From NCBI GenBank assembly GCA_045805065.1, contig JBJMMA010000134.1, positions 1 to 25,317 on the forward strand: 25,317 nt of DNA, in the 5' to 3' direction. The notes beneath the pieces were generated by a model that saw only the letters and a list, made by a program, of their open reading frames with translations, made no database searches and had not been told where the DNA came from. The translations under genes and the position numbers were made by a program. Below are positions 1 through 25,317 of this stretch, in pieces; the stretch's first letter is position 1; each line of letters opens with the position of its first letter. The stretch is from Bdellovibrionia bacterium. Lineage in GTDB: Bacteria; Bdellovibrionota; UBA1018.

Positions 1-887
1 CGTTTCTGAATCCAGTTATGCGGATAGCTTCCCGGAGTAATGCTGCTTGGATCAAACGAGCTGACAATTCTCTCAATTGCCCGGTACTGGCTTTGCGGAA
101 TCTCCTTGTTGAATTGCAACGACTTGATCAGATAGCGAATGGCGCCGAGAATCTCGGGATTATTTCCGGCAGCAGCCTTCTGTGTCTGATGATGTGCGGG
201 AGATTCCAGGAACGTGATCTGATCGCCGGCGAGATCGCTCAGGAAGACGGAGCGGCCGGAAGGCTTGGCCAAATGGTGCGCTTCCTGGATCACGGATTTA
301 CCATCCGGCGGATCCGTGAGCTCAATCAGTCCGATCGAAAGCGAATCATTGTTCTGGCGTGCAAAATCCGGATCCCCTTCGACCGCGATATGCTTTCCGA
401 CCGTCGTCTTAAGCCCGATCACATCCCACTTGCTGACGCCCTCAAGAGTTTTGGGCATCGAAGTCTCCAGCCAGGATTTGAAACTTTTCAATTCTTCCGG
501 GCTCTCGGCTTTTCCATCGGCACGAGTCAGAACAAGATCGTAATCCTGCTCAGGCAGAACGACATTCGAAGTGATATTTGCCAAACGAGCAGGCTGAATG
601 ATTTCCTTGCCTTGCTCAGCAAGGACCTGATGCTTCACGAAATCGCCGTAAGATGCGGCAAGTCCCCCAGCAAGAAAAACACGGAGTCCTCTCGCCTCGG
701 CCTCACGAGCAATTCGACTGAACTCAGGAATCAGCTTGCGACGCTCGGCAATCGCTTGCTCGAGCTGCGAAGGATCGACAGGTATGGCAAGCGCCCACTG
801 AACGTGAACTAAGGCGAGCACGGTGAGCAAACCAAGCCTGCTCACAACGCGAAAACCTCTACTTAGCTGAAACCGGCCGAGTCTCAT
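1..887 (-). CDS. Putative exported protein with class II nucleotidyltransferase (CCA/poly(A) polymerase-like) head motifs; 3' end lies outside the window
   Basis: Manual translation: ATG at 887-885 preceded by GAGGGG (899-894). The frame stays open for 295 codons to the window edge: MRLGRFQLSRGFRVVSRLGLLTVLALVHVQWALA|IPVDP...RVFLAGGLAASYGD...QDYDLVL...DFARQNNDSLS...NPEILGAIRYL... It is missing from the ORF track because there is no stop in the window. The CDS call is well supported; the function is inferred from motifs. Confidence 0.8.
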   Translation of the reverse strand, partial: MRLGRFQLSRGFRVVSRLGLLTVLALVHVQWALAIPVDPSQLEQAIAERRKLIPEFSRIAREAEARGLRVFLAGGLAASYGDFVKHQVLAEQGKEIIQPARLANITSNVVLPEQDYDLVLTRADGKAESPEELKSFKSWLETSMPKTLEGVSKWDVIGLKTTVGKHIAVEGDPDFARQNNDSLSIGLIELTDPPDGKSVIQEAHHLAKPSGRSVFLSDLAGDQITFLESPAHHQTQKAAAGNNPEILGAIRYLIKSLQFNKEIPQSQYRAIERIVSSFDPSSITPGSYPHNWIQK

Positions 888-907
888 GCCATTCCCCTCA
901 ACCATTC

Positions 908-934
908 GTTTCGGCATTTGAAGGAAGCGAGTTA
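908..934 (-). promoter_or_regulatory. Putative sigma28 (FliA) promoter for the 887-start gene
   Basis: Minus strand reads TAAC-N15-GCCGAAAC, against the consensus TAAA-N15-GCCGATAA. It lies just upstream of the RBS. Confidence 0.55.
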
Positions 935-1015
935 AATCAAATGGGGTTAAGGCGGCGCTCACCCGGTGAAAAAGAACAGCTAAGCGTCAAAACTTTGTCA
1001 CTGAGAGAGAACACC

Positions 1016-1130
1016 GGCGCTAGACGTCTTTAAACTGCAGAATCCCTCGCTGCGACATCCTGTCGCAGTTTCCAGACGGCATCCTGCCTGAAACGGCTCG
1101 GGATTCTGCAGTTTAAATACGTCTAGCGCC
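1016..1130 (+). repeat. Hairpin element copy 1 (31-bp arms, 53-nt two-eared core)
   Basis: Arms 1016-1046 and 1100-1130 are reverse complements at 30/31. Core 1047-1099 is TCGCTGCGACATCCTGTCGCAGTTTCCAGACGGCATCCTGCCTGAAACGGCTC. Confidence 0.95.
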
Positions 1131-1217
1131 TGAGCTCACCCCAAGTCCCTGGCGACAGAGGACTGAGTAAAGTGTCTTCGGCTCTCTATGGCTAAGATGA
1201 TCGTCAAAGCTGATGAC

Positions 1218-1348
1218 TGAACAAACCGAGACGAAATGAAAAACCAGTTAAAAGCCGAGCCGTTCCCAGGCAGGATGCCGATTGGGAATGTGACAGGATG
1301 TCACAGCGAGGCCTTTAACTGGTTTTTCATTTCGTCTCGGTTTGTTCA
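1218..1348 (-). repeat. Hairpin element copy 2 (39-bp arms, core in opposite orientation; degenerate arm extension to about 1168-1400)
   Basis: Arms 1218-1256 and 1310-1348 pair at 38/39. The core on the minus strand is TCGCTGTGACATCCTGTCACATTCCCAATCGGCATCCTGCCTGGGAACGGCTC. Confidence 0.95.
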
Positions 1349-1397
1349 CGTCATGCAATCATGACGCGCATCTCAACCAAAGAGAGCCGGATACCTT

Positions 1398-3080
1398 TTA
1401 GAAGTTCACGCCAACGCGGAAGACGGTTGCGAAAACAGTATCTGTTACGTTCTCAGCACCGCTCGCGGCATTGGAGTACTTGAAGTAATCGCCAGGGAAG
1501 AGCAAGCCCAGGTCCAAGCGGAACATGAAGTACTCGTCCCACTGGAAAGCTGCGCCCGTGTCCCACTCGACGCCGAGTGAAGAACCTTGGTCTTTTGGAG
1601 CGTTGCGAGCTTCAAACTCACGCTTATACGTATTGAAGAAGAACGCGTCCGAAGCCTTGGCAGTTTGATTCGCCTTTGCCCAGAGAAGGCCCGTGTTGAA
1701 CGTCCACTTGTCGGCGTGCAACATCCCGGTCCAGCTCAAGTACGTTGCGTTCGTGATCGGATTGTCGAACGGAGAACGCAAGTTCGATTGATTGGCCGAT
1801 GGATTGTTCAGGGTGTTTGGTCCCAGATATCCGCTCAGGTTCAGGAGCTGATAGTTGAAGAGAATCGTGCCGATCTTATAGTTCGGGTTAAAGAAGTATG
1901 CCTTGAAGCCATTCACAGTCGTGCTGGAAGTGCCTGCTTGGCCAGGAGCGCGTCCACCGCGGATCTGCATCTCCCATGGATCATTGATGCGCCAATCGGC
2001 TTCTGCAGCAACGGCCACGGTTGAGTAATCAACGCCTGCGACCTTACCGCTCGTGATTGGCACTTCAGCAGCAAGACGGAGCTTGCCGAGCTTCTTTTGC
2101 GCGTAGAGGTCCCAGGTATTGTACGACATGCCTGCCGTGCTCAAGAAAGGACTTGCCGTCGTATTGCTGGTTGGGTCTTGAGGACCGGTTCCAGGGTTTG
2201 CAAGATTCGGAGGATTTGCGCCGTTGTCTTGTGAACCACCTGCGATACGGCGAACAAAGTTCACGCCGCCTTCGAAATCCTCTTCGAGGTTTTCGTATTT
2301 CAACTGAATGAAGTAATCAGCAACCGAGCCACTGCCCAAGCCTGGCGTGCAGAGATTGGTTCCAGCGCCGCCCGTGAAGGTACAAGTGCCGCCCAATGCA
2401 TTGCCTGTGGAATAGATGGCAACACCCGGGCTGAAACTAAATGATCCGAATTTTGAGGTCAGGCGAATCTGATCGCCCGTCGACTCATAACGGTCCCATA
2501 GATTGTCGCCCGCGTTCCAGAAAACACCCAAGCCCCAGTTCAATGGAGCGCGACCCAAGGTGATCACACCGAAATCAGTGGTGAACTCACCCCAAAGGCG
2601 CTGAGCCGAAAAGAACGCGCCACGGGACTGCGTGGAATAGAACTGACGTTGGTCAAAAGTATAAGGATATGCATCGCCAAAGAGCCCGTATGCAGGATTG
2701 CCTGCCCAGAACTCTGATTTGATCACGATGTTATCGTTCACAATCGCTTTTGGCTGAAGCTTCAAGAAGAGCGTTTCAAAAGTAGCGTTGTTGTTGCCGC
2801 CACCCGGAATGTAGTAGCCGCTTGGATACTTATTTTGCACACCATTCACGGTGTTTGTGACAATGCGAGCATTGTCGACAGTAGAACCCGTCGCCGATCC
2901 ATCCATCGTGTAGTTTTTGATGAAGTGGAATTCTGTGCGAAATTTCCCGGACCAATCCAGCTCCAAAGCATGAGCAGAGGAAGCGGCTAATGTCGTCGCA
3001 GCCAGAAGCGCGATCGAAATTCCGATACTGAGTTTATTAAATCTGAGTTCTGGTTTTACAAACGCACGTTTCAGGTTCAT
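1398..3080 (-). CDS. Outer-membrane beta-barrel protein, resembling the TIGR04551 / Bdellovibrio major OMP (PopA, Bd0427)-like family
   Basis: Signal peptide ending SSAHA|LELDWSG, alternating aromatic beta-strands, a GRAPLNWGLG motif and a C-terminal beta-signal FRVGVNF. The family assignment is from recalled motifs and was not searched. Confidence 0.8.
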   Translation of the reverse strand: MNLKRAFVKPELRFNKLSIGISIALLAATTLAASSAHALELDWSGKFRTEFHFIKNYTMDGSATGSTVDNARIVTNTVNGVQNKYPSGYYIPGGGNNNATFETLFLKLQPKAIVNDNIVIKSEFWAGNPAYGLFGDAYPYTFDQRQFYSTQSRGAFFSAQRLWGEFTTDFGVITLGRAPLNWGLGVFWNAGDNLWDRYESTGDQIRLTSKFGSFSFSPGVAIYSTGNALGGTCTFTGGAGTNLCTPGLGSGSVADYFIQLKYENLEEDFEGGVNFVRRIAGGSQDNGANPPNLANPGTGPQDPTSNTTASPFLSTAGMSYNTWDLYAQKKLGKLRLAAEVPITSGKVAGVDYSTVAVAAEADWRINDPWEMQIRGGRAPGQAGTSSTTVNGFKAYFFNPNYKIGTILFNYQLLNLSGYLGPNTLNNPSANQSNLRSPFDNPITNATYLSWTGMLHADKWTFNTGLLWAKANQTAKASDAFFFNTYKREFEARNAPKDQGSSLGVEWDTGAAFQWDEYFMFRLDLGLLFPGDYFKYSNAASGAENVTDTVFATVFRVGVNF

Positions 3081-3263
3081 TTATTATTTACCTAGCCACT
3101 ACAGCTACAATTGACAGCTACTATGTTGACTGGGAATGTTGGCCAGAAATGGCTACCGATAGTTGTAATGTCAGTAGCCTCTAAGGTAGGCTACTTCGAA
3201 GCAAACTATGCCCAGAATTAAGCCGGTTGTATTGACCCATCCCAGCACAGTCAAGGAGATAAA

Positions 3264-5615
3264 ATGCGCCTGCACCGCGTCGTAATCGGAGGCGTCGCCC
3301 TTCTTTCCATCGCTTTCTGTATTTATCTGGGAGTTTTGTATGGCCAGCTCAAAACGGCCTTCAATCGTCAGGTACAGTTTGTTCCGACTCGGATCTATTC
3401 TGACGTCACTCGAATCGCATCACCTGAAACCCGCGCTTACGTGGAAGAAAAGCTGAAAAACCTCGCCTACGTCACGTCAGTCAGTGGAAATGAGGTCCAT
3501 TTCCGCCTTCATTCGAGCGATTACCCTACTTATCTGATTCCCGACGGGCATCCACAGCTGACGGTGATGGGATCCGCTAATGCAGCTCAAGACGCCTCCC
3601 AAAGCGAAGTCGTTTTGTCTTTCAGCGGAAACGGCGCGGATGATCTCCTTCAGTCCGTTCATCTCGCTGGAAAAGAAGTCCAGGACGTCTACCTTGAGCC
3701 TGAACTCGTCACGACTCTGACTCGCAGCGGAAAGCTTCAAGACGGTAAAAAAGAAATTCGCACCCTTCTGAAGTTCCAGGAAGTGCCAGCGTTGATGTGG
3801 AAAGCCATCATCGCGACAGAAGACAACCACTTCCTCGAGCACAGCGGACTTGATCCTCGCGGATTGGGACGCGCTATCCTGGTCAACTTGAGAACCCGCT
3901 CGCTGAGCCAGGGCGGAAGCACCATCACTCAGCAGCTCGTCAAGAATCTCATGGCTCGCCACACGCGAAACATCGTTCGCAAATTCAACGAGCTCTTCTT
4001 AGCACTTCTCTTGGAAGGAACGTTCGACAAAGAAACCATTCTCGAGCGTTATCTGAACGAAGTTTACCTCGGACAGGTCGGAAGCTTTGAGATCCATGGC
4101 GTGGCGGAAGGCGCTGAGCATTTCTTCGCCAAAGACGTCAAGGACCTCAATCTGGCTGAAATGGCCATGATGGCAGGACTGATTCGCGGTCCAGGCTACT
4201 ACTCTCCTTATCGCTATCGCGAGCGCGCGCTCGAGCGTCAGCGCTTTGTTCTCAAGCGAATGGTTGAAACGGGCCAGATTGCGCAATCGGAAGCCGATGC
4301 AGCGCTGAAGCAGCCGATTCGTCTCGCTCCTCCATCCACTGTAGCCAACAAGGCTCCGTACTTTACGGACTTCGTGAAGGCAGAGCTCATTCGTCAGCTT
4401 CAAGGCAAAAAGACTGAAGAAGAAATCGCAGAATCCGGCTTCCGCGTTTACACAACGCTGGATCTGTCGCTCAACTCCGCAGCTCAGACCGCTGTTGCTC
4501 GCGGCATCTCAGGCCTTGAGAAGAACATGAAGCTTGGCGCAACGGATCGCCTGGAAGGCGCACTTGCCTCCGTGGATCACAACACAGGTTACATCCGTGC
4601 GCTCATCGGCGGTCGCAGTTACGCGGAGTCCACCTTCAATCGCATTCTCAATATGCGGCGCCAGGTGGGTTCGACTTTCAAACCGATTGTCTATCTTGCC
4701 GCTCTTCAAAAAGGACGCGACCCAAAAGGCGTTCCATACGGCCCCGGACATCCTGTCGAAGACTCTCCTTGGACTCTGGTTTACGATCATGGTCGCCAGG
4801 AATGGGCTCCTAAGAACTACGAAAAAGAATTCATGGGCTGGATCTCATTCAGAACGGCTCTTGCTCACTCCATCAACACGGCGACCGCTCGCCTGGGCTT
4901 TGAAGTGGGAATCGATAACGTGATCAAAACGGCACGCGCCTTGGGAATTGAGGCAGATCTTCCGTCTGTTCCTTCCCTCTCGCTCGGTGTCGCAGAGCTT
5001 ACGCCTATTGAGCTTCTTCAAGCTTACGCGATCTTTGCAAACCACGGCGTTCAAGACGAGCTGACCGTGATTCGCTCGATCACTCATGAAGACGGAAGCG
5101 ATTACGCTCGCTTTGTCTATCATCCGAAGCAGATCTTCAATCCGGGCCCAACCGATCTTCTGACGGACATGCTGCAATCGGTTTTCACCGAAGGCACCGC
5201 CAAAGGCGCCGTTCAAATGGGCTTTGATCGTCCAGCGGCCGGGAAGACCGGGACCACGAGTCATCACCGTGATGCCTGGTTTGCGGGCTACACTCCGCAG
5301 CTCACCACCGTCGTGTGGGTGGGAATGGACCAGCCTCGTGCCGACTCTAAAGTGAAGCTCACGGGCGCGAACTCCGCTCTCCCGATCTGGGCCGATTACA
5401 TGAAGAAAGCGCTTGAGGGTGAGCCACCAACTCCATTCCCTCTCAGCCAGTATCTGAGCAACGTCTCAATCGATACTCGAAGCGGATTGCTCTCGGATGG
5501 ATCTTGTTTTCCAACCCAAGTGATCACTGAGAAGTACGAAAAAGAGAACGAGCCAAAAGCATCCGGATGTTCTCCACTTTGGCCAGACTCGACACCAAAA
5601 ACAGTCGCACAATAG
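3264..5615 (+). CDS. mrcB: Class A penicillin-binding protein (PBP1B-like transglycosylase/transpeptidase)
   Basis: N-terminal TM helix. GT51 motifs EDNHFLEHSGLD, GGSTITQQLVKN, RKFNE and YLNEVYLG. Transpeptidase motifs STFK, SIN and KTGT. GGAG RBS. An insertion between TM and GT suggests PBP1B; the symbol is less certain than the family. Confidence 0.9.
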   Translation: MRLHRVVIGGVALLSIAFCIYLGVLYGQLKTAFNRQVQFVPTRIYSDVTRIASPETRAYVEEKLKNLAYVTSVSGNEVHFRLHSSDYPTYLIPDGHPQLTVMGSANAAQDASQSEVVLSFSGNGADDLLQSVHLAGKEVQDVYLEPELVTTLTRSGKLQDGKKEIRTLLKFQEVPALMWKAIIATEDNHFLEHSGLDPRGLGRAILVNLRTRSLSQGGSTITQQLVKNLMARHTRNIVRKFNELFLALLLEGTFDKETILERYLNEVYLGQVGSFEIHGVAEGAEHFFAKDVKDLNLAEMAMMAGLIRGPGYYSPYRYRERALERQRFVLKRMVETGQIAQSEADAALKQPIRLAPPSTVANKAPYFTDFVKAELIRQLQGKKTEEEIAESGFRVYTTLDLSLNSAAQTAVARGISGLEKNMKLGATDRLEGALASVDHNTGYIRALIGGRSYAESTFNRILNMRRQVGSTFKPIVYLAALQKGRDPKGVPYGPGHPVEDSPWTLVYDHGRQEWAPKNYEKEFMGWISFRTALAHSINTATARLGFEVGIDNVIKTARALGIEADLPSVPSLSLGVAELTPIELLQAYAIFANHGVQDELTVIRSITHEDGSDYARFVYHPKQIFNPGPTDLLTDMLQSVFTEGTAKGAVQMGFDRPAAGKTGTTSHHRDAWFAGYTPQLTTVVWVGMDQPRADSKVKLTGANSALPIWADYMKKALEGEPPTPFPLSQYLSNVSIDTRSGLLSDGSCFPTQVITEKYEKENEPKASGCSPLWPDSTPKTVAQ

Positions 5616-5620
5616 AGCTT

Positions 5621-5752
5621 GAGCAAATCAAAGCGAGTTGAAATTAGATACTATAGCCCTCGTTGTGACATCATGTCACATTCCTTTTGGCCCATCCTGG
5701 GCCGGAACGACTCGGGCTATAGTATCTAATTTCAACTCGCTTTGATTTGTTC
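5621..5752 (+). repeat. Hairpin element copy 3 (36-bp perfect arms plus 3 bp, 54-nt core)
   Basis: Arms 5624-5659 and 5714-5749 are perfect reverse complements. Core 5660-5713 is TCGTTGTGACATCATGTCACATTCCTTTTGGCCCATCCTGGGCCGGAACGACTC. Confidence 0.95.
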
Positions 5753-5843
5753 TGCTTTCTGACGTTTTTGGAAGCGAGCTACCAAACCGAGATACCTCGA
5801 TTGAGCCTCTAACGGTCTCAGAGAAGCACGCGTGATTTATCGT

Positions 5844-5990
5844 AAAAACGTAGGCAGATAAAAGAGCGTTTCAATTAAAGACAAAAGCCCGAGTCATTCC
5901 CAGGCAGGATGCCGAAAGGGAATGTGACAGGATGTCACAACGAGGGATTTTGTCTTTAATTGAAACGCTCTTTTATTTGCCCACGTTTTT
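5844..5990 (-). repeat. Hairpin element copy 4 (47-bp arms, core in opposite orientation)
   Basis: Arms 5844-5890 and 5944-5990 pair at 44/47. The core on the minus strand is TCGTTGTGACATCCTGTCACATTCCCTTTCGGCATCCTGCCTGGGAATGACTC. Confidence 0.95.
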
Positions 5991-6001
5991 GAACGATTCA
6001 C

Positions 6002-8062
6002 TCAGGCCGCTTTGTTCACTTCTCGCTCTTCAGCAACAGCAGGTCCATCGACTAGCTCAGCAGAAGTTTGCGTCTTGTTTTGCTGAGGTTCCTGATTTCC
6101 CCGAACCAGAGTTTCAAGCTTCTGGGTTACGTCGGAGAGCTGTATCGCATTGTTACCGAGCTCATTGGAGATCTCGCTGGATCCTGATGCAAGCGTTGCA
6201 TTCTCTTGAGTGACTTCATCGATCTGGCTCAATGCCTTTGCGATTTCTCCCATCGCTTTCGCCTGCTCGCGCGAAGCCACAGCGATTTGCGTGACCGACT
6301 GATGGGCTTCCTGAACCCCAGCGAGAATCGTCGTCAGCGCGTCGCGGGCTTCCTCAGCAGACTTCACACAGTTAGTCGTTTGGGCCTTGGATCGCTCGAT
6401 GGACTGTGAAATGGTTTGGCGCGACTTCTCAACCAGGCTAGCCACTTCTTCCATCGATTGCGCGACGGTTTGCTGAATTTCCTGAGCGGTCTTTCCCGTC
6501 AATTGAGCGAGACGTCCCACTTCCTCAGCCACAATGGCAAAGCCCTTGCCGTGCTCGCCTGCGCGTGCGGCCTCAACAGAGGCATTGAATGAAAGAAGCT
6601 TGGTCTGGAATACAATGTCGTGAATCGCGCGGGTGCGCTCCTCGATCGTAGCGATAACTTTGCTGATTCCGGCAAGCTCCTCATGATTGCGGGTCATGTC
6701 TTTGCTTGTCTTCTCGCTCTCTTCTCCCATCTGCTGGATGACACCCATCAGGCGATCCATCACTACGGCGCCGTTTTCGGCAGCCACGCGTGATTTCGAG
6801 GATAGAGCTTCCGTGGTTTGGGTCGACTCAAGATTTTTTTGGATCGTCGCATTCACCTCTTCCATCGTGGCTGCAGTTTCCTGCAGAGCCGCAGCTTGCT
6901 GGGTTGCCGACGCAGTCAGGCGTTGAGATGACTCCTGAGCCTTTTCAGCCTGCTGGGAGATGGCCTGAACGCGAGCCTTGAGCGCACGTGCGAGCTGCTC
7001 GAGAACACGAACCACGCTGCCCGTGAACCATCCAATGATCAATGACGTCACCAAAGTCACAAAGAGCGTGACCATCACGATGATGCGACGAAGGTGATAC
7101 ACTTCGGCACGAAGCTCATCCTGATTCAGGCTTGCAGCCACATGCCATTCCACTTCCGGGAAATAGCGATAGATTGCCAATTTGTCCTGGGGCTTCTTTG
7201 TCTCAGCATTCAGCCAACGATAATTCATGGAGCCATCAGGGTGATCCATGATCTCTTTGAAAATAAGCTTTCCATCGAGATCCGTCTCGCTCAGCACGTT
7301 CTGACCTTCCTTGGTTGGATGAAGGATCATCGTGCCCTTATTGTCCATGATGTAAAAATAACCCGTATCCAGGATCTTGGTGGTTTTGAGATTTTGCTGG
7401 ATCAAGGTGTAGGAATTGTTCTCGCGGGTCCCGATAAAGAAAGCACCTACAGTGCGCCCGCCTTGAATAATCGGATGATAGGCGGTCACGAACCAGTCGT
7501 TCACGACGAAAGCACGACCCAGATACTCTTTTCCCTCTTGAAGGGTTTTATAGACAGGAGATGTAGGTGGAATGAAAGTTCCTTCGGCACGCGTGCCGTC
7601 GGTTTTCTTGATGCTGGTGGACGCGCGAACAAAGCCTTGCGGGGTCTCAACAAAGAGAGTGACTTCGCTTCCTGACTCTGCCGAGATTCGGTCGACGATG
7701 TCATGATCCGTGACCGGCTTTCCATCAAAGAGAAAATGAGGAACCTTGGCCTTCAACTTCTCGTGAGTGATTTGGTTCTCGATCTCGCGCTCGGCTCCGT
7801 TCGACTCATCGATTGCGAGCTTTGAGGAGTATTTCTTGAGATATTGGTTCAGTACCAGCTTCTGGCGCTCCAGGCTGTCCTGGTAAAGAGCGTGGACCGA
7901 TGCCTCAACCGATCGAAGCTGCATCGTGAGGCTTTCCATGGCCAGCTTCTCGACGATCTGCGAGGCCAGTCCATAGGTGATGGCGCCAGTCAGAGCCATG
8001 CCTCCTAAGAGAAACAGTGAAAATCCCAGAATGAACTTCGATCTCAGTCCTAGTTTTTTCAT
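6002..8062 (-). CDS. Methyl-accepting chemotaxis protein with Cache_3-Cache_2-like periplasmic sensor
   Basis: Two TM helices flank a Cache-type region ([35 protein letters not shown]). The signalling tip reads [30 protein letters not shown]. Confidence 0.95.
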
Positions 8063-8071
8063 ACGTTAAAA

Positions 8072-8098
8072 TTCTCGGAAGAATTTCATAGTTTCTTA
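8072..8098 (-). promoter_or_regulatory. Putative sigma28 (FliA) promoter of the MCP gene
   Basis: Minus strand reads TAAG-N15-TCCGAGAA, ending 9 nt before the ATG. MCP genes are classical FliA targets. Confidence 0.65.
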
Positions 8099-8172
8099 AA
8101 CCTTCCTTCAAACATTCACGGCTCAGACGAGTGCGAATAGAGCCCCAACCCTCAACCGAAACTGCTCAACAT

Positions 8173-8191
8173 CTGTCTAAACATTAGACAG
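8173..8191. promoter_or_regulatory. Perfect palindrome, candidate enhancer-binding-protein site (UAS)
   Basis: CTGTCTAA-ACA-TTAGACAG (TGT-N11-ACA), about 70 bp upstream of a sigma54 -24/-12 match. Confidence 0.55.
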
Positions 8192-8261
8192 TCTTGGTTG
8201 ATGGTCAGGATTAAATCAGCCGTAGTTTCAGCCTATTAGGAAAGTGACAAAACGCCACCAC

Positions 8262-8278
8262 TTGGTATAAGCCTTGCT
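8262..8278 (+). promoter_or_regulatory. Putative sigma54 (-24/-12) promoter of the HK-RR operon
   Basis: TTGGTATAAGCCTTGCT has the exact GG-N10-GC spacing and a TTGC -12 box. Confidence 0.7.
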
Positions 8279-8329
8279 CAAATAGGGCTTAGAAATGACC
8301 AGCGCAGGCGAAGCTGGCGCGAGATTATT

Positions 8330-10372
8330 ATGAGCAGTAAGCGGTTTCTAAAATCAAATTCCAGCTGGAGAACGGGAGTGATGTCCGTTCTTCTTCGCTA
8401 TGAGAAACTAGTCATGGTTCTCCTGGCATCCGCTGGACTCACCGCTGTTCTTCAACATATCGAGTTTAATCTTCTGGAAGCAGGCCTTTACGACCTCAGA
8501 GTGAAAGCCTCTTTTCCTTCACGCTCCAGCAAGGACATCGTCCTGGTCACCATGGATGATCAGACCATCAAAACGCTGGACCAGCCTGCCCCCCTATCGC
8601 TTGATACTCACGCGAAATTCATGGAAGCGCTTGCGCGTCTCCATCCTCGTGGCGTGGGTTACCTGATCGACATGAATCAGGTCCGCCAGACCAATACGGA
8701 TCTTTTTCAAGGCGAATGGCCCCAGCGCTTTCTCGATGCCACCCGCCAGCTTGAGCAGAGCGGTACAACGGTTCTTTTCGGAACTCCTTATGATGTAACG
8801 GGTGAAGTAGTCGCGCCTTATCCATTGAGCACTCTTCCCCACGCGCTGGCTTTCATCCACAAGGATGGAACCGTCTTCGCAGAAGACAAAGTGACCCGTC
8901 GCGCGCTCGTGACTTTAAATGACAAACCAACCTTTCATATCGATTTTGCTGAACGCCTGGGCATGATCCCGAGCGGACAAGTCCCTCAGGGAACGTTTTC
9001 AATTCCGGAGATTGGAACGCAGTTCTTTTTCTTCCGCTACAGAGGCGACACCGTCATCCCTACCCGTCAGCGCGCAACGCCTCCTTACGAACGCATCTCG
9101 TTTCATGAGATCCTGGATGGAAATTTCAAGAACGATGCGTTCCGAAACAAGATTCTCCTCGTAGGCTCGTTTCTCCGCGAGAGCCCAAGCGACTTCACTT
9201 ATACTCCCTATTCGAGGACCGATTTCGTCAATCCCAAGCTTCTGGTCCATGCGCACATCCTGGACTCTGTCATTCATGATGATGGAATCACCCTTCTGCC
9301 AGCCTGGATCAACTGGGTCATCACGTTTGTCATGAGCTCGCTCGTGTTCTGGTGGGTGTTGAACCTGACCCCGCTTTACGGAGTGTTCTCCACGATCTCG
9401 CTCTCGATCGCTTTCCTGGTTATCAGCCAACTCATCTTCCAGGCTAACGGGCTCTGGATCCGTGAAAGCCAGCCCCTGGTTGCGATCCTGATTGGTTATT
9501 ATCTGGCGGTTCCATACCGTCTGATCCGTGAATACAAGAAGCGCTGGGACTATCAGCGCAAAAACGAGCTTCTCCTTCAAGTGGAAGAGCTCAAGACCAA
9601 CTTCCTGAACCTTGTGACCCATGACCTCAAGACCCCGGTCGCGCGAATCCAAGGACTTGCCGAAGTTCTTCTGCGAAAAGCAAACGAGCGCTTGGTTGAT
9701 CGTGACCGTGATACGCTTCAACACATCATCGGCTCGACGGATGAGCTCAACCGCTTCATCTCGAGCATTCTGGAGCTTAGCAAAGTCGAGTCCCAGAGCC
9801 TCAAGCTTCAGATCGAATCCAAGGACATCAATCAACTCATCGAGCGCTGCGTGGAGGGCTTCAAAGCTGCCGCACGCGCTCGTAACATCAAAATTCAGCT
9901 TCAGCTGGATCCTCTGTTTCCAGTGCGCATCGACGCGGGCCTGATCTCCAAGGTCATGAACAACCTCGTGGACAATGCGATCAAGTATTCGCCAGCCGAG
10001 TCAGAAGTCCTGATCCTCTCGCGCGAAACCGAGAACTGGATCGAGATCATGATCCAGGACCGCGGCATCGGGATGACTCCAGAAGAGCAGGAAAGCCTTT
10101 TCACCCGATTTTATCGCGCGAAAAACAATACGACTGCCGAAATTTCCGGAACCGGCCTCGGACTCTACCTCACCCGCTACTTCATCGAAGCGCACGGTGG
10201 ATCGGTCGAAGTCGAGAGCGAAAAGGGCAAAGGAAGCACATTCAAGATTCGTCTGCCAATCGAAGGCGCGCAAAGCGACTCGATCGTCCAGACGCAAACC
10301 CGATCTGTTGGCCTGACCCTTCGGATCGGCACATTGGTTAAAAGTTTGTCGAGCAAGAGCTCAAGTACCTGA
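8330..10372 (+). CDS. CHASE2-domain sensor histidine kinase
   Basis: CHASE2-like region (DIVLVTMDDQTI; NKILLVG; LVHAHILDSVI) followed by three TM helices. H-box THDLKTP, N-box NLVDNAIKYS, G boxes DRGIG and GTGLGL. The true start may be a slightly downstream Met. Confidence 0.93.
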   Translation: MSSKRFLKSNSSWRTGVMSVLLRYEKLVMVLLASAGLTAVLQHIEFNLLEAGLYDLRVKASFPSRSSKDIVLVTMDDQTIKTLDQPAPLSLDTHAKFMEALARLHPRGVGYLIDMNQVRQTNTDLFQGEWPQRFLDATRQLEQSGTTVLFGTPYDVTGEVVAPYPLSTLPHALAFIHKDGTVFAEDKVTRRALVTLNDKPTFHIDFAERLGMIPSGQVPQGTFSIPEIGTQFFFFRYRGDTVIPTRQRATPPYERISFHEILDGNFKNDAFRNKILLVGSFLRESPSDFTYTPYSRTDFVNPKLLVHAHILDSVIHDDGITLLPAWINWVITFVMSSLVFWWVLNLTPLYGVFSTISLSIAFLVISQLIFQANGLWIRESQPLVAILIGYYLAVPYRLIREYKKRWDYQRKNELLLQVEELKTNFLNLVTHDLKTPVARIQGLAEVLLRKANERLVDRDRDTLQHIIGSTDELNRFISSILELSKVESQSLKLQIESKDINQLIERCVEGFKAAARARNIKIQLQLDPLFPVRIDAGLISKVMNNLVDNAIKYSPAESEVLILSRETENWIEIMIQDRGIGMTPEEQESLFTRFYRAKNNTTAEISGTGLGLYLTRYFIEAHGGSVEVESEKGKGSTFKIRLPIEGAQSDSIVQTQTRSVGLTLRIGTLVKSLSSKSSST

Positions 10373-10398
10373 GAGAGACCTAATAAGGAGAGTAGAGT

Positions 10399-11928
10399 AT
10401 GTTCAAAGTTCTCGTAGTTGATGATGACGCGGATCTGAGATTGACGGTTTCTTCTGCTTTGTCAGAAAACCACTACTCCGTCGAACAAGCTCGTGACGGC
10501 GAGGAAGCCGTGAATCGCGTTCGCGCCGGCAAGTTCGACCTCGTTCTCCTGGATGTGAATATGCCTCGCATGAGCGGGATGGAAGCGCTGAAGGAAATCA
10601 AGGCGCACGATCCATCCATCATCGTCATCATGCTGACCGCGTTCTCGAACGTCCGTGATGCGGTCGAGTCCACCAAGGAAGGCGCATACAACTATCTCGA
10701 AAAGCCGATCAAGGCAGAGAACCTGGTCTACCTCGTGGACAAGGCGCTCCGCGCCCATCGCATGGTCAAGAACATCGCCCTCTCCTCTCCTATGATCAAG
10801 CTGCCGAACGGCACGGAGTTCATCGGCCAGAGCACGGAAATGAAACGTGTGTTCAGCGTCATCGACAAGCTCTCCCGTGTCGATACGGCCGTTTTGATCC
10901 GCGGTGAAAGCGGCACCGGCAAGGAACTCGTTGCCTCCGCGCTTCACTACAACAGCCCTCGCAAGGATAACCGCTTTGTCACGATCAATTGCTCGGCTAT
11001 TCCCGACACTTTGATCGAAAGCGAGTTCTTTGGTCACGAGAAAGGCGCCTTCACGGGAGCTGACTCCCGTAAGATCGGGAAATTCCAGTACGCCGATGGC
11101 GGCACCCTCTTTCTGGACGAAATCGGCGACATTGCTCCCGCAATGCAGGTGAAGCTCCTCCGCGCCCTTCAGGAAAAGCGCTTCACGCCAATCGGCTCAA
11201 ACCGCGAAGTGGAAGTGAACGTCCGCATCGTGGCCGCAACGAACCGCAATCTTGAGGAAATGATCAAGAAAGGCGAGTTCCGCGAAGATCTCTTTTATCG
11301 CTTGAACGTCCTTCCGATCCAATTGCCCCCTTTGCGCGAGCGCAAGAACGACATCAAGCACCTGGCTGAGTACTTCATTGAGAAGTTCAATGCGCAATAC
11401 TCCAAGAACATCTCAGGCTTTGCCGCGGATGCCATGGAATTGCTGATGAGCCACGCCTGGCCTGGCAACATCCGTGAGCTTGAGAACGTCATTGAGCACG
11501 CGTTTGTTATCGAAAACCAGACACAGCTGACAATCGCAAGCTTGCCTGAGAGCCTGACGGGCAGATCACTCACCCGCTCCTCTGGCGTTCGCCCAGGCCT
11601 GACTACGGCGATGAACGATGATGCGGAAGATCTATCCGATCTCGACGCCGACGATGAGTCCGGCGAAGAGCTTGTGACCGGGGAAATTCTCGCAACCGGC
11701 ACCGCTGGCATCCCGACCTTCAACATGGATAGCAAGGGCTTCACCCTGGACATCAATCGTCTGGACTTCCAGGCCAACAAGGAAGAGTTTGAGCGTCGTT
11801 TCCTGATCAGCGCTTTGAAAGCCTTCAAAGGACGGATCAATCAAACCGCGTTGCACGCCAACATTCCTAAGAAGACATTGCTCCGTAAGCTCCAAAAATA
11901 CGGGATCAACGCACGCGATTACGTGTAA
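10399..11928 (+). CDS. Sigma54-dependent (NtrC/AtoC-family) response regulator
   Basis: REC domain (VVDDD, LLDVNMP, KP), AAA+ domain with [21 protein letters not shown] and [10 protein letters not shown], and a C-terminal Fis-like HTH. AAGGAG RBS. Confidence 0.97.
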
Positions 11929-11956
11929 GTAATCGCGACGGCTAGACCAAAAAAAC

Positions 11957-11990
11957 AAAAAGGGCATCACCCGCCAAGGTGATGCCCTTT
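11957..11990. terminator. Bidirectional intrinsic terminator
   Basis: AAAAGGGCATCACC-CGCCAA-GGTGATGCCCTTTT between convergent genes, with A and T tracts on both sides. Confidence 0.9.
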
Positions 11991-12014
11991 TATGTTTTCA
12001 GCTTTTAAGCGAAC

Positions 12015-12833
12015 TTACATCTTTTCGATGGCTTGCTCGTTGATCTGGATCTTGGCTTCCTTCTTGAGCTTACCCACGTAGGAGTCCTTCAAGCCATGGC
12101 CCATGTCCTGCTTCACGCGCATTTCGACTTCATCAAATGCCAGAGGCTTGCCGCCCTTCTTTTCGACGATCTTGATGATGTGATAGCCAAAGCTCGTCTT
12201 GATCGGGCCGACAATCTCGCCAGTGGAACCGCCAAACGCCGCGTCCATGAAAACTGGATCAAACGGAGCGTTTCGGCCGAAGGATCCAATATCGCCGCGA
12301 TTGTTCTTAGCCGATGGATCACGAGAGTACTTTGTCGCCAGAGCCTGGAAGTCAGCATCCTTTGCTTTAGCAAGCTTCAGGACTTCGTTTGCCTTCTCTT
12401 CGTCAGCAAGAAGAATGTGCATCGCATGGACCTGCTCCGTGCTGTAGCGACTCTTGTTGGCTTCATAGAATTTCTTGGCCGCAGAATCCGTCATCTTTGC
12501 GCCCAGGTTTTTTTGAAGGGCGCGGCTTGAAAGATACTGCTTTCTGAAAGCAGTCAGCGCGTCTTTATAGTCCTGGTCCTGATCCAGCTTCTGTTTCACA
12601 GCTTCATCAACCAAAACTTCCTGCTCGACCAGTTCGTTGACAATCTGGCGGCGGGTATTGACGTCTTTCAAGACGTTCTCGCGCATGCCTTCGTTCATGG
12701 AGCTCAGTGCCATCCGCACGTCGCGATCCGTGATCGATTGGCCATTGACCTTAGCGACTTCGGCAGCGAAGCCGGAGCTTGCGCCAGCCGTTGCCACAAT
12801 CAGGGTGAAAGCATAAAGAGCTCTGTTCTTCAT
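12015..12833 (-). CDS. Periplasmic parvulin-type peptidyl-prolyl isomerase (PpiC/PrsA-like foldase)
   Basis: Signal peptide, VAKVNG, and rotamase motifs HAMHIL, FQALATKYSRD, GDIG and GPIKTSFGYHII. The ATG at 12833 follows a GGAGA RBS; the ORF track starts at a TTG at 12851. Confidence 0.92.
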   Translation of the reverse strand: MKNRALYAFTLIVATAGASSGFAAEVAKVNGQSITDRDVRMALSSMNEGMRENVLKDVNTRRQIVNELVEQEVLVDEAVKQKLDQDQDYKDALTAFRKQYLSSRALQKNLGAKMTDSAAKKFYEANKSRYSTEQVHAMHILLADEEKANEVLKLAKAKDADFQALATKYSRDPSAKNNRGDIGSFGRNAPFDPVFMDAAFGGSTGEIVGPIKTSFGYHIIKIVEKKGGKPLAFDEVEMRVKQDMGHGLKDSYVGKLKKEAKIQINEQAIEKM

Positions 12834-12885
12834 ATTCTGATCTCCATTCAATCTCGGCCCGGGCTCCGCCCGGCCTGGTCATGAT

Positions 12886-14178
12886 CTATAAATATTCTTT
12901 AAAAAGCTTATCATAATGTTCCTGAATCTTCTGCAAATCGACACGATTCAGGAAATTCGAAAAGCTCATCCACACCGTTAGGCCACTCATTTCCTTGAAA
13001 TGTGGCGGCAGGTAATGAGGCTCATCCACGATGCCTTCCTTATATTTTTGATAGAGCAAGGGTACATCGTCCACATGTATTTTACCGGCAAACAAAAATG
13101 GGATGAGATCGGGCCGCCCGGCTCGAATAGCCGTCCGCATGAAATTGTAGTTCTCGATGAAACCGCGGCAGTAAGAGATGTCCTTGGTAAAAGGAGCCCC
13201 GCCCTCCACCGTTCCGCCCCGATAAACTCGCTTTACGTTATAGAGGCACTCGGTTTCCGAATAACCCTCAGTCCGGTAAAACTCGAGAAGCTCAAGAAGA
13301 TTGGCTCCGTCTTCAGCCTTGGCGATTCCCAGAATCCGATCGTTAATCTGCCGGGCTCTTCGGGGATAGGAGCGAAAGGTAAAGATCTCCATGATGACCG
13401 CCAGACCTTCCTGCGTCGCTGAGCAACGAGGAGGCCCTTTGGAAAGCCATTTGGCAACATGTTGATTGTTCCCGTTCTGAGTGGTTCCAACGTGGACCCA
13501 ACCTTCATGCACCTCAAGAACGTCAATATCGCGAGCCGAGAACATCGCACCCGCTTTGATTTTAACAGTATCTCCCCCTGCTGCGGCATCGGCCACGATT
13601 CCGTCAGAGAGCTTGGCTTGAACTGTTCCATCCGGAAAGTAGTTCTTAAAGCGCTTATTGAGTTCTTCCACGACGTCTTCAGCGGGAATATCTTCAACAA
13701 ATTTGGGCCCTGGCATGTTCTCCTCAAGGCCACTGAGAATTTCATAGAGGTGCTGACCCAGCTCCAGAATCGTATTTTTCTCGTCAAAGAGATGATCCTT
13801 GGGTGAGCCGTAAAGTTTCTTGCTCAGCTCCCAAAACCGGGAGGTGCCGCGTGCTAAAAGCATGTCGACAACGTCGATGTATTGCTGCGAAATCGAGACG
13901 AGCAGCCTTCCCATCGAATCATCCGCCCCTAGCGTCAGCTGGATATCGGTGATGATGTCCCGCAGCTCTTCCTTTTTTCTCTCTGCATCAAAAGAGAGCG
14001 GAAATTTCTCGTAGTATTCAGGCCCGATCTTGGGCATCTCGCGGAATTTGCTTTTCCGGAGCTCCTGCTCAATGGATGGATCCCACTTAATGGCATCCAG
14101 AATGCGAATCGGCTTTTGTGCCTCCACAATCCGCACTGATAGACGCTTGATCTTCTCTTTGTAAGTGGTCCAGACCAT
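12886..14178 (-). CDS. QEGLA-motif protein (DUF1704/MATCAP-like HExxxH metallopeptidase family)
   Basis: HEGWVH, TQEGLA and FTKDISY motifs. The start is uncertain (14178 MVWTT chosen; the ORF extends to 14205). Confidence 0.88.
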   Translation of the reverse strand: MVWTTYKEKIKRLSVRIVEAQKPIRILDAIKWDPSIEQELRKSKFREMPKIGPEYYEKFPLSFDAERKKEELRDIITDIQLTLGADDSMGRLLVSISQQYIDVVDMLLARGTSRFWELSKKLYGSPKDHLFDEKNTILELGQHLYEILSGLEENMPGPKFVEDIPAEDVVEELNKRFKNYFPDGTVQAKLSDGIVADAAAGGDTVKIKAGAMFSARDIDVLEVHEGWVHVGTTQNGNNQHVAKWLSKGPPRCSATQEGLAVIMEIFTFRSYPRRARQINDRILGIAKAEDGANLLELLEFYRTEGYSETECLYNVKRVYRGGTVEGGAPFTKDISYCRGFIENYNFMRTAIRAGRPDLIPFLFAGKIHVDDVPLLYQKYKEGIVDEPHYLPPHFKEMSGLTVWMSFSNFLNRVDLQKIQEHYDKLFKEYL

Positions 14179-14278
14179 GATGATATTTATTAATTGTGTA
14201 TGCATCGGTCATATCTGGCAACTCATCTTGCCGGCTGATGACACGTGACCCATCAGCTGCCGTCAATAGACTGACGAC

Positions 14279-14295
14279 TTGGTACTTCGATTGCA
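14279..14295 (+). promoter_or_regulatory. Putative sigma54 (-24/-12) promoter of the 14326 gene
   Basis: TTGGTACTTCGATTGCA has GG-N10-GC spacing. It is followed by a GGAGG RBS (14310-14314) and the ATG at 14326. Confidence 0.7.
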
Positions 14296-14325
14296 CTTTT
14301 TCAAGGATCGGAGGACTCCCCTTAT

Positions 14326-14964
14326 ATGAACCCCCAAGACCCCCCTCAATCAAGCGGCGGCTCCCAATCTCCAAAATCGGAAGCGCCAGAAATGCATGTT
14401 CACGGACCCAAAAACGCGGAACATGAGCTGCGAAAGGCTTACAATACGCTGATCGAAGCTGATCTCACCTTTTCCTGGGATCGTCAGACCCCACAAGACG
14501 TGAACCACCAGGAACTGATCGATATCTATAAGCACGCGTATAATTGTTACAGAAAGGGCGACAGACTTTCCGCCGAACGCTGGGCCAGAACGGCAAAGCA
14601 TCTTTCTCGTGCACTTTGGTGCGAGGCAAAGATCGCTTTCCTCAAGCCCCGACTCAATCTTTACCCCTATCTGGAAGGTGCAACGCCCGAGGAATACAAC
14701 CTTCACGAGCGCATCGACACAACCGCCGACCTTCTAGACTCCGTTGGCGAGCACGTCCCTCCAGGCCTGGATCAGATGCCTGAGCAGATGACCAAAGCCC
14801 TCTCCAAGGGGCGTCGACATCTGGATGAAATCAAAAGCTCCGGCCTCAAGCATGAGCTTTTGAAAGCTGAGCATATCAAGGCAGCTCACGAATACGGACG
14901 AGTGATTGAGTGCATGGCTTTAGCCTTTGAAGCTGAAGCCCACGGAAAGTCTCAAGCAGCTTGA
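14326..14964 (+). CDS. Hypothetical alpha-helical protein
   Basis: 212-aa ORF with RBS, promoter match and downstream terminator. It fills the gap between divergent and convergent genes. No recognised motif. Confidence 0.8.
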   Translation: MNPQDPPQSSGGSQSPKSEAPEMHVHGPKNAEHELRKAYNTLIEADLTFSWDRQTPQDVNHQELIDIYKHAYNCYRKGDRLSAERWARTAKHLSRALWCEAKIAFLKPRLNLYPYLEGATPEEYNLHERIDTTADLLDSVGEHVPPGLDQMPEQMTKALSKGRRHLDEIKSSGLKHELLKAEHIKAAHEYGRVIECMALAFEAEAHGKSQAA

Positions 14965-14987
14965 TAAGAGCCTGCCGAAAATAAAAA

Positions 14988-15022
14988 AAAACGGCTTGAA
15001 CCGCGAAGGTCCAAGCCGTTTT
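14988..15022. terminator. Bidirectional intrinsic terminator (after rpsI and the orphan)
   Basis: AAAACGGCTTGaACC-GCGAA-GGTcCAAGCCGTTTT, with an A9 tract upstream. Confidence 0.9.
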
Positions 15023-15045
15023 GATTTTGTAAGAATAAAGTCGGA

Positions 15046-15444
15046 TTAACGCTTCGAGTACTGGAAGCGGCGACGTGCGCCAGCCAGGCCGTACTTCTTA
15101 CGCTCAACTTCGCGGGAGTCGCGAGTGATATGTCCGCCCTTTTTCAGAACTGGACGATATGCTGCATCAACATCCAGAAGAGCTTTGGTGATTCCGTGCT
15201 TCACAGCGCCTGCTTGGCCGGAAAGACCGCCGCCACGAACATTGACAAGAATGTCGAAGCGACCCACGGTTTGAGTGAGCTCAAGAACTTGCATGATAAT
15301 CAGGCGAGAAGCCGGACGTGGGAAGTAGTCTTCGAAAGAACGGCCGTTCACACGGATCGTGCCGACTTCGCCAGCGCGGGGACGGAGGTAAACACGGGCA
15401 ATCGCGTTTTTCCGTTTGCCGACTTCGTGAAGTTGTTTTTCCAT
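15046..15444 (-). CDS. rpsI: 30S ribosomal protein S9
   Basis: [29 protein letters not shown] and [26 protein letters not shown]. Confidence 0.99.
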
Positions 15445-15466
15445 TTTAATTCAATCTCCTAAAAAA

Positions 15467-15967
15467 TTACTTAGTCTTCGCAACAACGGTGCGACGGACA
15501 GTGCCTGCAGGAAGTGGCTGCGGGTTCTGAGCCGTATGTGGATGCTGGTCCGCCGTGTAGATCTTAAGCTTCTTCATCTGGTGGCGAGCCAAGCTGGACT
15601 TGTTCGTCATTCCCCAGACTGCTTGACGGAGGATTTCCTCCGGATCGCGCTGAAGCATATCCTTAGCGGTGTATGTCTTCAATCCGCCGACGTAACCGGT
15701 GTGCTTGCGATACAACTTGGTGTTCCACTTATTGCGAGTGAAAACGACCTTGTCTGCATTGAGAACGACGATGAAGTCGCCTGCATCCGCATGACGGGTA
15801 AAGGTTGGTTTGTGTTTGCCGGTCACCACGCGGGCGAGAACTGTCGCAAGACGGCCGACCACTTGGTCCTTGGCATCAACGACGTACCACTTCGGGGCGT
15901 TTGGTCCCGTTGTCTCAAAAAAATGGGGACCGGACTGCTTCGCCTGATAAGACTTTTGCTGCAACAT
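15467..15967 (-). CDS. rplM: 50S ribosomal protein L13
   Basis: WYVVDA, VGRLA, GKHKPTFT, DAGDFIVVLNADKV and HPHTAQNP. It lies directly upstream of rpsI. Confidence 0.99.
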   Translation of the reverse strand: MLQQKSYQAKQSGPHFFETTGPNAPKWYVVDAKDQVVGRLATVLARVVTGKHKPTFTRHADAGDFIVVLNADKVVFTRNKWNTKLYRKHTGYVGGLKTYTAKDMLQRDPEEILRQAVWGMTNKSSLARHQMKKLKIYTADQHPHTAQNPQPLPAGTVRRTVVAKTK

Positions 15968-15976
15968 AGGGATTCG

Positions 15977-16005
15977 GGTTTACTGGACCGGTAAGGTGAA
16001 GTCAA
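15977..16005 (-). promoter_or_regulatory. Possible sigma70 promoter of rplM-rpsI
   Basis: Minus strand reads TTGACT-N17-TAAACC. The -35 is good and the -10 is imperfect. Confidence 0.4.
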
Positions 16006-16306
16006 CGCTCATTTTCGCGATACGTTGAATCTTCACTCAGTTTTTCTCAAAACACCTGACGCAAAGCAGGTGTGCGTTCGTCGGAAAACACTCGTAAGGC
16101 CGTTAGGTCCTAAAACCGCCCCGTTTTGCTTGTCCAACGTGTCGTGTTTAGTAACATCGAATCCTTTGCCGATCATCAGAAAACGTAGTGGCAGGGCCGC
16201 CTCGACAGATAAAAGCCTCAATGCCCTAAAATGTTTTAGGACCTCACCTCCCCTAAATAGGGCCGATGAAGTCCTGTAATTGCTTAATATTTAAGAAATA
16301 TTTGCT

Positions 16307-16918
16307 TTAGGGTGTGGCCGTTTCGTCCACGATCCCACCAAAGTCCGTCGTCCAATACCATCCATAGGCGGAAGACGTGTTTTGAACCCGGGCGATCCCG
16401 ATCACCTTATAATTGGACCCCAGCATATTTGCGTTATGACCCGGGGAGTTTTTCCACTGTGTAAAGGTGGCCTGTGCCGTAGCGTTTCCGCCCGCAATGT
16501 TCTCGCCCCACCAGTAAGAGGTGTCGTATCCGAAAAGCTCCATTCTTGCTGATGGATCCCGACCCTGAGTATCGGTGTGGCTGAAATTACCGGTGGTTGC
16601 CATATCCGTGCTCATCCAGTCGGAGGCTTTCGTAAGAGCAATGGAGATTTGAAGTGGGTTCAGGCCATTTTGAGCGCGATAGGCATTGATCAGACCGAAG
16701 AACGCGATTTCTTCAGCATCCAGCGCGGCGGTACCCGTGAGCGCTCCTGAATTATCAGAAGGTAAAGTTCCAATCGGCACTCCCGATTGAACTGAAGACG
16801 GTGCGCTCACTTGAGCACCTGGTCCTCCTGTCGTTGAGGAATCACAAGAAACCATCAAAACTGCCGCAAAAGACACACTTGTCCATACCGCCCAACTTTT
16901 GAAGTCGCGACAACGCAT
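16307..16918 (-). CDS. CAP/SCP-domain protein, probable lipoprotein
   Basis: LINAYRAQNGL, FSHT, GENIAGG, WKNSPGHNANML and YWTTDFG motifs. Lipobox-like LMVSC. GGAGG RBS. Confidence 0.92.
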   Translation of the reverse strand: MRCRDFKSWAVWTSVSFAAVLMVSCDSSTTGGPGAQVSAPSSVQSGVPIGTLPSDNSGALTGTAALDAEEIAFFGLINAYRAQNGLNPLQISIALTKASDWMSTDMATTGNFSHTDTQGRDPSARMELFGYDTSYWWGENIAGGNATAQATFTQWKNSPGHNANMLGSNYKVIGIARVQNTSSAYGWYWTTDFGGIVDETATP

Positions 16919-16997
16919 CGGTAGAAAAAACCTCCGTCATTCTAATTTTTAGAGAGTAAGTAAATAAGAATACGGGCGGGCGCTTGCAATAGTTTCG

Positions 16998-19688
16998 TTA
17001 CAAAACACCAATGGAGAAATAAAACTGATTGGTGTCCTCACCCGGAAGCGGATTGAGCTTGAAGCCCCAATCGAGATTCACAGGACCCACTGGCGTCAGA
17101 TAGTGGAAACCAAAACCGGAGCCATATCTCAGGCCTCCGAACGAGAAAGAGTCGACGCGAAGATTTGCGGCATCCAGGAATGGGCCCACGCGCAGACCGC
17201 CTGAGATCGGCACGTCGAGCTGGGTGCGGTAGTTGACGTACGAGAGACTTCCTTTGATGACGGTGTTCTGGGTATTGAGCTCTTGTTCACTGAATCCACG
17301 CAAGCTCCCTACCCCGCCCAGGGCGAATTGCTTGATCAGCGGAATGGAACCATACGCATCCAGTCCATCGCGAGAAACCGTACTTTTTTCAAAGCCAGTC
17401 CGGATACTCATGAACAAGCTCATCATGGGCGCCAATGGAAAAGTATAATCCGTGCGGGTCTGGAATCTGAAGTATCCGATCGGAGAAGGAGCCCGCTGCG
17501 AAAGCAGTGTCGGATCGGCATACTCAAACGACATCTGCGAGAAAAGTCCGCTTGTTGGCGCCAGAGGGTTATCTCGCATGTCCAGACGCAATGCCGGAGT
17601 CAGAGAACCGATCGTGAAAAATCCGTTGTCGATGTCGCGCTCTTTAGGCGCGTTGAATTGATGCACACGCTCCAGGTTATAGCTGAAAAGCGCGGTGACA
17701 TTGGGAGCTCTGAGCAGCTTCTTCTCCCAATTGAGACCCAGCTCCGCCGTGACGGCATCGAAGTTGCGATACTCGGTACCCGAAAAGCTCAATGCAGGCC
17801 GGAAGTTCACGTCCCAACCCATGAACCATGGCCAGGCGTAGGAAGCCTGCGCCTGATATTCCGTAAAACGGAAGGTATGGTCGATGCGGCGATTGGCAGA
17901 TGCGTTCAGGAAAACGCTGTGGTTGATTCCCCAGAGGTTCGTGTAACCAAATTCCGTGAATCCCCGGATGCCCAGGTCATTTCGAAACCCGGGTCCGCCT
18001 GCAATGATTCCAGGGTCGGCTTCCTCCACCTGCACTTTGACGATTTTGTGATCAGCGGAGTCGGGATCATCTTGTGTGGTGACTTTGACGATCGAGAAGA
18101 TGCCAAGCTTTCTCAAGGCCGTCTCAGACTCCGCCAGGCGAGGCTCTTCCAGAACATCTCCCTCGTGGAGAGTCAGCTCTCGATGAAGAATCTTCTCCTC
18201 GGTCTTTTTTCTGCCTTCGATCAGGATCCTGCTGACTTTGAACTGAGTACCTTCATGCAGGTCGAGGTGAACGGTGGCTACGCGGTTTTCATCCGAATAT
18301 CGAATCAGCTTGTCCGTGCCTTCGTTATCAATTCCGATCGATAGATAGCCTTTTTTCCTGTAGGCGACTTTAAGCTTTTCCAGGCCTTCGCTGAACGCAA
18401 AGATATTGAGCGGAGCCCCTTCTTTCAGGCCAAGCATCTTCTCAACGTCATTTTGAGAAAAGACCGTCGCGCCTGTCAGCTGGATCGACTGGACAAGAGT
18501 TTGATCGGACTCATAAAGATAGATGACGAGCTTCACCCGAGTATTGCGCTCATCCTCGCGCGCACGGGAAACATAGGACTTGTTGATCGTCACAAGCTTT
18601 GCGCCCAGGTAACCCTTGGACTTCATCCATTCAACCAAAAGCTCCGCGCCGTGCTGAACGTCTTTTTCGACATACCAGCCCCGTTGAACCATATTAGGAG
18701 CAACCTCGTTGAAACGCTCCTTGAGCTCGCCGGATGAGAAAACAGTGTTTCCATCAAACTCGACTGAGTCGATGCTGACGCGCTTTCCCTCGTTGATCCG
18801 ATAGGTCACGTGTTTTTCGTCCGTGTGAGGACTTTCAAAAGAATACGACTCGACGGATACCTGGGCATAACCCAGAGAGCGATACTCTTCTTCGATTCGG
18901 GCTTTGATCACGCTGACAAAGTCGCGCCCAAGTCCGAGCGTTCGCTGCTGGTCCACGATCGTCGTCAGCTGTGAGGATGAGAGAACCTGGTTTCCACGGA
19001 AACCGAAACTCACCCTGTCGCCGAGTTTCACGACTGCCTGAAGCTTGACCCACTTTGCTGCCTTGTCTTTTGATCCCGCATAGGAAGCTGGCGCATCGAC
19101 AGTTTCAACACGCACATCTTCAACACGTGCGCCGATGTATTCCTGATTGAGCAAGATGTCCTGAAGCGAGCGCTTCATCGAGGTGATCTTTTCCTCGGCA
19201 AGAACATCGCCGGTTTGGATGCGTGAAACAGCCATCAGTGCGCGTTGGACTTTTTTCCAAGCCTCCCGGGCGCCAGGCGTCGCAGGCTCAGTCTCGGGGC
19301 TGATGGCGACTTCCGCGATTCGAGTCGGACTCCCCTCTTTGATCTGGATCTCCAACACTCCCTTTGGAAGAAGACGAGTGTCGATCAAAACCTTTTCATA
19401 TCCATGGGTGCGGTAAAGACTTTGAATGTTCTCTGCGGTACGAACCACCTTGGCGCGATCGAGTACATCGCCAGGGCCGATTTCCATCGTGTTCTCAATG
19501 GCGTCGGCCTGGAATACGGTGACCCCGGTCACCTCCACCTGCGTGAGCCGGGTCACGGACTCAGCTGCAGCTGCCGGACGAGACTTCATCAAAAGCCCCG
19601 TACTGAACGCACAGAGCATTGGCGCTGTCCAACTCAAGCTGCCCCAACTCAAGCTGCCAAGGATGAGGATGCCAATCGTCCGTCTCAC
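16998..19688 (-). CDS. Omp85-family outer membrane protein (TamA/BamA-like) with several POTRA domains
   Basis: Repeated POTRA patterns (IQSLYRTHGY, YRSLGY, YRKKGY, LRKLGIF), GGVGSLRGF (VRGF-like) loop, YLTPVGPVNLDWG and the C-terminus FYFSIGVL. The GTG start overlaps the tamB stop. Confidence 0.93.
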   Translation of the reverse strand: MRRTIGILILGSLSWGSLSWTAPMLCAFSTGLLMKSRPAAAAESVTRLTQVEVTGVTVFQADAIENTMEIGPGDVLDRAKVVRTAENIQSLYRTHGYEKVLIDTRLLPKGVLEIQIKEGSPTRIAEVAISPETEPATPGAREAWKKVQRALMAVSRIQTGDVLAEEKITSMKRSLQDILLNQEYIGARVEDVRVETVDAPASYAGSKDKAAKWVKLQAVVKLGDRVSFGFRGNQVLSSSQLTTIVDQQRTLGLGRDFVSVIKARIEEEYRSLGYAQVSVESYSFESPHTDEKHVTYRINEGKRVSIDSVEFDGNTVFSSGELKERFNEVAPNMVQRGWYVEKDVQHGAELLVEWMKSKGYLGAKLVTINKSYVSRAREDERNTRVKLVIYLYESDQTLVQSIQLTGATVFSQNDVEKMLGLKEGAPLNIFAFSEGLEKLKVAYRKKGYLSIGIDNEGTDKLIRYSDENRVATVHLDLHEGTQFKVSRILIEGRKKTEEKILHRELTLHEGDVLEEPRLAESETALRKLGIFSIVKVTTQDDPDSADHKIVKVQVEEADPGIIAGGPGFRNDLGIRGFTEFGYTNLWGINHSVFLNASANRRIDHTFRFTEYQAQASYAWPWFMGWDVNFRPALSFSGTEYRNFDAVTAELGLNWEKKLLRAPNVTALFSYNLERVHQFNAPKERDIDNGFFTIGSLTPALRLDMRDNPLAPTSGLFSQMSFEYADPTLLSQRAPSPIGYFRFQTRTDYTFPLAPMMSLFMSIRTGFEKSTVSRDGLDAYGSIPLIKQFALGGVGSLRGFSEQELNTQNTVIKGSLSYVNYRTQLDVPISGGLRVGPFLDAANLRVDSFSFGGLRYGSGFGFHYLTPVGPVNLDWGFKLNPLPGEDTNQFYFSIGVL
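19629..19658. repeat. Perfect 15-bp tandem duplication in the Omp85 signal-peptide region
   Basis: CCAACTCAAGCTGCC x2, encoding GSLSW-GSLSW. Confidence 0.9.
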
Positions 19689-22600
19689 TTAAACCTCTTT
19701 TGAAGCTTAAGGTCGAGGCCGTACGAATAAGAAGTGTTTTTTTCCTGGGTGCTGTCGATCGACTCGTAGTTGTCCCAGACGCCGATGACCGAGAACCCTG
19801 GCGACACTTTCATCTCAGCATTGATCTGCCGCTCGCTTGCGGTTCCGACGCCGACAGTGCTTCCATAGGAGATATCGAGATTTTTAGTAAGCTGTTTCTT
19901 GATCACGATACGAGGCGCGGTGGTCGCATCATTTGAGTTCTGTCTTTGGAAAACGCTGGAACCGACTTGAGTATTGGTCGACTCATCCAGGTGGATCTGA
20001 ATCCCCGTCTTGTCCTGAACTTCGCGATTGAAATCCAGTGAGTGCAGAAGCAAAGAAGCAGCTTCGCCCGACTCCACCGTGGAGCGATCCGCGCTGCTCA
20101 TGCGCTTGGTTTCGTTAGGTGTGATTCCCAAAGCCAAAAGCGAAAGAATATCCGTCTCCGACATGACAGGTGTCGAGGACAGCTCAATCTTGTAATCATC
20201 CATTGTTCCGGAGGCGTAGAGCTGAATCTTCACGCCGTTGAGATCCGTCTTTGCAGCCAGATTGAACTTGGGGTTGATGACTGTCGGGTTATCAAAAAGG
20301 CCGCTCGCCGATTGGATCTGGAAAACGCGATCCTTGAAGATCATCTTTCCTTGTACCAGCTCAGCACTTCCTAAAAGTCTTGGGGCCTCAAGCGTATTCA
20401 CCAGCGTGACTTTTGCTTTAAGCTCAGCATCAAAGAGGTCGTTCTGAACCAGAATCCCCTTCTCCGCCACGGCATCGATCTTGAGCTTGAATTTCGGATA
20501 GTCACTTTGACGCTGCGAGGTCGGCGGAGGCGTGTATTGCACGGCCTTGAGTCCCGTGGCCTGCTTTTGCTGAAGGACTTTTTCGCGTGAGAGCGCTGAC
20601 TCAACGTCAAACTTTCCTTCCACTAGGTAAGGCAGATGATCACCGGTCACGGACATGCTGCCTTTGACCTTTGCGTACTGGAAAGGAAAGAACCGCAGCT
20701 TGTTGCCACTGAGATCGCCTTTCAGCGAGATCAGAGGATAGCGATCCGCAAATAGCAGAATCGTTCCGGAAGCGCTTGCGCGTCCGCCGGCAAGATCTCC
20801 CTCAAGACCTTGGACATAAACCGCGTTCTGACGGATCTGAAATGCGCCTGTGACGTTCTCAAACGGGCTTTCAAGACCTTGAACCCAGACGGTTGCGCTC
20901 TGCGGGCGGGCTTCGCCTGTCAGCGTAGGTGCCTTGAGGTTTCCGCCAATTTTGAAATCCAGATCCGCGGAGCCTGCGGCTCGTTGCACGGCAGAGGTCA
21001 CAAACTCAGCCAGAGAGACGTCGACATTACCGCTTATCCGTCCGTTCAATTCTGATTTCGTTCCACTCAGATGAACCAGAGCTTCGCTGTTTCGGGAAGG
21101 ATTGGATGCCGAGCTCAGAATTCTCAGCTTCGGCAGCTCAAACGTACCATCGTTCACTTTGAAACTCACCGGCTCACCGAGCTGGAACTTCGTTCCGGCT
21201 TTAGCCAGGACGTACTCGTTGATGGAAACGTCGCCATCCGCGCGCTCGATCTGACCTGAGCTGAAGGAGAGACGAACCGCGCCTGAGGCAAATCCCTGAA
21301 GCTGAGGATCGGTGATGCTTTTTGGATTCAATAAAAGCAGCATCGGAGAGAAGTCCAGGTGCCTGAGCTCGGCATTGATCCGGCTCGTATGCGTCGGATT
21401 GAAATCATAGACCGCGTCGAGCTCGCCCTGATTTCCAAGGAGCGTTCCGCGGGCGCGATGCACGCCTCCGGAGGTCACAAGAGTCAGCTGACTTGGCGGC
21501 ATCGGCACGCCGCGAACGAGGAGGTCATTCATCAGTGCACGGGAGTTGGACTGAATGTTTCCCAACTTTCCTTGGCCCGTGCTGTCGATCTGGATCTTTC
21601 CGCGGATCGGAACATCCAATTGCGCGATGTGATCCAGATCGCTCACTGTGAACTGGGAAGTATGAAGATCCCAGTCGAAGTTATCGTTGTCGTACTCGAT
21701 CCGAGCCGTGATTCTGCCGTTATGCTTCGTGGCCTTAAAATCGCTGACATAATATTTGCCGCGATTATAACCACCCAGCATCGAAACTTTCGCGAAGCGC
21801 TCGCCCAGCAGGTCCCAGGAGTTTCCGTTCAGGCGCCCCAGGATCTGAAGCTCTTTCAGATCGATTCCCCCATCAATATCAAGCTCGCCCGTGAAGGGTC
21901 CGGAGAGCGACTGCGGGAACCACCAGAGATCTTTGGTAAGCTCAGCGAAGATCTGGGTGAAATCCTGGATATTGCCCTTGGTGATATTGGCCTTGAGAGC
22001 GATCGAATCTGCTTTGCCAAGATCCAATTTTCCATCAACGCCGTATTCAGTGACGCCCTTCACGGCACTCATCTTGTGCAGAAGAAGATAGTTGTGGTCG
22101 TCATCCCAGGTGATACGGCCTTTGATGTCGCCCAGGTTCAGATGAATGTAATAAGCGTTCTTCGCATCCACATCAACATCAACAAAAAGGTTCTGCGCGG
22201 GTCCATGAACATGAACCGCAACCTGCCCCTCGCCACGAATCGTGTTCTCAGCGACTTCTCCCAGATCCTCCAGGTTTGCCGCGCCGGAGCCGTAGAGATC
22301 AAATCCCTTTTCAAAATGGATCCCACCGGCAAGCTTGAGCTTGGTGCGGGCCATCTCCAAGGTGATTCCTTCAGGGTGAATGCCCGCGCCATCGATAGCC
22401 AGAGGGCCCTCAAGCAAGAACGATGGAATTTTGAAGATCCGATGCTGGGGGCGATTCTGCGTGAGCTTTTGGTTGTCCAAGAGGAAATCTTCGATCTTGA
22501 GCTTGAGCTGCGCCTTGAGCGAAAATGGCTTCTTTGGAGCTGGCGGCGCAATCCATGCTTCGATCGGTCCACTTGCCTTGAACAAAAGCGGGAACACGGG

Positions 22601-23848
22601 ATTCAGGTCTGGTAAGCCCAGCGCTGCCAGCCATTGAATATTGGCTTTCTCAAGATTCAGCTTCACTTTGACCGGATCCGAAGAGCCGATCTTCATTTTC
22701 AGCGCACCGACTTCGACTCGACCGCCACTGGCCGCATGACCTGGCGCGCGCAAGCTTTCGCTGGCCAGGATCACGGCCTTCTCAAGATCAATCTCGCCGC
22801 CCGTGGTTGAAGATGTCCAGGTTCCCGAGGCCTTGATTTCATCGGCATGAAATTTTCTGAACTGAAAATCTTTGGCCGCGAACTCTCCCTGGAGCTTGAG
22901 CGTTTCCAAGGCTTTCATCAGATTGCCGCGAACGCGACCCGTGAACAAAGCGCTGCCGGAAATCTGTGGTGCACTCTTGAGAGAACTGCCTGTCCCGGGA
23001 GAGATGGCAGAAGCAATCAGCCCGATGTCCGCTTGGGAGGAGAGATCTGCTTCAAGGCTCAGACCATCTTTTGGATTTTGAAGATTGCCACGGACCATGC
23101 CGTCGCCCTGGACTTCAAGGCCCTTGGCACGCAAGTGAACGCTATCGAGCTGTACGCCGAGCGCATTGATATGCGCAGTAGCCTGAAGGCTATCCAGAGA
23201 CTTGAGAGCCGGTGCGGAATTCAGGATCGATCCACCCAGTCCGGTCAGATCTGCTTTGAACTCGTAGCCAAGCCCCCCTCTTCCCATCCATTGACCCAGC
23301 CTCAGGTTCTTGACCTGAAGCTCCACGGAGTTTCCTGTGCCAATCCACTCCACACGTGCCTTGCTGTCCTGAATGACCACTGCTTCAGCATGCACCTGGA
23401 ACAATTCGTCCCAATGAAACTTCGGTACCAGCATCTGCTTGAGGACGCCTGGCTTTTTGACCTTAGGCTCAGACTCTTCCTGAACGAGCAAGTTCACGTC
23501 ACCGCCCACGATCACAAGCTCATGAACGCGTACGTCGCCTGTGAACATCTGCAAAGGACGGAAATCAAAATCGATTCGCTCCGCCTTCACTGAGGATCCG
23601 ACCGGAAGCTTCAGGATGTTTCGCTCTCTGAGAGTGATGTGAGGGTTTTTGAGCGAAAGACCCGGAGGATACATCTTGATCGCGAACTCGGAAAAGTCGG
23701 CATCAATCCCCATGTCCTTGGGCAGATACTTGGCGACCACGCCCTTGAACACGTGAGCAAAGGTCTTGCTCTGAATAAAGAGCATTGCGCTTGTAACCAG
23801 CACGAAGACGATGCAAACGAAGATGAGAAACGGGCTCGGCTTTTTCAC
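19685..23848 (-). CDS. tamB: Translocation/assembly module TamB (DUF490) / AsmA-like protein
   Basis: N-terminal TM anchor, long beta-rich body and a C-terminal DUF490-like segment (INPKFNL...LSSTPVMSETDILSLLALG...LDLKLQKRFK). It is adjacent to the Omp85 gene. Confidence 0.9.
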   Translation of the reverse strand: MKKPSPFLIFVCIVFVLVTSAMLFIQSKTFAHVFKGVVAKYLPKDMGIDADFSEFAIKMYPPGLSLKNPHITLRERNILKLPVGSSVKAERIDFDFRPLQMFTGDVRVHELVIVGGDVNLLVQEESEPKVKKPGVLKQMLVPKFHWDELFQVHAEAVVIQDSKARVEWIGTGNSVELQVKNLRLGQWMGRGGLGYEFKADLTGLGGSILNSAPALKSLDSLQATAHINALGVQLDSVHLRAKGLEVQGDGMVRGNLQNPKDGLSLEADLSSQADIGLIASAISPGTGSSLKSAPQISGSALFTGRVRGNLMKALETLKLQGEFAAKDFQFRKFHADEIKASGTWTSSTTGGEIDLEKAVILASESLRAPGHAASGGRVEVGALKMKIGSSDPVKVKLNLEKANIQWLAALGLPDLNPVFPLLFKASGPIEAWIAPPAPKKPFSLKAQLKLKIEDFLLDNQKLTQNRPQHRIFKIPSFLLEGPLAIDGAGIHPEGITLEMARTKLKLAGGIHFEKGFDLYGSGAANLEDLGEVAENTIRGEGQVAVHVHGPAQNLFVDVDVDAKNAYYIHLNLGDIKGRITWDDDHNYLLLHKMSAVKGVTEYGVDGKLDLGKADSIALKANITKGNIQDFTQIFAELTKDLWWFPQSLSGPFTGELDIDGGIDLKELQILGRLNGNSWDLLGERFAKVSMLGGYNRGKYYVSDFKATKHNGRITARIEYDNDNFDWDLHTSQFTVSDLDHIAQLDVPIRGKIQIDSTGQGKLGNIQSNSRALMNDLLVRGVPMPPSQLTLVTSGGVHRARGTLLGNQGELDAVYDFNPTHTSRINAELRHLDFSPMLLLLNPKSITDPQLQGFASGAVRLSFSSGQIERADGDVSINEYVLAKAGTKFQLGEPVSFKVNDGTFELPKLRILSSASNPSRNSEALVHLSGTKSELNGRISGNVDVSLAEFVTSAVQRAAGSADLDFKIGGNLKAPTLTGEARPQSATVWVQGLESPFENVTGAFQIRQNAVYVQGLEGDLAGGRASASGTILLFADRYPLISLKGDLSGNKLRFFPFQYAKVKGSMSVTGDHLPYLVEGKFDVESALSREKVLQQKQATGLKAVQYTPPPTSQRQSDYPKFKLKIDAVAEKGILVQNDLFDAELKAKVTLVNTLEAPRLLGSAELVQGKMIFKDRVFQIQSASGLFDNPTVINPKFNLAAKTDLNGVKIQLYASGTMDDYKIELSSTPVMSETDILSLLALGITPNETKRMSSADRSTVESGEAASLLLHSLDFNREVQDKTGIQIHLDESTNTQVGSSVFQRQNSNDATTAPRIVIKKQLTKNLDISYGSTVGVGTASERQINAEMKVSPGFSVIGVWDNYESIDSTQEKNTSYSYGLDLKLQKRFK

Positions 23849-24702
23849 GCGATCGGTTTTCTCAATCGTTCTTGGATGTCTCGGTATCGCGGATCCAGAT
23901 CACGAACCTTTGCAAACCAGGGAAGCGCAGCCTTGCGATCTCCCGACTGTTCAAAGGCGATGCCCATGAGGTAAAAAAACTCGACCTTATCCTGAGGCGC
24001 GATCTCGGCGTCACGAGCAATGGCGTGCAGCAGGTGGATCGCATCATAAGGGCGCTGAGCCAGCAAAAAAGCGCGCGCAAGAAGCGCGGTTGCAGAGATC
24101 TTCTGCAGAAGATCCGGCGTATCGCTTCGCTCGATTTGCTCAAGTGCCGCATGCAGATGCGAGACCGCCTGCTCGTAAAGGCCCATCTCGATGAAAGCAA
24201 TTCCAAGATCGATTCGATCGCTCTCGCTCGTGCCTTTCACATCCGCTTGTACCGTGACGGCTGGATTCTCGCGATTAGTCTCGCTTAATCCCAGATCTTC
24301 CTCGAGCTCGCGAAGAACTTCTTCCCCGGTGATCTGAGGCGAGCGCGCACCCTTCCCTTTGCGCTCAAAAAGTTGCGGACGCTTGACGGCAGTGTCGCGA
24401 TCGGCGAGCAAATCATTCATCTCACGATCCAGGATCTGCTGAAGATGTTGTCGCGCAGGACCGTGCTTGGGATCACTGATCAGGATTTTTCGAAAAAGCT
24501 TTTTTGCATCTTCGATGAATCCTTCATTGGCCAGAATCTTAGCGTTCTGAAATTGGTCATCGGTCGTATGACCGGAAAGCTTGTCATTCGACTCAGTCTC
24601 ACGGGGCGCAATAATGCTTGCTCCGATCAAGTCGTCGCCTAAGTCGACGCGGGTCGAATCGCCACTCTGCTTCTTATTTTTCTTGGAGTGATCATTTCCC
24701 AC
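23845..24702 (-). CDS. Tetratricopeptide-repeat protein (Bd2492/SgmX-like by synteny)
   Basis: TPR helices DLGIAFIEMGLYEQA and YLMGIAFEQSGDRKAALPWFAKVRDLDPRYRDI. The stop overlaps the tamB GTG start. Confidence 0.85.
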   Translation of the reverse strand: MGNDHSKKNKKQSGDSTRVDLGDDLIGASIIAPRETESNDKLSGHTTDDQFQNAKILANEGFIEDAKKLFRKILISDPKHGPARQHLQQILDREMNDLLADRDTAVKRPQLFERKGKGARSPQITGEEVLRELEEDLGLSETNRENPAVTVQADVKGTSESDRIDLGIAFIEMGLYEQAVSHLHAALEQIERSDTPDLLQKISATALLARAFLLAQRPYDAIHLLHAIARDAEIAPQDKVEFFYLMGIAFEQSGDRKAALPWFAKVRDLDPRYRDIQERLRKPIA

Positions 24703-24844
24703 AACTCTTTGATTGTAATGAGTTTCCTTGGGAAAGTTAAATAAAACCCGGCGGACTAAAACGTTCTATCTGATTTGGTCGAATCCTATTAAACAACGAT
24801 TCTGTAATCAGCCGCCGGGTGGAAAATCTTGCCTAGTCCGAAGA

Positions 24845-25317
24845 TTATTCGTACTTGGGCATGAACTCTTCAAGGAAGTGGGTATCGTAGTCGGAATCAC
24901 GGAACTTCTTCGAAGCCATGATCTTCTTGTGGAACGGAATATTGGTCTTAATTCCTTCCACGACGAACTCTTCCAGGGCTTGGCGCATCTTGGCAATGGC
25001 TTCAAGACGAGTTGGCGCGTGAACAATCAGCTTTCCGACCATCGAATCGTAGAATGGCACGACTTTGTACTGGTCATACACGAACGAATCGATACGAACG
25101 CCCAGGCCTCCCGGGACATGAAGTCCGGTGATTTTGCCCGGAGACGGAGCAAAAGTATCAGGATCTTCGGCATTGATACGGCATTCGATCGCGTGGGACC
25201 GAATTTTTATATCAGATTGCTTGATCGTCAATTTATGGCCGGCCGCTGACTTGATCTGCTCTTTAATCAAATCAACTCCTGTGACCATTTCAGTCACAGG
25301 GTGCTCGACCTGGATAC
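24845..25317 (-). CDS. accC: Acetyl-CoA carboxylase biotin carboxylase subunit, 3' part (5' end outside the window)
   Basis: The frame is open from the window edge: [51 protein letters not shown] and GIKTNIPFH. Confidence 0.95.

Follow-up and report, generated by a model that had tools for sequence, protein, structure and literature searches.

Hairpin repeats related to the TwoAYGGAY RNA motif and nested between REP units in a Bdellovibrionota genome

REP sequences of the Escherichia coli and Pseudomonas type carry a conserved GTAG tetranucleotide 5' of their hairpin, and the concept of the REPIN is reportedly due to Bertels and Rainey. RNAs that titrate CsrA, of the CsrB, RsmY and RsmZ type, are built on a repeated CAGGA(U/A/C)G element, with CANGGANG as the consensus. 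Parvoviral (AAV) inverted terminal repeats (ITRs) are T-shaped hairpins processed by an HUH Rep protein, and quasipalindromes are corrected by template switching during ordinary replication.

The TwoAYGGAY RNA motif was first listed by Weinberg et al. in 2010 (PMC2864571) and has been without an assigned function since. In Pseudomonas, as described in a September 2026 preprint, it is multi-copy and "mobile-element-like", with the mechanism left open, and 68.4% of its doublets are divergent (bioRxiv 10.64898/2026.09.22.753630). RAYT is not named in the TwoAYGGAY literature searched; the supplements of the preprint, which may bear on this, lay outside that search. We likewise found no report joining REPIN or RAYT with CsrA or Bdellovibrio in the sense considered below. 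Here we describe a sister family set in a fixed architecture, with a REP unit on either side, and the RAYT gene of these REP units is identifiable.

The window elements and their family

The window is a stretch of 25,317 nucleotides from a Bdellovibrionia bacterium, and four hairpin elements (W1 to W4) lie in it where the initial annotation had placed them (Table 1). An inverted-repeat search confirmed their arms, which are 47 nt and 94% complementary in W4 (5844-5890/5944-5990), 46 nt and 91% complementary in both W3 (5621-5666/5707-5752) and W2 (1218-1263/1303-1348), and 47 nt and 83% complementary in W1 (1000-1046/1100-1146), where the near-perfect portion is 1016-1130. Their cores can be aligned, and single-sequence and alignment folds reproduced the fold that had been claimed: a long duplex, an internal loop of TC/TC, and two small hairpins borne on a three-way junction. 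The original boundaries proved too narrow. W2 takes in decayed outer arms that still pair (GGCTCTCT/AGAGAGCC), its REP hairpin having degenerated into AAAAGGTATCCGGCTCTCTTT; W3 continues into a decayed 3' outer arm (GCTACCAAA) that reaches ~5803; and W1 is flanked by faint outer-arm remnants across ~977-1178. W1 presents two CATCCTG tips on the + strand, the - strand being the one with GGA tips, and the first tip of W3 is mutated to CATCATG, whereby GGA is lost on the opposite strand. The + strand of W4 has CAGGATG tips and is the source of a sub-threshold match to the Rfam TwoAYGGAY model.

Table 1. Window elements, adjacent genes and the RAYT-like gene on contig C111 (R1, covariance model)
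Feature	Position	Strand	Remarks
W1, inner two-eared hairpin	1016..1130	+	31-bp stem; R1 105.9 bits at 1016-1132
W2, decayed full composite	1170..1400	-	inner hairpin 1218-1348; nhmmer HMM positions 2-234, 170.6 bits; R1 119 bits
W3, inner hairpin and decayed 3' outer arm	5621..5803	+	inner hairpin 5621-5752; R1 112.3 bits
W4, inner hairpin	5844..5990	-	47-bp stem; R1 120.2 bits
Gene without Pfam family	1398..3080	-	stop codon abuts W2
Class A penicillin-binding protein gene (Transgly + Transpeptidase)	3264..5615	+	W3 after its stop
Methyl-accepting chemotaxis protein gene (Cache + MCPsignal)	6002..8062	-	W4 after its stop
RAYT-like HUH/Y1 gene, protein P0001	C111:8410-9063	-	REP hairpins at 8334, 9071 and 9173, both sides of gene

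Three of the elements adjoin gene ends. W2 starts within or just past a TAA stop, W3 begins 5 nt past the TAG stop of the PBP1-type gene, and the end of W4 is 11 nt away from the TGA that closes the chemoreceptor gene, which is convergent with the PBP gene. Pfam scans of 17 window ORFs revealed no transposase, in line with the earlier statement for the window; the genome does have a RAYT-like gene elsewhere. Readings as attC sites, CRISPR-like spacers or retrons were dropped, the centre being conserved rather than the ends, the arms matching nothing else, and no RT or Cas gene lying nearby in the window. An integron attC site has conserved R''/R' ends and a variable centre, whereas the inner element has a conserved centre and varying stems.

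A genome-wide search for copies, run with nhmmer, and the covariance model established the dispersed, centrally conserved multi-copy family that had been proposed. R1 has 35 matches in this 4.2-Mb draft genome (G000), 10 in a second species of the same genus (G001) and one to three in 12 of 59 other relatives; matches thus occur in 14 of 61 genomes. In a sample of the phylum, 5 of 22 other genomes of the same order had matches, as did none of 128 outside it. When 185,579 species genomes were scanned for the exact core pattern, true members appeared only in one record that bears the label uncultured Bacteriovoracaceae (two of 10 loci), the remaining eight loci being different GGA-hairpin arrays. 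Four sets of soil-metagenome contigs yielded only short pieces of low depth, together with loose ends from other copies, and none bridged an empty site.

The core consists of two short hairpins on a three-way junction, with the tips CAGGAUG, CAGGAAG or CAUGGAUG on one strand. Over an alignment of 26 copies, the predicted partners pair in 95.3% of cells (71.8% in shuffles) and have changed on both sides in 246 cells (66 in shuffles), values that none of 500 shuffles reached; sliding the partners out of register lowers pairing to 31-48%. Both-sided changes occur in 34 of 43 pairs, in both hairpins and the basal stem, and include more transversion-type (117 cells) than transition-type changes (80 cells); one-sided changes are rare by comparison. 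A U.G wobble on the CAUCCUG strand is kept in 25 of the 26 copies. The stems are ~94% complementary within a copy and ~60% alike between copies. They are nearly pure Watson-Crick, with 1231 such positions against 21 + 10 of wobble type, 42 transversion mismatches and 10 gaps, and with 953 against 50 of wobble type in other genera; the wobble-type mismatches favour the CAUCCUG strand in both sets (21 vs 10 and 30 vs 20). Stem arms blasted against the genome, as possible copies of flanking or foreign DNA, had no match apart from the partner arm and sister copies. Because the inner stems of composite copies are only ~60% alike, most copies are old and did not arise in a recent burst.

The initial annotation placed the elements in no named family. 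The Rfam model RF01731 (TwoAYGGAY), which shares clan CL00106 with CsrB, nevertheless matches the elements at 29-36 bits, always on the GGA strand, against a gathering threshold of 43 bits. Across the whole of G000 it gave five matches at E <= 1, the best at 35.7 bits and none at 43 or above; individual scores were 35.6 bits for W4 (E 0.027), 34.7 for C135 and 32.1 for C247. In the genome G023 it scored 41.4 bits. The threshold was passed in two of the 61 genomes, G042 (49.1 bits) and G030 (43.5 bits), whose members belong to the same order and have the same architecture and likewise long perfect stems. Judged by sequence and predicted fold, the window hairpins belong to a repeat family akin to the TwoAYGGAY RNA motif. 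Rfam matches to miRNA precursors (MIR7125 and others) were set aside as artefacts of long perfect hairpins.

REP units, the RAYT-like gene and the distribution of copies

Full copies are ~240 nt long and hold the inner hairpin between two inverted REP units, in the order REP hairpin (AAAAGGTGGTCGCCTCCTTTT), an arm from GTAGCGCA to GCGTCA, long stem, core and mirror image, the ends being conserved inverted repeats (CCAAAAGGTGGTCGCC..). The arm (TTTTTGTAGCGCA) contains GTAG, which on that strand follows the hairpin on its 3' side. The initial annotation had contrasted the elements with REPs, a contrast that fails for the full-length copies, in which REP-type ends with both GTAG and GCGTCA lie beyond the coordinates it gave. 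At least 14 copies have both ends; within the window only W2 does, in decayed form. The REP units are short imperfect palindromes, extragenic, present in many copies and in inverted pairs, and of 41 REP motif matches, 35 are no more than 200 nt away from an inner element. The REP pattern was counted 40 times in G000, 24 in G009, 12 in G001, 10 in G002 and six in G003, once in each of three genomes and not at all in 53. The G009 REPs, among which single units stand alone, have GCGTCA and lack GTAG.

An HUH enzyme had been named among the possible partners, and the genome does contain a RAYT-like gene, on contig C111, flanked by the composites' own terminal repeats. Its product, P0001, matches NCBIfam REP_Tyr_transpos at 65.9 bits (E 3.4e-18), under the 80-bit cut-off, and Pfam Y1_Tnp at 17.5 bits, below a cut-off of 23 bits. 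Among PDB entries it matches TnpArep best (4ER8, E 2.5e-6), with the HxH (HUH) and Tyr motifs aligned. Close orthologues (64-66% identity) occur in exactly G002, G003 and G009, and the orthologues in G009, G002 and G008 are flanked by related hairpins. The genomes with at least six REP matches are G000, G001, G002, G003 and G009, and all except G001 have the close RAYT; no P0001 homologue was found in G001, despite its 10 elements and 12 REP matches. In nine of the 13 element-bearing genomes other than G000 no RAYT homologue was found, and G003 and G009 have REP and RAYT without the element, from which it follows that the inner hairpin is in general independent of this RAYT. The REPINs that flank RAYT, like the G009 REPs, have no two-eared core.

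Comparison of G000 with G001 revealed copies present or absent at matching sites of the two congeneric species. Loci C159 and C60b, rearranged or without synteny in G001, were left out. At C103 and C72 G001 has a REP singlet only, and what sets the two species apart there is a single REP together with the centre rather than a complete unit bounded by terminal inverted repeats; the extra piece joins the REP on its GCGTCA side, at a fixed junction position. At C10 and W2 the G001 sites are empty and their junctions have no duplication, the gene end that matches W2 having an ordinary terminator instead of the element. A hairpin at a Peptidase_S51 start site near the C10 copy is a single anecdote. 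At C180 a 3.4-kb block is absent from G001, and the change from TTCTAGTAGCGC in G001 to TTCTA-A..insert..T-TAGTAGCGC is readable as a TA duplication (n=1); a possible TA duplication would not be expected from an HUH enzyme and, as a single case, counts against spread by RAYT.

These sites bear on two other accounts of how the copies arose. An ordinary DDE-type MITE (Tc1/IS630-like), with terminal inverted repeats of ~30 bp and a TA duplication and with the RAYT a coincidence, would agree with the conserved inverted ends and with the C180 junction. That junction stands alone, however, beside two without duplication, and the one-REP-plus-centre difference at C103 and C72, the lone REP units of G009 and the way in which the REP family tracks the RAYT clade all speak for another process; we hold this account to be very improbable indeed. 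Nor are the copies readily seen as a stand-alone, vertically inherited family of sRNA genes (CsrA/RsmA sponges) that changes in number by duplication and loss only. It would fit the spacing of the GGA loops (23-25 nt), the wide occurrence of CsrA (58 of 61 genomes) and the fact that, for five of five G001 element loci compared, the corresponding place in G000 also carries an element. At three of those five loci, though, the core subtype differs, and the stems are unrelated at all of them; a single family of genomes spans copy numbers of 0 to 35, sites filled in one species are empty in the other, a unit has two GGA sites only, and a promoter scan of 800-6200 (two sites, 2.8 expected) found none placed to drive the GGA strand. 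Such a family is highly unlikely.

A further possibility is that the active form is single-stranded DNA, a T-shaped hairpin nicked by an HUH enzyme and copied by hairpin priming that would reset the arms in each round, by analogy with parvoviral ITRs. It would explain why the stems are nearly pure Watson-Crick in every genus (1231 vs 31; 953 vs 50), why one-sided changes are rare beside 246 double ones and why transversion-type double changes exceed the transition type; an HUH gene with matching REPs is present, and gain or loss occurs beside a fixed GCGTCA site. Against it, nine genomes have elements and no RAYT homologue found, the REPs beside RAYT and in G009 have no two-eared core, template-switch correction in ordinary replication would give perfect arms with no dedicated enzyme, and the identity of the loops with CsrA-type sites across phyla is left unexplained. 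On balance we find it distinctly unlikely.

Loops, strands and neighbouring genes

Tips were tallied on the 35 G000 copies (n=70). GGA is kept in 68 of the 70 and the base after it is the variable one, the conserved letters being A, GGA and G; 66 tips read CAGGA(U/A/C/G)G, one base shorter than AYGGAY, two are CAUGGAUG, the exact AYGGAY, and two have no GGA. The presence of AYGGAY in both terminal loops is thus not a property of the G000 copies. The same GACAGGAUGUC hairpin is met again, as arrays, among records of Spirochaetota, Leptospira and Cloacimonadota. In G000 csrA lies beside the FliW gene, and since CsrA was found in nearly all of the relatives its presence cannot discriminate. Two or three of seven flagellin leaders have hairpins of the CAUGGAU type; outside the elements, 53 GGA hairpins occur genome-wide, 24 of them near a possible start, in a list that is too noisy. 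Rfam CsrB has no match in the window, and no RNA run was listed as covering its positions 1-8100.

Orientation points the other way. At 24 of 32 G000 loci the adjacent gene reads the element in the CAUCCUG sense and not the GGA sense, the 32 being those of 34 loci for which a crude longest-ORF script called an upstream ORF. The same holds for 16 of 16 members of eight doublets from G000, G001 and G054; read by the GGA strand, every one of these doublets is divergent. Stems begin 1-16 nt past stop codons, and terminator-like matches fall within the cores. The GGA-strand loops look like CsrA sites in their sequence; because adjacent genes mostly read the CAUCCUG sense, however, a plain CsrA site in the 3'-UTR is unlikely.

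The orientation data could instead mean that the gene-sense RNA with its CAUCCUG tips is the functional one, a 3'-end module placed after the stop that would terminate transcription and protect the mRNA end, with UCCU loops resembling an anti-Shine-Dalgarno sequence and the CsrA-site likeness of the other strand a by-product. The co-orientation and the position behind stop codons would follow directly, as would the retained U.G pair, the strand bias of wobble-type mismatches, the terminator-like matches and the ordinary terminator found in place of W2 in G001. Yet tandem gene contexts outside G000 divide 2 vs 3, and strand-specific insertion beside a target that contains the stop codon could yield the same rule. 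All Rfam matches, and the look-alikes in other phyla, are on the GGA strand, where the conserved A, GGA and G fit CsrA sites, and the wobble excess stems largely from one or two fixed positions. We consider a functional gene-sense RNA unlikely. The orientation rule and the scarcity of G.U pairs do call into question the Rfam strand, or RNA at all, as the active form.

A proposed origin and comparison with known systems

The explanation that we favour, and of which we are about half persuaded, is a local branch of the TwoAYGGAY class that travels and multiplies as the centre of a REPIN, spread by RAYT and furnished with putative CsrA-binding loops. The class would be a dispersed palindrome whose sole sequence-conserved part is a pair of short hairpins presenting CA(U)GGA(U/A)G loops ~23-25 nt apart on one strand, on a basal stem of 30-50 bp that is free in sequence and kept perfect in complementarity. 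In this genus the element would have become the centre of a REPIN, whereupon the RAYT, cutting single-stranded DNA beside the REP hairpin, could spread or remove the unit and set it immediately after stop codons, always in one orientation. The stems are presumably kept perfect by a DNA-level process (template switching or repair of a folded strand) and not by selection on RNA. The GGA strand, when transcribed, might bind one CsrA dimer with its two loops, as a decoy or a local regulatory site, and the A-rich/T-rich clamp around the core may also stop transcription both ways.

Nesting in a REPIN with its own transposase-like gene may thus be a route by which such motifs multiply. In two congeneric genomes, sites are filled, half-filled (a REP singlet) or empty, and GCGTCA marks the fixed position of the junction. 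A bolder version, which we think doubtful, is that TwoAYGGAY-type elements are cargo-bearing REPINs, in which a domesticated RAYT copies a two-loop CsrA-decoy module to dozens of gene ends, copy number tunes free CsrA or wires neighbouring convergent transcripts to it, and the perfect stems are the footprint of a single-stranded hairpin intermediate. Were it true, the expansion of TwoAYGGAY in Pseudomonas, so far unexplained, would gain a mechanism, and a selfish-DNA system would be tied to post-transcriptional control.

Among known systems, the likeness to the AAV ITR, a long stem capped by two small "ear" hairpins with an HUH enzyme involved, is an analogy only; there is no sequence relation, and the elements are dispersed over internal positions of the chromosome and are not terminal. 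With CsrB, RsmY and RsmZ the family shares CAGGAUG or CAGGAAG hairpins, two in each unit and so spaced that a single CsrA dimer could span both. It differs in having just those two sites per unit, dozens of dispersed copies in place of one gene, a very long perfect basal stem, no detected promoter or terminator of its own, no Rfam CsrB match, and a host CsrA of the FliW-partnered flagellar type.

With REPs, REPINs and RAYTs the family agrees in its extragenic, multi-copy, short palindromic hairpin, which has a conserved flank, in the long hairpin that inverted pairs make, in a RAYT-like gene between matching repeats, and in the co-occurrence of repeat and gene across genomes. Here, however, the two REPs enclose a structured cargo of 130 nt whose core is conserved in its own right, and in other genera this cargo is also found with no REPs around it; GTAG is on the 3' side of the hairpin, unlike in E. 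coli REPs; and P0001 scores under the NCBIfam equivalog cut-off and has a C-terminal extension of ~70 residues.

From TwoAYGGAY the family is set apart by its shorter loops (A-GGA-U/A instead of AYGGAY), by G000 scores that all fall under the Rfam threshold, by a junction of its own (the TC/TC loop and a helix of 3 bp in which the other strand has an invariant U.G), by its Bdellovibrionota host and by nesting between two inverted REP units with a cognate RAYT; the extensions described for Pseudomonadota in the preprint text (three extra hairpins, a pseudoknot, arrays of five to six units) were not seen here. The two have in common a pair of sequential hairpins with GGA-centred loops on a shared elongated basal stem, a multi-copy habit with large copy-number differences among relatives, divergent doublets (8/8 here, 68.4% in Pseudomonas) and a physical association with REP sequences.

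Family size and structure of the two-eared hairpins

The initial annotation placed four elements in the window, and these were recovered at its coordinates both in the window sequence and by an inverted-repeat search. The proposed fold, a long duplex with a TC/TC internal loop and a three-way junction bearing two small hairpins, was seen in every element fold. The + strand shows CATCCTG tips at 1016 and 5621; the elements at 1218 and 5844 have the reverse-complement orientation. Elsewhere in the window, two short GC-clamped hairpins at gene ends are likely intrinsic terminators, unrelated to the two-eared family.

Coordinates of the window elements (W1 to W4) and of other features in the source genome (C, contig; L, extracted locus)
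Feature	Location	Strand	Description
W1 arms	window 1000-1046/1100-1146		47 nt, 83% complementary; near-perfect 31-bp part 1016-1130; inverted-repeat search
W2 arms	window 1218-1263/1303-1348		46 nt, 91% complementary; inverted-repeat search
W3 arms	window 5621-5666/5707-5752		46 nt, 91% complementary; inverted-repeat search
W4 arms	window 5844-5890/5944-5990		47 nt, 94% complementary; inverted-repeat search
Short hairpins	window 11951-11998, 14983-15027		GC-clamped, with T runs
Bacterial ORF	window 12886-14205	-	full-length Pfam MATCAP match, 394.8 bits (microtubule-associated tyrosine carboxypeptidase family)
P0001, RAYT-like ORF	C111:8410-9063	-	218 residues; REP hairpins at 8334, 9071, 9173
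C51a/C51b pair	C51:8356-8507/10259-10411		inverted copies
C180 block	C180:24899-28296 (L009:1400-4797)		3.4 kb
C181/C89 subtype	C181:2695-2830, C89:1164-1301		~50-bp perfect stems
cspA thermoregulator match	C247:13432-13788 (L015:433-789)		Rfam, 56.2 bits against a cut-off of 78; directly upstream of the C247-type doublet

The genome-wide search that the annotation had called for established a multi-copy family. In the source genome (G000; 262 contigs, 4.22 Mb) a strict regular expression found 14 copies, an nhmmer profile of the full element found 42 non-overlapping loci (E < 1e-3, end fragments among them), and R1, a covariance model of the inner hairpin built from 26 sequences and 116 positions, gave 35 matches. 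The true copy number is probably higher, because several copies sit at contig ends. The repeat family is real and strongly structured. In the 26-copy alignment 95.3% of cells are paired, as compared to 71.8% in shuffles; 34 of 43 pairs have changes on both sides, and double-change cells number 246 against 66 in shuffles. None of 500 shuffles matched the observed pairing, pair count or double changes, and slid controls paired at 31-48%.

R1 matches occur in 14 of the 61 related genomes, with 35 in G000, 10 in the same-genus genome G001 and 1-3 in each of 12 others. In a phylum-wide sample, searched under stricter filters with 24 candidates scored per genome, R1 gave matches in 5 of the 22 other genomes from the order and in none of the 128 from outside it. 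When 185,579 species genomes were scanned for the exact pattern, 10 loci came up; the only two true R1 matches among them both belong to a single record, labelled uncultured Bacteriovoracaceae. The remaining eight (Spirochaetota, Leptospira, Christensenellaceae and Cloacimonadota) are pairs or arrays of a GACAGGAUGUC hairpin. At loci L088-L097, from records labelled Spirochaetota, Leptospira biflexa MAG, Cloacimonadota and Christensenellaceae, the GACAGGAUGUC or ACAGGAUGU hairpin is repeated 2-6 times, and one locus has a weak Rfam CsrB match (25.3 bits). These look like CsrB-type multi-site RNAs, which are not known to have been described in those phyla.

Composite architecture and the REP/RAYT system

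Alignment with flanking sequence revised the extent of the elements: full copies span about 240 nt. On the CATCCTG strand, 5' to 3', the composite begins with CCAAAAGGTGGTCGCCT(C/A)CTTTT(T/G)GTAGCGCA...GCGTCA, followed by about 12 nt, the long stem, the core, the long stem again and a mirror image of the first part. Both ends are kept in at least 14 copies. Within the window, W2 (1170-1400) retains both outer arms and W3 its 3' arm, all decayed, while little remains in W1 and W4. The arms of one copy, C51b, are non-complementary (9 matches). Its 3' arm resembles (88%) an arm of C51a, an inverted copy at a distance of 1.9 kb; this suggests recombination or conversion between copies.

The annotation had set these elements apart from REPs and had proposed a search for an accompanying HUH or RAYT gene. 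The composite ends are in fact REP units, and the same hairpins flank the gene for a RAYT-like protein, P0001, on contig C111; the pair upstream of this gene forms a short REPIN without the two-eared core. P0001 matches NCBIfam REP_Tyr_transpos with E 3.4e-18 and 65.9 bits, below the 80-bit cut-off, and Pfam Y1_Tnp with 17.5 bits, below the 23-bit cut-off. Its sole PDB match is E. coli TnpArep (4ER8, E 2.5e-6), in whose alignment HFH pairs with HMH and YVYRNPVK with YIYINPVK. Six more Y1_Tnp-like genes lie on contigs C34, C152, C251, C243, C226 and C143 (loci L002-L007, L019 and L020); two are 55-61% identical to the C111 RAYT, and the REP motif of the composites was found within none of these loci.

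In G000 an inner element is found no more than 200 nt from 35 of the 41 hits for the REP motif; among the remaining six are the three that flank the gene for the RAYT and one truncated where its contig ends. A scan of the 61 genomes allowing up to 2 mismatches, whose reversed-pattern control gave 0 in all genomes, counted 40 REP patterns in G000, 24 in G009, 12 in G001, 10 in G002, 6 in G003, 1 each in three genomes and 0 in 53. Orthologues of P0001 with 64-66% identity are present in G002, G003 and G009, and related hairpins flank orthologues in G009, G002 and G008. The association is not constant. G003 and G009 have no R1 matches, though REP units and a RAYT gene are present; none of four candidates in G001 (95% complete, 490 contigs) was a P0001 homologue, despite the REP units and elements there; and 9 of the 13 other R1-positive genomes lack a homologue at E <= 0.001. 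The REP/RAYT system is therefore separable from the inner hairpin, and the two are combined in this genus. A composite with a different core subtype is present in G001 too.

Turnover, stem evolution and placement at gene ends

Coding sequences of G000 and G001 are about 75-84% identical, and comparison of the two yielded the empty sites that the annotation had suggested seeking. At the W2 site in G001, the orthologous gene ends at the same stop codon and is followed by an ordinary terminator, with the element absent; the C10 site holds a composite in G000 and 25 nt in G001. At the C103 and C72 sites G001 has a lone REP unit; in G000 this unit carries, attached on its GCGTCA side, an arm, the hairpin and a further REP in inverted orientation. 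The C180 block, bounded by two same-orientation composites and encoding two ORFs (145 and 825 aa) without Pfam matches, has no counterpart in G001, in which the convergent genes on either side overlap at their stop codons (CTAG); the junction, a single case, can be interpreted as a TA duplication. For each of the five G001 element loci examined, the corresponding site in G000 is also occupied by an element, with unrelated stems at all five and a different core subtype in three. Element sites are thus reused, and what they contain is exchanged.

Within copies, the arms comprise 1231 Watson-Crick positions, 42 transversion mismatches, 10 gaps and wobble-type positions numbering 21 on the CATCCTG strand and 10 on the other. 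Between copies, median identity is about 0.6 in arms versus 0.82 in cores. The 26 copies from other genomes, counted in an alignment fitted to the model, gave 953 Watson-Crick, 30 and 20 wobble-type and 64 other positions. Stem double changes were transversion-type in 117 cells versus transition-type in 80, and a genome search with the arms found no match beyond the partner arm and sister copies. Structured RNAs usually show a G.U-rich stem pattern; unlike these, the stems have the pattern of a DNA palindrome with arms evolving in concert. Template-switch "quasipalindrome correction" in replication would yield this pattern without selection.

Placement was assessed with ORFs called by a crude longest-ORF script. 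An upstream ORF was called at 32 of 34 G000 loci and is co-oriented with the CATCCTG strand in 24 of them. Among copies with an intact left REP, the upstream stop codon lies within 3 nt of the element in 11 of 18; in five copies the right end is within 2 nt of a convergent gene's stop, and (T)AAC precedes CAAAAGG at the left flank in nine of the 14 full copies. Convergent genes, among them PBP1-type and chemoreceptor genes, enclose each of the two window doublets, with each member beside "its" gene. In the other genomes both flanking genes were called at 21 loci; at 13 of these the genes are convergent, and orientation in tandem contexts is split 2 versus 3. An adjacent gene would thus read the element in the CAUCCUG sense, and a U.G pair fixed in 25 of 26 copies lies on that same strand; each observation speaks against simple binding of CsrA within the neighbouring gene's 3' UTR. 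The orientation rule could arise by strand-specific insertion 3' of a short TAA-including target; IS200/IS605-type HUH enzymes insert this way on the lagging-strand template.

Comparison with TwoAYGGAY and the CsrA context

No named family could be assigned in the initial annotation; comparison with Rfam places the elements beside TwoAYGGAY (RF01731), below its cut-off. Every match was on the GGA strand, the one with CAGGATG tips, and scored 35.6 bits for W4 (E 0.027), 34.7 for the C135 copy, 32.1 for C247, 41.4 for a G023 copy and 36.0 for a G001 copy. A whole-genome search of G000 gave five matches at E <= 1 (best 35.7 bits) and none above the 43-bit cut-off, which was exceeded in 2 of 61 relatives, G042 (49.1 bits) and G030 (43.5 bits). 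The copies in these two have the same architecture, with perfect stems of 37-45 bp and CAUGGAUG, CAGGGAUG or CAGGAUG loops. Further G000 subtypes (C247, C91, C181 and C89) have stems that are unrelated and reach about 50 bp; the C181 and C89 copies, one subtype with CAUGGAUG plus CAGGAUG or CAGGACG loops, have the top RF01731 scores in G000 (35.7 and 29.1 bits) and were missed by R1. Among the 35 G000 copies, the 5' tips on the GGA strand are CAGGAUG in 30, CAGGAAG in two, CAUGGAUG in two and CAGGACG in one; the 3' tips are CAGGAUG in 18, CAGGAAG in 14 and CAGGAGG in one, with GGA lost in two (W3 and C214), and GGA-to-GGA spacing is 23-25 nt. Judged from the sub-cut-off scores and tip counts, the family lies next to TwoAYGGAY, its loop being shorter by one base, and is not a member by Rfam score.

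CsrA consensus sequences for comparison are CAGGA(U/A/C)G in CsrB and CANGGANG, and Rfam clan CL00106 unites CsrB and TwoAYGGAY. G000 has one CsrA gene (C164:1923-2081), beside fliW and a flagellin-N gene, and CsrA occurs in 58 of 61 relatives. CAUGGAU-type hairpins are present in two or three of seven G000 flagellin leaders; GAGCAUGGAUGCUC and GGCCAUGGAUCGGCC hairpins in the 5' leaders upstream of C143:1891 and C143:555 are candidate CsrA sites of a FliW-CsrA circuit. B. bacteriovorus CsrA is reported to repress B. subtilis hag in a reporter (PMC13443453).

A preprint on Pseudomonas (10.64898/2026.09.22.753630) gives median TwoAYGGAY copy numbers of 11-23 per genome, places REP arrays downstream in SBW25, refers to a suggestion that Csr/Rsm proteins bind the loops, and terms the expansion "mobile-element-like", leaving the mechanism open. 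Doublets are 68.4% divergent there (10.64898/2026.09.22.753630), as compared to 8 of 8 in GGA orientation here (two in the window, C170, C247, C51 and C262 in G000, one in G001 and one in G054). What is new in the present family is that TwoAYGGAY and REPIN/RAYT, both known kinds, are joined in one architecture.
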